Assembly (NCBI GenBank): GCA_965204835.1
Contig: OZ242017.1
Coordinates: 1,091,842 to 1,155,841 of the forward strand
DNA from: Dehalococcoidia bacterium
GTDB lineage: Bacteria; Chloroflexota; Dehalococcoidia; UBA2979
DNA length: 64,000 nt
Reading direction: 5' to 3'
Part shown: positions 1-64,000 of the stretch, one piece after another
How the letters are laid out: every line of letters begins with the position of its first letter
Position numbering within the stretch: position 1 is the stretch's first letter
Translations under genes and position numbers: made by a program
Notes under the pieces: generated by a model
What the model saw: the letters and a program-made list of their open reading frames with translations, nothing else
Database searches by the model: none
Told to the model about the DNA's origin: nothing

Positions 1-1
1 G

Positions 2-529
2 GACCTCGCCATCGACGGTATCTACTACCGCTACGCGGACTACTTCGCCGAGCTCACCGAGATCACGACGGAGCAGTTCCGCCAGGTCGGCATCAACCTC
101 AACTCGAGGAGCGTTGACTACACCGAGTTCAACTCGGCGTGGGTGCCCGCGAAGCTCGAGGAGGCGACGACCTCCGGCTGGCTGACGGTCGGCTTCGACG
201 GCGACAACTACTTCTACAACTCGGTGCACTCGGAGTCGCCCGGCAACCGCTGGCGGCTCAACGACCCGCAGGTCGACGCGTGGGCCGAGCAGCAGCAGAC
301 CGAGCTGGACCCGGACGCCCGGAAGGAGATCCACAAGACCATGTGGGACTACTTCCTCCAGAAGATGTTCTGGCCGCCGGTGCCCAGCGCGCTCTACATC
401 CAGACGTACCAGCCGTGGCTGCGCGGGATCCGCTTCGGCGGCATCTTCGGCACCAACAGCTCGTACTACGACTGGGGCGACCAGGTCGCATCCTCGTGGA
501 TCGACCCGGACGTGCCGGGCCGCGCCTAG
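2..529 (+). CDS. ABC transporter substrate-binding protein, family 5 (peptide/nickel type), C-terminal part; 5' end lies outside the window
   Basis: Frame 2 is open from base 2, so the ORF track's 'M' at 143 is an internal GTG. The translation (DLAIDGIYYRYADYF...WDYFLQKMFWPPVPSALYIQTYQPWLRGIRFGG...) matches the C-terminal domain of SBP_bac_5 proteins. Two terminator hairpins follow. Confidence 0.7.
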   Translation, partial: DLAIDGIYYRYADYFAELTEITTEQFRQVGINLNSRSVDYTEFNSAWVPAKLEEATTSGWLTVGFDGDNYFYNSVHSESPGNRWRLNDPQVDAWAEQQQTELDPDARKEIHKTMWDYFLQKMFWPPVPSALYIQTYQPWLRGIRFGGIFGTNSSYYDWGDQVASSWIDPDVPGRA

Positions 530-573
530 TACACGCAGTACCGGGCAACGCCTCCGCACTCGCGGAGACTTCG

Positions 574-633
574 AGGGGCGGCCGCAAGGCCGCCCCTCCT
601 GCGTGTCCGAGGCGGGCGGCCGCAAGGCCGCCC
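574..633 (+). terminator. Tandem pair of GC-rich terminator hairpins, each with a GCAA loop (AGGGGCGGCC-GCAA-GGCCGCCCCT at 574-597; GGGCGGCC-GCAA-GGCCGCCC at 614-633)
   Basis: Two perfect inverted repeats lie inside a 26-nt direct repeat (ggcggccgcaaggccgcccctcctgc, two copies) directly downstream of the SBP gene. There is no T-tract, which is typical of high-GC intrinsic terminators. Confidence 0.5.
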
Positions 634-737
634 CTCCTGCACGTCCGCCGCGCGTGCGGCGTCGAGGGACGCGTTGTGCGCTATGCTCCCCCGAACGACG
701 CCCGCGCGGGCGCAAAGAAGCGTGATGCGAGGATCCG

Positions 738-1721
738 ATGCAGATCAGCAAATCCGTGCGCGCCGCCATGGTGCCGGACGAGAACGTGATGCACCCCGAC
801 TTCACCTCGATCTACCTGATCGGGCCTCCCGGCGGGCAGTCCCTCACGATCGACTCGGGCGAGGCCACGGAGCGCTATCAGTGGTTCCTGCGCGGCTACC
901 TCGCCGCGACCGAGCACGCCGAGATCGGCATGGCGACCATCACGCACCACCACGCCGACCACTCCGGCAACCTCAAGTGGACCAAGGAGTTCCTGAACGC
1001 CGAGATCGCCATCCCGCGCGGCGGCCGGCGCCTGCTCACCGGCCGCATTCCCCGCAAGGTCGAGCAGTACGGTGACGGCGACGTGATCGAGATGGGCGGG
1101 GGCGTGAACCTCCAGGTCATCGAGACGCCCGGCCACAGCTCCGACTCGCTCTGCTACTACCTGGAGGACGAGGGCGTCCTGTTCACCGGCGACACGCTGC
1201 TCGGCTCCTCGACCACCACGGTGTGGGACCTCGGCGACTACCGGCGCAGCCTGGAGAGGCTGCTCGAGCTGCCGAACCTCACGGTCATCTGCCCCGGCCA
1301 CGGCAAGATCGTCGAGGACCCGCGCGAGCGGCTCCAGATGTACGTCAACCACCGCAACATGCGCGAGCAGCAGATCCTCGAGGTGCTCAAGGACGGCGAG
1401 CAGCTCAGTAGCTGGGACATCATGCTCCGCGTCTACGGCGACGAGATCGACACGCGCCTGCGCCGCGCCGCCGACGGCAACGTGCGCAGCCACCTCACCC
1501 AGCTGCTCGACGAGGGCCGCATCAACGAGTACGAGGGCAAGCCGAAGCGCCGCCGCAGCGAGCGAGCCATCGAGCGCCAGCACGAGCACGAGCGGGAGCG
1601 CGACCGCATCCTGCGCGAGGCGAAGAAGATCGAGGCCGCGCGCAGCCGCGAGGAGATCCGCCGCCAGGAGAACCCGCCCAGCGAGCAGTGGTCGAAGCCG
1701 CCGCTCTACGACCTCGCGTAG
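738..1721 (+). CDS. MBL-fold metallo-hydrolase (beta-lactamase-like)
   Basis: 327-aa ORF with the HxHxDH motif (ITHHHADHSGN) and a downstream GHG/D pattern (TPGHSSDS, CPGHGK), typical of metallo-beta-lactamase-fold hydrolases. Confidence 0.8.
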   Translation: MQISKSVRAAMVPDENVMHPDFTSIYLIGPPGGQSLTIDSGEATERYQWFLRGYLAATEHAEIGMATITHHHADHSGNLKWTKEFLNAEIAIPRGGRRLLTGRIPRKVEQYGDGDVIEMGGGVNLQVIETPGHSSDSLCYYLEDEGVLFTGDTLLGSSTTTVWDLGDYRRSLERLLELPNLTVICPGHGKIVEDPRERLQMYVNHRNMREQQILEVLKDGEQLSSWDIMLRVYGDEIDTRLRRAADGNVRSHLTQLLDEGRINEYEGKPKRRRSERAIERQHEHERERDRILREAKKIEAARSREEIRRQENPPSEQWSKPPLYDLA

Positions 1722-1823
1722 CGGAGGCGCCGTCTCCGTGCTCGCACAGCCACCGCTCCCCCTCGGCGCTTGCCTCGATCGGCGCTGCATCGGTAGGCTG
1801 CGCTCCTGCCGGGGGGCAGGCGC

Positions 1824-3032
1824 ATGACCGGACCGCTCGAGGGGGCGCGGGTCCTGGACCTCACGCAGGGGGTCACGGGTCCGTACGCGACCAAACTCTT
1901 CTCCGACTACGGCGCCGAGGTCACCAAGATCGAGCGTCCGGGACGCGGCGACGCCTCACGACGCCTCGGGCCGTACCCGAACGACATGCCGCACATCGAG
2001 ACCAGCGGGATGTTCCTGCACCTCAACACGGGCAAGCTCAGCGTCACGCTGGACCTCAAGACCGCCACCGGCCGCGAGCTGCTGCTGCGGCTGGCCGCCG
2101 ACGCCGACGTGATCGTCGAGAGCTTCCGGCCCGGCACCCTCGAACGGCTCGGCATCGGCCCCGACGTGCTGGCCGAGGCGAGCCCGGCGGCGGCGCTCGT
2201 CCGCATCTCGAGCTTCGGCCAGGACGGCCCCTACCGGGACTTCGAGGCCGACGACATGCTGCTCTACGCCTCCGGCGGCGTGATGCAGGTCACCGGCGAC
2301 CCCGACCGCGAGCCGATCAAGCTGGGGCTCTACACCCCGCTCTTCCTCGCGGGCGTCGTCACCGCCGGGATGATGATGGGCGCGATGCGCTCGTCGATGC
2401 GCGACGGGCAGGGTGAGCGCGTCGAGATCTCGATCAACGAGATCCTGACCGCCTCGATGGACCGTGGCGGGCCGAACATCATGGCCTACCAGTACTCCGG
2501 CGCGCTCATGATCGAGCGCATCAAGAACGTGGTGTACAGCGGGCTGCCCAGCGGTGTGTATCCGTGCGCCGACGGCTACGTGCAGGTCGCCACCCAGCCC
2601 GCGTGGTTCCCCCGCATGTGCCGCGCGATGGGCCGCGAGGACCTGATTGAGGACGAGCGCTTCGTCGCGAACGTCTACAACCCCGACTTCCTCCCGGAGG
2701 TCGAGGCGATCTTCTACCCGTGGCTGCTCTCCCACACCAAGCAGGAGGTCATGGAGCTCGCGCAGGCCGAGGGCTGGCCCGTGTGCGCCATCAACACCGT
2801 CGAGGACGCATACCGCGACCCCGCGTACCGGGCGCGCGACTTCTTCCGGACCATCGACCACCCGGTCGCCGGCTCCTACGAGTACGTCGGCCTGCCGGTG
2901 CGCTTCAAGAGCACGCCCGGTGAGATGCAATGCGCCCCGCTGCTCGGCGAGCACACCTTCCAGGTGCTGACCGAGCGGCTGGACCACACCCCCGAGGAAG
3001 TCGCGATCCTCGGGCAGCGTGGCGTGATCTAG
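1824..3032 (+). CDS. CoA-transferase family III (CaiB/BaiF) protein
   Basis: The N-terminus (LEGARVLDLTQGVTGPYATKLFSDYGAEVTKIERPGRGD) is a canonical family III CoA-transferase signature. Length is 402 aa. Confidence 0.85.
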   Translation: MTGPLEGARVLDLTQGVTGPYATKLFSDYGAEVTKIERPGRGDASRRLGPYPNDMPHIETSGMFLHLNTGKLSVTLDLKTATGRELLLRLAADADVIVESFRPGTLERLGIGPDVLAEASPAAALVRISSFGQDGPYRDFEADDMLLYASGGVMQVTGDPDREPIKLGLYTPLFLAGVVTAGMMMGAMRSSMRDGQGERVEISINEILTASMDRGGPNIMAYQYSGALMIERIKNVVYSGLPSGVYPCADGYVQVATQPAWFPRMCRAMGREDLIEDERFVANVYNPDFLPEVEAIFYPWLLSHTKQEVMELAQAEGWPVCAINTVEDAYRDPAYRARDFFRTIDHPVAGSYEYVGLPVRFKSTPGEMQCAPLLGEHTFQVLTERLDHTPEEVAILGQRGVI

Positions 3033-3041
3033 GAGCCGACG

Positions 3042-4343
3042 ATGGCCGACCCCGCAAAGCCCCTCGACGGCATCCGCGTGCTCGCACAGGGCATCGTCTG
3101 GGCCGGGCCGTTCTCGACGATGATCCTCGCCGACCTGGGCGCTGAGGTGATCGAGATCGAGTCGATCCAGCACCTCAACCCGACGCGCACCAACTTCCGG
3201 CACATCCCGCAGGCGCTCCTCGACGGACGCGCCGGCGCGTCGTACCTCAACCGCGACGGCAGCGAGGGCTTCTGGAACCGGCAGGCGTGGTTCAACTACG
3301 CGAAGCGCGGCTGCAAGTCCGTGACGCTCGACCTCCAGAGCGAGCGCGGGCACGAGCTCTTCCTCGACCTCATCCGCCACAGCGACGCGTACATCGAGAA
3401 CAACGCCGCCGACGTGGTCGACAACCTCGGCATCGGCTACGAGGTGCTGCGCGAGGTCAACCCGCAGCTGATCATGGTGCGGTTCCCGGGCTTCGGCATC
3501 GAGGGTCCGTACAGCGACTTCAAGGGCTACGGCGCGAACATGGAGGCCGTCGCGGGGCACACCGGCATCCGCGGCTACGAGGGCTCCGACCCCTCCGACA
3601 CCCCGGCCTCGCTGCACGGCGACCCCACCGCGGGGGCGCAGGTCGCGTTCGCCCTGCAGGCCGCGCTCTTCTCCCGGGACCGCACCGGCGAGGGCCAGCT
3701 CGTCGAGATCTCGCAGGTCGAGTCCGTGGCCAGCCACATCGGGCACGCGTTCATGGACTACGCGATGAACGGCCGCGTGCAGGGCCACTGGGGCAACCGG
3801 CACCCCTCGATGGCGCCGTACGGCGCCTTCCCGTGCGCGGGCGAGGATCGCTGGATCACGATCGCGATCCCCTCGGACGAGGCGTTCGCCGCGCTCTGCG
3901 CCGAGATGGGCCGCCCCGAACTCGCCGAGGACGAGCGCTTCGCCGACGCCGCGGTCCGCTACCGCAACACCGACGCGATCAACGCCGAGGTGGCGGCGTG
4001 GACGCCGGCGTTCGAGGACCACGACCTGATGTTGCGGCTCCAGGCGGCAGGCGTCCCCGCCATCGCGACCGTGCACCACGAGGAGGTCACCTCGAACCCG
4101 CACCACGTGGCGCGCGGCTACTTCCAGGAGATCACGCAGCACGAGGCGGGCACGCACCTCTACCCCGGCCCGATGGCGACGTTCGAGCGCACGCCGCTGC
4201 TGCCGGCGCGGCCCGCGCCCACCCTCGGCCGCCACAACGAGGAGCTCCTGCGTGACGTGCTCGGTCTCAGCGCCGAGGCGTACCAGCAGCTCCTCGACGA
4301 CGAGGTGATCGGGACGGTGTACGTGGAGGACGCGACGGCCTGA
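3042..4343 (+). CDS. CoA-transferase family III (CaiB/BaiF) protein, second adjacent paralog
   Basis: The N-terminus (LDGIRVLAQGIVWAGPFSTMILADLGAEVIEIE) matches the family. It starts 10 nt after the previous gene, so an operon pair is likely. Confidence 0.85.
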   Translation: MADPAKPLDGIRVLAQGIVWAGPFSTMILADLGAEVIEIESIQHLNPTRTNFRHIPQALLDGRAGASYLNRDGSEGFWNRQAWFNYAKRGCKSVTLDLQSERGHELFLDLIRHSDAYIENNAADVVDNLGIGYEVLREVNPQLIMVRFPGFGIEGPYSDFKGYGANMEAVAGHTGIRGYEGSDPSDTPASLHGDPTAGAQVAFALQAALFSRDRTGEGQLVEISQVESVASHIGHAFMDYAMNGRVQGHWGNRHPSMAPYGAFPCAGEDRWITIAIPSDEAFAALCAEMGRPELAEDERFADAAVRYRNTDAINAEVAAWTPAFEDHDLMLRLQAAGVPAIATVHHEEVTSNPHHVARGYFQEITQHEAGTHLYPGPMATFERTPLLPARPAPTLGRHNEELLRDVLGLSAEAYQQLLDDEVIGTVYVEDATA

Positions 4344-4395
4344 TCGCCGCTACAACGTCCGCGATGTTCCATATGTAGTATTCCGTACATGATGA

Positions 4396-4417
4396 GCGCA
4401 TCCCGAATGTGATGCGC
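4396..4417. promoter_or_regulatory. Inverted repeat GCGCATC-N8-GATGCGC in an AT-rich stretch upstream of the secreted nuclease-like gene; candidate operator
   Basis: The sequence is gcgcatcccgaatgtgatgcgc. It sits in an unusually AT-rich island at about 4350-4420 (catatgtagtattccgtacatgatg) in an otherwise 70% GC context, about 40 nt upstream of the 4458 start. Confidence 0.3.
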
Positions 4418-4457
4418 TCGACGCACCGCTGCGCCGGCGCCGCCGGTCCGACAGCAG

Positions 4458-5717
4458 GTGCGCATGGCTCGCGATGGCCTTCGCCGCCTCAGTGCGCTTG
4501 CGCTGTGGGCACTACTCGTTATTCCCGTTGCTGCGTGCACGAATCCCGCCGACGAGACCGTGGGTGGGGAGACCGTCGCTCCCTCACCGACAGCGGCCTC
4601 GACCCCCGCACCGGCGGCAACAGTCGCAACGAGCGCGACGCAGACCGCGACTCCCGCACCGACGGCGTCCGTTGCAGCGAGCCCGACACAGGTCCCGACT
4701 CCCGCACCGACGGCGACAGTCGCAGCAAGTCCCACGCAGGCTCCGACACCGCCCGCGACGCCCGTACCGCAGACCTCGCCAAGCCCAACGCCCGCTCCGG
4801 CAGCCACCACGACCGCGACGACTACGACGCTGAGCCTCGACGGAATCGCCGTGGCGCCCGAGAACTGCGCGGGGTACAACCGTGACCACTTCGCCGACTA
4901 TAACGCCCGCGCACTGCGCGACGGCTGGGACGCCGAGGATGGTGCGGCCGACGGCATCATCACCGGGTGGTACACCGGGCAGCGACTGGCGAACAACGGA
5001 CAGTCCGTCCACGTCGAGCACGTCGTCGCCCTCAAGGAAGCATGGTGCTCCGGCTATCGGGAGCCCTCGCTCGGGAACTGGTCGGCGAATCTTCGGCCGG
5101 CCCAGGCGGCCCTCAACCTGTCGAAGTCGGCTCGCGACCCCGCCGAGTGGGATCGGCCGGATCTCCCCGGCTGGTGTCGTTATCTCGCGCTCCACGTCCA
5201 GGTCAAGCGAGAGCTGGGGATGACCGCCGACCGTGCGGAACTCGAGTACATCGCCCGCTCATGGGCCGCCCACTGCGGCGACGCCGTGGCCGTGCCGACC
5301 GTCGAGCGAACACCGACTCCTGTGCCAACGGCGACGGCCGGATCGGTCTACACCGGGCCACAGCCGGCCCGGACCTGTGGAGAGTTCGGCTGGCGCGTCG
5401 ACCGTCGCACGCACCCGAATCTCTACGCTGCCCTGGACGCGCTGGGGATGCGCGACGGAAACAGCGACGGGATCATGTGCAACGCGGAGCGAGCCTACAA
5501 CGGACCGGACTACCCGGCCCAATCGCCGTCCGCGACTTCGACTCCAACGGCGAGTTCTAGTCCGGCGCAGGAGTTCCACTGCCACTGTAGACGCGTGATC
5601 AACGCCGGTACTCGCTGCGATCAGCGGTACACCGCGCAAGGCGGCCCCGGGTACTGCCACACCGGGGAGCCTCACGGAGCCTTCAATACATGGCCGCCGC
5701 CGCACAGCGGAAACTAG
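4458..5717 (+). CDS. Secreted lipoprotein with a DUF1524 (HNH/His-Me finger endonuclease-like, GmrSD C-terminal type) domain and a C-terminal Excalibur-like calcium-binding motif; Pro/Thr/Ala-rich linker
   Basis: There is a signal peptide with lipobox (LLVIPVAAC). The linker is low complexity (TPAPTASVAASPTQVPTPAPTATVAASPTQAPTPP). The core (NCAGYNRDHFADY...HVEHVVALKEAWCSGY...W...NL..A...NLSKSARDPAEW) matches secreted DUF1524 proteins. RDGNSDGIMCN resembles the Excalibur DxDxDGxxCE motif. The start may be GTG 4458 or ATG 4464. Confidence 0.65.
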   Translation: MRMARDGLRRLSALALWALLVIPVAACTNPADETVGGETVAPSPTAASTPAPAATVATSATQTATPAPTASVAASPTQVPTPAPTATVAASPTQAPTPPATPVPQTSPSPTPAPAATTTATTTTLSLDGIAVAPENCAGYNRDHFADYNARALRDGWDAEDGAADGIITGWYTGQRLANNGQSVHVEHVVALKEAWCSGYREPSLGNWSANLRPAQAALNLSKSARDPAEWDRPDLPGWCRYLALHVQVKRELGMTADRAELEYIARSWAAHCGDAVAVPTVERTPTPVPTATAGSVYTGPQPARTCGEFGWRVDRRTHPNLYAALDALGMRDGNSDGIMCNAERAYNGPDYPAQSPSATSTPTASSSPAQEFHCHCRRVINAGTRCDQRYTAQGGPGYCHTGEPHGAFNTWPPPHSGN

Positions 5718-5727
5718 TGGCGACTAC

Positions 5728-7011
5728 TCACGCGATCGCGCCGAGCTCTCGCAGGCGCGCGATCTCCGCGTCGTCGATGCCGTGCTCGCGCAGCACCTCG
5801 TCCGTGTGGCGGCCGAGGGGCGGCGAGGGGCGGTCGGTGCCCGTCGGCGTCTCCGACATGGAGACGATCGGGCCGACCATACGCTCGGGGCCCGTCAACT
5901 CGTGCTCCAGGTCGATCATGTAGCCCATCGCCTCGACCTGCGGGTCGTCGGCCATGTCCTCGGGCCAGTTCACCTTCGAGATTGGCGCGCCCTCGCGGTC
6001 GAAGATCTCGATCCACTCGTCCATGGTCTTCGTCATCATGATCCCGCGGATGCGCTCCAGCATCACGTCGACGAGCTTGCGGTTCTCCGGCGGGATCGAG
6101 TCGAACTCGGGGTCGGCCGTCGGGTCGTCCTCGACGCCGATGGCGCGCCGCATCTGGTCGCGGTTGAGCGGGGTGAGCGCGCCGAGGATGACGCCGCCGT
6201 CCTTGACGGCGTAGCCGCCGTAGAAGAGCCGCGCCGCGGCGCGCCCCATCACGTCGAAGAGGTTGCCGCGCGCGTCGAGCAGCTCCTTGTAGCTGCCGCC
6301 GGCCGCGCGCACCTCGTGCATCCGCTCCAGCGCCTTGTCGGTGGTCTGCGCGTCGAGCGCGGGGAGCTTGCCGATGCGCGTGCCCTGCAGCGCGAGGCCC
6401 GCGCGCAGCAGCGATGTCTCGACGAACTGGCCCTGCCCGGTGCGCTCGCGGTGGAAGAGCGCCGCCGAGATCGCCATGGCGCCGGCGAGGCCTGCCTGGA
6501 AGTCGGCGGGCGCGGTCGCGGTGATGATCTCGGGCTCGCCGAACTCGCCCACCTTGCCGTCGCCGGCGAGGAGGCCCGAGTAGGCCTGCGCGACGGCGTC
6601 GGAGCCCGAGCGGAACTCGCTGGGGCCGCCCCGGCCGAAGCCGGTGTTCTCGAAGTAGATGATGTCGGGGCGGAACTGCTTCAGCGTCTCGTAGTCGACT
6701 CGCAGCCGCTCGGGCACGCCCGGGCGGGCGTTGATGAGGAACACGTCGAAGCCCGGGATGATGCGGTGCACCATCTCCTGGGCGTCGGGCGAGCGCAGGT
6801 CGATGACGAGCGAGCGCTTGCCGCGGTTGAGGGAGTGGAATCCCTTGCTCTCGCCGGGCACGAAGCCGCCGGCCTGCCGGCTACCCTCGCCGCCCGGGGG
6901 CTCGACCTTGATCACGTCGGCCCCGAGGTCGGCCAGGTTGAGGCCGCAGTAGGGTCCCGCGACGATCTGCGAGACCTCGAACACCTTGATGCCATCCAGC
7001 GGACCCGGCAT
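5728..7011 (-). CDS. CoA-transferase family III (CaiB/BaiF) protein
   Basis: The N-terminus (LDGIKVFEVSQIVAGPYCGLNLADLGADVIKVEPPGG) matches the family. I chose the internal ATG at 7011 (MPGPLDG); the ORF track extends to 7086. Confidence 0.8.
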   Translation of the reverse strand: MPGPLDGIKVFEVSQIVAGPYCGLNLADLGADVIKVEPPGGEGSRQAGGFVPGESKGFHSLNRGKRSLVIDLRSPDAQEMVHRIIPGFDVFLINARPGVPERLRVDYETLKQFRPDIIYFENTGFGRGGPSEFRSGSDAVAQAYSGLLAGDGKVGEFGEPEIITATAPADFQAGLAGAMAISAALFHRERTGQGQFVETSLLRAGLALQGTRIGKLPALDAQTTDKALERMHEVRAAGGSYKELLDARGNLFDVMGRAAARLFYGGYAVKDGGVILGALTPLNRDQMRRAIGVEDDPTADPEFDSIPPENRKLVDVMLERIRGIMMTKTMDEWIEIFDREGAPISKVNWPEDMADDPQVEAMGYMIDLEHELTGPERMVGPIVSMSETPTGTDRPSPPLGRHTDEVLREHGIDDAEIARLRELGAIA

Positions 7012-7131
7012 GTACGACCCCTCCCCCATGTGCGGCGAACCCACGCCGCAGGCGCCTCGCCCCGACTCATGTACGCGAGGGCGCAAGCATACGCAACCGT
7101 GGAGCGGTCGAGGGGGCGGGGCCTGCCCCGG

Positions 7132-7737
7132 CTACGGGCAGTAGCCGGCGTTGTCGAGCAGCTCCGCCTGACGGAACGCGAGGTTGATCCACTCGTTCAC
7201 CGTGACGTTGCTGAACGCGATCTCCTCGGTGGTGTCGGCGGCGTCGATGATCACCTCCTGGTCGCGCAGCGCGTCGCGCAGTCCCTCGTAGGTCTGGCGC
7301 AGCAGCTCGTGCAGCGCCGCCGTCCGCTCCGGCGGCTCCATCAGCCCGAGCTGGTCGAGTGCTGCGTCGACCGCGAGGAACTGGCCCGGGAAGATCGAGT
7401 CGGCCCGCTCCTTGCGCTCCTCGATCGAGAGCTCCTGTGGGTCCCGCGGGTCGCCGCTGGCGAGGAAGTCCTGGGCGAAGGTGCGCGCGATGGTGCAGAT
7501 CCTCGCGCCCCAGAGCGCGACCTCGCGGTCCTCGCCCTGCAGGCCCGGGTCGATGGTGGCGGTCGGGGTCGGGGTCTCGGTGGTGAGGCCGCTTGCCGTG
7601 GCCGTTGGCGTGGGGGTGGCCTCCGGCGCGTCCGCGCCGCCGTCGCCGAGGCACGCGATCGCAGCGGCTCCAACCATGAGCGTGATGAAGAAAGCGAGCG
7701 TGCGAGCAGACGGCGCCCAGGGTCGGCTGGAGATCAT
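7132..7737 (-). CDS. Hypothetical lipoprotein
   Basis: Signal peptide plus lipobox (TLAFFITLMVGAAAIAC) followed by a Thr/Pro linker. No recognisable catalytic motif. Start chosen at ATG 7737. Confidence 0.5.
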   Translation of the reverse strand: MISSRPWAPSARTLAFFITLMVGAAAIACLGDGGADAPEATPTPTATASGLTTETPTPTATIDPGLQGEDREVALWGARICTIARTFAQDFLASGDPRDPQELSIEERKERADSIFPGQFLAVDAALDQLGLMEPPERTAALHELLRQTYEGLRDALRDQEVIIDAADTTEEIAFSNVTVNEWINLAFRQAELLDNAGYCP

Positions 7738-7850
7738 GGGTAGCTGCCTTCGCCGTCCCGTGGCGATCCGCGTTGCGGTGGGAAGCGGTTGCGCTCCGGC
7801 CATTCTAACCCGGTGCGGCTGTCAGTGGGGGAGATGGAGAAGCACCGTCC

Positions 7851-7871
7851 GCGAACGGGAAACATGTTCGC
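7851..7871 (+). promoter_or_regulatory. Inverted repeat GCGAAC-N9-GTTCGC upstream of amtB; further GTnAC/GAAAC-like half sites at 7924-7958
   Basis: The sequence is gcgaacgggaaacatgttcgc. The downstream stretch cgtaac...gtcaccctcggaaag resembles actinobacterial GlnR-box half sites (gTnAc-n6-GaAAc). The region has lower GC than its surroundings. Confidence 0.3.
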
Positions 7872-7971
7872 AATACCGGCGCAAGAAATGCGTCACCCAC
7901 TCTTCATCGAGGCGACACCGACGCGTAACGGCGCATTCCTAGTGTCACCCTCGGAAAGGGGGCACATACGT

Positions 7972-9450
7972 ATGAGAGTGCGCTATCTCGGCCCTGCAGC
8001 GGTAGTGATAGGCGGTGGGGCGGCGCTGGTCGCCGGGACCGGCGTGGCAGCCGCCGAGGATACGGTCGAGAGCCTGGCCGGGGCGATCGACGTCGCCTGG
8101 CTGCTCATCGCCGGCATCCTGGTGTTGTTCATGCAGGCCGGGTTCGGCCTGGTCGAGTCGGGGTTCATCCGCTCGAAGAACGTCACCAACATCCTCATGA
8201 AGAATGCGCTGGACCTCTCGTTCGGCGCGGTCGCCTACTGGGCGGTCGGTTTCGGCCTGGCCTATGGCACCACCGAGTTCATCGACATCAGGTTCTTCGG
8301 TGGCGGCAGCTTCTTCTACGGCGGCGAGGACGCCGACTACGCCACATTCTTCTTCCAGTTCGCGTTCGCGGCCACGGCGGCAACCATCGTCTCGGGCGCG
8401 GTCGCGGAGCGGACGAAGTTCGCCGCGTACCTGGTCTACACGGTGGTCATCACCGCGGTGATCTACCCGGTGGTCACCCACTGGGCGTGGGGCGACGGCT
8501 TCCTGAGCGCGTACGCCTCCGACATCGCGTTCGGCGACAACGGCATGATCGACTTCGCCGGCTCGACCGTCGTCCACTCGGTGGGCGGCTGGGCCGCGCT
8601 GGTGGGCGCCATCATGGTCGGCGCGCGCCGCGGCAAGTTCGGCGCCGACGGCAGCGTCAACGCGCTGCCGGGTCACTCGATGCCGCTGGGCTTCCTCGGC
8701 GTCATGATCCTGTGGATCGGCTGGTACGGCTTCAACGCCGGTTCGACGCTCGGGCTGAGCGGCGGCTTCGCCGACCTCGCGGCCCGCGTCGCGGTGACCA
8801 CGACGCTCGCGGCCGGCGCCAGCGCGGCGACGGCGATGTTCATCTCGCGGCTGCGCAGCGGCCACTCGGACCTCTCGCTGACGCTCAACGGCGTGCTGGG
8901 CGGCCTGGTCGGCATCACGGCCGGCTGCGCCACGGTGGAGCCGTGGGCGGCGGTCGTGATCGGCATCGTGGCCGGCATCATCATCGTGGCGGGCGTCGAG
9001 CTGCTCGACACCCTGAAGATCGACGACCCGGTGGGCGCGGTGCCGGTGCACCTGTTCAACGGGATCTGGGGCACGCTCGCGGTCGGCCTGTTCACGACCC
9101 AGGCGAACCTCGCACCGAACTACGCCGACTCGGCGAACTACGGCCTGCTCGTCGGCGGCGGCATCGAGCAGTTCCTGTACCAGGTCATCGGCGTGGTGGC
9201 CGTGGGTGTCTGGACCGTGGTGACGTCGGTCATCATGTTCGCCATCATCAAGGCCACGGTTGGCCTGCGCGTCTCCGAGTCCGAGGAGGAGAGCGGCCTG
9301 GACGTGGCGGAGCACGCCATGGAGGCGTACCCCGAGTTCACCGGTGGTCGCGACCCGTTCGGCCTGCACTTCGGCGCACCCGCGCTGCAGACCAGCGGTG
9401 GCGCGCCCATTGCAGGCGGCGCTCCCATGCCCGCGGACGACGAGGGGTAA
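7972..9450 (+). CDS. amtB: Ammonium transporter (Amt family)
   Basis: Amt signature regions are present (DVAWLLIAGILVLFMQAGFGLVESGFIRSKN ... GAVAERTKF ... multiple TM segments). The ATG at 7972 is preceded by GGAAAGGGGG. It is followed directly by glnK. Confidence 0.9.
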   Translation: MRVRYLGPAAVVIGGGAALVAGTGVAAAEDTVESLAGAIDVAWLLIAGILVLFMQAGFGLVESGFIRSKNVTNILMKNALDLSFGAVAYWAVGFGLAYGTTEFIDIRFFGGGSFFYGGEDADYATFFFQFAFAATAATIVSGAVAERTKFAAYLVYTVVITAVIYPVVTHWAWGDGFLSAYASDIAFGDNGMIDFAGSTVVHSVGGWAALVGAIMVGARRGKFGADGSVNALPGHSMPLGFLGVMILWIGWYGFNAGSTLGLSGGFADLAARVAVTTTLAAGASAATAMFISRLRSGHSDLSLTLNGVLGGLVGITAGCATVEPWAAVVIGIVAGIIIVAGVELLDTLKIDDPVGAVPVHLFNGIWGTLAVGLFTTQANLAPNYADSANYGLLVGGGIEQFLYQVIGVVAVGVWTVVTSVIMFAIIKATVGLRVSESEEESGLDVAEHAMEAYPEFTGGRDPFGLHFGAPALQTSGGAPIAGGAPMPADDEG

Positions 9451-9462
9451 GGGGGAGACAAG

Positions 9463-9801
9463 ATGCAAAAGGTTGAAGCGATCATCCGCCCCGAGAAGCT
9501 GGAAATCGTCAAGACCGCACTCGAGGAGCTCGACCACGCCGGTATGACGCTCACCGAGGTCCGCGGCCATGGCAAGCAGCGGGGCGTGACGGAGCAGTGG
9601 CGGGGCCGGAGCTTCGCGGTCGAGTACCTCACGAAGGTCAAGATCGAGCTCGTGGTCAACGACGAAGATGTCGACCCCATCATCGAGCGCATCGTCGACG
9701 CGGCGCGCACGGGCGAGGTAGGCGACGGCAAGATCTTCGTCACCCCGGTCAGCGGCGCGGTCCGCATCCGCACCGGCGAGAGCGACGAAGCGGCCCTGTA
9801 G
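9463..9801 (+). CDS. glnK: Nitrogen regulatory protein P-II
   Basis: 112-aa protein (MQKVEAIIRPEKLEIVKTALEEL...TEVRGHGKQRG...GDGKIFVTPV) with the canonical P-II fold signature. It lies immediately downstream of amtB. Confidence 0.9.
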   Translation: MQKVEAIIRPEKLEIVKTALEELDHAGMTLTEVRGHGKQRGVTEQWRGRSFAVEYLTKVKIELVVNDEDVDPIIERIVDAARTGEVGDGKIFVTPVSGAVRIRTGESDEAAL

Positions 9802-9934
9802 CCGCGGAGGACCGAGAGCCGAGCGCCATGACCGCGTCCCCGAGCGTGTGCGACTGGATTCCAGGAGCCACGCCCGGGGCGCGGGCATCGGCCCCGGCTC
9901 CCGGCCTCGAAGTGCATACGGCGGGAGTTTCCCG

Positions 9935-10267
9935 GTGAACGCACAGACCACCCCCGAGGTGCTGCCCGCGCGGCGCATTGCCGTGGGTGACCTCGTCATC
10001 GACCGCGAGCGCTACCTCGTCACCATCGGGGAGCGCACCGCCGAGCTGACCTACATGGAGTTCGAGGCGCTCTACCTCATCGCTTCCGAGGACGGGCGTG
10101 TCGCCTCGTACGAGACGCTCGCCGAGGCGCTGTGGGAGGACGCGGACAGCGGGCATCGCAGGCGCCTCGCCGTGCTGGTCTCGCGCATCCGCTCCAAGCT
10201 CGGGCACGGCGCGGACTACCTCCAGACCGTGCGCCAGGTCGGATACCGGCTGCTCGCGCACGAGTAG
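9935..10267 (+). CDS. Stand-alone OmpR/PhoB-type winged-helix DNA-binding protein (trans_reg_C domain only, no receiver domain)
   Basis: The domain pattern is (IAVGDLVIDRERYLVTIGERTAELTYMEFEALYLIAS...VLVSRIRSKLG...VRQVGYRL). The GTG start at 9935 leaves only about 110 aa and there is no receiver domain upstream in frame. It sits where glnD or glnR-associated genes often follow amtB-glnK. Confidence 0.6.
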   Translation: MNAQTTPEVLPARRIAVGDLVIDRERYLVTIGERTAELTYMEFEALYLIASEDGRVASYETLAEALWEDADSGHRRRLAVLVSRIRSKLGHGADYLQTVRQVGYRLLAHE

Positions 10268-10352
10268 GGGCCACTGGCCCGCCAGGGCGCTACGATGGCC
10301 CGAGCCGGCGCACCTCGCCGGCTCGTTCGCATTGCGAGGGCATCGAGGGGCC

Positions 10353-11513
10353 ATGGCCACGCGGGACCTCCACCAGGTCGCCATCGTCGGCGCGTACAAC
10401 ACCCTGCAGGCCCGGCGCCTGCCGGACGAGACATCGTTCTCGATCACCCTCGACGCCGTGCGCGGGGCCCTCGCGGACGCGGGCATCGAGGCCCGTGACG
10501 TCAACGGCCTGAACATCACGACCGGCACGGGGGCGGGCTCGCAAAACCAGCGGGACTGGGTGCACCAGTTCGGCGGCCGGCCGATGTGGATGGGCACGCA
10601 GTCGACGGGCATCCCCGCCGTGCTCGAAGCCGCCTCGGCGATCGCCGCCGGCTACTGCCACACGGTCGTGCTGGCCAACGGCCAGGCCGGCGCGTACACG
10701 GAGCGCGCCTCGACAGCCCCGTGGACGCGCCCGAGCAACGAGTTCGTCGAGTGCTGGGGGCTGTACACGGCGGCCGAGTTCGCGCTGATCGCGCAGCGCC
10801 ACATGCACCTCTACGGCACGAAGCCCGAGCACCTCGCCGAGGTGGCCTCGGCCGTGCGCACGCATGGCGGGATGAACCCCGAGGCCGTCTACTCGGACCG
10901 CGTGATCACGCCCGAGGACGTGCTCAACTCCCCGATGATCGCCGACCCGTTCCGCCTGCTCGACTGCGCGATGACCGGCGAGGGCGGCGCGGGGCTCGTG
11001 CTCACGTCGGTCGAGCGTGCCCGCGACCTCGACGTTCAGCCGGTCTACGTGCTCGGCGGCGGGCTCGACCGTCGAGGCCCCTCGTACGTCATGGCGCCGC
11101 TGTGGGACGTGGCGGGCGATGTCGGGCGGTTCGCGGCCGAGCAGGCCTTCGCGGCGTGCGGGCTGGGCCCCTCCGATGTCGACGTGTGCGAGTTCTACGA
11201 CCCGTTCTCGTTCGAGGTCATCCGCCAGTTCGAGGCGTACGGCTTCTGCGGGGAAGGCGAGGGCGGCCCGTTCGTCATGGACGGCCGCGTCCGCGGCGGC
11301 GGCGAGTACCCGATCTGCACCGACGGCGGCACCATGTCGTTCAGCCACCCCGGCACCGCGCAGCTGCTCCAGAAGGTCATCGCCGGCACGAAGCAGCTCC
11401 GCGGCACGGAGGGGCCCCGGCAGGTCGAGGGCGCTCAGGTGGCGATGGTGAGCAACGGCGGCGCGGGGGCGCTCTTCACGGACGTCGTGCTGCTCGGCAA
11501 CGAGCAGCCGTGA
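10353..11513 (+). CDS. Thiolase-like protein (SCP-x / nonspecific lipid-transfer thiolase family)
   Basis: ATG at 10353 ([17 protein letters not shown]...). The protein has a thiolase fold with the C-terminal CxDGG-like motif ([18 protein letters not shown]). Confidence 0.7.
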
Positions 11514-11553
11514 GCGCGTGCGCTATGATCGAGCGAGCGGAGGAGACCCACGC

Positions 11554-12447
11554 ATGACCGACCAGACCCTGCCCGTACGCGATATCCGCCAGGCCGTGAC
11601 CGAGCGCTACGGCGCGCGCGCCCGTGCCGCGCTCGGCGAGCACGCCGCCTCGACCGCCGAGGCGTGCTGCGCAGCTGACGCCGACGGCCCCCAGCCGATG
11701 GCGCTGCAGCTGCTGCAGTTGGGCGCGCCCGAGGGGCAGGCGTGCAGCGTCGACGGCGCCTGCGGACCCGTGGACGCGCAGATCGACGCGTCCGGGGACG
11801 CCACCGGGGACGACGGGGTGTGGGGCTCCGCGCTGTACGACTCGACGCAGCTCAGCGACGTGCCGGACGCGGCGCAGCTCGCCGCGGCCGGATGCGGCAA
11901 CCCGATCGCGATCGCCGAGCTGAGCCCCGGCGAGGCCGTGCTCGACCTCGGCTCCGGCGGCGGCATCGACTGCTTCCTCGCCGCGAAGCAGGTCGGCGAC
12001 GAGGGCGAGGTGTGGGGCCTCGACATGACCCCGGACATGGTCCAGCTCGCGCGCCACAACGCCGACACCGTCGGCGCGTCGAACGTGCGGTTCCGCCTCG
12101 GCGAGATCGAGGACATCCCGTTCGCCGACGGCACGTTCGACGTGATCATCTCGAACTGCGTGATCAACCTCTCGACCGACAAGCCGCACGTCTTCCGCGA
12201 GGCGTTCCGCGTGCTCAAGCCCGGCGGCCGCCTGCGCGTCTCCGACATGGTGCTCACCGCCGACCTCCCCGCCGCGGAGCGCGCCGACCTCGAGGCGTGG
12301 GCGGGCTGCGTCGCCGGCGCGCTGCCGGTCGCCGAGTACCTCGGCCACATCGAGGCAGCCGGGTTCGCCGACCCGCACGCCGAGTGCGCCGAGGAGATCC
12401 GTCCCGGCATCACCAGCGCCAACGTGACCGCGGTGCGCCCGGCGTAG
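11554..12447 (+). CDS. SAM-dependent methyltransferase, arsenite methyltransferase (ArsM)-like
   Basis: Motifs typical of ArsM/Methyltransf_31 are present: CC pair near the N-terminus, [31 protein letters not shown] and PGGRL. Confidence 0.6.
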
Positions 12448-12473
12448 CCGCGCCCGACTGCGAGGTCTGCCCC

Positions 12474-12683
12474 ATGTGCCGCAGCATCAAGGTCCTGCGC
12501 CAGGGCTCCGTGCCCGCCACCGACGAGGAGATCGAGGAAGCCGCGCTGCAGTTCGTGCGCAAGGTGAGCGGGTTCCGCAGCCCCTCGCGCGCGAACGCGG
12601 AGGTCTTCGACGCCGCCGTCGAGGAGGTCGCCGCCTCGACCCGGCAACTCCTCGCATCGCTCCGCATCGGCGCACGGGCGTAA
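12474..12683 (+). CDS. Small conserved hypothetical protein (DUF2277-like)
   Basis: 69 aa (MCRSIKVLRQGSVPATDEEIEEAALQFVRKVSGF...). It resembles short actinobacterial DUF2277 proteins. The ORF track hid it inside a longer alternative-frame ORF. Confidence 0.5.
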   Translation: MCRSIKVLRQGSVPATDEEIEEAALQFVRKVSGFRSPSRANAEVFDAAVEEVAASTRQLLASLRIGARA

Positions 12684-12785
12684 CCCCGCGGGCGCCGCGC
12701 GGGCGGCCTTCCGCGGCTCGCTCCACGTTCGTAGTCCAGACGCGGTACGCTGGATCGGCCCGTTCCCACCGCCACGGGAGTCCCG

Positions 12786-14450
12786 ATGCCACGACCGTAC
12801 CTGTCCACACCTCGATCGATCGCGCGCGCCGTCCTCGTCACGCTGGTGGTGCTGGCCGTGCTGGCGGCCGCCTGCACCTCCGGGGATGCCGGCCCCCAGG
12901 CGACTCCCACGGCTGAGCCTGCCGCGCAGACCACGCCCGCCACGTCCGGCGGGGACGCCGACGCGACCGCAACGGGCACCGCTACGCCGACGCCGTTGCC
13001 GACCCCCACGCCGCGCCCCCTGCCGACGCGGACGCCGCACCCGCTGCCCGACGCGTCCTCGGCACCCATCGGGGACGACGAGGCGGCCGAGTTGATGAAC
13101 ACGCTCTCGAACCCCGATGCGACCGAGGACGCGTTGCGCCTCGCCCTCGCGCGCATCGTCCACTCCGACGACGAGCGGTTCGCGGCCGTGCTCATCGAGC
13201 TGATGTGGGCGCGCGACACACGCATCCTGCCGCGCGGCCTCGACTACCTCGAGTACTTCGACGCGCTGGAGGCGATCACGGAGGCGGGCGTCGGTCCGAA
13301 CCGCCACTACTGGGTGCAGTGGTACGGCGCCTCGGACCTGGAGCCGCCGCCGGGCTTCACAGGCTGGAAGGGCCGGCTCCTCTCGGTCATCGACGAGCAG
13401 TTCGGCGAGTTCCTGTCCGACGAGCACGCCTCGGCGATCCGCGTCGAGGAGATCCTGTGGGGTGGCGTGCTGGTCGACTCGATCCCGCCGCTGGAGTTCC
13501 CGAACATGCTCGACCCGGAGGACGTGACATACCTCGAGCCCGATGAGGCGGTGTTCGGCATCGCCCTCAACGGCGAGGCGCACGCCTACCCGCTGCGCAT
13601 CCTCGACTGGCACGAGATGGCGAACATCGAGGTCGGCGGCGTGCCGATCTCGCTCGCGTACTGCACCCTCTGCGGCGCCGCTATCGCCTACGACGACCGG
13701 GGACCCGACGGCGTCACGTACAACTTCGGCACCTCGGGCTTCCTCTACCGCAGCAACAAGCTCATGTACGACCGCAACACGCGCACGCTGTGGAACCAGT
13801 TCACCGGCGAGCCCGTGCTCGGCCCGCTCGTCGGCAAGCTCGACCTCGAGGGCGAGCCGCTGCGGCTCGACCTGCTCCCGGTCGTGCTCTCGACGTACGA
13901 GGACTGGGTCGAGCGGCACCCGAACACGGTGGTGCTCGACATCAACACGGGGTTCCTGCGTCCGTACGAGCAGGGCGCCGCCTACGGCCACTACTTCTCG
14001 GTCGGCGAGACGATGTTCCCCGTCTGGCTGCGCAACGACGAGCTCTACCTGAAGGAGTACGTCTACGGCCTGCGCGCCGGCGGCGCGCGCAAGGCGTACC
14101 CCATCGACGTGCTCGCCGAGGAGCGCGTGGTCAACGACGTGTTCAACGACCGCCCGATCGTGCTCGTCACCGAACAGGCGATCGACACGCTCGGCTACGG
14201 CCGGGGGGTCGGGCCGGTGCTGTACCCCTCGGGCGGCGAGGTGCGCGCCTTCGACCGCGGGGAGCGGCGGTTCTACCCGGGCCCCGAGGACGGCACGGTC
14301 GTCGACGCGACCGGCGCGGAGTGGGAGGTGACCGAGGACGCCCTGGTCGGCCCCAACGGCGAGCGCCTCGCGCGCATCAGCGGCCATCTCGCGTTCTGGT
14401 TCGGGTGGTACGCGTTCTTCCCCGAGACCGAGATCTACCGCGGGGGATAG
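12786..14450 (+). CDS. DUF3179-like secreted lipoprotein
   Basis: Signal peptide plus lipobox (LAVLAAAC) and a Pro/Thr linker. The conserved core (ILDWHEMANIEVGGVPISLAYCTLCGAA...GTSGFLYRSNKLMYDRNTRTLWNQ) is reminiscent of DUF3179 proteins. Confidence 0.5.
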   Translation: MPRPYLSTPRSIARAVLVTLVVLAVLAAACTSGDAGPQATPTAEPAAQTTPATSGGDADATATGTATPTPLPTPTPRPLPTRTPHPLPDASSAPIGDDEAAELMNTLSNPDATEDALRLALARIVHSDDERFAAVLIELMWARDTRILPRGLDYLEYFDALEAITEAGVGPNRHYWVQWYGASDLEPPPGFTGWKGRLLSVIDEQFGEFLSDEHASAIRVEEILWGGVLVDSIPPLEFPNMLDPEDVTYLEPDEAVFGIALNGEAHAYPLRILDWHEMANIEVGGVPISLAYCTLCGAAIAYDDRGPDGVTYNFGTSGFLYRSNKLMYDRNTRTLWNQFTGEPVLGPLVGKLDLEGEPLRLDLLPVVLSTYEDWVERHPNTVVLDINTGFLRPYEQGAAYGHYFSVGETMFPVWLRNDELYLKEYVYGLRAGGARKAYPIDVLAEERVVNDVFNDRPIVLVTEQAIDTLGYGRGVGPVLYPSGGEVRAFDRGERRFYPGPEDGTVVDATGAEWEVTEDALVGPNGERLARISGHLAFWFGWYAFFPETEIYRGG

Positions 14451-14576
14451 CGCGAACAGCGCGCCTCGGCGACGATGGCGCACGCTCGCCGGAGACACGC
14501 GCACGCCCGCGAGCGCCGGGGCGGGGCGAGGGCAGGCGAGCGGTGTGGACCGACCGCACGAGGAGGCACGCAGCAC

Positions 14577-14951
14577 ATGGAAGTCGTACGCGCAGCCGAG
14601 GGTGACACCGTCGAGAGCAGCGCCGCCGAGATCTTCGAGGGCGGGCACGTCTGGGCACGTCGCATCGCCGGTGGGGACACCGGCCGGGGCGACCAGATGT
14701 CGTTCGGCATCGTCCAGTTCGCGGCGGGCGCCCGCACCCGGCTGCACCGGCACACGTCAGACCAGCTGCTCTACGTCGTGGCCGGCATCGGCAAGGTCGG
14801 CGCGGGCGGCGAGGAGCACGTGATCAGCGCGGGCGACTTCATCCACATCCCCGCCGGCGAGGACCACTGGCACGGCGCCGGTGACACCGGCTCGCCGATG
14901 TCCCACATCACCATCATGCTCGACGACTCCGTGTCGACGGTCACGGGGTAA
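14577..14951 (+). CDS. Cupin domain protein
   Basis: Two cupin motifs are present (G...HRHTSDQLLYVVAGIG ... GDFIHIPAGEDHWHG). The ATG at 14577 is preceded by GAGGAGG. Confidence 0.75.
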   Translation: MEVVRAAEGDTVESSAAEIFEGGHVWARRIAGGDTGRGDQMSFGIVQFAAGARTRLHRHTSDQLLYVVAGIGKVGAGGEEHVISAGDFIHIPAGEDHWHGAGDTGSPMSHITIMLDDSVSTVTG

Positions 14952-14974
14952 CGATCCGGGAGTCCGATTAAGCC

Positions 14975-15250
14975 ATGCCGACAACACGTCTCAACGTCCA
15001 CGTCACCCCTCGCGCGACCCACGAAGAAGTCGTGGGCTATGAGGAGGGGACGCTGCGCGTGCGGATCACGGCCCCGCCGGTCCGCGACCGCGCCAACCGC
15101 TCGCTCGAGCGGTTCCTCGCCAGGCGCCTCGACCTCCGCCCGTCGGCGGTCAGCGTCGTCTCCGGCCACGCCTCGCGGCAGAAGGTCGTGGAGTTCGAGG
15201 GGCTGGAGGAGGCGGAGGTGCTCGACCGCCTCGGGGCCGGCGGGAGCTAG
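14975..15250 (+). CDS. DUF167 (YggU/UPF0235) family protein
   Basis: 91 aa. The pattern LNVHVTPRATHEEVVGYEEGTLRVRITAPPVRDRANR...LA is typical of YggU. It is convergent with yggT, sharing a 4-nt stop overlap. Confidence 0.75.
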   Translation: MPTTRLNVHVTPRATHEEVVGYEEGTLRVRITAPPVRDRANRSLERFLARRLDLRPSAVSVVSGHASRQKVVEFEGLEEAEVLDRLGAGGS

Positions 15251-15513
15251 TACAGGCCGCCGCCGACGGTGAACCGCAGCACCAGCCACGTCACGAAGAG
15301 CAGCACCATCGCAACGAGCGGCGCGATGTCCCTCCCCGCGACGGGGGGCACCACGAGCCGCAGCGGCCCCGCGAGCGGCTCGACGAACGTGTCGAGCGCG
15401 CGCGCAACGAAGTGGTCGGGCCTGACCTCGAACCAGGTGAGCAGGCGCCGCGCGGCGATCGCCATCAGGTAGATCTCGACGACGCGAATCACGACGAAGA
15501 CGACGAAGTCCAA
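15247..15513 (-). CDS. YggT family membrane protein (copy 1)
   Basis: 88-aa two-TM protein with the YGGT pattern (ARALDTFVEPLAGPLRLVVPPVAGRDIAPLVAMVLL). Confidence 0.75.
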   Translation of the reverse strand: MDFVVFVVIRVVEIYLMAIAARRLLTWFEVRPDHFVARALDTFVEPLAGPLRLVVPPVAGRDIAPLVAMVLLFVTWLVLRFTVGGGLY

Positions 15514-15578
15514 ACCGGGCTCCCTCGACGTGCTCGATCAGTGGGCTGACGGCGGGCTGCGGCCTACGGTGGAGCTTG

Positions 15579-15842
15579 CTAGACCCCCGACGCGAGGCTG
15601 GAGCGCAGCGCCGCCGAGATCACGAAGATGAGGATGATCGCCACCATCGGCGTGATGTCGATCATGCCCACGCGCGGCACGACGCGCCGCAGCGGCTCCA
15701 GGATCGGCTCCGTGATCGCGTCGAGCGCACGCACGACGGGGCCGCTGGGGTCGATCGGGAACCAGCTGATGATCGCGCGGGCGAAGATGGCGAACCACAG
15801 GATCTGCAGGAACAGCAGGATGATCTCGACGAGCAGCGTCAT
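15579..15842 (-). CDS. YggT family membrane protein (copy 2)
   Basis: 87 aa (MTLLVEIILLFLQILWFAIFARAIISWFPIDPSGPVVRALDAITEPILEPLRRVVPRVGMIDITPMVAIILIF). It was hidden in the ORF track at the end of a 298-aa antisense-looking ORF. The start is ATG 15842, overlapping the proC stop. Confidence 0.75.
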   Translation of the reverse strand: MTLLVEIILLFLQILWFAIFARAIISWFPIDPSGPVVRALDAITEPILEPLRRVVPRVGMIDITPMVAIILIFVISAALRSSLASGV

Positions 15843-16645
15843 TCCAGCTCCCTCAGGTCCTGCGCCCGCCCGTAGGCCGCCTCGATCGCATCGTCGAAGG
15901 CGGACCGCAGGCCTGCTGCTTCCAGTTCGCCGAGCGCCGCGGCCGTGGTCCCACCGGGCGAGGTCACGGCGTTGCGCAGCGCCGCCGGGTGCTGCCCGGT
16001 CTCGATAGCGTAGCGCGCCGACCCTGCTACCGTCGCCAGCACCAGGTCCGTCGCCTCGGGGCGCTTCATCCCCAGCCGCACCGCCGAGTCGATCATCGAC
16101 TCGATCACGAGGTACACGTACGCCGGGCCCGAGCCGTGCAGGGCCGTCGCGAGGTCGACCGCGTCGTCGTCGTGTACCTCGACGACCGCGCCCGCGACGC
16201 CGCCGAGGAGCCGCTCGACGCGTTCGCGCTGGTCGGCCGTGACGGCCTCGCCGAGCAGGTAGGCGGCGGCGCCCTCGCCGATGGCGGCGGGCAGGTTCGG
16301 CATCACCCGCACCGAGGCGCGGTGGCCGCTGTGCTGCTGGATGTCGGCCAGCGCCACGCCCGCGGCGATCGAGACGAGCACGGCGTCGGAGCCGAGCGCG
16401 CCGGCGATGCTCGCCGCCACGTCCGGCACGTCGTCGGGCTTCACGGCGAGCAGCACGAGGTCCGCGCCGATGCACGCGCTCTGCGGGTCGTCGGTCACGC
16501 GCACGCCGTGCTCGCCCAGCTCGGTGCGGCGGGCCTCGACGACCTCGGCGACGGCGACCTCGGCCGGCGAGGCGACCTCGGCGCCGAGGATGCCGCGCAG
16601 GAACGCCTCGCCCATGAAGCCGCCGCCGATGATGCCAATGCGCAT
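15839..16645 (-). CDS. proC: Pyrroline-5-carboxylate reductase
   Basis: Rossmann N-terminus (MRIGIIGGGFMGEAF) and the ProC C-terminal signature (VTSPGGTTAAAL). Confidence 0.9.
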   Translation of the reverse strand: MRIGIIGGGFMGEAFLRGILGAEVASPAEVAVAEVVEARRTELGEHGVRVTDDPQSACIGADLVLLAVKPDDVPDVAASIAGALGSDAVLVSIAAGVALADIQQHSGHRASVRVMPNLPAAIGEGAAAYLLGEAVTADQRERVERLLGGVAGAVVEVHDDDAVDLATALHGSGPAYVYLVIESMIDSAVRLGMKRPEATDLVLATVAGSARYAIETGQHPAALRNAVTSPGGTTAAALGELEAAGLRSAFDDAIEAAYGRAQDLRELE

Positions 16646-16679
16646 CGCAGTCCCCTCGCTGTGCGTTTGCTGTGCTGGC

Positions 16680-17384
16680 CTAGGTGCGGCGCGGGCCGAA
16701 GATGACCCGTCCGAGCCGCACCACCGTCGCGCCCTCCTCGATGGCGACCTCGTAGTCCTCGGTCATGCCCATCGAGAGCTCGGCGAGGCCGTGCGCCTCG
16801 GCCAGCTCGCGCAGCTCGCGGAAGACGGGCCGCACCTGCTCCGGGTCGTCCACCTGCGGCGCGACGGTCATCAGGCCCGCCACCTCGACGTGCTGCAGGC
16901 CGGCGACGCCGCGCAGCAGCTCGCCGACCTCGGCGGGCTGGACGCCCTGCTTGGACGCCTCGCCGCCGACGTTGACCTCGAGGTAGCAGGGGAGCGCCAC
17001 GTCCGGGTCGGGTGCGCGGCCCTGTTCGGCGCGCTTCTCGATCTCGCCGGCGAGGCGCACGGAGTCGAGGGAGTGCAGGACGGCGATGTGCGGCAGGACC
17101 TGTCGCACCTTGTTGCGCTGCAGGCCCCCGATGAAGTGCCAGCGCGGCTCGAGGCCCATCTCCGCGGCCTGCTCGGCCTTCGGCACGAGCTCCTGCGCGC
17201 GGTTCTCGCCGAGGTCGAGCTGGCCTGCGGCGAGCGCCTCCTCGACGGCCTCGACGGGGTGCGTCTTGGTGACGCCGACGATGGTGACGTCAGCGGGGTC
17301 GCGCCCGGCGCGCTCGCAGGCCGCGGTGATGCGCTCGCGGACGGCGTCGAGCCGAGTGGCGATGGTTGCTGTCGTGGTAGTCAT
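16680..17384 (-). CDS. yggS: YggS/PLPHP family pyridoxal-phosphate homeostasis protein
   Basis: TIVGVTKTHPVEAVEEALAAGQLDLGENRAQE, an alanine-racemase N-domain-like TIM barrel of about 234 aa. Confidence 0.85.
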   Translation of the reverse strand: MTTTTATIATRLDAVRERITAACERAGRDPADVTIVGVTKTHPVEAVEEALAAGQLDLGENRAQELVPKAEQAAEMGLEPRWHFIGGLQRNKVRQVLPHIAVLHSLDSVRLAGEIEKRAEQGRAPDPDVALPCYLEVNVGGEASKQGVQPAEVGELLRGVAGLQHVEVAGLMTVAPQVDDPEQVRPVFRELRELAEAHGLAELSMGMTEDYEVAIEEGATVVRLGRVIFGPRRT

Positions 17385-17472
17385 GCTTCAAGGCTACGCC
17401 CCCCGCATGGCCGCCGCCAGACGCACCGCCGAAACCGAACCCGTCACGCGAGTGAACGGGACTTCCGGCCCG

Positions 17473-17751
17473 CTACCGCATCCCGCCGAACATGTCGTCG
17501 TCGAGGTCGTCGCCGCGATCGCGGTGGCGGCGCTTGTCGTAGAGGTAGACGCCGTACAGCGCTGCCGCCGCGAGGCCGAGGGGGATGAGGGCGAGCGCGG
17601 GGTGCGTCGCCAGCGCGTAGAACAGGAACAGCACCAGGAGCATGACGCCCATCAGCGCCAGGATGGCCGGCAGCAGGATCTGGAACGCGATGCGCGTGAG
17701 CAGCAGCACCTCGCGGCATCCGCCCGGCGCCTGCTCCTGGGTTTCGTACAT
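17473..17751 (-). CDS. Small hypothetical membrane protein
   Basis: 92 aa with two predicted TM helices (LLTRIAFQILLPAILALMGVMLLVLFLFYALA...LIPLGLAAAALYGVYLY). ATG at 17751. No homology call possible. Confidence 0.4.
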   Translation of the reverse strand: MYETQEQAPGGCREVLLLTRIAFQILLPAILALMGVMLLVLFLFYALATHPALALIPLGLAAAALYGVYLYDKRRHRDRGDDLDDDMFGGMR

Positions 17752-17819
17752 GCCTCCAGCATAGCGGCGCGGCGCGACGAGAGCCGCTACCATCCTCGCG
17801 CGCCGAGGAGGCACACCGC

Positions 17820-18257
17820 ATGCCCGATACCCGTGTCCCGCCCGAGTTCGACGCGTTCCTGGCCGAGCCGCGGAACGCCATCCTGTGCGTCGCGCGAGGC
17901 CCGGGCCGGCCGCCACACGCCACGCCCGTGTGGTTCGAGTACCGCGACGGCGCCTTCCGGGTCTCGACCGTCCGCGCCACGGTGAAGTACCGGCTGCTGC
18001 TCGACGCCCCCGACGTCACGCTCGTGATCGACGATCCGGCGACGTACCAGACCGTCATCGTCTCCGGGCGCGCCTCGGTGGTGGACGACGACGCCTCGCT
18101 CGTCGCGCTGCGGCGGACACTGCGGGCGAAGTACGGCGACTATCCCGGCCCGGCCTCCGACGATGATGAGGAGCTCGCCCGAGCACTCCGCGAGGAGGGC
18201 CGCGTGGTCATCACCATCGAGCCTGAGCTGGTGGTGTCCTGGACGGGCGGGGACTGA
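17820..18257 (+). CDS. PPOX class F420-dependent oxidoreductase / pyridoxamine 5'-phosphate oxidase family protein
   Basis: 145 aa. The pattern PRNAILCVARGPGRPPHATPVWFEYRDGAFRVSTVRATVKYRLLLDAPDVTLVIDD is typical of actinobacterial F420-dependent PPOX-fold enzymes. Confidence 0.7.
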   Translation: MPDTRVPPEFDAFLAEPRNAILCVARGPGRPPHATPVWFEYRDGAFRVSTVRATVKYRLLLDAPDVTLVIDDPATYQTVIVSGRASVVDDDASLVALRRTLRAKYGDYPGPASDDDEELARALREEGRVVITIEPELVVSWTGGD

Positions 18258-18267
18258 GCCGCGGGGC

Positions 18268-18993
18268 CTACTCGCCCCGCCGCGGGTTCTTCACGCCTGT
18301 CTCCAGCTTGTGCCGCACCTCGCGCTGCACGCGGGAGGCGAGGGCGTCCTCGTGCGCGTCGAGGAACGCGCGGACGGCGTCGGGATCGCGCGGGGCGAGC
18401 GTGCGCAGTGCCCATGAGACCGCCTTCACCACCATGTCATCGCGGTCGTGCATCAGCAGCTCGCACAGCGCGAGCGTCCGGGGCGCGTCGCCGGTGCTGC
18501 CCGCGCGCTTCTTGTTGAGCGCCGTCGTCGAGACGAGGGCGGCGCGACGCCACCAGCGGTCGGGCGAGCGCGCCCAGCGGTCGATGCGTGCGTCGTCGAT
18601 GGCGCCTGCGAGCCACGCCGGGCCGGCCAGGAGCGAGCAGTAGGCGTCGACGGACGCCCAGTTGTCCATGCCCGCGCCCAGCGCCTCGATGGCGTCGCCG
18701 TCGAGCGAGGCGAACGCGGTGCGATGGCGTGACAGCAGGATGTAGGCGAGCGTCCGCTCGTCGAACCCCCGGCTCGCGACGAGCCTCGATGCCAACTCGA
18801 CGGCTGCCTCCGGCTCCTCGCGTAGCCGCCGCGCGAGGTCGCCCGCGATGGCCCGCAGTGCGGGCGTGCGCACGCCCCGGATGCGCATCGAGGTGGCGTG
18901 GTAGCCCTCGCCGTGCGCGGCGCGTGCGGGGTCGGCCTCCGCCGCCAGGCGCTCGTCCACCTCGCCCAGCAGCGCGTCGAGGTCCGCGCTCAC
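18268..18993 (-). CDS. DNA alkylation repair protein (AlkD/AlkC-like HEAT-repeat glycosylase family)
   Basis: 241 aa with the family pattern (GYHATSMRIRGVRTPALRAIA ... WASVDAYCSLLAGP ... DMVVKAVSWALR). Confidence 0.75.
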   Translation of the reverse strand: MSADLDALLGEVDERLAAEADPARAAHGEGYHATSMRIRGVRTPALRAIAGDLARRLREEPEAAVELASRLVASRGFDERTLAYILLSRHRTAFASLDGDAIEALGAGMDNWASVDAYCSLLAGPAWLAGAIDDARIDRWARSPDRWWRRAALVSTTALNKKRAGSTGDAPRTLALCELLMHDRDDMVVKAVSWALRTLAPRDPDAVRAFLDAHEDALASRVQREVRHKLETGVKNPRRGE

Positions 18994-19040
18994 GTCAGTG
19001 CGCCTCGGCGACCGCCGTGGAAGTCGGGCCGGGAGGAGGG

Positions 19041-19680
19041 CTACTCAGCGCCTTCCTCCTCCATCCGCCGACGTCGTTCATCCAGTGACTCACCTTCGAA
19101 GTACCAATAGAGGGGACCTTGGGGAGTCCAGATACTCCTCCCGTTTCTCTGGAGGATCGAGCGTGCAGCGCCTGATAGTGAGGTCTCCTCACCCTCGAAG
19201 GCGATCCTGTTGCGTGACACCACCACGGCAGTGAAGGGCTCCTCGCCCTCGTCGGTGATGTCGCTGTATCGGAATTGCAGCTCGGCACCAGCGGCAATGC
19301 CAACCATGTCGAAATTGAATCTGCCGCGACGCACACGGGCTTGTTCCAGGGCTCGACGAGCCTCCTCATCCTCCACAACATCGTCGCGCGGAGTGACTTC
19401 CAGCCCGCCAGTTAGCTGCATGGCCGCGCGGACATGCTCGACTCCGACTCGGAAGAACTCGCGGTTCTTTCGGATACGCTGGGCGTCGAACACCTCGTGT
19501 AGCAGTTGCTCGACCTTGCCTGCGTCATCAACCTCGACGGCCATCACGCACTCGAACGGGACCGGGACACCCGTGTGACGGTCGAGTTCGCGCAGGCGCC
19601 GTTCGAGGTTGGTCGTCTTGCCGATCTTCACAAGATCAGGCATCGCCGGGTTCTCGAGGCAGTAGACGATTCCGGTCATG
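19041..19680 (-). CDS. GIY-YIG (T5orf172-type) nuclease family protein with a C-terminal DUF4357-like domain
   Basis: N-terminus GIVYCLENPAMPDLVKIGKTTNLERRLRELD is a T5orf172/GIY-YIG motif. The C-terminal module (FRYSDITDEGE...SLSGAA...GRSIWTPQGPLYWYFEGESL) is DUF4357-like. The gene body is about 58-60% GC against about 70% in its flanks. Confidence 0.7.
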
Positions 19681-19758
19681 GCACTCTCCGCTGGTCGGCG
19701 TGGTCCGGGGGCGAGTATACGTACGGCGGTCTGCACGTTCGTCGGGCCGGAACCGGCG

Positions 19759-22293
19759 TCAGTGCGCCTCGGCGACGATGCCGGCCTCGGCGCGCTCGAC
19801 GAGGGTGCGCAGGGCGCCGAGGTCCGACGCGGCCAGCTCCGGGTCGGCGTCGAGCAGCGTCTCCGCCTCGCGCCGCGTCGCTTCGATGAGGCGGCCGTCG
19901 AGCAGCGAGGCGACGCGCAGCGACGGGATGCCGGACTGGCGCGTGCCGAACAGCTCGCCCGGCCCTCGCAGCTCGAGGTCGGCTTGCGCCAGCTCGAAGC
20001 CGTTCGAGGTGCGCGCGACGAGCGACAGCCGGTCCTCGGCCTCGGGCGATGGGTCGTCTGCGAGCAGAAAGCACGTCGAGGCGTGGTCGCCGCGCCCGAC
20101 GCGCCCGCGGAACTGGTGCAGCTGCGAGAGCCCGAAGCGGTCCGCGCCCTCGATCACCATCACCGTCGCGTTCGGCACGTCGATGCCGACCTCGACGACG
20201 GCCGTCGAGACGAGCACCGACGCCTCGCCGGAGGCGAAGCGCTGCATGACGGCGTCCTTGTCGCGGCCCGACATGCGGCCGTGCAGCAACTCGATGCGCT
20301 CGGCGAGCTCGGGGAACTGCTCGTGGCGCAGGCGCTCGTACTCCTCGGTCGCGGCGCGCGACACCACGGCGTCCGAGCCCTCCACGAGCGGGCAGATCAC
20401 GAACGCCTGCCTGCCCGCGGCGACCTCGGCGCGCACGTGCTCGAACGCGGCCGGGCGCTCGATCGGCGTGAGCCAGCGTGTCTCGATGGGCGTCCGGCCC
20501 GGCGGCATCTCGTCGATGGTGGAGATGTCGAGGTCCCCGTAGAGCGTGAGCGCGAGCGATCGCGGGATCGGCGTCGCGGTCATGACGAGCAGGTGCGGCG
20601 TCGGCTTCCGGGGCGCTTCGAGGGCGGCGACCTCCTCCTCCTCGGCCTCGTCGGACTGGCCGCGGAGGGCGGCGCGCTGCATGACGCCGAAGCGGTGCTG
20701 CTCGTCGACGACGGCGAGGCCGAGCCGCTCGAAGTCGACGCCCTCCTGGATGAGGGCGTGCGTGCCTACGGCGATCTGCGCGCCGCCGTGCCGGATCGCG
20801 TCGAGGGCCGTGCGCCGCTCCTTCGCGCGCGTCGAGCCGGTGAGCAGCACGACCTGGAGCGGCTGGTCGAGGAAGGGCAGGGCGACGACGCCGTTGAGCG
20901 GCGGCTCGGGTTCGCCCGAGAGGAGCTTGCAGACCGTGCGGAAGTGCTGCTCCGCCAGCACCTCGGTGGGCGCCATGAGCACCGCCTGGTGCCCCGCCGC
21001 GACCGCCGCGAGCATCGCCGCGAGCGCGACCACGGTCTTGCCGGAGCCGACGTCGCCCTGCAGCAACCGCCCCATCGGCTGGGAGCGCGCGATGTCCGCG
21101 AGCACGTCGTCGAGCGAGCGCCGCTGCGCGCCGGTCAGCTCGAACGGCAGCGTGTCGAGGAACGCCTCGGCGGTCTCGCGACCCTCAAAGACCGGGGCGT
21201 CGCCGTGCTGCTCGCGCTCGCGCTTGCGGCGCACGACCCCCAGTTGCACGGCGAGCAGCTCGTCGAAGGCGAGGCGCTGGCGGGCCTGCTCGAGCTGCTC
21301 CTGGTCGTCCGGGTAGTGGATCCGGCGCGTCGCCTCGACGATGCCGGGGAGCCTTTGGCGCTCCCGCATCGCGGCGGGCAGCGGCTCGGGCAGGCGGTCG
21401 GCGAAGCGTTCGAGGAGGTCGGCGATCGCCTCTCGGAGCGCGCGCTGGGGGAGGCCCTGCGTGAGGTGGTAGACGGGCACGAGGCGGCCCGTGTGGCGGA
21501 GGTCGTCGGTGATGCGCTCGTACGCGGGGTTGTCGAACGTCGGCCGCCCGCGGTAGGCGCGCACGTTGCCGGCGACGGCGATCTCGGTGCCGGGCGGGAG
21601 CTGCTTCGCGAGGTAGGGCTGGTTGAACCACACGACGCGGATGCGTGCGCCGCTCGCGTCGCTGATGGTCGCCTCGGTCGCCTGCATCCGCCCACCGCGG
21701 CCCATGCGGATCGCGCGGGCGCGGTCGACCGTGCCGCGGATGGTCTGCTCGTGGCCGATACGCAGCTGCGAGATGGGAACGGTCTTCGAGAAGTCGTGGT
21801 GGCGGTACGGGTAGTGCCGCAGCGCGTCCGCGATGGTCACGACGCCGAGCTTCTCGAGGCGCGTGATATGCGCCTTGCCGAGCTTGGTCCCTGCCTGCGC
21901 GACCGGCAGCTCCAGCGCCTCCGGGCCCGGCGGGATGGGGACGGCCGCAGCGCGTCGAGGAGCCCTCGATGTGCGACGCCGGGGCGTCGCCTGCTTTCGG
22001 GCGGGGGCGCGTCGCTTGCTCGCGCGGCGGCCGTTGGCCGGGCCAGCGTCGAGCGCGTGCGCGACGGTGGCGCGGGCGCGGCGCAGCCACGTGCGACGCT
22101 CTTCGAGGTCGAGCGAGCGGTAGCCGGTCGCGGGCAGCGCGCCGACCATGCGGAGCAGGGGCGAGTTGGGAGGCTCGTCGCGGGCCTGGAGCCGCAGCAT
22201 CTCGTCGAGCCCGCCCTCGACGAGCGCGTCGTTGCAGCCGGCCTCGAACTCGCGCTCGAGGACCATGCCGAGCATCTCGAAGTCGACGGTCAC
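19759..22293 (-). CDS. recG: ATP-dependent DNA helicase RecG
   Basis: Wedge and helicase motifs are present (LTGAQRRSLDDVLADI...LQGDVGSGKTVVAL...DEQHRFGV...). The GTG at 22291-22293 overlaps the fakB stop as GTGA. The N-terminal roughly 100 aa is low-complexity Arg/Pro-rich, so the true start may be internal. Confidence 0.85.
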   Translation of the reverse strand: MTVDFEMLGMVLEREFEAGCNDALVEGGLDEMLRLQARDEPPNSPLLRMVGALPATGYRSLDLEERRTWLRRARATVAHALDAGPANGRRASKRRAPARKQATPRRRTSRAPRRAAAVPIPPGPEALELPVAQAGTKLGKAHITRLEKLGVVTIADALRHYPYRHHDFSKTVPISQLRIGHEQTIRGTVDRARAIRMGRGGRMQATEATISDASGARIRVVWFNQPYLAKQLPPGTEIAVAGNVRAYRGRPTFDNPAYERITDDLRHTGRLVPVYHLTQGLPQRALREAIADLLERFADRLPEPLPAAMRERQRLPGIVEATRRIHYPDDQEQLEQARQRLAFDELLAVQLGVVRRKREREQHGDAPVFEGRETAEAFLDTLPFELTGAQRRSLDDVLADIARSQPMGRLLQGDVGSGKTVVALAAMLAAVAAGHQAVLMAPTEVLAEQHFRTVCKLLSGEPEPPLNGVVALPFLDQPLQVVLLTGSTRAKERRTALDAIRHGGAQIAVGTHALIQEGVDFERLGLAVVDEQHRFGVMQRAALRGQSDEAEEEEVAALEAPRKPTPHLLVMTATPIPRSLALTLYGDLDISTIDEMPPGRTPIETRWLTPIERPAAFEHVRAEVAAGRQAFVICPLVEGSDAVVSRAATEEYERLRHEQFPELAERIELLHGRMSGRDKDAVMQRFASGEASVLVSTAVVEVGIDVPNATVMVIEGADRFGLSQLHQFRGRVGRGDHASTCFLLADDPSPEAEDRLSLVARTSNGFELAQADLELRGPGELFGTRQSGIPSLRVASLLDGRLIEATRREAETLLDADPELAASDLGALRTLVERAEAGIVAEAH

Positions 22294-23153
22294 GTCGCGG
22301 CGGCCGGGGAGCTTCCCTCGGCGGCGACGACGGCGCAGGCGAGCATGCCGGGCCCGGTGTGGACGCCGATGGCGGGTCCCACCTCGCCGGTGATGAACTC
22401 GGCCTCGGGCGCGATGGCGCGGAGTTCCCGGATCAGGTCCTCGGACTCGGCGGCGCTGTCGCCGTGCGCGGCCATCATCTGGTCGATCGGGCCGACCTCG
22501 GAGACGCGACGCAGCATGTCGGCCACGGCCTTCTTGCGCGTGCGGACGCGGCCGGCCGCCTCCACCTCGCCGTCGCGGATCGTCAGCAGGGGCTTCACCC
22601 GCAGCAGCGTGCCGATGGCCGCGCCCGCCCGTCCGATGCGCCCACCGCGCTGCAGGTACTCGAGGGTGTCGAGCAGGAAGTAGGTGTGCGTGCGGCCGAA
22701 CTGGGCGATGGCGAGGTCGCGCGCCTCCTCGAGACTCGCGCCGCCCGCAGCCGCTCGCGCGGCTGAGAGCACGCCGAGGCCCATCGCCATCGTGACGAGT
22801 TCCGAGTCAACGTGCTCGACGCGCACGCCCTCGAGGCCCTGTGCCCCCTGGCGGGCGGAGCCGATGGTGCCGCTCAGCTTCCCGGAGACGTGGATGGACA
22901 GGATCTCCGTGGCGCCCTCCGAGGCCAGTTGCTCGTAGGCGCCCCGGAACGCTCCGGGTGCGGGCGTCGAGGTAGTCGGCAGCACCGACTCGCGCGCGAG
23001 GCGCTCGTAGAACTGCTGCGACTGGATGTCGACGCCATCGAGGAGTTCCTCGTCGCCGAAGAGGACGCTCGCCGGGACGATGGTGATGTTGTGTTCGGCC
23101 GCCACCTCCGGTGGGAGGTCGGCGGTCGAGTCGGTAACGATCCGGATACTCAC
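22290..23153 (-). CDS. DegV family fatty-acid-binding protein (FakB-like)
   Basis: MSIRIVTDSTADLPPEVAAEHNITIVPASVLFGDE is the canonical DegV N-terminus. It is adjacent to the DAK2-domain gene. Confidence 0.85.
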   Translation of the reverse strand: MSIRIVTDSTADLPPEVAAEHNITIVPASVLFGDEELLDGVDIQSQQFYERLARESVLPTTSTPAPGAFRGAYEQLASEGATEILSIHVSGKLSGTIGSARQGAQGLEGVRVEHVDSELVTMAMGLGVLSAARAAAGGASLEEARDLAIAQFGRTHTYFLLDTLEYLQRGGRIGRAGAAIGTLLRVKPLLTIRDGEVEAAGRVRTRKKAVADMLRRVSEVGPIDQMMAAHGDSAAESEDLIRELRAIAPEAEFITGEVGPAIGVHTGPGMLACAVVAAEGSSPAAAT

Positions 23154-23184
23154 GATATCTGGTCCATCCGCGTACGCGTGCTCG

Positions 23185-24798
23185 CTATTCGATGCCCGCG
23201 AGGTAAGGGTAGTGCGGCTGCCCGCCCATGACCACCTCGACCTCCACGTCGGGGTGGGCCGCCTCGATCAGGTCCGTCAGGCTGTCCGCCGCGTCCTCGG
23301 GCGCGTCGGCGCCGAGGATGAGCGTGACGATCTCGCCGTCGTCGCCGATGGCCTCGGCGAGGCCGATCATCAGCGCCTCCTCGGGCGTCTCGGTGCGCGC
23401 CTTCAGCGTGCCGTCGACCAGCACGATGGAGTCGCCGATCTCCACGGCGACGCCGTCGACGGTGGTGTCGCGCACCGCCTCGGTGACCTCGACGTTGCGC
23501 ACGGAGGTCGCGGCCTCCTCGAGCTCCGCGGCGATGCCCTCCAGGTCCTCGCCCGGCACGAACGCGACGGCCGCGGCGAGGCCCGCCGACACCGACTTCG
23601 CGGGCACGACGGTGATGCGGTCCGGCTCCTGCGTGGCGGCCTGCTGCGCCGTCATCACCACGTTCGAGTCGTTGGGGAGGATGAAGGTGTGCTCGGTCCC
23701 GGCGCGCAGCGCCGCCTCCAGCACGTCGCCGGCGCTCGGGTTGTTCGTCGCGCCGCCGTCGACGATGCCCGTCGCGCCGAGGTCGCGGAACGCGATGCGC
23801 AGCCCGTCGCCCTGCACGACGGCGACGAGCCCGACGGGCGGAGCCTCGCCGGCGGCGTCCTCGTGCCCGGCGGCCCACTCGTCGTGCTGGGCCTGCATGT
23901 CTTCAACCTTGACGTTCTGGAGCTCGCCGAACCTCGCGCCGGCGTCCACCGCCGCTGCGGGCGTCTCCATGTGGACGTGGACGTGCAGCGTGCTCGTGTC
24001 GCCGACGACGAGCAGCGAGTCGCCGCCCTCCTCCGTCAGCATGGCGGCCAGCGCGTCGCGGTCCAGGTCTTCGCCGCTCACGAGGTACTCGACGCAGAAG
24101 CCGTGGCCCTCGTGGCCGACGCCTTCGAGCTGGACCATGCCGACCGGGGCCGGGGGCGGCGGCGGGAGGTCTTCGCCGATCACGCCGTAGCGCAGTCCTT
24201 CGAGGAGCACCGCGACGCCCTCGCCGCCGGCGTCCACCACGCCCGCGTCCTGGAGCTGCGGCAGCAGCTCCGGCGTGCGCTCCACGCTGACGCGCGCCGC
24301 GGCGACCGTCGCATCGAGCACCGACGCGAGCGACGGGTCGGGGGCCTGGTTCGCGACGGCGCCCTCGGCGGCCTCGCGCATGACGGTCAGCATCGTCCCC
24401 TCGACCGGCGTCGCGACCGCCGAGTAGGCCGCGGTCGCGGCCGACTCAAGCGCGCCGAGCAACTCGGACGGCCCGACGTCGGCGCTGCCCTCGAGGCCCT
24501 CGGCGAGCCCGCGCACCATCTGGGAGAGGATCACGCCGCTGTTGCCGCGCGCGCCCAGCAGGGCGCCCTGCGCCATCGCCCCCGTGAAGGCGCCGACGTC
24601 CGTGGCGGCTGCCTCCTCGTCGTCGGCGGCGCGCCGCGCGGCGCGCAGGGTGAGCAGCATGTTGGTCCCGGTGTCGCCGTCGGGGACGGGGTAGACGTTG
24701 ATCGCGTTGATGGCGTCGCGGTTCAACTCGAACCACTGGAGTGCGGTGTCGAGGGCGTCGCGGAAGCCTTCCGCATGCAGGCGTTGTGGTGGGGTCAT
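23185..24798 (-). CDS. DAK2 domain fusion protein YloV / fatty acid kinase FakA-like
   Basis: The Dak2 phosphatase-like motif is present (INVYPVPDGDTGTNMLLTL...GARGNSGVILSQ). The protein is 537 aa and sits upstream of the DegV gene, divergent from rpmB, which is a conserved arrangement. Confidence 0.85.
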   Translation of the reverse strand: MTPPQRLHAEGFRDALDTALQWFELNRDAINAINVYPVPDGDTGTNMLLTLRAARRAADDEEAAATDVGAFTGAMAQGALLGARGNSGVILSQMVRGLAEGLEGSADVGPSELLGALESAATAAYSAVATPVEGTMLTVMREAAEGAVANQAPDPSLASVLDATVAAARVSVERTPELLPQLQDAGVVDAGGEGVAVLLEGLRYGVIGEDLPPPPPAPVGMVQLEGVGHEGHGFCVEYLVSGEDLDRDALAAMLTEEGGDSLLVVGDTSTLHVHVHMETPAAAVDAGARFGELQNVKVEDMQAQHDEWAAGHEDAAGEAPPVGLVAVVQGDGLRIAFRDLGATGIVDGGATNNPSAGDVLEAALRAGTEHTFILPNDSNVVMTAQQAATQEPDRITVVPAKSVSAGLAAAVAFVPGEDLEGIAAELEEAATSVRNVEVTEAVRDTTVDGVAVEIGDSIVLVDGTLKARTETPEEALMIGLAEAIGDDGEIVTLILGADAPEDAADSLTDLIEAAHPDVEVEVVMGGQPHYPYLAGIE

Positions 24799-24900
24799 CG
24801 CCTTGCCGTTTCGTGTGCGCGATAGCGTGTCAGTAGGCGCAATGCTACCCTCTTAACCCCGATCGCGTATAACGAATGTTGCCCTGCGGCACGAGGATGG

Positions 24901-25164
24901 TTGGCGATGGCGTCCGGCAAGTGTGACCTCTGCCCGAAGCGCACGAAGTTCGGGCGCAACATTCGCCACAAGCACTCAGGTCGCTGGGAGCGCAAGGCTC
25001 CGCGCACGAACCGCGAGTTCCGCCCCAACGTCCAGAGCAAGCGCCTGCTCATCGATGGCCGCATGCGCCGCGTCAACGTCTGCACGCGCTGCCTGCGCAC
25101 GCAGCTCAAGCGCATGGCCGAGGGCAAGCCCGCGATCCCCGAAGGCGCGCTCGCAAAGGCGTAA
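24901..25164 (+). CDS. rpmB: 50S ribosomal protein L28
   Basis: Zinc-ribbon type L28 (CDLCPKRTKFGRNIRHKHSGRWERKAPRTNREFRPNVQSKRLL...VCTRCLR). The start is ATG 24901 or 24907. Confidence 0.85.
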   Translation: MAMASGKCDLCPKRTKFGRNIRHKHSGRWERKAPRTNREFRPNVQSKRLLIDGRMRRVNVCTRCLRTQLKRMAEGKPAIPEGALAKA

Positions 25165-25211
25165 CGCCCCGCACCCCTGTCCCATGTGAGCCGTGCAGGC
25201 GACCTCGTCGC

Positions 25212-25892
25212 CTACGAGGTGTGTCTGATCGCCGCGTGCAGCCCCGCGATCGCCTCGGCCGGGGTCTCGCGGTCGTTGTAGACCGCCGACCCGGCGACCA
25301 GCAGCGTCGCGCCCGCCTCGACGCACATCGAGGCGTTGTGCGCCTTCACCCCGCCGTCCACCTCGATGACGAGCGGCGCGCCCGCGGCCTCGGCCATCCG
25401 GCGTAGCTCGCCGACCTTCGGCAGCTGGTCGACGAGGAGCTCCTGGCCGCCCCGGCCGGGATGCACCAGCATCACAGTCACCATGTCCAGCGACCCCAGC
25501 CACGGATCGAGGCTCGACGCGGGCGTGGGTGGGCTGATGGCGATGCCGGCCTCGCAGCCCAGCTCGCGCGTGCGCTCGATCGCTCGCTGGGGGTCGGGTG
25601 CGGCCTCGATGTGGAAGATGAGCCGGTCCGCGCCCGCCTCCGCCAGCGGCGCGAGCTGCGCGAGCGGGTTGGCCACCATCATGTGCGCCTCGACGGGCAG
25701 CGTGGTGGCTCGCCGCACCGCTTCGAGCACCAGCGGGCCGAAGCTGATCTCCGGGACGAAGTGCCCGTCCATCACGTCGATGTGCATGACGTCGGCGCCG
25801 CCGGCCTCGGCGGCCGCCACGTCGTCGGCGAGACGGCCGAAGTCGGCGGTGAGGATCGAGGGTGCGATCAGCACCCGCGGCGCGGCGGTCAC
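25212..25892 (-). CDS. rpe: Ribulose-phosphate 3-epimerase
   Basis: Rpe motifs are present (APSILTADFGRL...HIDVMDGHFVPEISFGP...HMMV...VMLVHPGRGGQ). The GTG start at 25892 overlaps the argH stop. The ORF track's long Arg-rich N-terminal extension is rejected. Confidence 0.85.
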   Translation of the reverse strand: MTAAPRVLIAPSILTADFGRLADDVAAAEAGGADVMHIDVMDGHFVPEISFGPLVLEAVRRATTLPVEAHMMVANPLAQLAPLAEAGADRLIFHIEAAPDPQRAIERTRELGCEAGIAISPPTPASSLDPWLGSLDMVTVMLVHPGRGGQELLVDQLPKVGELRRMAEAAGAPLVIEVDGGVKAHNASMCVEAGATLLVAGSAVYNDRETPAEAIAGLHAAIRHTS

Positions 25893-27310
25893 TCGTCCTC
25901 CGCGCGCAGGCGCGCCCGCGCCGCCTCGCGCTGCTCCGCGACCCGCTCGGGCGCGGTACCGCCGGTCGCGCTGCGCGCGGCCAGCGACGCCTCGATGTCC
26001 AGCGCGAGCACCTCCTCGCCGAACGCGGCGTGCGCGGCGCGGTAGTCGTCGATCGTGAGCTCCTCGAACGTCCGGCCGCTGCGCTCGCACTCCGCGACGA
26101 GGGCGCCGACGGCCTCGTGGGCCTCGCGGAACGGCACCCCGCGCCGCACGAGGTGGTCGGCGAGGTCCGTCGCGAGCGCGAAGTCGCCGCCTGCCGCCTC
26201 GCGGCCGCGCGCGGCGTCGAAGCGCAGCGTGGGGACCATGGCCGCAACCACCCCGAGGGTCGCGAGCAGCGTGTCGACCGAGTCGAAGAGCGGCTCCTTG
26301 TCCTCCTGCAGGTCGCGGTTGTACGCCAGCGGCTGGGCCTTGAGCAGCGTGAGCGCCTGCACGAGGTTGCCGATGGCGCGCGCGCTCTTCCCGCGCGCCA
26401 GCTCAGCGACGTCGGGGTTGCGCTTCTGCGGCATGATGCTCGACCCGGTCGAGAAGGCGTCGTCGAGCTGCACGAGGCCGAACTCGGCCGAGGCCCACAG
26501 CACGATCTCCTCGGCGAAGCGCGAGACGTGCACCATCGTGAGTGCGGCGGCGGCGTGGAACTCCACGACAAAGTCACGGTCCGCCACCGCGTCCAGCGAG
26601 TTGGCCGCGACAGCGTCGAACCCCAGCTCGCGCGCCACGAGCTCGCGGTCGATGGGGTAGCCCACGCCGGCGAGCGCGCCCGAGCCGAGCGGCAGCACGT
26701 TTGCGGTCGCGCGCGCGGCGCGGAAGCGCGCGGCGTCGCGGGTCAGCATCTCCTCGTAGGCCTGGAGGTGGTGCGCGAGCAGCACCGGCTGCGCGCGCTG
26801 GAGGTGGGTGTACCCGGAGATCACCGTCTCCGCCTCGTGCTCGGCGAGGTCGAGCAGCGCGCCCCGCAGCGCCGCGAGGCGCTCGACGGCCTCGTCGCAC
26901 GCGGCGCGCACGAACATCCGCAGGTCCGTCGCGACCTGGTCGTTGCGGGAGCGTGCGGTGTGGAGCCGTCGCGCTGGCTCGCCGATCCGCTCGGCGAGCG
27001 CGGCCTCGATGTTGAGGTGGATGTCCTCGCGGTCCTCGCGGAACTCGAAGTCGCCGGCGGCGATCTCGGCCTCGATGGCCCCGAGGCCCGTGACGATGGC
27101 GTCGCGGTCGTCGTCGGAGATGATTCCCTGCGCGGCCAGCATCCGGGCATGCGCGATCGAACCCGCGATGTCCTCGCGGTAGAGCCGCCGGTCGAAGGCA
27201 ATCGAGGCGCCGTACGCCTCGACGAGCGCGTCCGTGGCGCCCTCGAAGCGGCCGCCCCAGAGCTTGGCCTCGCCGCCGGCGGATGGAGCCGAGTCGCCGT
27301 CCTCGTTCAT
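25889..27310 (-). CDS. argH: Argininosuccinate lyase
   Basis: 473 aa with lyase_1 signatures (GRFE...SSIMPQKRNPD...). Confidence 0.9.
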   Translation of the reverse strand: MNEDGDSAPSAGGEAKLWGGRFEGATDALVEAYGASIAFDRRLYREDIAGSIAHARMLAAQGIISDDDRDAIVTGLGAIEAEIAAGDFEFREDREDIHLNIEAALAERIGEPARRLHTARSRNDQVATDLRMFVRAACDEAVERLAALRGALLDLAEHEAETVISGYTHLQRAQPVLLAHHLQAYEEMLTRDAARFRAARATANVLPLGSGALAGVGYPIDRELVARELGFDAVAANSLDAVADRDFVVEFHAAAALTMVHVSRFAEEIVLWASAEFGLVQLDDAFSTGSSIMPQKRNPDVAELARGKSARAIGNLVQALTLLKAQPLAYNRDLQEDKEPLFDSVDTLLATLGVVAAMVPTLRFDAARGREAAGGDFALATDLADHLVRRGVPFREAHEAVGALVAECERSGRTFEELTIDDYRAAHAAFGEEVLALDIEASLAARSATGGTAPERVAEQREAARARLRAEDE

Positions 27311-27393
27311 CGTTCGAGGCTACATCGGGGCCCTGCGGTGCGCGAGCGGGCCACTCGCCTGGCGAGGTATCGTGCAGGCGGATCGGAGGGTCC

Positions 27394-27789
27394 GTGCCGC
27401 GACTGTTCCGTGTGATCGTGCCCGTGCCGGACATGGCGGCCGCCGACGCCTTCTACAGGCGCGTCCTCGACATCGAGCCCGACGAGGTCACGCCGACGCG
27501 GCACTACTTCGACTGTGGCGGCGTGATCCTCGCGCTCGTCGACCCGTCCGCGCACGGCCGGGCGTTCCGCGCGAATCCAGACCTGGTCTACCTCGCCGTC
27601 CCCGACCTCGAGGCCGCGCTCGAACGCGCGACGGAGGCAGGCGCGCAGCTCCTCGAAGATGACGACGTGGGGTGGGGCATCCAGCAGCGGGTGTGGGGCG
27701 AGCGTAGCGCCTACTTCACCGACCCGTTCGGCAACCCGCTCTGCCTGGTCGACGAGACGACGTTGTTCACGGGGAGCAGCCAGGAGTAG
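27394..27789 (+). CDS. VOC/glyoxalase family protein
   Basis: GTG at 27394 is preceded by GGAGGG at 27384-27389 (VPRLFRVIVPVPDMAAADAFYRRVLDIEPDE...). It is a small betaalphabetabetabeta-module protein. Confidence 0.6.
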   Translation: MPRLFRVIVPVPDMAAADAFYRRVLDIEPDEVTPTRHYFDCGGVILALVDPSAHGRAFRANPDLVYLAVPDLEAALERATEAGAQLLEDDDVGWGIQQRVWGERSAYFTDPFGNPLCLVDETTLFTGSSQE

Positions 27790-27841
27790 CGGGCGCGGGA
27801 CCATTCCCGACCGGCACGACAAGACCTGGCTGATGCGCGTG

Positions 27842-28291
27842 TCAGGCGTCGGCGTCGAAGGTGGCGATATCAATCACCCTGCCGGTCGCCGGACCGAACG
27901 TCCGTAGCATGCCGCGATCCGCAGTAATGACTGGGCAGCTATGGCGTAAGGCCAGGGCGACATACAGGCAGTCGTACGACGGATGCTCAAAAGCGAGCGC
28001 CAACTCAAGCGCCTGCGCGGCGAGCCCTGCGGCCGGCGTGAGTTCGGGTAACGTCCCGAGGAGCGTGTCGAGGGCCTCGCGGGCCTCGTCGCGCGTGAGG
28101 TCGCCACGCAGGTGTGCGCTCTTCCAGAGGATGTTGGTGACCTCGGGCACGTACACGTCCGGGGCCAGAAGGCTCGTGTCTCCCCGAGTGGCGCTATCGA
28201 GCAGTGCGATTGCACGGTCGGAGTCTGGCTCGGCCACTGCCCACTTCGCGCCGACCGAGGCGTCTACAACGAGCGTCTCGGCCGGGGTCAA
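27842..28291 (-). CDS. vapC: PIN-domain toxin VapC
   Basis: PIN acidic residues are present (LVVDASV...EV...D..YVALAL...ITAD). The TTG start at 28291 overlaps the vapB stop as TTGA. Confidence 0.75.
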   Translation of the reverse strand: MTPAETLVVDASVGAKWAVAEPDSDRAIALLDSATRGDTSLLAPDVYVPEVTNILWKSAHLRGDLTRDEAREALDTLLGTLPELTPAAGLAAQALELALAFEHPSYDCLYVALALRHSCPVITADRGMLRTFGPATGRVIDIATFDADA

Positions 28292-28551
28292 CGGTCGCGG
28301 TCTTCGCGGATGAGCGGCCAACTCTCGTCCAGCGGCCCTCCGTTGCGCTCCTCGATGCGCGCCCGCAGTGCGTTCATCTGCGGGATGATGTCGCGGGCGC
28401 GCTTCCGCCACTCACGCTGCTCGGCGAGCTGCTGCAGCGCTGCGCGCACCAGGGCGTTCATGCTTGTACTTTTTTCGGCTGCTTCTTCGCGGAGTGCCTC
28501 CATGACGTCGTCGGGCACGTTCCTGACAGTGATCTGGGCCATCTGGTTCAC
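28288..28551 (-). CDS. vapB: Ribbon-helix-helix antitoxin VapB (Arc/FitA-like)
   Basis: N-terminus (MAQITVRNVPDDVMEALREEAAEKSTSMNALVRAAL) is an RHH fold. It overlaps the downstream PIN gene by 4 nt. Confidence 0.75.
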   Translation of the reverse strand: MNQMAQITVRNVPDDVMEALREEAAEKSTSMNALVRAALQQLAEQREWRKRARDIIPQMNALRARIEERNGGPLDESWPLIREDRDR

Positions 28552-28567
28552 CTGGCGATCGCGAACT

Positions 28568-28596
28568 GCATGCTTCTATGGATGCATTATGCATGC
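28568..28596. promoter_or_regulatory. Nested palindromes GCATGC-N8-ATGCATtATGCATGC in the AT-rich region immediately upstream of vapB; putative VapB operator and promoter
   Basis: ATGCATTATGCAT is a 13-nt perfect palindrome flanked by two GCATGC sites. It lies 17-45 nt upstream of the vapB start. RHH antitoxins bind inverted repeats to autorepress. Confidence 0.45.
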
Positions 28597-28674
28597 TCAA
28601 CACTGACGCCAGCAATGTGACGTCGTCCTCGAGATCACCCAGGGAGAACCGAATCTGCATGCGACCCGCGCCGG

Positions 28675-29913
28675 CTACTCCTCGCCCGGCGCGGCGAGGC
28701 GCAACGGGTCCGTCGGCTCGCCGAGGAGTTGCTGGCGCGCTTGCACCTCCAGCGGCAGCCCCCACAGCTTGATGAAGCCGAGCGCGGCCTGCTGGTCGAA
28801 GTCGTCCTCCGAGCCGTACGTCGCCAGTGCGTAGTTGTAGAGGCTGCGGTCCGAGCGGCTCCCGACGGCGTCGGCGTGCCCGCGCCACAGCCGCACGCGC
28901 ACCTCGCCCGTCACGTGGCGCTGCGTCGACCGCACGTAGGCGGCGAGGTCCTGGTGGTGCGCGCTGAACCACAGGCCGTTGTAGACCAGGTCCGCGTACT
29001 CCTGCGCGACCCGCGCCTTCATGCGCATCTGGTCCTTGGACAGTGTGAGCGTCTCCAGCTTGCGGTGCGCGGCCAGCAGCGTCACCGCAGCGGGCGCCTC
29101 GTACACCTCGCGGGACTTGATGCCCACCAGGCGGTTCTCGACCATGTCGAGCCGCCCGACGCCGTGCTCGCCGGCCACCTCGTTGAGCCGGTCGACGAGG
29201 TCCACGGGCGTGACCCGGTCACCGTCGAGGGATACGGGCATGCCCTGCTCGAAACCGATTACGATCTCCGCGGCCTCGGCCGGGGTGTCGTCGATGGGGC
29301 GCGTCCACTGGTAGGCGTCCTCGGGCGGGGTCACCCACGGGTCCTCGAGCGCGCCCGCCTCGATGGCGCGGCCCCACATGTTCTCGTCGATGGAGTACGG
29401 CGAGCGCTCGCCGCCCTCGACGGAGATGCCGTGCTCGCGGCAGTACGCGAGCGCCTCGTCGCGCGTCCACTGGTGCTCGCGCGCCGTGCCCACGATGGTC
29501 AGGTTCGGCGCGAGCGTGGCGAGCGCGACGTCGAAGCGCACCTGGTCGTTGCCCTTGCCTGTGCAGCCGTGCGCGACGGCCGTCGCGCCCACCTCGCGCG
29601 CCTTGTCGACGAGCAGCTTCGCGATGAGCGGCCGTCCGAGGGCCGTCGCGAGGGGGTACTCGCCCTCGTAGACCGCGTTGGCGGCCAGCCCGGGGAAGGC
29701 GAAGTAGCGCAGGAAGTCGTCGCGCGCGTCGACGACGGCATACTCGATGGCGCCTGCCTCGTTCGCCCGCTGCTCGGCGCCCTCCATGTCCTCGACGTTG
29801 CCGAGGTCGATGAGCAGGCAGATCACCTCGTAGCCGCGGTCCTCCTGCAGCCACTTCGTGGCTGCGGACGTGTCGAGGCCGCCTGAGTAGGCAAGGACGA
29901 TGCGTTCGGCCAT
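28675..29913 (-). CDS. argG: Argininosuccinate synthase
   Basis: MAERIVLAYSGGLDTSAATKWL carries the PP-loop SGGLDTS. 412 aa. Confidence 0.9.
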   Translation of the reverse strand: MAERIVLAYSGGLDTSAATKWLQEDRGYEVICLLIDLGNVEDMEGAEQRANEAGAIEYAVVDARDDFLRYFAFPGLAANAVYEGEYPLATALGRPLIAKLLVDKAREVGATAVAHGCTGKGNDQVRFDVALATLAPNLTIVGTAREHQWTRDEALAYCREHGISVEGGERSPYSIDENMWGRAIEAGALEDPWVTPPEDAYQWTRPIDDTPAEAAEIVIGFEQGMPVSLDGDRVTPVDLVDRLNEVAGEHGVGRLDMVENRLVGIKSREVYEAPAAVTLLAAHRKLETLTLSKDQMRMKARVAQEYADLVYNGLWFSAHHQDLAAYVRSTQRHVTGEVRVRLWRGHADAVGSRSDRSLYNYALATYGSEDDFDQQAALGFIKLWGLPLEVQARQQLLGEPTDPLRLAAPGEE

Positions 29914-29943
29914 CAGTGTGTCTCCATCACTGGTCGTGTGTAG

Positions 29944-30342
29944 CTATGCCTCGCCGCCGGTGGGCGAGCCGAGTTCGACGATGATCCCGTCCGGGTCGCG
30001 CACGTACGCGACGGTCTGCCCCCACGGCTTCTCGACGGGCTCCGCGAGCGGCGTCGCGCCTGCCTCGACGGCGTGCGCGTACGCGCCGGCCACGTCCTCG
30101 ACCTCGAAGCCGATCTCGAACGCCGCGGGCGGCAGCCCGGGGTCGTTCTCGCGGATCGGCGGCGCGAAGTTCGAGGCGGCCATCGAGTTGGCCGCCAGGC
30201 CGAGCGCGGTCTCGCCGGTCTCGAGTTCCGCGTAGTCGCCGCCCTCTGCCGCGAAGCGCAGGCCGACGCCGAACGCGCGCTCGTAGAAGCGCACGGACGC
30301 CTCCACGTCGCGCACGTAGACGATCGCCCAGCGGAACTGCAC
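29944..30342 (-). CDS. VOC/glyoxalase family protein
   Basis: 132 aa (WAIVYVRDVEASVRFYERAFGV...DPDGIIVEL) inserted between argD and argG. Confidence 0.65.
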   Translation of the reverse strand: MQFRWAIVYVRDVEASVRFYERAFGVGLRFAAEGGDYAELETGETALGLAANSMAASNFAPPIRENDPGLPPAAFEIGFEVEDVAGAYAHAVEAGATPLAEPVEKPWGQTVAYVRDPDGIIVELGSPTGGEA

Positions 30343-30345
30343 TGG

Positions 30346-31533
30346 CTAGCCGGTGACTTCGGCGATGGCGCCGTCGATGATGTCGACCACCTGGTCGATC
30401 TCCTCGGCGCTGACGTTGAGCGGCGGCATCATCCGCACCACGTCGGGGCGCACCGGGTTGAGCAGCGCGCCGCGCGACACGGACTCGACGACGACCTGCG
30501 GGGCGATCGGCTCGTTAAGCTCGAGGCCGATCAGCAGCCCCCGCCCGCGCACGCCGCGCACCACGCTGTGCTTCTCGCCGAGCGCGGCCAGGCGGCTCGC
30601 GGCCTGCTCACCGCGGGCGCGGACGTTGGCGAGCGTGTCGCCCTCGACCACCCGGCGCAGCACGTGGGCCGCGGCGGCGGTGGCCAGCGGCTGCCCGCCG
30701 AAGGTGGAGCCGTGGTCGCCGGGCTCGAAGACCGAAGCTGCCTCGGTGGCCATCATCGCGGCCACGGGCACGCCCCCGCCGAGCGCCTTGGCGCTGGTCA
30801 TGATGTCCGGGATGATGCCCGCCTGCTCGTGCGCCCACAGCGTGCCGGTGCGGCCCATGCCGACCTGCACCTCGTCGAGGATGAGCAGCATGCCCTGCTC
30901 GTCGCACCACTCGCGCACGGCGCGGAGGTAGTTGTCGGCGGGGACGTTGATGCCGCCCTCGCCCTGGATCGGCTCGAGCATGACGGCGGCGGTGTGCTCG
31001 TTCGTCGCGGACTGGATCGCCTCGACGTCGTCGAAGTCGACGTAGACGAAGCCCGGCACGAGCGGCTCGAAGGGCTCGCGGTAGGCGGGCGTACCGGTGG
31101 CGGCGACGGTCGCCATCGTGCGGCCGTGGAAGCCGTTCTGCGCGACGACGATCTCGTGCGCGCCGTTGCGGTTGAGGCGGCCCCACTTACGGGCGAGCTT
31201 GAGTGCGGCCTCGTTGGCCTCGGCGCCCGAGTTGGCGAAGAAGACGCGGTCCATCGCCGAGTGGTCGATGAGCAGCTGGGCCAGCTCGATCTGCGGCTCG
31301 GTGAAGAAGATGTTCGAGACGTGGATCAGCGTGCGCGCCTGCTCCGCGATCACCTCGGCGAGTTCGGGGTCGGAGTGCCCGAAGGTGCAGGAGGCGATGC
31401 CGGCAACGAAGTCGAGGTACTCCTTGCCCTCGTCGTCCCAGACGCGGGTGCCTTCGCCGCGCACGAGCGTGACCGGGACGCGCCGCGCGGCCTGCATGTA
31501 GAGCTGGGCTTCCAGGGCCTGGGTATCCGTCAC
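30346..31533 (-). CDS. argD: Acetylornithine aminotransferase
   Basis: Class III aminotransferase. The PLP lysine context (DIMTSAKALGGGVP) and N-terminal pattern match ArgD. 395 aa. Confidence 0.85.
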   Translation of the reverse strand: MTDTQALEAQLYMQAARRVPVTLVRGEGTRVWDDEGKEYLDFVAGIASCTFGHSDPELAEVIAEQARTLIHVSNIFFTEPQIELAQLLIDHSAMDRVFFANSGAEANEAALKLARKWGRLNRNGAHEIVVAQNGFHGRTMATVAATGTPAYREPFEPLVPGFVYVDFDDVEAIQSATNEHTAAVMLEPIQGEGGINVPADNYLRAVREWCDEQGMLLILDEVQVGMGRTGTLWAHEQAGIIPDIMTSAKALGGGVPVAAMMATEAASVFEPGDHGSTFGGQPLATAAAAHVLRRVVEGDTLANVRARGEQAASRLAALGEKHSVVRGVRGRGLLIGLELNEPIAPQVVVESVSRGALLNPVRPDVVRMMPPLNVSAEEIDQVVDIIDGAIAEVTG

Positions 31534-31654
31534 GCTGCTCTCCCGTACTCCGTGCGCCGTCTGTGATCCGCGTGCCGAGGCACAACGGACAGCTTACCCG
31601 TCGTGGCCGTTTGGGGCTTGGCGCGGGGCCCGCCTCGAGGGCGTCTCTTCGCGC

Positions 31655-34318
31655 CTACTGCTCGTTCTGCAGCCGCTCGATCTCGTCGAGGATGGCGCGC
31701 AGCCGGTTGAGTTCGTCCTGGGCCGCGTCTGAGGCGTCCTGCGCCTGCCGTAACAGGTTGTCGAGGTCGCCTGTTGGTATCACCACGTCGGCAGTGTCGT
31801 CGTCGCGCGGCGGTGCGGGCGTCGGCGCGACCGAGCTGTCGCTGCCTGGCAGCGAGGAGGCGCGACGGCCGAAGACCACGTCGAGCGAGCGCTGGAACGT
31901 CTGCTCCATCGCGATGTTGTTGCCGTTGGCGACGACGACGCGCTTCAGCTCCGGGATCCTCGAGCTCTCGGCCTGCAGGTAGATGGGCTCGACGAACAGG
32001 AACGAGTCGCCGATGGGGATCATGAGCAGGTTGCCGCGGATCACCTCGGAGCCCGCGCCCTCCCACAGCGTGAGCTGCGCGGAGATGCCCGGGTCCTGGT
32101 CGATGCGGGCCTCGATCTGTGCGGGGCCGAAGACGAGGTCGTCGGTCGGGAAGCGGTAGGCACGCAGCGAGCCGAGGTTCTCGCCGTCGGAGCGACCGGC
32201 GAGCCACGCGATGGTGTTCTGCTTGTTGCGCGGCGTGAACGGCATGATCAGCGAGAATTCCTCGGTCTCCTCGCCGGGGAGCTTCATGATCACGTAGTAG
32301 GGCTCGAGCGGCTGCTCCTGCTGGCGGAACTTCTCCGTGGGGATGTTCCACAGGTCCTCGCCGAGGAAGAACACGCGCGGGTCGGTGATGTGGTAGCGCA
32401 GGTACTGCTGCGCCTGGAGCTGGAACATGTCCTCCGGGTAGCGCAGGTGCGACTGGAGGAACGCCGGCATCTCGTCCCGGTCCGTGAAGAGGTCCGGGAA
32501 GATCTTCGCCCATGTCGTGGCGACCGGGTCGTTCGGGTCCATGAGGTAGAAGGTCATGTCGCCGGTCTCGGCGTCGACCACGACCTTCACGCTGTTGCGG
32601 ATGTAGTTGACGGTCCCGAGGTGCTGCGAGTACGGGAAGTCGCCGGAGACCGTGTACGCGTCCTGGATCCACAGCAGCCCGCCGTCGGCGATGACGATGT
32701 ACGGGTCGCTGTCGAGCCGCAGGAACGGCGCCACCTTCGTGATGCGGTCGCCGAGCGAGCGGTGCATCAGCAGCGTCGACTCGCCCGTGATGCGGCCGGA
32801 GATGAGCAGGTTGCGGTCTCCGAGCTGCCACGCGAGCGCGAAGCGCCGCAGCAGGTTCGAGAGCTGGATGCCCCGATCCGGCTCGTAGACCGTCTCGACG
32901 GTCGATTCGCCGTCGGGGTAGTCGAACTCGTTCTCCTTCGTCTTGACGATGATGTAGTGGTCGGTGAGCTCGCCGAAGTAGATGCGCGCGCCCTCGGCCG
33001 TGAGCGGCACATCGTCGCCGACCGGCGGGATGTCGCGCGTCCACAGCACGGGCAGGCCCTCCGAGGTGATCTCGTTGACCGGCGCCACGACGGCGCCGAA
33101 GCCGTGCGTGAACTGCAGCCGCTCCTGCGTCCACCCGGAGCCCGCGGTCTGCGAGGCGCGCCGCAGGTCCAGCTCGCGCGGGGCCAGCATCACCTGCTGC
33201 TGCTCGCCGTCGATCACATAGCGGTCAACATCTACGTCCTCGAACGTGTAGAGCGGCCGGATCGACTGGATCTGCGTGAACGTGTCGCGCGTGGGCCGCG
33301 CGTCGAGGAGGCGGATGTTGGAGAGCGTCGCCTCGTTGGCGGCGATCTCCTCCTCGGTGACCTGGGCCTCGGCGGGGAACGTCGTGACCTCGATGTCGCT
33401 CAGGCCCCACGCCAGCCGCGTCATGTCGATGTTGCGGTCGATGTAGAGCTCTTCCTTCTCGAGCTCGTTGGGGTCGACCTGGAAGGACTGCACGAACGAC
33501 GGGTAGACGAACCCGCCGACGATGCCGGCGACGACCCAGAGGCCGATGGTGAAGACCGGGATCCGCCAGCTGCCGCTCAGGAGCGAGTTGGCGATGGTCG
33601 CGAGACCCGCGAAGGCGCCGAGCGCGACCATGGCGTAGCGCGCCGGGAGGCGCGCGGTGATGTCGGTGTAGGTCGCGCCCGTCACGATCCCGAGCCGCGA
33701 TGTGGCGAGGTCGAACGCGGAGAGGTACGTCCCCACCGCGATGACCAGCAGGATCAGGCCGACGAGCACCGAGATGTGGATGCGCATGCCGCGCGGCACG
33801 TGCAGCTCGAAGCGCTGCAGCGAGTACGTCAGCGCGTACACCGAGCCGGCGCCGAGCGCCGAGACCACGAGCAGCGAGAGCACCCAGCCCTGGAAGAGGT
33901 GCAGCGCCGGCAGGTCGAACATGTAGAACGAGACGTCGCGGTTGAACGCGGGGTCGTCCACGCCGAAGTCGACGGCGTACCACCACGACAGCACCGTCTC
34001 CCACGAGCCGGCCGCGACCGCGCCGAAGATGATCGCGAGGAACAGCGTCATCGCGATCATCACCACGGAGACGACGCGCCGGATGGCGTCGGGGTCGACG
34101 TCCTCGATGAACGACTCCTCGAAGCCCTGCGGCGCGAGCCGGCGTGCGAGCCAGATGTTGAAGCCGAGCACGACGAGCGTGATCAGCGTGCCGATCACGA
34201 ACAGCATCGCGCGCGCGGTCAGGACGCGCTGGAAGTTGCTCGCGTAGTCGACCGAGTCGAACCACAGGAAGTCGACGTAGATCGACTTGGCGACGTTCGC
34301 CGCCACGAAGAGCAGCAC
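31655..34318 (-). CDS. UPF0182 family large membrane protein; N-terminus probably extends upstream of 34318
   Basis: About 890 aa with seven or more N-terminal TM helices and a conserved C-terminal region (YVIMKLPGEETEEFSLIMPFTPRNKQNTIAWLAGRSDGENLG), matching actinobacterial UPF0182 proteins. The in-frame upstream sequence (RIGGANNFRSPISLRWIGLLAAVV) matches the family N-terminus but contains no canonical start. Confidence 0.75.
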   Translation of the reverse strand: MLLFVAANVAKSIYVDFLWFDSVDYASNFQRVLTARAMLFVIGTLITLVVLGFNIWLARRLAPQGFEESFIEDVDPDAIRRVVSVVMIAMTLFLAIIFGAVAAGSWETVLSWWYAVDFGVDDPAFNRDVSFYMFDLPALHLFQGWVLSLLVVSALGAGSVYALTYSLQRFELHVPRGMRIHISVLVGLILLVIAVGTYLSAFDLATSRLGIVTGATYTDITARLPARYAMVALGAFAGLATIANSLLSGSWRIPVFTIGLWVVAGIVGGFVYPSFVQSFQVDPNELEKEELYIDRNIDMTRLAWGLSDIEVTTFPAEAQVTEEEIAANEATLSNIRLLDARPTRDTFTQIQSIRPLYTFEDVDVDRYVIDGEQQQVMLAPRELDLRRASQTAGSGWTQERLQFTHGFGAVVAPVNEITSEGLPVLWTRDIPPVGDDVPLTAEGARIYFGELTDHYIIVKTKENEFDYPDGESTVETVYEPDRGIQLSNLLRRFALAWQLGDRNLLISGRITGESTLLMHRSLGDRITKVAPFLRLDSDPYIVIADGGLLWIQDAYTVSGDFPYSQHLGTVNYIRNSVKVVVDAETGDMTFYLMDPNDPVATTWAKIFPDLFTDRDEMPAFLQSHLRYPEDMFQLQAQQYLRYHITDPRVFFLGEDLWNIPTEKFRQQEQPLEPYYVIMKLPGEETEEFSLIMPFTPRNKQNTIAWLAGRSDGENLGSLRAYRFPTDDLVFGPAQIEARIDQDPGISAQLTLWEGAGSEVIRGNLLMIPIGDSFLFVEPIYLQAESSRIPELKRVVVANGNNIAMEQTFQRSLDVVFGRRASSLPGSDSSVAPTPAPPRDDDTADVVIPTGDLDNLLRQAQDASDAAQDELNRLRAILDEIERLQNEQ

Positions 34319-34448
34319 GACGGCCGCGAGGAGTCCGATCCAGCGCAGCGAGATGGGTGAGCGGAAGTTGTTCGCCCCGCCGATCCGGAACGGCTCGTCG
34401 GGTGGCCCGAGTGGGCCGCGGTCTTCCCGGTCCTCGAAGAAGCCCAGG

Positions 34449-35234
34449 TTACACCTCGATCCGTGTGCCGAGCGCTTCGCCCGCTGCGATCCGCTCCAGT
34501 GTACGCCGCGCGCGGCCCTGCGCCACGTGCACGCGCACCTCTTCCTCGGCCGCGCGCAGGCTGGCGTCGATCTTGGGCAGCATTCCGCCCGCCAGCGTAC
34601 CTGCCTCGCGCAACGTCGATGCCTGCTCGCCGCCCAGGGTCTCGATGAGATCTCCGTCGCCGTCGAGGACGCCGTCCACGTCGGTCATGAAGACCAGCAG
34701 CCGCGCCCGCAGCGCGCGGGCGACCTCGCCGGCGACCGTGTCGGCGTTGATGTTGAGCGGCTGGCTCGGCGGCTCCAGCCCGATCGGGGCGATCACCGGG
34801 ATCGCGCCGCCCTCGAGGATCGGGTGCAGCACCGAGGCGTCGATGCCCGTGATCTCGCCGACGAAGCCGAGCCGCTCGTCGGCGCGGCGCGCCTGCACGA
34901 GCCCGCCGTCGACGCCCGAGACGCCGACCGCGCGGCCGCCGAGGCGCACGATCTCGCTCACGAGCCGCGTGTTCACGACGCCGCGCAGCACGCCGATCAC
35001 CACCTCCAGCGCCTCCTCGCTCGTCGCGCGCAGGCCGTCGACGAAGACGGCCGGGACATCGAGGCGCTCAAGCCAGTCCGTGATCATCGCGCCGCCGCCG
35101 TGGACGACGATGGGGTAGTAGCCCTCGCCACGGAGCGCGACGACGTCGACGAGCGTGGTGTCCTCGTCGCCGAGGGTGGAGCCGCCGATCTTGACGACGA
35201 TCATGCGGTCGCTGGTGATGGGTGGGTCGGTCAT
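34449..35234 (-). CDS. argB: Acetylglutamate kinase
   Basis: MIVVKIGGSTLGD...VVHGGG are amino-acid kinase family motifs. The ATG at 35234 overlaps the argJ stop as ATGA. Confidence 0.9.
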   Translation of the reverse strand: MTDPPITSDRMIVVKIGGSTLGDEDTTLVDVVALRGEGYYPIVVHGGGAMITDWLERLDVPAVFVDGLRATSEEALEVVIGVLRGVVNTRLVSEIVRLGGRAVGVSGVDGGLVQARRADERLGFVGEITGIDASVLHPILEGGAIPVIAPIGLEPPSQPLNINADTVAGEVARALRARLLVFMTDVDGVLDGDGDLIETLGGEQASTLREAGTLAGGMLPKIDASLRAAEEEVRVHVAQGRARRTLERIAAGEALGTRIEV

Positions 35235-36556
35235 GTCGTGTAGTCCGCGTTGATGCTCACGTACTCGGCGGTCAGGTCGCATCCCCACGCCGTCGCGGTC
35301 GCCTCACCGCAGGCCAGGTCGATGCGGATCGTGACCTCCTCGGTGTCCATGGCGGCGGAGATCTCCGCCTCGCTCGTCGCGGCCGGCGCGCCGCGGTCGA
35401 ACGCGACGTGCTCGCCGATCCACACGCTGGCGGCGGCAAGGTCGATCGAGGCGCCCGAGCGCCCAGCGGCCATGAGCACGCGCCCCCAGTTCGGGTCGCG
35501 GCCGGTCACCATCGTCTTCACGAGCGGCGACGAGCTGATCGTGCGAGCGCACAGCCGCGCGTCCCCGGCGCTCGCCGCGCCCTCGACCACCACCGTGATG
35601 AGCGTGTTCGCCCCCTCGCCGTCGCGCGCGAGCTGGCGCGCGAGGTCCACCGAGACCGCCTCGACGGCGCGTTCGAGGGCGTCTGCCGCGGGGTGCCCGT
35701 CGCGGACGGGCTCGCCGCCTGCCGCGCCGCTGGCGAGCAGCAGCACGGTGTCGGACGTCGAGGTGTCCATGTCCACGTCGACCATGTTGAAGGAGCGGTC
35801 GCAGACGCGGCGCAGCGTGGCCTGGAGCCACTCGCGGTCGGCGGGCGCGTCGGTGGTGAGGAAGCCGAACATCGTCGCCATGTCGGGGTGGATCATCCCC
35901 GACCCCTTGGCGACGCCGCCGACGGTGTAGGTGCGGCCGTCCACTTCGACGCGGACGGCGGCCTCCTTGGGGTGCGTGTCGGTGGTCATAATCGCGCGCG
36001 CGAACGCCTCGCCGCCCGACTCCGAGACCTCGACGGCGTCGATGCCGGCCTCGATGCGGTCCATCGGGAGGAGGCGGCCGATCACGCCTGTCGAGCCGAC
36101 GAGCACGTGCTCCGTGTCGACGCCGAGCTTCGCGGCGGCGAGCGCGGTCATGCGCAGCGCGTCCTCGACGCCCTGCGCGCCCGTCGCGACGTTCGAGCAG
36201 CCGGAGTTGGCGACGATGGCGCGCGCGACGCCACCCGCCGCCCGCTCGCGGGTGAGCCGCACCGGCTCGCCGACGACGGCGTTGCGCGTGTAGACGCCCG
36301 CGACGGTGCACGGGCGGTCGGCGGCGAGGATGCCCACGTCGAGGCGCGGCTCGGGGCCGTAGGTCTTGATGCCGGCGTAGCTGCCGCCCGCGACGAACCC
36401 CGCGGGCGCGGTCACGCCGCCCTCGATGGTCTCGATGCGCGCCTCGACGGCCTGCGGGGGGTTGGTCAAGCGTGGCTCCCGTCCGGCGACTGAGTATAGG
36501 CAGCGATGCCGCTTGTGCTCAGCCTGCCGGGATCGCCTCGGCTCAGGCCGGGGCAA
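35231..36556 (-). CDS. argJ: Bifunctional glutamate N-acetyltransferase / amino-acid acetyltransferase
   Basis: ArgJ autoproteolytic-site region (ATLRRVCDRSFNMVDVDMDTSTSDTVLLLASG). The start is either ATG 36556 or TTG 36469. Confidence 0.85.
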   Translation of the reverse strand: MPRPEPRRSRQAEHKRHRCLYSVAGREPRLTNPPQAVEARIETIEGGVTAPAGFVAGGSYAGIKTYGPEPRLDVGILAADRPCTVAGVYTRNAVVGEPVRLTRERAAGGVARAIVANSGCSNVATGAQGVEDALRMTALAAAKLGVDTEHVLVGSTGVIGRLLPMDRIEAGIDAVEVSESGGEAFARAIMTTDTHPKEAAVRVEVDGRTYTVGGVAKGSGMIHPDMATMFGFLTTDAPADREWLQATLRRVCDRSFNMVDVDMDTSTSDTVLLLASGAAGGEPVRDGHPAADALERAVEAVSVDLARQLARDGEGANTLITVVVEGAASAGDARLCARTISSSPLVKTMVTGRDPNWGRVLMAAGRSGASIDLAAASVWIGEHVAFDRGAPAATSEAEISAAMDTEEVTIRIDLACGEATATAWGCDLTAEYVSINADYTT

Positions 36557-37250
36557 GCCCCACGCGCGGGCAGTGCGCGAGCAGGGGGCAGCGCTCGCAC
36601 TCGGGGTTGCGGGCGTGGCACGTGCGGCGGCCGTGCTGGATCAGGTCGACGTGGAACGGGAGCATCTGCTCGGGCTCCAGCATCTCCTCGATCAGCTCGG
36701 CCTGGCGGTCCGGCGACGCCTTCTCGGGCGTCAGTCCCAGCCGCTTCGCCACCCGCCCGACGTGCGTGTCGACGGGCATCGCGGGGCGGCCGAGGGCGAA
36801 CATGAGCGTGACCGCCGCGCTCTTGTGGCCCACGCCCGGCAGCGAGCGCAGCCACGCCTTCGCCTCCTCGATCGGCATCGTCTCGAGGAAGTCGATGTCG
36901 AAGTCCGGGACGCGGTCGCGCACCTCGGCGAGGAGCGCCTGCAGCCGGGGCGCCTTCGTCGGCGCGAGCCCGCCCGGCCGGATCGCGTCCTCGACCGCGC
37001 TCGTCGGCGCCTCGATCACGTCCTCCCACGCGGGGAAGCGCTCGATCAGGCGGTGGAACGCCCGGCCCGAGTTGTGGTCCGAGGTGTGTTGCGAGAGCAG
37101 CGCGAGCACGAGCTCGGAGATCGCGTCGCCGTGCGGGCGCTCCGGCGGACGGCCGTACGCCTCGTCGAGGATCGCGAGCATCCCGGCGATGTCCCAGCGA
37201 TCGGACAGACCCTCGGACGAAGCGGTCGCGAGACTGCGTGTCGATGGCAT
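36543..37250 (-). CDS. Endonuclease III-like HhH-GPD base-excision glycosylase with a 4Fe-4S cluster loop
   Basis: HhH-GPD motif (LPGVGHKSAAVTLMFALGRPAMPVDTHV) and C-X6-C-X2-C-X5-C (CHARNPECERCPLLAHC). ATG at 37250. Confidence 0.75.
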   Translation of the reverse strand: MPSTRSLATASSEGLSDRWDIAGMLAILDEAYGRPPERPHGDAISELVLALLSQHTSDHNSGRAFHRLIERFPAWEDVIEAPTSAVEDAIRPGGLAPTKAPRLQALLAEVRDRVPDFDIDFLETMPIEEAKAWLRSLPGVGHKSAAVTLMFALGRPAMPVDTHVGRVAKRLGLTPEKASPDRQAELIEEMLEPEQMLPFHVDLIQHGRRTCHARNPECERCPLLAHCPRVGLAPA

Positions 37251-37293
37251 GGCGGCATCGTACGATGGGGAGCGCACGAGCGGAGGGCAGCGC

Positions 37294-38340
37294 GTGACGG
37301 CTGAGCAGATTCGCCTCACCGACCTCGCATCCTGCGGCGGCTGAGCGGGAAAGCTGGGTCTCGCGACCCTGGCGCAGGTGCTGCGCCCCCTGCATGAGGT
37401 CTTCGCTCCCGGGCAGCACCCCGAGCTGCTCGTTGGCCTCGCGCCGTCCGATGACGCCGCGGTGTTCCGCGTGAGCGACGACCTCGCCGTCATCCAGACG
37501 CTCGACTTCTTCCCGCCGGTGGTCGACGACCCCTACATCTACGGGCAGATCGCCGCGGCGAACGCCATGTCCGACGTGTACGCGATGGGCGGCGAGGTGA
37601 AGCTCGCGCTCAACATCGCGGCGTTCCCGGAGGACCTCGACCCCGAGCTGCTCGCCGAGATCGTGCGCGGCGGCGCGGACAAGGTCGCCGAGGCGGGCGG
37701 CGTCGTGGCCGGCGGCCACACGGTGATCGACGCGGAGCCGAAGTACGGGCTCTCCGTGATGGGCGTGATCCACCCCGACGCCGTGCTCACCACCGGCGGC
37801 GCGCAGCCCGGCGACGCGCTGCTGCTCACCAAGCCGCTCGGCACCGGCATCCTCATGAGCGCCGCCGGCCGCGAGGGCGCCGAGGCGGGCTTCGAGGCTG
37901 CCGTCGAGTCGATGCGCGCGCTCAACCGCCACCCGGCCCACCTCGCACGCGCCGCGGCGGCGCACGCGGTCACGGACGTGACGGGGTTCGGGCTCGCCGG
38001 CCACGCCTCCGAGGTGGCGCAGCAGAGCGGCGCGACGCTGGTCTTCGACCTCGACGCGTTGCCGCTGCTGCCGGACGCCGCCCGCTTCGCCGCCGAGGGC
38101 GTCGTGACGGGCGGCGGCAACCGCAACGTCGCGCACCTCGGCGACCGCGTGCGCATCGAGGGCGAGCCCGACCAGGCGCTCGTCGACGTGTTCTACGACC
38201 CGCAGACCTCGGGCGGCCTGCTCATCGCCGTGCCCGAGGCCGATGCCGCCGCGCTCAGCGACGCAATCGCGGGCGAGGGCGGCGGATGCTGGCGCATCGG
38301 GCACGTCGAGGAGGGCCCGCCGCTCGTGGTGGCACGGTGA
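37294..38340 (+). CDS. selD: Selenide, water dikinase (selenophosphate synthetase) encoded as a selenoprotein: in-frame UGA (Sec) at 37342-37344
   Basis: GTG at 37294 is preceded by GGAGGG at 37282-37287. It translates to VTAEQIRLTDLASCGG-U-AGKLGLATLAQVLRPLHEV..., which aligns with E. coli SelD [20 protein letters not shown], with U17 on Cys17 and K20 on K20. The rest (DDAAVF...DFFPPVVDDPY...TDVTGFGLAGH...DPQTSGGLL) is an unambiguous SelD body. The ORF track reported only the part after the UGA (37378-38340). Two small hairpins lie 10-45 nt downstream of the UGA. Confidence 0.85.
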
Positions 38341-39083
38341 GGCGGCTGCTCGGGGCGCTGCTCGCCCTGCTGGCCATCGTGCTGGCACTGGCGGCCGCGG
38401 CCTGCTTCGGCGGCGACGAGGAACCAGCGGCGCCCACCGCCACTCCGACTGCGACCTCGATGCCGGTACCGACCCCCACGCCCGTCGACCCGGCCGCGGT
38501 GGTCCACGAGTCGGCCGACCGCATGGAGGGCATCCAGCGGTTCCACTTCACGCTCGACCACGAGAACGGGGCGAGCGAGATCGTGCGCGGCATCATGATG
38601 GTGTACGCCGAAGGCGACTTCGACGGCGCGGAGCGCATGCGCGCGGAGATCGAGGGTGCGCTCGGCACGGTGAAGTTCGAGACCGCCGTCATCGTGCTAC
38701 CCGAGGGGAGCTGGCTCAAGAACCCGTTCGACCGCTCGTGGGAGGCCGAGGAGATCTCCATCGAGGAGTTCTTCGACCCGCAGAACGGCGTCGCCGCGCT
38801 CATGCGCCAGGTGACGGAGCCCACCCTCGTCGGCCGCGAGGAGTTCGGGGGCGTCGAGACGTACCGCATCGACGTGCTCGCCGACTCGGGCGACCTCGCG
38901 ATCTTCCCGACCGCCGAGCCCGGCTTCGAGGTGCGTGCGACGCTCTGGATCGGCGTGGACGACCTGCTGCTGTACCGCGTGGACGTGCTCGGCGCGATCT
39001 CGGAGGACGAGGAGTCCGACATCCTGCGACGCCTCGAGCTGAGCCGCTTCGGCGAGGACGTGGACATTGCCCCGCCGCCGTGA
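38337..39083 (+). CDS. Lipoprotein, LppX/LprG-like (putative)
   Basis: The GTG at 38337 overlaps the selD stop as GTGA. Signal peptide plus lipobox (LLALLAIVLALAAAAC) and a Pro/Thr linker. The mature domain has weak LprG-like beta-rich features. Its position directly upstream of an MFS pump mirrors the mycobacterial lprG-p55 operon. Confidence 0.5.
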   Translation: MRRLLGALLALLAIVLALAAAACFGGDEEPAAPTATPTATSMPVPTPTPVDPAAVVHESADRMEGIQRFHFTLDHENGASEIVRGIMMVYAEGDFDGAERMRAEIEGALGTVKFETAVIVLPEGSWLKNPFDRSWEAEEISIEEFFDPQNGVAALMRQVTEPTLVGREEFGGVETYRIDVLADSGDLAIFPTAEPGFEVRATLWIGVDDLLLYRVDVLGAISEDEESDILRRLELSRFGEDVDIAPPP

Positions 39084-40569
39084 TCCGGGCCACGATGAGG
39101 CCGAAGACCTCGACGCCTCCACGTCGCGCGGCAGCGCCTCGCTGCTGATCGCCGTCGCGGGCGGCGTCTTCATCGCCGCCGACGACCAGACCTCGGTGGT
39201 CACGGTGCTGCCGGCGCTCATCCCCGACATCGGCCTCGCGGTCGACGACTTCTTCCTCGCGTCGTGGGTGATCAACGGCTACCTGCTCGGCTACATCGTG
39301 GCGCTGCCGATCGTCGGCCGCATCGCCGATGCGCGCGGGCACGGCCGCGTGTACGCGGGCTCGCTCGGCGTGTTCATGCTCGGCAGCGCGCTGGTGGCCG
39401 CCGCGCCGGACTTCTGGTCCCTCGTCGTCGCGAGGGGCCTGCAGGCCGTCGGCGGCGGCGCGGTCGTGCCGGTGGCGATGGCCATCGTCGTGACGCAGAT
39501 GCCGCCCGAGCGCCGCGCGCTGGGGCTGGGTGCGATCGCCGCGGCGTCTGAGGCGGGAGCACTCGTTGGCCCGCTCTGGGGCGGCCTCATCACCGAGCTG
39601 TGGGGCTGGCGGTGGATGTTCTGGCTCAACCTGCCCATGTCGCTGCCGGTGCTCGGCGCCGTGTGGTGGCTCGCGCGCAACGAACGCGCCGAGGGTCGCA
39701 TCGACTGGCCGGGCGCGGCGCTCCTCGCTGCGGCGCTGGCCGCGCTCACCATCGCCATCGCCGACGACCCGATCGCGCCCCGCCACTGGGCGATCACGAC
39801 GCTGCTCCTCGCGGGGACGGCCGCGCTCGCGGTCGTCTTCGCGCTGCGTCAGCGCTGCGTCGAGGAGCCGATGGTGCGGCTCTCGATGTTCGCCTCGAAG
39901 CAGGTGTCGAGCGCCGCAGTGATGAGCGTGCTGGTGGGCGCGGGGCTCATCACCGCGCTGATCAGCGTGCCGCTGTTCGTGAACCTCGTGCTCGTCGAGC
40001 GACCGATCGACGGGGGCTTCACGCTGCTGCGCTTCACCGCCGCCGTGCCCGTCGGCGCGCTCGCCGGGGGGTGGGTTACGGGGCGCATCGGGCCGCGGCT
40101 GCCGGCCGCCGCCGGCGTGCTGCTCGGCGCCGCATGCTTCGCGGGGCTGCTGCCGTGGGATGAGGTGCTCCCCGAGGTGTGGCGCAGCACGCCGCTCATC
40201 GTCGGCGGCTTCGGGTTCGGGCTGCTGATCGCCCCGCTCGGCGTGGCGGTGCTCAGCCACGTGCGCGAGGAGGAGCGCGCCGTGGCCGCCTCGTGGCTCA
40301 CGCTGGCGCGGATGGGCGGGATGCTGGTGGGGACGGGCCTGCTCACCTCGCACGGCCTCGGGCGCTTCTACGCGCGGGCCGGTGCGATCGAGTTCGACTC
40401 GCCGGAGTTCGCCGAGCTGGTGACCGAGGCGCAGGTCTCGACCTTCCACGAGATCTGGGTCGTCGCCGCACTCGTGCTGGTGGTGACCGCTGCGCTAGCG
40501 TGGTGGCTCGGTGGCCGCGCCGAGCCCGGCGAGGAGGCCGCGGAGTGGTGGTCCGCGCCGACCAGGTAG
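39067..40569 (+). CDS. MFS transporter (DHA2 drug:H+ antiporter-like, about 14 TM)
   Basis: MFS motifs (ADDQTSVVTVLPALIPDIG...GRIADARGHGRV...RGLQAVGGGAVVP). The TTG start at 39067 overlaps the end of the lipoprotein gene, so the start is uncertain. Confidence 0.75.
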   Translation: MPRRRDPGHDEAEDLDASTSRGSASLLIAVAGGVFIAADDQTSVVTVLPALIPDIGLAVDDFFLASWVINGYLLGYIVALPIVGRIADARGHGRVYAGSLGVFMLGSALVAAAPDFWSLVVARGLQAVGGGAVVPVAMAIVVTQMPPERRALGLGAIAAASEAGALVGPLWGGLITELWGWRWMFWLNLPMSLPVLGAVWWLARNERAEGRIDWPGAALLAAALAALTIAIADDPIAPRHWAITTLLLAGTAALAVVFALRQRCVEEPMVRLSMFASKQVSSAAVMSVLVGAGLITALISVPLFVNLVLVERPIDGGFTLLRFTAAVPVGALAGGWVTGRIGPRLPAAAGVLLGAACFAGLLPWDEVLPEVWRSTPLIVGGFGFGLLIAPLGVAVLSHVREEERAVAASWLTLARMGGMLVGTGLLTSHGLGRFYARAGAIEFDSPEFAELVTEAQVSTFHEIWVVAALVLVVTAALAWWLGGRAEPGEEAAEWWSAPTR

Positions 40570-40594
40570 GCGCCCTCGGTCGACACACGCGAAC

Positions 40595-40616
40595 GCGCCC
40601 CGGGCAACCGGGGCGC
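40595..40616. terminator. Perfect hairpin GCGCCCCGG-GCAA-CCGGGGCGC between the convergent MFS gene and ACAD copy A
   Basis: 9-bp GC stem with a GCAA loop. A nearly identical element recurs downstream of each ACAD paralog. Confidence 0.5.
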
Positions 40617-40642
40617 GCTGCGTGGTGCGTGCGAGGGCGGGA

Positions 40643-41866
40643 CTAGCCGCGCGGCAGCGCGAGTCCTCGCGTCGCGATGATGTTGCGCTGGATCTCGTTC
40701 GAGCCGCCGAAGATCGTGTAGACGACGCTGTGCACGTAGAGCTGGGTGAACCGCGCGTCGAGCGGGGTGCGCTCGTGGGCGCGGTCCCAGATGTTCGAGT
40801 AGAGCCCGAACACCTTCATGCCGGTGTTCGCGGTGCGCTGGTTCAGCTCGGAGCCGAAGATCTTCGAGGTCGACGCCTCGTAGTTCGGGACCATCCCGCT
40901 CGCCTGGATCGAGATGATGCGGAACGAGAAGTTGAACAGCACCTCCGACTCGATCCAGCGGTCGGCGATGAGCGTGCGGGCGCGGTCGCCGCGGTCCTGC
41001 GCCCGCAGCCGGCCCTCGTCGGTGTCGAGGTAGTCGATGAGCGAGCGGAGGCGTCGCCGCGTCTCGACCGCGCCGGCGATGTTGGAGCGCTCGAAGTCGA
41101 GCAGCGTCATGCCGACGTACCAGCCGCGGTTGACCTCGCCGATGACGTTGGTGGCGGGGACGCGGACGTCCTCGAAGAACGTCTCGTTGGTGCCGTGCTC
41201 CCAGCCCATGGTGATGATGGGGCGGACGGAGATCCCGTTGTTCTCCTGGGGCATCACCATGAAGGTGATGCCGCGGTGCTTCGGGGCGTCGGGGTCGGTG
41301 CGGAACATCCCGAAGACCCAGTTGGACTTGTGGGCCGAGGAGGTCCACATCTTCTGGCCGTTGATGATGTACTCGTCGCCGTCGCGGACCGCGCGCGTCT
41401 GCAGCGAGGCGAGGTCCGACCCCGCGCCCGGCTCCGAGAACCCCTGCGCCCAGAGGATCTCGCCGCGCAGCGTCGGGGGTAGCAGCCGCTCCTTCTGCTC
41501 GTCGGTGCCGTGGATGAGCACCGTGGGGCCGAGCAGCGAGAGGCCGCCGCCGCCCACCAGCGGCGCCTCGGCCTCGGCCATCTCCATGTTGAAGATGAAC
41601 TGCTCCATGGTCGTCAGGCCGGCGCCGCCGTACTCCTGTGGCCAGTGCGGGGCGGACCAGCTGCGCGAGTCCAGCGTCGCGGCCCACTCGCGCGCCGCGG
41701 CCTGCGCCTCCTCGCTGCCGTGGACCATGTCCTGCTGCCAGTTGTCCTCGAGGGTGACGGCGCTCCAGCGCCGCTTGTCCTTGTAGTACTGCGGCAGGTT
41801 CTCGTCGATGAAGCTGCGCACGTCCTCGCGGAACGCGGCCTGCTCTGCAGTGTCTTCCCAGTCCAT
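40643..41866 (-). CDS. Acyl-CoA dehydrogenase (tandem paralog A)
   Basis: 407 aa from ATG 41866 (MDWEDTAEQAAFREDVRSF...). ACAD N/M/C domain signatures are present (GFSEPGAGSDLASLQTRAVRDGDEYIINGQKMWTS ... YEASTSKIFGSE). Confidence 0.85.
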   Translation of the reverse strand: MDWEDTAEQAAFREDVRSFIDENLPQYYKDKRRWSAVTLEDNWQQDMVHGSEEAQAAAREWAATLDSRSWSAPHWPQEYGGAGLTTMEQFIFNMEMAEAEAPLVGGGGLSLLGPTVLIHGTDEQKERLLPPTLRGEILWAQGFSEPGAGSDLASLQTRAVRDGDEYIINGQKMWTSSAHKSNWVFGMFRTDPDAPKHRGITFMVMPQENNGISVRPIITMGWEHGTNETFFEDVRVPATNVIGEVNRGWYVGMTLLDFERSNIAGAVETRRRLRSLIDYLDTDEGRLRAQDRGDRARTLIADRWIESEVLFNFSFRIISIQASGMVPNYEASTSKIFGSELNQRTANTGMKVFGLYSNIWDRAHERTPLDARFTQLYVHSVVYTIFGGSNEIQRNIIATRGLALPRG

Positions 41867-41918
41867 GCGCTGCCTCCTCGGCGTGCCGGTCACGTCTCCG
41901 GCGTGATTGCTGCGAGGG

Positions 41919-41928
41919 AGTCTAACAG
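41919..41928 (-). promoter_or_regulatory. Conserved extended -10-like motif cTGtTAGACT upstream of ACAD copy A; equivalents are upstream of copy B (about 43305) and copy C (about 44985)
   Basis: The motif on the gene strand is ACGCTG(T/C/G)TAGA(C/A)TC(C/T)C(T/G)CGCA. It occurs about 50 nt upstream of each of the three ACAD starts and resembles the actinobacterial extended -10 (TGnTAnnnT). Confidence 0.35.
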
Positions 41929-41984
41929 CGTCCCTGCTCACGGGCGTCTGGCTCGCAGGCGCCAGCCCGGCGGGCGACGCGAAC

Positions 41985-42006
41985 GCGCCCCGGTTGCCCG
42001 GGGCGC
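41985..42006. terminator. Hairpin GCGCCCCGG-TTGC-CCGGGGCGC downstream of ACAD copy B (loop inverted relative to the other two copies)
   Basis: Same 9-bp stem as at 40595 and 43661, but the loop reads TTGC instead of GCAA. Confidence 0.5.
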
Positions 42007-42031
42007 GCTGCGTGGTGCCTGCGAGGTGGGA

Positions 42032-43255
42032 CTAGCCGCGCGGCAGGGCCAGCCCTCGCGTCGCGATGATGTTGCGCTGGATCTCGTTGGAGCCGCCGAA
42101 GATCGTGAACACCACGCTGTGCACGTAGAGCTGCGTGAAGCGCGCGTCCAGCGGGGTCAACTCGTGCGCCCGGTCCCAGATGTTGGCGTACAGGCCGAAC
42201 GCCTTCATGCCGGTGTTCGCCGTGCGCTGGTCCAGCTCGGAGCCGAAGATCTTCGAGGTCGACGCCTCGTAGTTCGGGACCATCCCGCTCGACTGCATCG
42301 AGATGATGCGGAACGAGAAGTTGAACAGCACCTCGGACTCGATCCAGCGGTCGGCGATCAGCGCGCGCGTCCGTTGCGCCCGGTCCTGCGACCGCAACTG
42401 CCCGTCGTCCGTGTCGAGGTAGTCGATCAGCGACTGCAGCCGCCGACGAGTCTCGACCGCGCCCGCGATGTTGGAGCGCTCGAAGTCGAGCAGCGTCATC
42501 CCGACGTACCAGCCGCGGTTGACCTCGCCGATGACGTTGTTGGCGGGCACGTGGACGTCCTCGAAGAACGTCTCGTTGGTGCCGTGCTCCCAGCCCATGG
42601 TGGTGATGGGACGGACGGTGATGCCGTTGTTGAGCTGCGGCATGACCATGAACGTGATGCCGCGGTGCTTCGGGGCGTCGGGGTCCGTGCGGAACATCCC
42701 GAACAGCCAGTTGGACTTGTGGGCCGAGGAGGTCCACAGCTTCTGGCCGTTGATGATGTACTCGTCACCGTCGCGCACCGCGCGCGTCTGCAGCGAGGCG
42801 AGGTCTGAGCCGGCGCCCGGCTCCGAGAAGCCCTGCGACCACAGCATCTCGCCGCGCAGCGACGGCTCCAGCAGGCGCTCCTTCTGCTCGTCGGTGCCGT
42901 GGATCAGCACCGTCGGCCCGAGGAGCGAGAGGCCGCTGCCGCCGACCATGGGAGCCTCGGCCTCGGCCATCTCCATGTTGAAGATGAACTGCTCCATGGT
43001 GGTGAGCCCGCCGCCGCCGTACTCGTTCGGCCAGTGCGGCGCGACCCAGTTCCGCGAGGAGAGCACGTCGGCCCACTCCTGCGCGGCGGCCTTGGCCTCG
43101 TCGCTGCCGTGCATCATGTGGTCCTGCCAGTCATCCTCCAGGGTGACTGCGTTCCACTCCCGCTTGTCCTTGTAGTACTGCGGCAGGTTCTCCTCGATGA
43201 ACGAGCGGACGTCCTCGCGGAACGTCGCCTGCTCTGCAGTGTCTTCCCAGTCCAT
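42032..43255 (-). CDS. Acyl-CoA dehydrogenase (tandem paralog B)
   Basis: 407 aa, about 85-90% identical to copies A and C (MDWEDTAEQATFREDVRSFIEENLPQYYKDKREWNAVTLEDDW...). Confidence 0.85.
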   Translation of the reverse strand: MDWEDTAEQATFREDVRSFIEENLPQYYKDKREWNAVTLEDDWQDHMMHGSDEAKAAAQEWADVLSSRNWVAPHWPNEYGGGGLTTMEQFIFNMEMAEAEAPMVGGSGLSLLGPTVLIHGTDEQKERLLEPSLRGEMLWSQGFSEPGAGSDLASLQTRAVRDGDEYIINGQKLWTSSAHKSNWLFGMFRTDPDAPKHRGITFMVMPQLNNGITVRPITTMGWEHGTNETFFEDVHVPANNVIGEVNRGWYVGMTLLDFERSNIAGAVETRRRLQSLIDYLDTDDGQLRSQDRAQRTRALIADRWIESEVLFNFSFRIISMQSSGMVPNYEASTSKIFGSELDQRTANTGMKAFGLYANIWDRAHELTPLDARFTQLYVHSVVFTIFGGSNEIQRNIIATRGLALPRG

Positions 43256-43399
43256 GCGCTGCCTCCTCGTGGACGCGTCGCGTCCGCCGTGCGTATCTGC
43301 GAGGGAGTCTAGCAGCGTCTGTCACGCCACCGGAGCGGATCACGGGCGGGTCGCGAGGTCGCTGGCCATCGGGAGCGACTGCTGAGCTATGATCCGGTC

Positions 43400-43630
43400 A
43401 TGGCGACCACACGACTCGACATGGACGGGGCGCAAGCCCAGCTCCCGGAGCACGTCGCGCGGCTGGAGCCCGGCGATAGCATCATCCTGTGTCGCGAAGG
43501 CCGCCCCGTGGCCGAGATCCGGCCGATCGAGGAGCCCCTGGCCGAGCCTCGCCCGGTCGGGTTGGGCAAGGGTCTCGTCGAGATCCCCGACTCCTTCTTC
43601 GAGCCGCTTCCCCCGTCTGCCTTCTCGTAG
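43400..43630 (+). CDS. Orphan type II antitoxin-like protein (VapB/Phd-like; C-terminal LGxGKGxxEIPDSFFEPLP motif)
   Basis: 76 aa (MATTRLDMDGAQAQLPEHVARLEPGDSIILCREGRPVAEIRPIEE...PVGLGKGLVEIPDSFFEPLP). It resembles antitoxins whose C-terminus carries the (L)LKG...DDFDxPL motif. No cognate toxin gene follows it. Confidence 0.5.
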   Translation: MATTRLDMDGAQAQLPEHVARLEPGDSIILCREGRPVAEIRPIEEPLAEPRPVGLGKGLVEIPDSFFEPLPPSAFS

Positions 43631-43660
43631 CGATAGCGCACGGTCCACGCAGATGCAAAC

Positions 43661-43682
43661 GCGCCCCGGGCAACCGGGGCGC
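43661..43682. terminator. Hairpin GCGCCCCGG-GCAA-CCGGGGCGC downstream of ACAD copy C
   Basis: Third copy of the element, about 25 nt after the copy C stop. Confidence 0.5.
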
Positions 43683-43707
43683 GCTGCTGCGTGCGTGCGA
43701 GGAGGGA

Positions 43708-44931
43708 CTAGCTGCGAGGCAGCGCCAGTCCGCGCGTCGCGATGATGTTGCGCTGGATCTCGTTCGACCCACCGAAGATCGTGAACACCACGCTGTGGAC
43801 GTAGAGCTGCGTGAAGCGCGCGTCCAGCGGCGTGAGCTCGTGCCCGCGGTCCCAGATGTTCGCGTAGAGCCCGAACGCCTTCATGCCGGTGTTTGCCGTG
43901 CGCTGCGAGAGCTCCGAGCTGAAGATCTTCGAGGTCGACGCCTCGTAGTTCGGGACCATCCCGCCCGCCTGCATCGAGATGATGCGGAACGAGAAGTTGA
44001 ACAGCACCTCGGACTCGATCCAGCGGTCGGCGATCAGCCCGCGCGTCCGGCCTGCGCGGTCCTGCGACTTCAGCGAGCCCTCGTCCGTGTGCAGGTAGTC
44101 GATCAGCGACTGCAGCCGCCGACGCGTCTCGACCGCGCCCGCGATGTTGGAGCGCTCGAAGTCGAGCAGGGTCATGCCGACGTACCAGCCGCGGTTGACC
44201 TCGCCGATGACGTTGTTGGCGGGGACGCGCACGTCCTCGAAGAACGTCTCGTTGGTGGCGTGCTCGAAGCCCATCGAGATGATCGGGCGGACCGAGATGC
44301 CGTTGTTGGTCTGCGGCATGACCATGAAGCTGATGCCGCGGTGCTTCGGCGCGTCGGGGTCGGTGCGGAACATGCCGAACAGCCAGTTGGACTTGTGGGC
44401 CGTGGAGGTCCACATTTTCTGGCCGTTGATGATGTACTCGTCGCCGTCGCGGACGGCGCGCGTCTGCAGCGAGGCGAGGTCTGAGCCGGCGCCCGGCTCG
44501 GAGAAGCCCTGCGACCAGAGCATCTCACCGCGCAGCGTCGGCGCCAGCAGGCGCTCCTTCTGCTCGTCGGTGCCGTGGATCAGCACGGTCGGGCCCATGA
44601 GCGAGAGGCCCTGGCCGCCGACCATGGGGGCCTCGGCCTCGGCCATCTCCATGTTGAAGATGAACTGCTCCATGGTGGTGAGGCCGGCGCCGCCGTACTC
44701 CTGCGGCCAGTGCGGGGCGACCCAGTTGCGCGAGGACATGCGGTCGGACCACTCCTGCGCGGCGGCCTTCGCCTGGTCGCTGCCGTGGACCATGTCCATC
44801 TGCCAGTCATCCTCGAGGGTGACGGCGTTCCAGGCCCGCTTGTCCTTGTAGTACTGCGGCAGGTTGTCGTCGATGAAGCTGCGGACGTTCTCGCGGAATG
44901 CCGCCTGCTCTTCGGTGTCTGCCCAATCCAT
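43708..44931 (-). CDS. Acyl-CoA dehydrogenase (tandem paralog C)
   Basis: 407 aa (MDWADTEEQAAFRENVRSFIDDNLPQYYKDKRAWNAVTLEDDW...). Same family as copies A and B. Confidence 0.85.
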   Translation of the reverse strand: MDWADTEEQAAFRENVRSFIDDNLPQYYKDKRAWNAVTLEDDWQMDMVHGSDQAKAAAQEWSDRMSSRNWVAPHWPQEYGGAGLTTMEQFIFNMEMAEAEAPMVGGQGLSLMGPTVLIHGTDEQKERLLAPTLRGEMLWSQGFSEPGAGSDLASLQTRAVRDGDEYIINGQKMWTSTAHKSNWLFGMFRTDPDAPKHRGISFMVMPQTNNGISVRPIISMGFEHATNETFFEDVRVPANNVIGEVNRGWYVGMTLLDFERSNIAGAVETRRRLQSLIDYLHTDEGSLKSQDRAGRTRGLIADRWIESEVLFNFSFRIISMQAGGMVPNYEASTSKIFSSELSQRTANTGMKAFGLYANIWDRGHELTPLDARFTQLYVHSVVFTIFGGSNEIQRNIIATRGLALPRS

Positions 44932-45029
44932 GCATGCCTCCTCGCCGTGCGCGTCGCGCCGCTGCGTGTGTGCTGACGCGAGATTCTACCAGCGTTTCCC
45001 GTTACGTCCCGCCGCCGCGCCGACGAGGA

Positions 45030-45671
45030 TCAGGCGGCGCTGATGAACTGGTGGAGCAGGTCGTAGACCTCCTGCTCCACCCCCAGCAGGCGGTGGCCCG
45101 TGCCCGGCAGGATCACCATGTGCTTCGGGTCCTGCGCCCGCTGGTAGATGTCGTCCGAGGCCAGCGGTAGCAGCACCTGGTCGTCCTCGCCGTGGATCAG
45201 CAGCAGCGGCTTGCCAAGCTGGTCGACCTCCTGCGTGCCGTAGCGCTGCGCGGCCAGCGCCGCGACGGCCGTCAGGAACGGGCTCAACACGCCCGACTTG
45301 ATCGCCACCGCGCCCGCGTAGGAGTGCCCGACCACGACCGCGCGCCCACCGCCGAGCCCCTTCAGCAGTGAGCACGCCGCGAGGACGTCGATCACGGTCT
45401 CCTCGAGCTCGCCGGTGAGTCGCGGGCTGATGCGCAGCGACGTCACGCCCTGCTCGACGAGGTCCTCGGCGAGCTTCGCGTAGACGCCCCCGGCGGGGCC
45501 CTCGGTGCCGACGAAGATCGCGCACTTCACGCTGCCCTCGGCCGGGTCCATGAGCGCGCTCAGCGGGCCGTGGTTCGTCTCGATGTTGACCTCGAGGCGG
45601 TTGCCCTCGCCCGTCGGCTGGGCGCTGACCTGCTCGATGCGGACGACGACGTCGCCGCCCGGCTCGGCCAT
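45030..45671 (-). CDS. Alpha/beta hydrolase (dienelactone hydrolase-like)
   Basis: GHSYAG nucleophile elbow and a C-terminal HG...GH pattern (LLIHGEDDQV...GTGHRL). Start chosen at ATG 45671. Confidence 0.65.
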   Translation of the reverse strand: MAEPGGDVVVRIEQVSAQPTGEGNRLEVNIETNHGPLSALMDPAEGSVKCAIFVGTEGPAGGVYAKLAEDLVEQGVTSLRISPRLTGELEETVIDVLAACSLLKGLGGGRAVVVGHSYAGAVAIKSGVLSPFLTAVAALAAQRYGTQEVDQLGKPLLLIHGEDDQVLLPLASDDIYQRAQDPKHMVILPGTGHRLLGVEQEVYDLLHQFISAA

Positions 45672-45749
45672 GCTGCCGGAGCCCTGGCTCACCATGTCTC
45701 GCCTCCCGGTCCCGACCGAGTCACCGTCGCGCCGGACGGAGCCGCCTGC

Positions 45750-46379
45750 TCAGCGTCTCCGGCCGAAGCGCTCGCGGAACTCCTCGGTGGTGTTCACATG
45801 CGGGTAGGGGTCGTCCGGCACGGGCACGTCGAGGAACTCGCAGAGGGGGCCCCAGCCGCTGCCGGTCTCGTAGACCAGCAGGCGGTCGGACGGGATGGCC
45901 GCCTGCACGGCCGCGGTACGCGCCTCGTACACGCCGATGACGTGGTCCTTGTCCTCCATGCGGTCGTCGAAGTTGGTCTCCCAGATGAACCAGTGCGCCC
46001 ACTCCGCCCGCTCCCGCTCGGCGTCGTCCTCGGCCTGGAGGCCCGCGGACGTGCTGAGGTGGATCGTGTTGCGGATGCTGGCGTACCAGCGCTCCGGGTC
46101 GCGCACGCTGAGCAGCACCTTCGACTCCGGGTAGTGCTCGGAGAGCTCCCACCAGAAGTCGCACGCCGGCCAGTCCACCGACGCCTTGAAGTCGGCGAAC
46201 ATCGCGTCCCAGTCGACGGCCTCGCCGCGGCGGGCCGCCGACCACAGGTCGCGGTGGTCCGGATACCTGCCGACTTCGAGCATGTGGTACGTCTTGTCGA
46301 AGCCGAGCTGCTCCAGCGCGTACTTCAGCGAGAGCGTCCCGGTGCGCCCGAGGCCCGCACCGACGATGTCCAGCGCCAC
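45750..46379 (-). CDS. Sulfotransferase family protein (putative)
   Basis: N-terminus (IVGAGLGRTGTLSLKYAL) is a P-loop-like PAPS-binding motif, and SVRDPERWYASI is typical of the Sulfotransfer_3-like family. Confidence 0.5.
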   Translation of the reverse strand: MALDIVGAGLGRTGTLSLKYALEQLGFDKTYHMLEVGRYPDHRDLWSAARRGEAVDWDAMFADFKASVDWPACDFWWELSEHYPESKVLLSVRDPERWYASIRNTIHLSTSAGLQAEDDAERERAEWAHWFIWETNFDDRMEDKDHVIGVYEARTAAVQAAIPSDRLLVYETGSGWGPLCEFLDVPVPDDPYPHVNTTEEFRERFGRRR

Positions 46380-46386
46380 GGCGCGG

Positions 46387-47487
46387 CTACGCCTCGACCG
46401 CCGCGCCGACGCTCTCGAAGCAGTCCAGCGCCTCCTCGGCGAGGCCGTAGACGACGTCGGCGGCGGGCCGGACGGCGTGGATCCCGACGGCGCTCTGGCC
46501 GGCCGGTGTGGTCATCCACTCCTCCATCTTGCCGTCCTTGATGCCGTCGAGGATGTCGCCGACAAGCATGCCCTGCAGCGGCATCGGCAGCGGGTCGGGT
46601 GCGTCGGGCTGCTTCCAGGCGTCGGACCAGCGCGAGGGCAGCTGGCGGACGGGCTTCCCGGACATCGCGCGCGACTGGATGGGGTCCTCCGCGCGCGCCT
46701 CGATGAGGCGCTGCTTGAGGAACATCTCGGTCTCCGACTCGTGGGTGGCGAGCCAGATCGTGCCGGTCCACACGCCCGCGGCACCCATGGTCAGCGTGGC
46801 CGCGAGCTGCTTGCCGTTGTTGATCCCGCCGGCGGCGAGCACCAGTGAGTTCGAGCCCTTCGCCATCTCGACGACCTCGGGCACGAGGGTGAACGTACCG
46901 ACCGTGCCGCTGTGGCCGCCGGAGTCGTAGCCCTGTGCGACGATCACGTCGACGCCGGCGTCGACCTGGCGCTGCGCCTGGCGCGGCAGCCCGACCAGGC
47001 CCCACACCTTCATGCCCGCCTCGTGCGCTCGGTCGAGGATGAACGCGGGGCTGCCCAGGCCGGAGACGAAGATCGGCACCTCCTCCTCGAACAGCACCTC
47101 GAGCGAGGCGCGAGAGCGTTCGAGCAGGTCGTGGCTGCTGGGCCGCGCCTCGTTGGGGTCGGGGTCGGGGATGCCGTGCTCGTCCTTGAGGTTCTGGATG
47201 AACGCCCGGTGCTCGTCCGGGATCATCTCCTCGAGGTCCTCGAGGTTGCCCTGGACGAAGGACGCCGGCACGAGCAGGTCGATGCCGAACGGCTTGTCGC
47301 CGACCTTGTCGCGGATCCAGCGGATGTCGGAGCGCAGCTCGTCGGGCGTGAGGCTGGTGGCGCCGAGGACGCCGATGCCACCGGCGTTGCTGACCGCGGC
47401 GATCACGTCCTTGGTGTGCGCGAACGCGACGACCGGGATCTCGCAGCCGTACTCCTCGCACAGTCTCGAAAACAGGGGGTTACTCAT
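46387..47487 (-). CDS. Nitronate monooxygenase / 2-nitropropane dioxygenase (NMO, FabK-like) family FMN enzyme
   Basis: FMN TIM-barrel pattern (IPVVAFAHTKDVIAAVSNAGGIGVLG...AQGYDSGGH...LAAGGINNGKQLAA). ATG at 47487. Confidence 0.8.
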   Translation of the reverse strand: MSNPLFSRLCEEYGCEIPVVAFAHTKDVIAAVSNAGGIGVLGATSLTPDELRSDIRWIRDKVGDKPFGIDLLVPASFVQGNLEDLEEMIPDEHRAFIQNLKDEHGIPDPDPNEARPSSHDLLERSRASLEVLFEEEVPIFVSGLGSPAFILDRAHEAGMKVWGLVGLPRQAQRQVDAGVDVIVAQGYDSGGHSGTVGTFTLVPEVVEMAKGSNSLVLAAGGINNGKQLAATLTMGAAGVWTGTIWLATHESETEMFLKQRLIEARAEDPIQSRAMSGKPVRQLPSRWSDAWKQPDAPDPLPMPLQGMLVGDILDGIKDGKMEEWMTTPAGQSAVGIHAVRPAADVVYGLAEEALDCFESVGAAVEA

Positions 47488-47630
47488 CGGGGGTCTCCTC
47501 TCGGTCAAGGCCGAGTCTAGGCGAAATCGCCGGGGCTGGGGCGGAGTGCGACTCATCCCATCCCTCGCGCGTTGCACGATACCCTCGATGCGCCACGGTC
47601 GGAGTGGCCCGGCGGGACAGGAGCGAAGCG

Positions 47631-49589
47631 ATGGCGGACGAGCAGCGACAGCCCTTCGGCAGCGACTTCGTCACCGGCCTGCCCGCCGTCGGCGCGCCCT
47701 CGGTGCGCTCGACGGACGGCGCCGTCGCGTACGTCCACACGAGCGTCGACGCCGAGACGCTGGAGACCAGCGCGCACATCGAGGTTGCGCCGTTCGAGGG
47801 CGGCCCGTCGCGCAGGCTCACCGCCGGGCCGCGCGACGGCGCGCCGCGCTGGTCGCCGGACGGCTCGCAGCTCGCGCTCCGTCGCCGCGCCGACGAGGAC
47901 GCCCCGGCGCAGCTCTGGCTGCTGCCGAGCGACGGCGGGGAGGCGGCGCAGCTCACCGACATCCCCGGCGGCGTCATGGACTACGCCTGGTCGCCCGACG
48001 GCCGGACGATCTACTGCCTCAGCGACGTCGACCCCTCGCGCGGCGAGGATGACGACGGCCCGGACCGGCCCCGCACGCGCGAGGCGCGCGAGATCTACTA
48101 CCGCGGCGACACGCTCGGGTGGCGCGGCGAGACGCGCACGCACGTCTTCCGCGTCGAGGTGGCCGACGGCGCGCACGAGCAGCTCACGGACGGTGACTTC
48201 AACCACCGCTCGCTCGCCGTCTCGCCCGACGGCGAGCGCCTCGCGTTCGTCTCGGACCGTTCACCGCGCCGCTTCCTGCGCGCGCCGTGGGGCGGCGAGC
48301 TGTGCGTCATGCCGGCCGGGGGCGGGCGCGTGCGGCGGCTCGTGTGGGAGAGCGTCGCGGCGGGCGGCGCCGCGTGGTCGCCAGACGGCCGCGAGATCGC
48401 GTTCATCGGGATGTCCGACGACAACGCGTGGCAGCACTACGTCTACCTCGCCGACGCGGAGACCGGCGCCTGCCGCCGCCTGACCGACGACTCGCTGGAG
48501 CCGCAGGCCGGCTTCTTCCCCATCGCCGCCGCGCCGCCCGTCGCCTGGCGCGGCGACCGCATCGTCTTCGCCGCCGACGCGAACGCCTCGTCCGGCGTCT
48601 ACAGCGTCGACCGCGACGGCGATGTGCGCGCCGAGCGGGCGACCGACGAGGTCCTCGGCGGCCTCGTCGCGTCGCCGGATGGCCGCCGCCTCGGCTTCGT
48701 CGCCTCGACGCTCGACCGGCCCGGCGAGGTGACGACGCTCGACCTCGCCGGCGGCGCAGGCGCCGTGCTCACGTCGGGCGCCGGGGAGTACCTCGCGGGC
48801 CACGCCATCGGGCGCACCGAGCGCTTCCAGGTGGAGCGCGACGGCGTCGAGATCGACTGCTTCCTCGTGTACCCGCCGGGCTTCGACGAGTCACGCCGCT
48901 ACCCGCTCGTGCTCGAGATCCACGGCGGACCGAACGGCTTCTTCGGCACCGGGTTCAGCCCCCTGCACCAGGTGATCGCGTGCGCCGGCAACCTCGTGCT
49001 CTACACGAACCCGCGCGGCTCCACGACCTACGGCGAGGACTTCACCGCCGCGGTCTTCGAGGACTGGGGCGGCGAGGACGCCCGCGACCTCCTCGCCGCG
49101 CTCGACGCGGTCTGCGAGCGGCCGTACGTCGACGCGGACCGGCTGGGCGTCCACGGCTACTCGTACGGCGGGTTCATGTCCTCGTGGCTCATCGGGCACG
49201 ACCAGCGCTTCCGAGCCGCGGCGATCGGTGCGCCGGTCACGAACCTGCTCTCGATGTACGGCCAGACGGACATCGCCGCGAGCTTCGGCGAGCAGCAGTG
49301 GGGCGGGCTGCCCCAGGACCGCCTCGAGCACTACCTGGAGCGCTCTCCCGTCATGTACGTCGACGCGATCGAGACGCCGGTGCTGCTGCAGCACGGCGAC
49401 GCGGATATCCGCGTCCCGATCTCGCAGTCGGAGGAGCTGTTCGCGGGGCTCAAGCGCCGGGGCAAGACGGTCGAGTTCATCCGCTACCCGGACTGCTCGC
49501 ACCTCTTCCTGCGCGTCGGCCACCCGAGCCTGCGCATGGAGTATTACGACCGCGTGGTGGAGTGGTTCGCGCGCTGGCTGGGGGCGTGA
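47631..49589 (+). CDS. S9 family peptidase (prolyl oligopeptidase / acylaminoacyl-peptidase-like) with an N-terminal beta-propeller
   Basis: TolB-like propeller repeats (WSPDG x4). The C-terminal catalytic region carries GYSYGG (Ser), a later Asp and His (HGDADIRV ... CSHLF). Confidence 0.8.
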   Translation: MADEQRQPFGSDFVTGLPAVGAPSVRSTDGAVAYVHTSVDAETLETSAHIEVAPFEGGPSRRLTAGPRDGAPRWSPDGSQLALRRRADEDAPAQLWLLPSDGGEAAQLTDIPGGVMDYAWSPDGRTIYCLSDVDPSRGEDDDGPDRPRTREAREIYYRGDTLGWRGETRTHVFRVEVADGAHEQLTDGDFNHRSLAVSPDGERLAFVSDRSPRRFLRAPWGGELCVMPAGGGRVRRLVWESVAAGGAAWSPDGREIAFIGMSDDNAWQHYVYLADAETGACRRLTDDSLEPQAGFFPIAAAPPVAWRGDRIVFAADANASSGVYSVDRDGDVRAERATDEVLGGLVASPDGRRLGFVASTLDRPGEVTTLDLAGGAGAVLTSGAGEYLAGHAIGRTERFQVERDGVEIDCFLVYPPGFDESRRYPLVLEIHGGPNGFFGTGFSPLHQVIACAGNLVLYTNPRGSTTYGEDFTAAVFEDWGGEDARDLLAALDAVCERPYVDADRLGVHGYSYGGFMSSWLIGHDQRFRAAAIGAPVTNLLSMYGQTDIAASFGEQQWGGLPQDRLEHYLERSPVMYVDAIETPVLLQHGDADIRVPISQSEELFAGLKRRGKTVEFIRYPDCSHLFLRVGHPSLRMEYYDRVVEWFARWLGA

Positions 49590-49651
49590 GCGCGCGCCTG
49601 CCGCAGCCGGAGGGGGCCGGGTAGGGAAAATCGCCCGCCGACCGTCCTACG

Positions 49652-52093
49652 ATGCCTCACATGGAGCGTAATCCCCGCGGCCGCCCGCGCCACCCCGACG
49701 TCCTGACGCCGGCCGAGTGGCGCGTCCTGGAGGAGCTCCGCGAGGGCGGCACGAACGCCGAGATCGCCTCGCGGCTCGGCATCAGCGGCGACGCGGTCAA
49801 GTACCACATCTCGAACATGCTCGGGAAGCTCGAGCTGCGCGACCGCCGCGCCCTCGCGGAATGGCGCCCGGACACAGGTCGAGGCCGCCTCGGCGCGCTG
49901 GGCGCCTTTCCTGCGGCGCTCGGGTTGGTTGCTCGATCGGTCACCTGGATGGGGACGGGCGCGGCTGTGGCGGCCGGCGTGGCGGTGGTGTCGGTCACGA
50001 CCATGCTGGTGATCGCCGTGGTCGCGACCCAGCGGGGCGGGGAGCCGGCCACGGTGATCGAGGTGCCGGTCGCGGTGACGAGAGCGCCCGATACGCCGGC
50101 CACGCCGATCGTGCTGGCGCCCGCGGCGCCCACCGGGATACCCGCTGGGATGCAGACGCCCGGGCCGACCGCTTCGCCAACCCCGACTCTGCGGCCAACG
50201 GCAACCCCGACTCCGCCGCCAACGGCGACGCCGGCACCGGGGCCCGCATTGGCGCCAGGACAGGAGGTCGTGTTTCTCGGGGAAGTGCCCGAGGAGGATC
50301 GGTCCATGGTTCGCGAAGAACTCACGAGCATCATCTCGTTCTTCGACGACCGTTTCGGCGTCGTGGTACCCGAGTTCACCTTCTATTTCTCCATGGAGCC
50401 GGGCCCGCTCGCCGCGCATTACGAGGAGCTGCATGATCGGGAGGCTCCATTCGCCAGCGGCTGGGCGGTGGGCCTGCTCGACGGGACCACCGAAGCCTAT
50501 GTCACGCACCCGGATCCTCATCCGAGGGCTGCAATCCTGGCGCATGAGTACTACCACCTCTTGCAGCATCACGTGGTGCAATCACATGCCGACGGTCCGC
50601 GCTACGCTCCCGCCTGGCTGATCGAGGGAACGGCCGAATACGCCGCCGACTTGTATGCCCTGCGGAACAGCGAGGGCGAGGCGGAATTCATGTGGCTGTG
50701 GGAAACCCTGGCGCGTACGAATATCCCGATCACGGCCGTCGTCCATAACGAGGCGATGCCCTGGGCGATCCTTCCAGGCGGAGGGCCGATCCGGGGGATA
50801 CTCGATCCCGTGTACTACCAACTGGCAGCCTCGGGTATTGCGTGGCTGGTGGCGAATTCCGGCGACGACCACGCTCACCTGAGTTACTGGCGCTTGCTGG
50901 CGGAGACTGACGATCCCGACGGTGCTTTTGCATCCGCCTTTCGCATCACGGTGGACGACTATGCCGAAGTGTTCGAGGAGTACCGGGCCGCGTCGGTGGA
51001 TGATCTCCCGCAGATCCGCGCTGTGGTCATGGACTCCGCAGGGAGGCCCCTGCCCGGCGTGGGAGTAGGCGTTGGACCCGCGCCTGCCGCCGACCCGCAG
51101 ACCCTTGAAGGGTTTCACCGCAACGCGACGTTCCTGAGCCAGCGTGCCAGCATCACCGAGGGGATCACGGCGAGTGATGGCTCAGTCGCTCTCTCCGTCC
51201 TTCCTGGGAGGGCCTATTACGTATCTCTCGCCTGGACGATCCCGGCCTCATCGGAAGTGGAGGCCGAATGGGTCTTCTTCGGTCTCCCGGTGCACCCCTC
51301 GTCTGGCGATGTGAACCGGTGCGGGCCGCTCACCGCCCTCGTCGTGGATGACCAGGATGTCGAAGACCTGACGATACGGCTAACGCCCGCGGTGCTGGTC
51401 CGAGACCCGGCGCCGGGGGTCCGGGCCCAACTCCTGCGTGCGACGCCCGAGGAGTTCAACCGGTTGATCCTGGATCTGGCTCCACCCTGCGGCGAGGGGC
51501 TCCGCGATGCGGTTTCCCTGTCCGGCGTCGTGCGCGGCCCGGACGCCAGGCCGGCTGCATCCGTCCTTGTCTGCGCGGTGCGCGAGGAGAGTCCCGGGCT
51601 GCAGTCGCCTTGCACCGAGACGACAGCGGACGGCTCATTCGTGCTCATGGTTCAGCCCGGCATGTTCGGGCTCCAACTCCTCCCGCCGGGTTCGCGGTAT
51701 GGCTGGTACGGCGAGGATGGCTTCTTCACCGGAGAGAGCCAGCGTGAGGTCATCGAGCTGGGCAGCGCCGATGTGCGAGGGATCGAGGTGCGGCTACCTG
51801 CGTTCATCACTGGAACGGTGCTGGGGCCCGGTTCCGACCCGACGGTGTGGGGAACCATCATGATCTGCGCGGAACCGACCTCTCCCGAGATCCATCCCGG
51901 CTGCGCCATGCTCGGGCACGACGGGACATTTGCGGTCGCGGCTCCGGAGGGGGCCGTCTGGCTGCGTGTGCTTCTCCGCGGGAGCCAACTGGGTTGGTAC
52001 GGTGCCGATGGTTCCGTCGTGGGCGATGACGAGCGGACTGCAATCACGATAGCGGGCCAGAACGTCGACGGAATCGAAATCCACCTACCCTGA
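49652..52093 (+). CDS. Membrane-anchored LuxR-type HTH regulator fused to an extracytoplasmic HExxH (gluzincin / Peptidase_MA_2-like) domain and three CarboxypepD_reg-like beta-sandwich repeats
   Basis: N-terminal GerE/LuxR HTH (LTPAEWRVLEELREGGTNAEIASRLGISGDAVKYHISNMLGKLELRDRRALAEW, about residues 19-70). Single TM helix (AAVAAGVAVVSVTTMLVIAVVA). Pro/Thr linker. HEYYH at 50543-50557, with WLIEGTAEYAAD 24-27 aa later (E at 50624 or 50633), giving a gluzincin HExxH...E signature. The C-terminal repeats (TADGSFVLMVQPGMFGLQLLPPGSRYGWYGEDGFF...GIEVRLP and GWYGADGSVVG...GIEIHLP) resemble carboxypeptidase regulatory-like domains. Confidence 0.6.
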   Translation: MPHMERNPRGRPRHPDVLTPAEWRVLEELREGGTNAEIASRLGISGDAVKYHISNMLGKLELRDRRALAEWRPDTGRGRLGALGAFPAALGLVARSVTWMGTGAAVAAGVAVVSVTTMLVIAVVATQRGGEPATVIEVPVAVTRAPDTPATPIVLAPAAPTGIPAGMQTPGPTASPTPTLRPTATPTPPPTATPAPGPALAPGQEVVFLGEVPEEDRSMVREELTSIISFFDDRFGVVVPEFTFYFSMEPGPLAAHYEELHDREAPFASGWAVGLLDGTTEAYVTHPDPHPRAAILAHEYYHLLQHHVVQSHADGPRYAPAWLIEGTAEYAADLYALRNSEGEAEFMWLWETLARTNIPITAVVHNEAMPWAILPGGGPIRGILDPVYYQLAASGIAWLVANSGDDHAHLSYWRLLAETDDPDGAFASAFRITVDDYAEVFEEYRAASVDDLPQIRAVVMDSAGRPLPGVGVGVGPAPAADPQTLEGFHRNATFLSQRASITEGITASDGSVALSVLPGRAYYVSLAWTIPASSEVEAEWVFFGLPVHPSSGDVNRCGPLTALVVDDQDVEDLTIRLTPAVLVRDPAPGVRAQLLRATPEEFNRLILDLAPPCGEGLRDAVSLSGVVRGPDARPAASVLVCAVREESPGLQSPCTETTADGSFVLMVQPGMFGLQLLPPGSRYGWYGEDGFFTGESQREVIELGSADVRGIEVRLPAFITGTVLGPGSDPTVWGTIMICAEPTSPEIHPGCAMLGHDGTFAVAAPEGAVWLRVLLRGSQLGWYGADGSVVGDDERTAITIAGQNVDGIEIHLP

Positions 52094-52157
52094 CCCGCGT
52101 CCACGTTGCTCACACGTCCTGCGGGCAGCATCGGTCGCTCGCGCTATCCTCCGCGCC

Positions 52158-53495
52158 ATGACCGCCGAGCCCCACGTCGCTGACGACGACACGCCACCAC
52201 GCCCGCCGCCCCCGAGGCGGCGAGGCGTCTACTGGGGCTGGTGGATCGTCGGCGGGGCGGTCATCGCGCAGTTCGCGGCGATGGGGACCGCGGGCGCCAT
52301 CGCCGGGGTGTTCCTGCGGCCGATGACCGAGGAGCTCGGGTGGAGCGCCGCCGAGTTCACGCTCGGCGGCTCGGCCGCGTTCCTGCTCGGCGGGCTCTCG
52401 GGGTTGGTCGTCGGGCCGCTCGTCGACCGGCACGGGGCGCGTCCGCTGATGCTCGCGGGCGCGTGCATCTACGCGCTCGCGTTCCTCGGCATGTCGCGCG
52501 TCGAGGAGCTGTGGCAGTTCATCGCGCTCTCGATGGCTGCGGGCGGCGCTGGCTCTTCGATGGTCGGCCCGCTCGTCTCGAACGTGACGCTCTCGAAGTG
52601 GTTCGTGGTGCGGCGAGGGTGGGCGATCGCGCTCGGCTCCTCGGGCGTCTCGTTCGCGGGGCTGGTCATGCCGGTGACGATGACACGCGTCGTCGATGCG
52701 ATCGGGTGGCGCGACGCGTACGCGGCGCTCGCCGTGGCGATGTTCGTGGTGATCGTGCCGGTGGCGCTGATCATGCGCCGGCGTCCCGAGGACTACGGGA
52801 TGCTCCCCGACGGCCTCGACCCCGAGGCGGCCCAGGGCGCGGGCACGATGGCGGCGGAGGCGCAGGCGCGCGACGCGGCCAACTCATACACGCGCGCCGA
52901 GGCGGTACGGACGCGCGCGATCTGGCTACTCATCGCCGGGTACGGGCTGAACATGATGGCGCTGTCCGGGGTGCTGGTGCACGCCATCCCGTTCATGACC
53001 GACCACGGCTTCGCGCGCGCCGAGGCGGCGCTGGCCCTGGCCGTGAACGGCGGCGCGAACCTCACCTCGAAGTTCGTGTGGGGGTTCTTCCTGCAACGCG
53101 TCCACGTCCGCTACCTGGGCGCGACGGCGCTCGCGACGTCGGCGACGGGTGTCGTGCTCATGCTGGTCGCGGCGCCGACGGGGGCGCTGCCGCTGATGTT
53201 CGTCGCGTTCTTCCTGTGGGGCTTCGGGTTCGGCGGGACGGTGCCGCTGAGCGAGTTCATCTTCGCGAAGTACTTCGGGCGCGTGTACATCGGCGCGGTG
53301 AGGAGCGTGGGCCTGCCGATCACGATCCTGCTCGGCGCGGCCGGGCCGATCCTCGCCGGCCTGTACTTCGACGTGGCCGGGTCGTACGAGGGCGTCTATG
53401 CGGGGTTCGTGCTCGCGTACCTGGCGGGCGCGACGGCGATCCTCGTCTCGCGCGAGCCGCCGCCGAAGCAGGCCCCGGCCGTGGCTCCAGGCTAG
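52158..53495 (+). CDS. MFS transporter (oxalate/formate antiporter-like OFA family)
   Basis: 12-TM MFS with N-terminal GVYWGWWIVGGAVIAQFAAMGTAGAIAGVFLRPMTEELGWS, typical of OFA/MCT-like MFS. Confidence 0.75.
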   Translation: MTAEPHVADDDTPPRPPPPRRRGVYWGWWIVGGAVIAQFAAMGTAGAIAGVFLRPMTEELGWSAAEFTLGGSAAFLLGGLSGLVVGPLVDRHGARPLMLAGACIYALAFLGMSRVEELWQFIALSMAAGGAGSSMVGPLVSNVTLSKWFVVRRGWAIALGSSGVSFAGLVMPVTMTRVVDAIGWRDAYAALAVAMFVVIVPVALIMRRRPEDYGMLPDGLDPEAAQGAGTMAAEAQARDAANSYTRAEAVRTRAIWLLIAGYGLNMMALSGVLVHAIPFMTDHGFARAEAALALAVNGGANLTSKFVWGFFLQRVHVRYLGATALATSATGVVLMLVAAPTGALPLMFVAFFLWGFGFGGTVPLSEFIFAKYFGRVYIGAVRSVGLPITILLGAAGPILAGLYFDVAGSYEGVYAGFVLAYLAGATAILVSREPPPKQAPAVAPG

Positions 53496-53513
53496 CCGGC
53501 CAGTTCCCCCCGC

Positions 53514-54686
53514 TCACCAGGGGGTCGACTCGGTGTCCTTCACCGCGTCGGGCAGGCGGTAGCTGATCCCCGCGTCGTCGTATACCGATCGCTGCATCAT
53601 CCCCGCGAAGTTATTGAAGTCGTGTGATGGTGCGCCGGGCACGATCCGCGAGCGCAGGATCTGGAACCGCCGTTGCATCCGCACCAGCGCGAGCGCCCCA
53701 AACGTGGACTGCTTCGGGAAGTCGAGCCGATCGGCCAGGTCGTTGCCGATGAGGGCGCGCGAGGTCCGCATGAGAAGCCGGAGGAGCTTCTGCGCCTTCC
53801 CCGGATCGGTGACGCCCAGGAGTTCGGGGACGGTGTTGATGTAGCCGTGCGCCACGGCGATGCCCATCGGGCCGGGTGGGCTCTCACAGGCGTGGGCAAC
53901 GGCCCGGATGCGGTGCGCATCCTCCTCGGTCTCCCACAACAGCGATTCGGGCACACCGAGCAGCCACGTGACGTAGCGCCAGGTGTGCATGAACCCGGCG
54001 CTCTCTTCGTCGGTGAGGCGGACGCCCAGCATCCGGGCGGATTCGAGGTTGAAGGCGGAGAATCCCGTGGACGCCAGCGCCATGTGCGCCATGTGCAGGG
54101 GCACACCCTCGGCCTCCACGTCCCATTCGTCTGAATCGCCGAGCAGGCGCCGTAGCTGGGCGTGGATGAGCCGGATCCGCACCGTGATCTTCCACCCGTC
54201 GCCGTCGCGATCGAGGCCGCCGGGCAGTGTCACCTCCACCAGGTGGCGGGTGTTTTGCTTCACGCGCCGAAGGTTCCCCGCGGTTCTCCCCGTGATATAG
54301 AAGGCCTTCGCCAGTTCCTCCGTGAGTCCGGTGATGAGCGAGTGGAGCACGAGCCCGACGAAGAACAGGTCCGACTGCCGGAAGAAGGCGCGCGAGCCCG
54401 GGAGCGCCTTCGCCGGGGCGAACTCGAACGGCGGAGGGGTCTCGAGCGCGTCGAAGAACTCGCGCAGCGCGAGCGGGGCCCCGGTCAGGCCGCGCTCGTC
54501 GCGATCCATCGCGGCGGCTACGAAGCGCTGTGCGCTTTCCGGATCGAAGGCGTCGAGGGCGGCCACCGCTGCGTCGGCCAGTGGGTCGCCGACCATTGTG
54601 TGCTCGATGTATGTATCGGCCATCGACGAATCGATCGCGTGTGCGCGATCGTAGCTACGAACATAGTTCGACGGAATCGATTGCAT
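53514..54686 (-). CDS. DUF2236 / MpaB-type (rubber-oxygenase-like catalytic domain) oxygenase family protein
   Basis: 390 aa. The conserved pattern (FFRQSDLFFVGLVLHSLITG...RLIHAQLRRLL...HMAHMALASTGF) matches ER-bound oxygenase mpaB/DUF2236. Confidence 0.55.
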   Translation of the reverse strand: MQSIPSNYVRSYDRAHAIDSSMADTYIEHTMVGDPLADAAVAALDAFDPESAQRFVAAAMDRDERGLTGAPLALREFFDALETPPPFEFAPAKALPGSRAFFRQSDLFFVGLVLHSLITGLTEELAKAFYITGRTAGNLRRVKQNTRHLVEVTLPGGLDRDGDGWKITVRIRLIHAQLRRLLGDSDEWDVEAEGVPLHMAHMALASTGFSAFNLESARMLGVRLTDEESAGFMHTWRYVTWLLGVPESLLWETEEDAHRIRAVAHACESPPGPMGIAVAHGYINTVPELLGVTDPGKAQKLLRLLMRTSRALIGNDLADRLDFPKQSTFGALALVRMQRRFQILRSRIVPGAPSHDFNNFAGMMQRSVYDDAGISYRLPDAVKDTESTPW

Positions 54687-54769
54687 CCGGGACAGGATAG
54701 CCCGGCGACTGTGATTAAGCGACTATTCGGTAGGCTCTGTGCCGCTGAACGCTCCGGCTAGATGCGTTA

Positions 54770-55567
54770 CTACATTTGGGATAGCACCTCGGCGAAGAAG
54801 GCGTCGACGCGGGCGTTGAAGAACTCTGGGAGCTCCCAGTACAGCGAGTGGCCCGCCTCCGGCACGCGCTCGATGCGCGAGCCCGCGACGTGCTGCTGCG
54901 CCGCCGCCGTCAGCTCGATCGGGATCGTGGCGTCCTCCTCGCCCGCGAGGAACAGCACGGGCACGTCGAGGTTGGCGAGGTTCGCGATGGGGATCGCGCC
55001 GTCCTCAACGGTGTAGCCCTCGGGGAGGTCGATCGGCGGGTTGAGCGCGCGCACCTGCTGGTACAGGAAGAGCCGCTCGGGGTGCTCCCGCTTGAAGCGG
55101 TCGCCCACCATGTTGGTCTGCTCGGCGGGCACGACGGCCGGGTCCAGGCGCGCGAGGCCCGACCAGTGCTCGCGCGCCCGCGCCATGAGGCCCTCGTCGC
55201 CGACGCCGAGGAAGGTGTTGGCCATGACGAGCGCCCACACGCGCTCCGGGTGCGTGCCCGCGAAGGTCATGCCCGTGAACCCGCCCATCGACTGCGCGAT
55301 GATCGCCGTCGACTCGACGCCGAGGTGGTCCAGGAGCTCCTCGAGGTCACGTGGGTACGCGCGGATGGTCTCGCCCGAGTGGTCGAGGCTCTGGCCGAAG
55401 CCGCGATGGTCGATGGTGATGCAGCGGTAGCGCTGCGAGAAGTGCGGCACCTGCTGCCACCAGCTCAGGTGGTTCCCGCCCGCGCCGTGCGCGAACACGA
55501 TCGCGCGGTCGCCGTCGCCGCGGTCCTCGTAGTAGAGCTCGCCACCGGTGACATCGAGCATGGGCAT
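54770..55567 (-). CDS. Alpha/beta hydrolase
   Basis: MPMLDVTGGELYYEDRGDGDRAIVFAHGAGGNHLSWWQQ...AQSMGG nucleophile elbow...AGHSLYWE. ATG at 55567. Confidence 0.8.
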   Translation of the reverse strand: MPMLDVTGGELYYEDRGDGDRAIVFAHGAGGNHLSWWQQVPHFSQRYRCITIDHRGFGQSLDHSGETIRAYPRDLEELLDHLGVESTAIIAQSMGGFTGMTFAGTHPERVWALVMANTFLGVGDEGLMARAREHWSGLARLDPAVVPAEQTNMVGDRFKREHPERLFLYQQVRALNPPIDLPEGYTVEDGAIPIANLANLDVPVLFLAGEEDATIPIELTAAAQQHVAGSRIERVPEAGHSLYWELPEFFNARVDAFFAEVLSQM

Positions 55568-55663
55568 CGCGGACCTCCTCGCCTCGCGTGTCGGCCCGTG
55601 CAGCGTACCGCGTGACGGGGCCCCGGCGTGGTACCGTCTCGCGAGCACCGAAGGGGGCGCACG

Positions 55664-56524
55664 ATGACGAGCGAGCCGGATACCAGCACCTGGAAGAAGA
55701 CGCCCGACGGGATCGCGATCCCGCCGCCCTCGCCCGACGACGTGCTCTACGAGGCGGCCGACGGCGTGGCGAAGATCACGCTCAACCGCCCCATCGTGCT
55801 CAACGCGATCAACAAGAACGTCACCCGCCTCCTCGACGCCGCGCTCGACCAGGCCGAGGCCGACGAGGACGTGCGCGCGGTGATCCTGACCGGCGCCGGC
55901 CGCGCCTTCTCCGCGGGCGGCGACCTCTGGTCCTCGCTCTACCCGGACGACGACCCCGCGCCCGACGCGCTGGACGTGCAGTTGCGGATCTGGTCGTTCG
56001 ACAAGCCGGTGATCGCGGCGGTGCGCGGCCACGCGGTGGGGCAGGCGTGCGAGCTGGCCGGGGTGTGCGACATGACCATCGCCGGCGAGAGCGCGCGCCT
56101 CGGCGAGATCCAGATCCGCCACGGCTTCGGCGTCCCGGTACTCATCACCCCCTTCATCACCAACCAGAAGCTGGCCAAGGAAGTGCTGCTGCTCGGCGAG
56201 GTGATCCCGGCCGAGGACGCGCTGCGCATGGGACTCGTCAACCGCGTGGTCCCGGACGACGAGCTGGACGAGGCGGCGATGGAGATGGCGCGCAAGCTGG
56301 CGGCGCTGCCGCCGGTGGCGGTGCGGCTCAACAAGCGCCTCGTGAACCTCGTGTACGAGCAGATGGGGCTGATCGACGCGGTGCGCTACCGCGACAACGA
56401 CGCGCTGATGGAGTACCTGGAGGCCGAGGACACCGTCGGCACGGCCCGCCAGCGCGTCCGCGAGGAGCAGGGCTGGGCGGCGTTCAAGCGTGAACGCGAC
56501 CAGGGCTACGAGGAGGCGAAGTAG
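55664..56524 (+). CDS. Enoyl-CoA hydratase/isomerase (crotonase) family protein
   Basis: The ATG at 55664 is preceded by GAAGGGGG. Crotonase motifs are present (ITLNRPIVLNAIN...LTGAGRAFSAGGDL...AAVRGHAVGQACELA). Confidence 0.8.
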   Translation: MTSEPDTSTWKKTPDGIAIPPPSPDDVLYEAADGVAKITLNRPIVLNAINKNVTRLLDAALDQAEADEDVRAVILTGAGRAFSAGGDLWSSLYPDDDPAPDALDVQLRIWSFDKPVIAAVRGHAVGQACELAGVCDMTIAGESARLGEIQIRHGFGVPVLITPFITNQKLAKEVLLLGEVIPAEDALRMGLVNRVVPDDELDEAAMEMARKLAALPPVAVRLNKRLVNLVYEQMGLIDAVRYRDNDALMEYLEAEDTVGTARQRVREEQGWAAFKRERDQGYEEAK

Positions 56525-56590
56525 CCCCGGGGGCGCGCGGCCGCCGCGCTGCTCGCGCGGTGGCGCGGAGCCGGGGCGCCGCTAGAATAG

Positions 56591-58123
56591 CCGCCGTACA
56601 GGCTCAGGCGCCGGCAAGGAGGCTGCCGCATCGTCACCACATACGAACCGGCGGCAGTCGACCACCCGCTGGACCCAATCTTCAACCCGCGCGGCGTCGC
56701 CGTGGTCGGCGTATCGACGCGACCAGGCCCGGATGGGCGCATGGGCGGCATCTTCCTCAACTCGCTGCTGGAGCAGGGCTACCACCACGGTCGCGCGCTC
56801 TACGCCGTGAACCCGAAGATGACCGAGGTGCGCGGCGTGCCGTGCTACCCCACGGTGCTCGACTGCCCGGATCCCATCGACCACGTCATCTCGCAGATCC
56901 CGTCCGAGGGGCTCCCGACGCTCGTCGAGCAGTGCATCGAGAAGGGTGTGCGGTCGCTCCACTCGTTCACGGCTGGCCTCGCCGAGACGGGCGACCCGGA
57001 CCTCGTCGCGCAGGAGCGCGCCATGGTGGCGCGCGCCCGCGAGGCGGGCATGCGGCTGATCGGCCCGAACTGCATGGGGCTCTACGTCCCCGGCGTCGGC
57101 CTCGGCTTCAACCCGCGTTCGCCGAACGAGCCGGGCAACGTCTTCCTGCTCTCGCAGTCCGGCGCGAACGCCGGCGGCATCATCGACGGCCTGGGGCGGC
57201 GCGGCCTGCGCTTCTCCAAGGGCGTCTCCTACGGCAACGCCGCCGACCTCAAGTCGCACGACTTCCTCGAGTACGCGATGGAGGACCCCCAGACGGAACT
57301 CGTCGTCGCCTACATCGAGGGGCCGCGCGACGGGCGGGCGTTCTTCGAGGCGCTGAAGAGGCTCGCCCGCGTCAAGCCGACCATCGTGCTCAAGGGCGGC
57401 ATCACCGACGACGGCGCGCGCGCGGCGAACTCGCACACCGGCTCGCTCGCCGGCTCCATCGACGTCTTCGACGCGCTGTGCCGGCAGGCCGGGGCGATGC
57501 GTGTGCGCACGCTCGAGGACCTGCTCGACCTCGCGGTGGCGATGACCACGGACATGCGCTACCTCGGCGGCAACAAGGTCACGCTCGTGGGCGCCGGCGG
57601 CGGCTTCGCGGTGCTCTCCACCGACCAGATGGCGATGGAGGGCCTCGAGGTACCGTGGCTGCCCGAGGCGACCCAGGAGCAGCTACGCGAGATCATCCCC
57701 ATCGCGGGCACCAGCATCCGCAACCCCGTCGACGCCAACTTCGGGCGCGACCACCCGATGGACTTCAGCAGCGACACCGGCCTCACCCGGCGCGTGTTCC
57801 AGTCGATTGCCTCCGCGCACTCGACCGACCTCGTGCTGACCACGGTCGGCACGCGCTGGTACCCCGGCCAGGACCACTCGGACGAGGCGCGGCAGCAGCA
57901 GCTGTCGCTGACCGCCGAGGAGCTCTCGATCATCTCGCGCGAGCACGGCGTGCCGATGGCGCTGATCCTGCGCGAGGCGCGGCTGGAGGACGCGGGCGAC
58001 TTCGTCCACGACCACGGCGTGGCTTCGTTCCCGTCGATCGAGCGCGCCGCGCGGGCGGCCGCGACGATCCTCGAGTGGCGCCGCCGGCGCGAGGGCCTGC
58101 CGGACTTCTTCACGGACAACTAG
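56591..58123 (+). CDS. Acyl-CoA synthetase (NDP-forming) / CoA-binding domain protein; start codon unresolved
   Basis: The conserved N-terminal motif LDPIFNPRGVAVVGVS lies upstream of the first canonical start (GTG 56702), and the frame is open from 56591. Succinyl-CoA-synthetase-like CoA-binding and ligase-CoA domains follow (LIGPNCMGLYVPGVGL...GGITDDGARAANSHTGSLAGS). GGAGG at 56617-56621 is followed by ATC at 56630 in frame. Confidence 0.65.
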   Translation, partial: PPYRLRRRQGGCRIVTTYEPAAVDHPLDPIFNPRGVAVVGVSTRPGPDGRMGGIFLNSLLEQGYHHGRALYAVNPKMTEVRGVPCYPTVLDCPDPIDHVISQIPSEGLPTLVEQCIEKGVRSLHSFTAGLAETGDPDLVAQERAMVARAREAGMRLIGPNCMGLYVPGVGLGFNPRSPNEPGNVFLLSQSGANAGGIIDGLGRRGLRFSKGVSYGNAADLKSHDFLEYAMEDPQTELVVAYIEGPRDGRAFFEALKRLARVKPTIVLKGGITDDGARAANSHTGSLAGSIDVFDALCRQAGAMRVRTLEDLLDLAVAMTTDMRYLGGNKVTLVGAGGGFAVLSTDQMAMEGLEVPWLPEATQEQLREIIPIAGTSIRNPVDANFGRDHPMDFSSDTGLTRRVFQSIASAHSTDLVLTTVGTRWYPGQDHSDEARQQQLSLTAEELSIISREHGVPMALILREARLEDAGDFVHDHGVASFPSIERAARAAATILEWRRRREGLPDFFTDN

Positions 58124-58242
58124 CGGCGGCGGGGGATCGGTCGCACGGACTGCGTCGGGCTCCCGGCCCGGCGCGTGGCCGGGCGCGCGTTGTGAGAGCA
58201 TAGATAGCCGCCACGCCGCAGACCCGCTGCACACGGGGGAAC

Positions 58243-59700
58243 ATGGCTCGCACGCCCGCAGGCACCACGCCCCCGACCGCCCCCGGTGAGCGCCTCTGCC
58301 CGCGCTGCGGGCGCACCGTGCTGGAGACCAGCATTCGGTGCCGCTTCTGCATGGCCGACCTGCGCGACACCAGGCTCGGTCCCCGCAGCAGGAGGGCGCG
58401 GCCCGAGCGCCGGCGCTGGATCCCGAGGATCCGTCACCGCTGGTCGCGCCGTCGTGGCTTCGCCGTCATCTTCCTGGCGATCGTGCTCTTCTACGGCGGG
58501 CGCTGGGCCTGGGTGCACCACATCTCGACGGCCCAGCCGCTCCCCGTGGGGGTGTCGGCCGCCATCAGCCTCGAAGCGACACCGTCCACCTCGTGGCCGA
58601 CGCCCAACGGCGGCCTCTCCCAGGACCGCACGACCACCGCGCGCGCCGCCCTCGACGGCGAGGTGGCGTGGCAGGTCGGCCTGCCGGAGCAGGTGACGCG
58701 CGATCCCGTCGCCGACGAGGAGCGCATCTACGTCATGTACCGCGACAGCTTCGCGGCGTACTCGCTCGACGACGGCAGCGAGGTATGGCACTTCACGCGG
58801 CCCGGCCTGCTCAGCAGCCCGGCGGTCGTCGGCGACCGGCTGTACCTCTCGCTGCGCAGCGGCCGCGTGCTGGGCATCGACGCCGCGTCGGGCGAGATCG
58901 AGTGGACGACGATCCTCGACGAGGAGCTGTTCACCACACCCATCGCGTTCGAGGGCGTGCTCTACGTCTACGCCCCCGGGCGGCTGTACGGCCTGGATGC
59001 CGAGAACGGCGACGAGCTCTGGACCCGGGACGTCGAGGGTAACTGGGGCGAGTCCTCGCCCGTGGTGAGCGAGGACCGCGTCGCGGTCGCGGCGCGCAAG
59101 GCCGTGGTCGTGCTGGACCGCGAGACCGGCGTGCGCACGTTCCGCCACCCGCACACCTCGATCGCCGGGCTGGTGTTCGGCCGGGACTACATCTACAGCA
59201 TCTCGCCGGCGTTCGCGGCGGGGATCGACCCGGCGTCGACGCTGCCGTGGTGGGAGGGCACGAGGCTCTACTGGAACTGGCTCTGGGCGTTCGGGGCCGC
59301 GCCAGAGCCGCCGCGGCCCGAGATCGAGTGGGTGTCCCGCGAGCGCCCGAGCGACCTGCGCTCGGGCACCGCGTTCTCGCTGATGTTCAAGCCGGCGTTC
59401 GACGGCGAGCGCATCATCACCTCGGACACCACGGGCCTGGTCCGGGCGTTCGACGGGACGACCGGTGCGCTGGCGTGGGAGCGCAAGCTCGACGCGGTAC
59501 ACGGCCCGGCGACCGTGACGCCGGACGGGTTGGTGGTACCCGTCTCCGACGCGATGCTCCTGCTGGACGCCGACACCGGCGAGGTGGTGGATGAGCGGCC
59601 ACTCGACACGATCCGGACGCGCGTGAAGCGCTGGGTCGTGGTGCTGGAGCGGGGCACGTTCGTGGTCGACGAGCCCGGCGCCCTGCTGGGCCTCCGGTAG
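58243..59700 (+). CDS. Membrane protein with an N-terminal zinc ribbon, one TM helix and a PQQ-like beta-propeller (BamB-like repeats)
   Basis: CPRCG...CRFC zinc ribbon, TM (GFAVIFLAIVLFYGG), then repeated ...G.LY..D..TG...W motifs (RLYLSLRSGRVLGIDAASGEIEWT, RLYGLDAENGDELWT, LVRAFDGTTGALAWE). Confidence 0.6.
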   Translation: MARTPAGTTPPTAPGERLCPRCGRTVLETSIRCRFCMADLRDTRLGPRSRRARPERRRWIPRIRHRWSRRRGFAVIFLAIVLFYGGRWAWVHHISTAQPLPVGVSAAISLEATPSTSWPTPNGGLSQDRTTTARAALDGEVAWQVGLPEQVTRDPVADEERIYVMYRDSFAAYSLDDGSEVWHFTRPGLLSSPAVVGDRLYLSLRSGRVLGIDAASGEIEWTTILDEELFTTPIAFEGVLYVYAPGRLYGLDAENGDELWTRDVEGNWGESSPVVSEDRVAVAARKAVVVLDRETGVRTFRHPHTSIAGLVFGRDYIYSISPAFAAGIDPASTLPWWEGTRLYWNWLWAFGAAPEPPRPEIEWVSRERPSDLRSGTAFSLMFKPAFDGERIITSDTTGLVRAFDGTTGALAWERKLDAVHGPATVTPDGLVVPVSDAMLLLDADTGEVVDERPLDTIRTRVKRWVVVLERGTFVVDEPGALLGLR

Positions 59701-59730
59701 CGGCGTGCAGCCGGACGAGGCGGAGCAGGC

Positions 59731-60993
59731 GTGACGACCTCGACACAGCAGGTGCAGGCCCCGCGCTACCGCTTCGTGGTCGAGGGCGCCCTGCTGTGGA
59801 TCCAGATCGCGATGGGGCTGAGCTTCATCGCCGTCGCGCCGCTGTTCCCGCTCATCATCGACGACTACGGCATCGACAACGCCACGGCCAGCCTCCTCGT
59901 CGGCGGCACCGCGCTGGCGTTCGCGGTCTCGACGATCCCGGGCGGCCTGATCGCGGCGCGCTTCGGGTGGTGGCGCGCGACGTTCTTCGGCGGGCTGCTG
60001 ATGTCGGCGATGGTGCTGTCGCCGCTGGCGTCGAGCTTCACGATCCTGCTCGGGCTGCGGCTCCTGTTCGCCGCCGGGGGCGCGACCGTGATGGGCGCGC
60101 TGCCCTCTGCGGTCATGAGCTGGTTCCCGTTGCGCGAGTTGCCCGTGGTCAATGGGACGAACATCGTCGGGCAAAGCATCGGCGTCACCGTCTCCGTGTT
60201 CATCGTGGCCGGCCTCGCCGGCCTCGTCGGATGGCGCGAGTCGCTCATGCTCTTCGGGCTCGTCTCGCTCGCCGGGGTGGGGGTCTTCGTGTTCCTCGCG
60301 CGCACGCCTGACGTTCCCGTGGGCGCGCCGATCAGCCCGGCGTTCTCACCCACGCTGCTCCTGTCCGTCCTGCGCGACCCGCCCACGCTGCTGCTCGGCT
60401 TCGGCATCGCGGGCGGCGTGGCCGCGTTCATCGGCCTCAACTCGTGGCTCCCGACGTACTACCAGCAGGAGTGGGGATGGTCGCTGGAGCGCGCCGGGCA
60501 GGTGGTGGCGATCCCGTCGTTCTTCGGCATCGTCGGGTCGCTGGCCGGGTCGGCGGTACCCGTCGGGATCGGGTTGCGGCGGCCGCTGATCATCGCCGCC
60601 GGCGTCGTCATGCCGGTCGCGGTGTTCGGGAGCTTCATCTCGGAGTCGCCGCTGGTGCTGTTCCCGAGCCTCGCGCTGCTCGGCTTCGTGAGCTGGATCC
60701 ACTTCCCGTCGGTGATGACCATGCCGATGGAGTTCCCGGGCAACACGCTCGAGCGCGCGACGCTGTCGTTCGCCACCGTGATGACCATCGGCAACGTCAG
60801 CGGCTTCTTCTCGCCGCTGATGGTCGGGTTCCTGCGCGATCAGACCGGGAGCTTCGGGCTCGGCTTCCTGATCTGTGTCTTCTTCCCGCTCAGCCTCGTC
60901 ATCGCGGGCCTGCTCGTGCCCGAGACCGGGCCCCGCGCGCGCAGGCGGCCGGTCCAGGCCACCGAGGCCGCCGAGTCCGTCGAGGTCTCGTAG
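59731..60993 (+). CDS. MFS transporter
   Basis: 12-TM MFS, 420 aa (GGLIAARFGWWRATFFGGLLMSAMVL...). Confidence 0.75.
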   Translation: MTTSTQQVQAPRYRFVVEGALLWIQIAMGLSFIAVAPLFPLIIDDYGIDNATASLLVGGTALAFAVSTIPGGLIAARFGWWRATFFGGLLMSAMVLSPLASSFTILLGLRLLFAAGGATVMGALPSAVMSWFPLRELPVVNGTNIVGQSIGVTVSVFIVAGLAGLVGWRESLMLFGLVSLAGVGVFVFLARTPDVPVGAPISPAFSPTLLLSVLRDPPTLLLGFGIAGGVAAFIGLNSWLPTYYQQEWGWSLERAGQVVAIPSFFGIVGSLAGSAVPVGIGLRRPLIIAAGVVMPVAVFGSFISESPLVLFPSLALLGFVSWIHFPSVMTMPMEFPGNTLERATLSFATVMTIGNVSGFFSPLMVGFLRDQTGSFGLGFLICVFFPLSLVIAGLLVPETGPRARRRPVQATEAAESVEVS

Positions 60994-60999
60994 CGACGC

Positions 61000-61947
61000 C
61001 TACAGCACCGCGATCGGGTTGACCGGCGAGCCGGTCCCGCCGTGGACGCGCAGCGGCGCGACCATCAGCAGGAACTCGTACCGGCCCGCCTCGGCGCACG
61101 CGTCCGCGAGGTCGTCGAGGTTCGCGTTGTCGAGCAGCGGCATCCCCATCCACGGGATCACGATCTCGTGGATCGGCACGCCGACCGTGTCGCCGTCCGG
61201 CCTCGGCAGGCCGTGGCCCAGCCCCTGCTGCCCGGCGTCGAGGAGGTCCCAGACGAGCACGGCGGCGTCGTGCATGTAGAGGAACTCGATGGCCGAGCCG
61301 TGCACGCCCGGCATCTCGTTGAACATGCCCATCTCGAAGTCCGGCCGCGAGGCGTAGAACGCGTTCGCGCCCGAGCGCACGACCACGGCGTCGCCGGGCC
61401 GTGGCTCGACGCCCTGCGCCGCGGCGATGTCCTCGAGCTCCCAGCCGTGGACGGGCGCGTCGATGGTGACGAAATCCGCGCCGCGATGGCGCGGCACGTC
61501 GTAGAGCACGCCGCGCGTGACGATGCCGTCGTGGTACGGCTCGACGGAGCCGCTGCCGGCGCCGTCGAGGGTGACGTCGGAGCCCGGGCGGCCGTTGTAG
61601 AGCTCGCCGCCGGGGCCGGTGAAGATGTGGCACAGCGCGTCCAGGTGCGTGACGGTCCAGCCGTGGAAGTTGATGCTGATGCGGTCGCCGGAGCTGTTCG
61701 GCCCCACGCGCATCTCCTGCTCGAAGCCCGACACCATGCTCGACCGCGGATCCTTGCTGATGACGAGCGAGAGCGAGACGGTGCGGCCCTGCTGCGGAAG
61801 CGTGAGGGCGTGGCGGCGCACCTCGGGCGTGATGTGGTTGAGGGTGCCGAGGTGGTCGTCGGGTCCCCAGCGGCCCCAGTTGCTGAAGCGCTCGCGGTAG
61901 GTCTCGTACTCCTCGGGGGTGGGAGGGGTGCGGTCGGCCAGGCTCAT
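61000..61947 (-). CDS. Cyclase family protein (kynurenine formamidase-like metal-dependent hydrolase)
   Basis: WGPDDHLGTLN...HLDALCHIF...D resembles the putative cyclase (PF04199) HxGTHxDxPxH-type motif region. Confidence 0.65.
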   Translation of the reverse strand: MSLADRTPPTPEEYETYRERFSNWGRWGPDDHLGTLNHITPEVRRHALTLPQQGRTVSLSLVISKDPRSSMVSGFEQEMRVGPNSSGDRISINFHGWTVTHLDALCHIFTGPGGELYNGRPGSDVTLDGAGSGSVEPYHDGIVTRGVLYDVPRHRGADFVTIDAPVHGWELEDIAAAQGVEPRPGDAVVVRSGANAFYASRPDFEMGMFNEMPGVHGSAIEFLYMHDAAVLVWDLLDAGQQGLGHGLPRPDGDTVGVPIHEIVIPWMGMPLLDNANLDDLADACAEAGRYEFLLMVAPLRVHGGTGSPVNPIAVL

Positions 61948-61992
61948 CGCGTGCTCCTCTGCGCTGCGGCCGCTCTCGGCGCGGGGACGGTA

Positions 61993-62868
61993 TCACGACC
62001 GCTTGGCGTTGGACTTCTTGAGTTGGTCGAGGAACAGGAGTTGGCCTGCATAGCCCGCGTGCTCCCCGAACTGCGTCTGCGCCCGCGCGCGCAACCCCGC
62101 GTGTGCGCCGCTTCCACGGTAGCGCTGCCCATAGAGTTCGCTCATTCGGCTGCCGATGTGCCGGTCGATGGGGAAGACTCCAGGCCGATCGAGCCCGAAC
62201 AGGCAGACGCAGTCTGCGATCTTGTCCCCGATCCCGTCGTAGCTCATCAGCACGCCCCGAGCTTGGGCGTCCGGCATCCGGGCGAGCGCATTCAGGTCCA
62301 GGCGGCCGTCTGCGATATCAGAGGCGACCGCGTGAATGCGGTGTCCACGATCGAACCCGCGCGCCACCTCCATGAGCGCGTTGCCTCCGAATGAGACGAG
62401 GCGCCGCGGTGTGGGGAACGCTCGGCCCGGCACCCCGCCGAGCGTGCGCAGGCTCCCGTAGGTCTTTGCCAGCCCGTTCACGATCTTCGCGATGCCCTCA
62501 ACTTCGTTCTGCTGCGAGCAGATGTAGGCGGCGAGGCACTCCCACAGATCTTGGCGCAGAATGCGCATCCCCCCGTACTTCTTGATCAGGGAGTCCATCG
62601 TGCCAGTCGAGTCGCTTTGCCTGAGACCCCCGTGGACCTTCGAGATGTCCTGATCCAGACGGAAGTAGTGGGTGACGTGCGGCTCCAGCGCCTCGTCGGA
62701 GGCGTCGCTCTCGAACTCGATGCCGTCCTGAGCGTTGCGAACCCTGATGAGGCTGTCGTGGACGATGCCGTAGTACCAGCCGTCCTTATTCGGCTCGGTC
62801 CACCGGAACGCCTGCGCCTGGAGCCAGTCGAGTTCGAGTTCGAACGGCTGGATAGCAGGCAGGAACAA
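61993..62868 (-). CDS. 8-oxoguanine DNA glycosylase / N-glycosylase-DNA lyase (Ogg-type HhH-GPD)
   Basis: HhH-GPD region (GVLMSYDGIGDKIADCVCLFGLDRPGVFPIDRHI) with a catalytic Lys/Asp arrangement typical of Ogg. The gene is about 62% GC against about 72% in its neighbours. Confidence 0.65.
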   Translation of the reverse strand: MFLPAIQPFELELDWLQAQAFRWTEPNKDGWYYGIVHDSLIRVRNAQDGIEFESDASDEALEPHVTHYFRLDQDISKVHGGLRQSDSTGTMDSLIKKYGGMRILRQDLWECLAAYICSQQNEVEGIAKIVNGLAKTYGSLRTLGGVPGRAFPTPRRLVSFGGNALMEVARGFDRGHRIHAVASDIADGRLDLNALARMPDAQARGVLMSYDGIGDKIADCVCLFGLDRPGVFPIDRHIGSRMSELYGQRYRGSGAHAGLRARAQTQFGEHAGYAGQLLFLDQLKKSNAKRS

Positions 62869-62884
62869 ATCGAGCCTCCGAGGG

Positions 62885-63688
62885 CTACTGGGCAGCAGGG
62901 GCGTTGTCGGCGATGAAGCGGGTCAGCGCCTCCATGTAGGGGACCTGGCCCACCCACAGGATCGTGTTGTGGTCCCCGTACGGGATCACGACGATCTCGC
63001 GCGACGTGCCCTCCAGCAGGTTGTAGAGCTCCGCCGCCGTCTGCATCGGCACCAGCTGGTCGACCTCGCCGTGGATCTGCATCGTCGGCAGGCGGATCGA
63101 GCGGATCTTCGCCTCGTGCGCCTCGATGAGCTCGAGGGCCGTCCCGTGCTCGGCGACGCCGAAGCGCTCGAGCATCCCGCGCACGCCCGCCGCGCCGCTC
63201 TCGATCACCACGCCCCGGAAGCCCTCGGCCGCGTTCGCCGCGATCTCGAGGGCGGGCGAGGCGCCCATGCTGCGGCCCATGACGTAGCGCCGCGCGTCGT
63301 AGCCCAGCTCGTCGAGCGTGGCGTGGAAGAACGCCGCGACCGGACGGGCGTCGGTGACGAGGTGCTCCATCGAGGAGGCGCCGCCGCTCTTCCCGTACCC
63401 CCGGAACTCCGCGACGAAGAGGTTGATGCCGTGGTCGTAGTAGAGGCTGACGAACTGGTCGTGGTCGCCGACGATCTCGCCGTTGCCGTGGAAGTAGAGG
63501 ATCGAGGGGTGGTCGGGCCCCGGCTGGTGGTAGAACCGAGCACCGACCGAGACGCCCGGGTCGACCTCGACCAGGTAGTCGGTCGCGCCCTCCGGCGGGC
63601 GGGTGTGGTCGGGGCGGGGGAAGAACGCCATCGAGGCCGCGCCGAGGCGGTCGAGCAGCGCGTAGTCGGGTTCGTTCGCGTCGGGCAT
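62885..63688 (-). CDS. Alpha/beta hydrolase
   Basis: HGNGE...GRSMGAS nucleophile elbow...HGEVDQLVP...DH. Confidence 0.7.
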   Translation of the reverse strand: MPDANEPDYALLDRLGAASMAFFPRPDHTRPPEGATDYLVEVDPGVSVGARFYHQPGPDHPSILYFHGNGEIVGDHDQFVSLYYDHGINLFVAEFRGYGKSGGASSMEHLVTDARPVAAFFHATLDELGYDARRYVMGRSMGASPALEIAANAAEGFRGVVIESGAAGVRGMLERFGVAEHGTALELIEAHEAKIRSIRLPTMQIHGEVDQLVPMQTAAELYNLLEGTSREIVVIPYGDHNTILWVGQVPYMEALTRFIADNAPAAQ

Positions 63689-63760
63689 CGGCGTCTCCTC
63701 ACGCGGTGGTGGCGATGATACGCGAGGGGCGGCCCCGCAGCGGGCCGGGCGGTCAGCGGG

Positions 63761-64000
63761 CTACCAGGGCTCGTCCATCTGCGCGAAGCCGCTGTGGCTC
63801 GCCTGCGCGGCGACGATCGGCCGGCGGTAGGGGCGGGTCTGGCCCGTCGCGCGGCCGACGAGCAGCCAGAACATCCCCACGACCGCGAGGCCGCCCGAGG
63901 CCCAGTACACCATCGGCACGTCGAACCAGCTCGCCACGACGCCGAGCACCACGCCGCCGGCGAGCCCGCTGATGTCCCACGCGAGCTGCAGCACGGCCGT
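63761..64000 (-). CDS. Hypothetical membrane protein; 5' part lies outside the window
   Basis: The visible C-terminal part has two predicted TM helices (GGVVLGVVASWF...GGLAVVGMFWLLVG). It reads into the window from beyond 64000 on the minus strand. Confidence 0.4.
   Translation of the reverse strand, partial: TAVLQLAWDISGLAGGVVLGVVASWFDVPMVYWASGGLAVVGMFWLLVGRATGQTRPYRRPIVAAQASHSGFAQMDEPW

Follow-up and report, generated by a model that had tools for sequence, protein, structure and literature searches.

A predicted bitopic, LuxR-headed protein with a gluzincin-like ectodomain from a Dehalococcoidia bacterium: a candidate membrane-integrated one-component regulator and its lineage-specific family

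No transmembrane signalling device is simpler than a membrane-integrated one-component regulator. Such regulators are so far known mainly from the ToxR-type proteins of Proteobacteria and, recently, from polytopic LuxR proteins of Coriobacteriia. The locus described here, which lies in a 64-kb stretch of Dehalococcoidia DNA (the window), raises the question of what function could join a LuxR-type helix-turn-helix (HTH), placed at the N-terminus and followed by a transmembrane (TM) helix, to a metallopeptidase-like domain. The reading to which we give about even chances is that of a bitopic membrane-integrated one-component regulator similar to ToxR and CadC, with a LuxR/GerE HTH that would probably bind its own promoter.

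Gene integrity and domain architecture

The gene and its parts are as follows.

49661 to 52093, plus strand: coding sequence with its probable true start, 810 amino acids, stop codon inside the end coordinate; it begins at M4 of the listed open reading frame (49652 to 52093), whose numbering the residues follow
49673 to 49696, plus strand: basic arm PRGRPRHP, residues 8-15, resembling an AT-hook core
49697 to 49858, plus strand: GerE/LuxR-type HTH, residues 16-69 (Pfam PF00196, NCBIfam and PDB matches)
49949 to 50029, plus strand: predicted TM helix, about residues 100-126, rich in Gly and Ala (Kyte-Doolittle scan)
50042 to 50263, plus strand: low-complexity linker rich in Pro, Thr and Ala, residues 131-204 (read from the sequence)
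50264 to 51013, plus strand: divergent MA(E)-clan gluzincin metallopeptidase-like domain, residues 205-454
50543 to 50557, plus strand: HEYYH, residues 298-302, with putative zinc ligands H298 and H302 and putative catalytic E299
50624 to 50626, plus strand: E325 in WLIEGTAEY, putative third zinc ligand (nearly invariant; M1 alignment)
51014 to 51379, plus strand: beta-sandwich domain 1, residues 455-576 (secondary structure of the AF2 model)
51386 to 51478, plus strand: short helical insert, residues 579-609 (alignment gap; helices 125-155 in the model)
51512 to 51793, plus strand: beta-sandwich domain 2, CarboxypepD_reg-like (GWYGEDG...GIEVRLP), residues 621-714 (Pfam PF13620, AF2, Foldseek)
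51800 to 52084, plus strand: beta-sandwich domain 3 (GWYGADG...GIEIHLP), residues 717-811 (34% identity to domain 2, E=2e-19; AF2)

The start was set at ATG 49661 because homologues begin with MERNPRGRP. That the frame is an artefact, whether a frameshift or assembly error has fused two genes or GC-rich DNA has produced a spurious long frame, is extremely improbable. In the closest relative (96.5% nucleotide identity) the orthologue is indeed broken, by the loss of 1 nt from a T4 run and by a stop codon, suggesting that the gene is dispensable or decaying there unless these are sequencing errors. However, four orthologues from other assemblies (P0002-P0005, 39-51% identity) are unbroken, keep the same architecture and occupy the same syntenic position, which refutes the two-frame or assembly-error reading; dozens of paralogues have the same HTH-TM-ectodomain layout, and the codon-position GC of the frame (GC3 0.79 vs. 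GC2 0.52) is that of coding sequence. The overall layout given in the first-pass annotation, namely a LuxR HTH, one TM helix, a gluzincin-like domain and three beta-sandwiches, was upheld, its topology being a prediction.

The N-terminal GerE/LuxR HTH was confirmed by Pfam PF00196 on residues 16-69 (51 bits against a gathering score of 23.5, E=1.1e-13), and matches were also found to the C-terminal regions of NarP, NarL and CsgD in NCBIfam and to ComA, NarL and VraR in the PDB. Neither an OmpR-type (Trans_reg_C) nor an anti-sigma Pfam domain matched this protein. The recognition helix, at about residues 46-60, reads GDAVKYHISNMLGKL; the pattern TVKxH, typical of LuxR recognition helices, is kept here as AVKYH. 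All family N-termini listed carry the arm GRP-[RPS]-[HY]-P, and its motif suggests that PRGRPRHP may be AT-hook-like. The head (residues 1-75), consisting of this arm and the four-helix HTH, is a putative sequence-specific DNA binder. The arm is also common to soluble HTH-VOC/glyoxalase proteins (about 216 amino acids, from Gammaproteobacteria MAGs), whose N-terminal arm and HTH (PRGRPRHPDVLTPAEWRV...DAVKFHV) are the same and 55-65% identical; unlike the present family, these proteins, themselves uncharacterised, lack a TM helix, and their presumed sensor is a cytoplasmic VOC domain that binds small molecules.

The single TM helix placed after the HTH was borne out by one strong Kyte-Doolittle segment, found at this position in all 111 family proteins tested. 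A weaker hydrophobic stretch precedes it here (residues 80-95) and in about a quarter of the family members, and the topology would be inverted if this stretch spanned the membrane too. The 90 amino acids past the helix average 60% P/T/S/A across the family. In other proteins, the same peptidase-like domain usually stands behind signal-peptide-like hydrophobic N-termini, and the Pfam types of the family ectodomains are typically extracellular ones; the predicted topology is bitopic, N-in and C-out, with a multidomain ectodomain of about 680 amino acids outside. Only about 25 residues separate the head from the TM helix, compared with about 50 in the cytoplasmic linker of CadC (PMC5936718), so that DNA would have to approach the membrane very closely.

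Of the earlier assignment of the outer domain to Peptidase_MA_2 or a gluzincin, the second half stood. The domain has a thermolysin-like catalytic fold and the MA(E) gluzincin motif, HExxH with a downstream Glu (the third ligand being expected some 20-25 residues on); HEYYH and E325 were nearly invariant in alignments of 23 and 27 sequences, and the stretch around E325 is covered by an alignment to the M1 sequence WLSEGFATYAE. By contrast, Peptidase_MA_2 (PF13485) gave no match on this protein, and no Pfam peptidase model reached its gathering score on it, the best match being Peptidase_M9 (E=0.11 with the whole protein, 0.019 with the domain alone). PF13485 was found at E up to 1 in 16 of 27 domain relatives (best 1.5e-5), and the sequence lacks GxMEN, the exopeptidase motif of M1. 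With 386 representatives out of 1.84 billion matching at E up to 0.001, this is a small domain family, and it comprises mostly secreted multidomain proteins. About 85-90% of the HTH-linked members keep the catalytic motif and a few have lost it. Zinc binding and peptidase activity are named here as putative properties of residues 205-454. Unlike other MA(E) gluzincins (Peptidase_MA_2, the M30 peptidases hyicolysin and lugdulysin, M9 collagenase and the catalytic domain of M1 aminopeptidase), this domain is fused to a transcription-factor module.

All three beta-sandwiches proposed from the sequence were recovered in the AF2 model. In domain 2, PF13620 matched residues 622-673 at E=9e-4 (20 bits vs. 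a gathering score of 32.3 in this protein), and it was matched by 20 of 23 relatives (best 8e-38); Foldseek returned pilin, CnaB-type and carboxypeptidase D domains. The helical insert is absent from the closer orthologues P0002-P0005, and short segments of the more distant P0006 and P0010 align with part of this region.

A lineage-specific family with interchangeable ectodomains

The first-pass annotation had treated the gene as an isolated fusion, which it is not. The architecture recurs in dozens of paralogues, and the gene is one member of a large family, specific to Dehalococcoidia/Tepidiformaceae and with several paralogues per genome, in which a conserved HTH-TM module is combined with interchangeable ectodomains. 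The first 100 or so amino acids are 70-80% identical across members, and the ectodomains vary (SH3b, LRR, RCC1, NHL, FN3, reprolysin-like and gluzincin-like types). Since the HTH-TM module is kept while the ectodomains are swapped, the protease-like part is one of many sensor or effector modules. In GTDB genomes, 192 stretches were confirmed, all of them in Dehalococcoidia/Tepidiformaceae-type MAGs, and 4-6 copies per genome were counted among the top 80 of these GTDB stretches alone. Within the window, tblastn with the N-terminal module returned only this gene. Here the evolution of modular receptors can be followed as a natural experiment, with one output module and one promoter type serving at least eight input types, in a branch of Chloroflexota that is poorly studied, mostly uncultured and includes sponge symbionts.

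No recurrent neighbour gene (sigma factor, anti-sigma factor, site-2 protease or kinase) was found among 83 family loci, which fits a self-contained one-component system. A functional link to the adjoining S9 peptidase and MFS genes was rejected, as synteny of the neighbourhood is limited to close relatives; the more distant homologue P0007 lies in an unrelated gene context. Neither tRNA genes nor Rfam matches were present in the window.

The lower GC content of the ectodomain had been taken as a sign that this part was acquired and fused. The drop is real, but it does not bear out a recent acquisition, since it is found family-wide (GC3 of 0.87 in the HTH, 0.79 in the ectodomain and 0.92 in neighbouring genes), whatever the ectodomain, and in orthologues at only 39-51% identity. 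The difference between HTH and ectodomain lies mostly at codon position 2 and results from amino-acid composition. Being old and shared by divergent orthologues, the drop is no evidence of recent acquisition, and the argument from GC to a recent horizontal transfer of the ectodomain was rejected.

A family-specific promoter element

Two features were found upstream of the coding sequence.

49618 to 49629, plus strand: family-specific upstream element CGGGTAGGGAAA, about -43 to -32 from ATG 49661, overlapping the -35 position
49648 to 49653, plus strand: -10-like hexamer TACGAT, 7 nt upstream of ATG 49661, implying a leaderless transcript

About 80 family loci share a promoter-like layout consisting of CGGGTRGGGWAA, a spacer of about 18 nt, TAnnnT, 7 nt and the ATG, and no family member inspected lacked it. 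In nearly all of the family's loci TAnnnT precedes the start codon by a fixed 6-8 nt, and each hexamer variant noted had A2 and T6. No canonical sigma-70 promoter, -35 box or terminator was found near the gene. The conserved spacing before the ATG across the family points to leaderless mRNAs and to 49661 as the true start; transcription is predicted to be leaderless, with a start site deduced from this layout. All family members would be transcribed from such a family-specific promoter, with CGGGTRGGGWAA over the -35 position, TAnnnT as the -10 box and a leaderless start.

The element CGGGTAGGGAAA is a candidate operator of the protein's own HTH or, instead, a candidate recognition site of a dedicated factor. 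It has a single match within the 64-kb window. A loose search over 630 kb gave 75 matches, of which 67 immediately precede a recognisable family start and another 3 resemble family promoters; the flanks searched measured 3-8 kb per locus, and 3 kb at the majority of loci. An unbiased metagenome search returned 5 exact matches, one before a family gene and two in copies of one phage-like contig, which are too few for defining a regulon. Inverted half-sites are over-represented (22 observed vs. 7.6 expected, at >=6 of 8 matches). As to an RNA structure formed by the upstream element, the position weight matrix does not retain the GTAGG...CCTAC complementarity of the window, and the spacer is unconserved.

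Comparison of protein and element variants across the family gave the highest mutual information for residues 47, 48 and 51, where the recognition helix begins. Of 8 cases with VKTH, 7 have TGAGG and the remaining one has GGAGG in the aligned place; all 6 cases with VRYH have CGGA, and A48/T48 is paired with TAGGG/TGGGG in 34 cases each. Non-contact residues such as L68 and V25 also show mutual information with the element, and the covariation is confounded by shared descent. It yields concrete, testable operator predictions.

These data bear on the unlikely alternative that the HTH is a protein-interaction module and not a DNA binder, either RodZ-like (the RodZ HTH binds MreB) or a mimic of an anti-sigma factor or of sigma region 4, in which case the element would serve as the promoter for a dedicated sigma factor or regulator that co-regulates the family. 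The exact -35 placement of the element would suit such a role, as would its GGGAAAC core, which we take to resemble ECF-type -35 boxes, the near identity of the paralogues' HTHs, which is to be expected if they have one protein partner in common, and weak Sigma70_r4 matches (E=2e-3). However, GerE far outscores Sigma70_r4, the LuxR DNA-contacting pattern and the AT-hook-like arm are conserved, the same module heads the soluble HTH-VOC one-component proteins, covariation is concentrated on the recognition-helix residues, and no sigma gene recurs nearby.

Possible modes of action and comparison with known systems

In the preferred reading, that of a membrane-integrated regulator, the protein would remain in the membrane; an extracellular peptide or protein bound or turned over by the ectodomain would alter the oligomeric state via the TM helix, and an HTH dimer would then bind the element of its own promoter, and perhaps a small number of other promoters, giving signal-dependent autoregulation. 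The ectodomain may sense or cleave extracellular peptides, a signal suggested by the nature of the domain. Against this reading stand the short linker, the weaker hydrophobic stretch, the confounded covariation, the broken orthologue of the closest relative and the mixed outcome of the small metagenome search; in addition, the -35 position of the element is one where a dedicated sigma factor would also bind, and the near-identical HTHs of the paralogues argue against a private regulon for each sensor.

The first-pass annotation had also raised a self-cleaving switch and a pseudo-protease peptide sensor as possibilities. Regulated proteolysis, for which the anti-sigma RIP cascades and the autoproteolysis of RsgI are precedents, would keep the tethered HTH inactive until the ectodomain is cut, whether its own gluzincin domain does so (in cis or trans) or some other protease, after which an intramembrane protease would free an HTH fragment of about 95 amino acids as a soluble transcription factor. 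We consider this rather unlikely. Conservation of an intact HExxH...E site, a Gly/Ala-rich TM helix, a composition that can destabilise a helix, the existence of short HTH-TM-only proteins in the family (P0267), and a linker so short that tethered DNA binding is sterically harder all speak for it. Nevertheless, most paralogues carry non-protease ectodomains (SH3b, LRR, RCC1), so that self-cleavage is not a general mechanism of the family; the architecture is kept where HExxH is lost (NEYFR in P0006, HLYF in the P0234 domain); no site-2 or other protease recurs beside family genes; and CadC binds DNA while tethered and uncleaved (PMC5936718).

A doubtful but somewhat better placed alternative is a surface-anchored exoenzyme, an extracellular peptidase that a monoderm cell with an S-layer would keep attached to its cytoplasmic membrane, and whose HTH would serve only homeostatic feedback on its own synthesis, as copy-number autoregulation, helped by co-translational insertion from a leaderless mRNA, with no external signal transduced. 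The near restriction of the element to the family's own promoters in the loci and window examined is in line with it, as are the mostly secreted multidomain relatives of the ectodomain, a beta-sandwich stalk like those of pilins and adhesins, and the envelope of Tepidiforma, which is monoderm with an S-layer and a 40-nm periplasm-like space (PMC10284905). It leaves unexplained why non-enzymatic binding ectodomains (LRR, RCC1, SH3b) share the module, and further regulon members are possible beyond the flanks searched.

An elaboration of the membrane-integrated reading, which we regard as unlikely in this full form, would have a dozen or more single-pass receptors per cell using one shared AT-hook-armed LuxR head that occupies the -35 position of the receptors' own leaderless promoters and there, tethered to the membrane, stands in for sigma region 4, with recognition-helix changes insulating the paralogues; here, the gluzincin domain would activate the promoter in response to proteolysis, whether an external substrate is cut or the domain itself. 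If the tethered HTH does act at the -35 position of leaderless genes, this would bear on how membrane-bound factors find DNA and on the coupling of transcription to membrane insertion.

Among known systems, the RsgI anti-sigma-I factors of Clostridium thermocellum are paralogous single-pass membrane proteins in which a conserved cytoplasmic module at the N-terminus is combined with interchangeable outer domains of a binding or enzyme-like type, each protein reporting on a different polymer outside the cell; they bind a cognate sigma factor encoded alongside and do not bind DNA. The present family likewise joins a conserved N-terminal module, predicted to be cytoplasmic, to exchangeable outer domains, but, unlike RsgI and the ZAS membrane anti-sigma factors, its N-terminal module is an HTH and no sigma gene is adjacent.

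ToxR-like receptors (ToxR, CadC, TcpP, VtrA) are membrane-integrated one-component proteins with an OmpR-type winged-helix DNA-binding domain (PMC5936718, PMC6320335). They share with the present protein, given its predicted topology, an N-terminal DNA-binding domain, one TM helix and an extracytoplasmic domain, and they need neither a phosphorelay nor a partner gene, tethered DNA binding being expected (PMC5936718, PMC6320335). In contrast to them, the protein has a LuxR/GerE tetrahelical HTH in place of the winged helix, a much shorter cytoplasmic linker, a large (about 680 amino acids), multidomain, enzyme-like ectodomain, several paralogues per genome with swapped ectodomains, and a monoderm Chloroflexota host.

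The statement that this is not a described family holds in that no description of an N-terminal-LuxR single-pass family was found in the literature searched, and the Tepidiforma genome paper does not mention LuxR regulators; it is to be qualified in that polytopic membrane LuxRs (PMC9734109) and bitopic transcription factors of the ToxR family (PMC5936718) are already known, so that the design is not wholly new in kind. The family would add a third design, with a LuxR head, a single membrane pass and plug-in ectodomains, whose modules are possibly useful as sensor scaffolds. The Coriobacteriia LuxRs (DadR, CadR, HcdR) have a polytopic N-terminal domain of 10-12 helices and a C-terminal HTH, and they adjoin the metabolic enzymes that they regulate (PMC9734109), whereas here the HTH is N-terminal, a single TM helix leads to a globular, predicted extracytoplasmic sensor, and no conserved neighbouring target gene was found. 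In the preferred reading, both groups are membrane-integrated LuxR-type one-component proteins with a lineage-specific expansion, conserved DNA-binding domains, highly divergent sensors and hints of autoregulation (PMC9734109).

Domain architecture of the protein

We infer that the gene encodes a membrane-integrated one-component regulator, as we do for the functions proposed below. The features on which this reading is built are the following:

49618-49629, upstream element CGGGTAGGGAAA
49648-49653, hexamer TACGAT, with the ATG at 49661
49652..52093, + strand, uninterrupted ORF of 813 aa
residues 131-204 of the ORF, Pro/Thr/Ala-rich linker

All the sequence features listed in the first-pass annotation (the HTH, the transmembrane segment, HEYYH with WLIEGTAEY, the repeats and the drop in GC) were present. 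The N-terminal GerE/LuxR HTH was confirmed by Pfam at residues 16-69 (E=1.1e-13, 51 bits against a gathering score of 23.5), a stretch that NCBIfam aligns to the C-terminal DNA-binding ends of NarP, NarL, and CsgD, and whose PDB sequence matches are ComA, NarL, and VraR. A hydropathy scan revealed a single strong hydrophobic segment (residues ~100-126, peak 2.55), in agreement with the one TM helix that had been proposed. The real start is probably M4 (49661), since both the promoter layout and the N-termini of the homologues, which begin there, place it at this position; the first ATG of the ORF (49652) falls within the hexamer.

Beyond the linker, HEYYH is found at residue 298, and E325, within WLIEGTAEY, lies 23 residues past H302. 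Structure prediction of residues 205-468 with 22 homologues (pLDDT 79, pTM 0.81) gave a model for which the Foldseek list comprises M1, M61, and LTA4H. A profile of 27 domain relatives matched the D. radiodurans M1 peptidase over the WLxEGxAxYAE helix (E=1.8e-5), 16 of these relatives matched Pfam Peptidase_MA_2 at E up to 1 (best 1.5e-5) and 10 matched Peptidase_M9, and the domain alignments contain the near-invariant motif HEYxHxxQ...PxWLxEGxAxY. On these grounds, the predicted domain is assigned to a divergent MA(E) gluzincin-like fold with putative activity. No Pfam peptidase model reached threshold against the protein itself, which also lacks the GxMEN motif of M1. The domain family is a small one, with 386 representatives found among 1.84 billion at E up to 0.001, and most of its members are multidomain proteins with signal-peptide-like N-termini, only a few carrying an HTH. 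Four secreted proteins of 1000-1400 aa (P0122, P0128, P0129, and P0131) show three to six stretches matching the domain, which may be tandem copies or fragments of it.

Residues 455-813 were modelled as three beta-sandwiches (pLDDT 84), as anticipated from the repeats, with Foldseek likeness to CnaB-type, carboxypeptidase-D-regulatory, and pilin stalk domains of Gram-positive surface proteins; repeats 2 and 3 share 34% identity (E=2e-19).

A shared HTH-TM module with varied ectodomains

A homology search showed that the first ~100 residues, spanning a basic arm, the HTH, a short linker, and the TM helix, are common to more than 100 proteins at 70-80% identity, and a strong hydrophobic segment occupies the equivalent position in all 111 family proteins tested. 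The ectodomains attached to this module include SH3b, LRR, RCC1 propellers, NHL/SMP-30 propellers, FN3, reprolysin-like peptidases, and the gluzincin plus beta-sandwich set, together with many regions lacking a Pfam match. The layout recurs in orthologues and paralogues, the gluzincin-like ectodomain being one among many. Short matches such as P0267 (143 aa) and P0279 lack an ectodomain and end in a short tail after the HTH and TM helix; they may represent truncated genes or a minimal form of tethered HTH protein.

The module is encoded by 192 stretches in GTDB genomes. The best 80 of these carry the MAG labels Dehalococcoidia, Tepidiformaceae, Chloroflexi, or Chloroflexota, except for one labelled Anaerolineaceae and a 2.3-kb contig labelled Gemmatimonadetes. 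Judging by isolate names, several of the MAGs are presumably derived from marine sponges. Counting top matches alone, genomes hold at least 4-6 copies, some in tandem pairs or triplets. No recurrent neighbour gene family was found beside members in the loci compared, which favours a one-component device that is self-contained.

Queried by itself, the module also retrieved soluble ~216-aa proteins from Gammaproteobacteria MAGs (P0334, P0346, P0375, and ~50 others), in which the arm and a GerE HTH (PRGRPRHPDVLTPAEWRV...DAVKFHV, 55-65% identical) precede a C-terminal VOC/glyoxalase domain. These look like an uncharacterised N-terminal-LuxR one-component family, and their classical combination of a DNA-binding and a ligand-binding domain supports a DNA-binding role for the module.

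Common promoter and proposed mode of action

When the 100 nt upstream of 84 family starts were lined up, nearly all showed the arrangement TCGGGTRGGGWAA(M)(Y)(Y), ~14-15 unconserved nt, TAnnnT, 7 nt, and ATG. A2 and T6 of the hexamer are kept in all the variants noted, as in a -10 box, and the fixed distance of 6-8 nt from TAnnnT to the start codon implies, at the sequence level, that family mRNAs would be leaderless. The element covers the -35 position and has no likeness to TTGACA. It has one match in the 64-kb window, at 49618-49629; across 630 kb (window and loci), 67 of 75 loose matches lie directly 5' of a recognisable family start, and another three, at locus edges, have the look of family promoters. 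A subset of sites contains a second, inverted half-site, e.g., GGGTGGGG-AAAC-CCCCACCC (22 such half-sites at 6 or more of 8 matches, against 7.6 expected). The basic arm PRGRPRHP, found in all the family N-termini listed, resembles an AT-hook core and could insert into the minor groove at the A/T tract with which the element ends.

Sorting of loci by element variant, together with mutual information between protein and element columns, revealed covariation between HTH and element. The recognition helix VKTH occurs with TGAGG in seven of eight cases (in the remaining one, GGAGG is aligned there) and VRYH with CGGA[TC] in six of six, VKFH pairs with TAGTGA or GGGATAAT, and A48 and T48 pair with TAGGG and TGGGG, respectively (34 cases each). 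Residues 47 (0.9 bits) and 48 (0.6 bits) gave the top mutual information of all column pairs, and the pair formed by Y51 and element position 8 was among the strongest after normalisation. All three residues lie at the start of the recognition helix, and position 51 is, as we take it, equivalent to the base-contacting V189 of the NarL-DNA complex. Such scores are inflated by common ancestry, and some residues that make no contact score as well; this covariation is therefore regarded as suggestive that each family protein reads its own promoter. A rival reading holds that the HTH binds a protein, the element being read by a dedicated sigma factor.

Tandem family genes, each with its own element copy, were observed in L020 (3004, 5921, and 7397), L008, L045, L056, L063, and L080, and adjoining copies may differ in variant, as in L020, where VRYH with CGGACGGGG stands beside VKTH with CGGGTGAGG. 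An exact element copy, TCGGGTAGGGAAACCTCC, followed by TATAAG, is located 5' of a small unrelated ORF (L088 7869-7886). The contigs concerned, L087 (ERZ724522) and L088 (ERZ724505), have a lower GC and ORFs whose translations we read as DNA ligase- and clamp-loader-like, so they may be phage or plasmid and might represent a mobile element borrowing the promoter of the host family.

The evidence best supports a membrane-integrated one-component regulator of ToxR-like type that has a LuxR-type head. Tethered in the membrane, the protein would dimerise through its Gly/Ala-rich TM helix and the HTH, the dimer would bind its own leaderless promoter at the element that covers the -35 region, and activity would be tuned by whatever the ectodomain binds or cleaves outside the cell, the signal for the gluzincin-like member possibly being an extracellular peptide or protein. 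The host type is monoderm, and its envelope combines peptidoglycan, an S-layer, and a wide periplasm-like space (PMC10284905). Regulated proteolysis that frees the HTH is unlikely to be the general mode, because most paralogues lack a protease domain. Alternatively, the protein could be a surface enzyme whose HTH merely feeds back on its own synthesis.

The ToxR-like regulator proposed here resembles the ToxR family in its mode of working, but has a GerE HTH instead of the winged helix that defines that family (PMC5936718). The 10-12-TM LuxRs of Coriobacteriia share the LuxR head, membrane integration, lineage-specific expansion, and divergent sensors, whereas their domain order and topology are opposite (PMC9734109). 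RsgI anti-sigma sets also have swappable ectodomains; in contrast, the LuxR-headed family has no sigma partner. No description of an N-terminal-LuxR single-pass family was found in the literature searched, and members bear generic database names, e.g., "helix-turn-helix transcriptional regulator". The interpretation in the first-pass annotation is supported in part; as a membrane-integrated one-component regulator the protein is of a kind already known, within which the family would be an undescribed form. The family-level traits, i.e., modular ectodomains, a shared leaderless promoter, and HTH-element covariation, outweigh the single gene.

Integrity, base composition, and surroundings of the gene

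The same continuous architecture is seen in four orthologues from other assemblies (P0002-P0005, 39-51% identity). They are syntenic with the window gene, being flanked like it by genes for an S9 peptidase and an MFS protein, and they rule out an artefact of joined ORFs. The window copy is intact. Its closest relative (L002 8001-10470, ena:ERZ25068475 contig_1; 96.5% nucleotide identity to 49661-52093) lacks 1 nt of a TTTT run at codon ~425 and carries a stop in frame at codon ~732 as well as a 24-nt in-frame indel in the PT linker, its defects being either long-read sequencing errors (homopolymer or base) or pseudogene decay in that strain.

The first 200 codons of the gene have a GC of 0.72-0.77 and the remainder 0.63-0.68, with GC3 decreasing from 0.865 to 0.77; the overall GC3 of 0.79 is the lowest among gene-like ORFs here, ordinary window genes having 0.92-0.98. 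The GC3 pattern is also found in the orthologues and in 65 family members irrespective of ectodomain (means: HTH 0.87, ectodomain 0.79, best neighbour 0.92), and much of the GC step is at codon position 2 (0.64 vs. 0.49), reflecting amino-acid composition. The drop read initially as a trace of an acquired and fused ectodomain is real, but it marks a module boundary and is no evidence of recent acquisition. Across species, family genes keep this low GC3, an atypical codon usage that could stem from weak expression, fast turnover, or frequent exchange. Against L002, the HTH-TM part has a synonymous divergence of 0.18 and the ectodomain one of 0.02-0.03, and nucleotide identity is mosaic along the region (88-93% over 49661-50200 vs. 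98-99% over 50220-52300), which hints that the 5' module was recombined or gene-converted, possibly from a paralogue.

An MPAB_Lcp_cat-like gene in the window (53485-54786; ORF 53514..54686, - strand, 390 aa), with a GC3 of 0.86, below that of its neighbours, is also present in L001, is absent from the otherwise collinear L002, L003, and L004, and is an indel among close relatives. Three tandem paralogous ORFs at 40643-44931 (- strand, 407-432 aa) are acyl-CoA dehydrogenase genes by synteny with L001 and L002, and their mutual DNA identity of 85-93% points to a recent tandem amplification.
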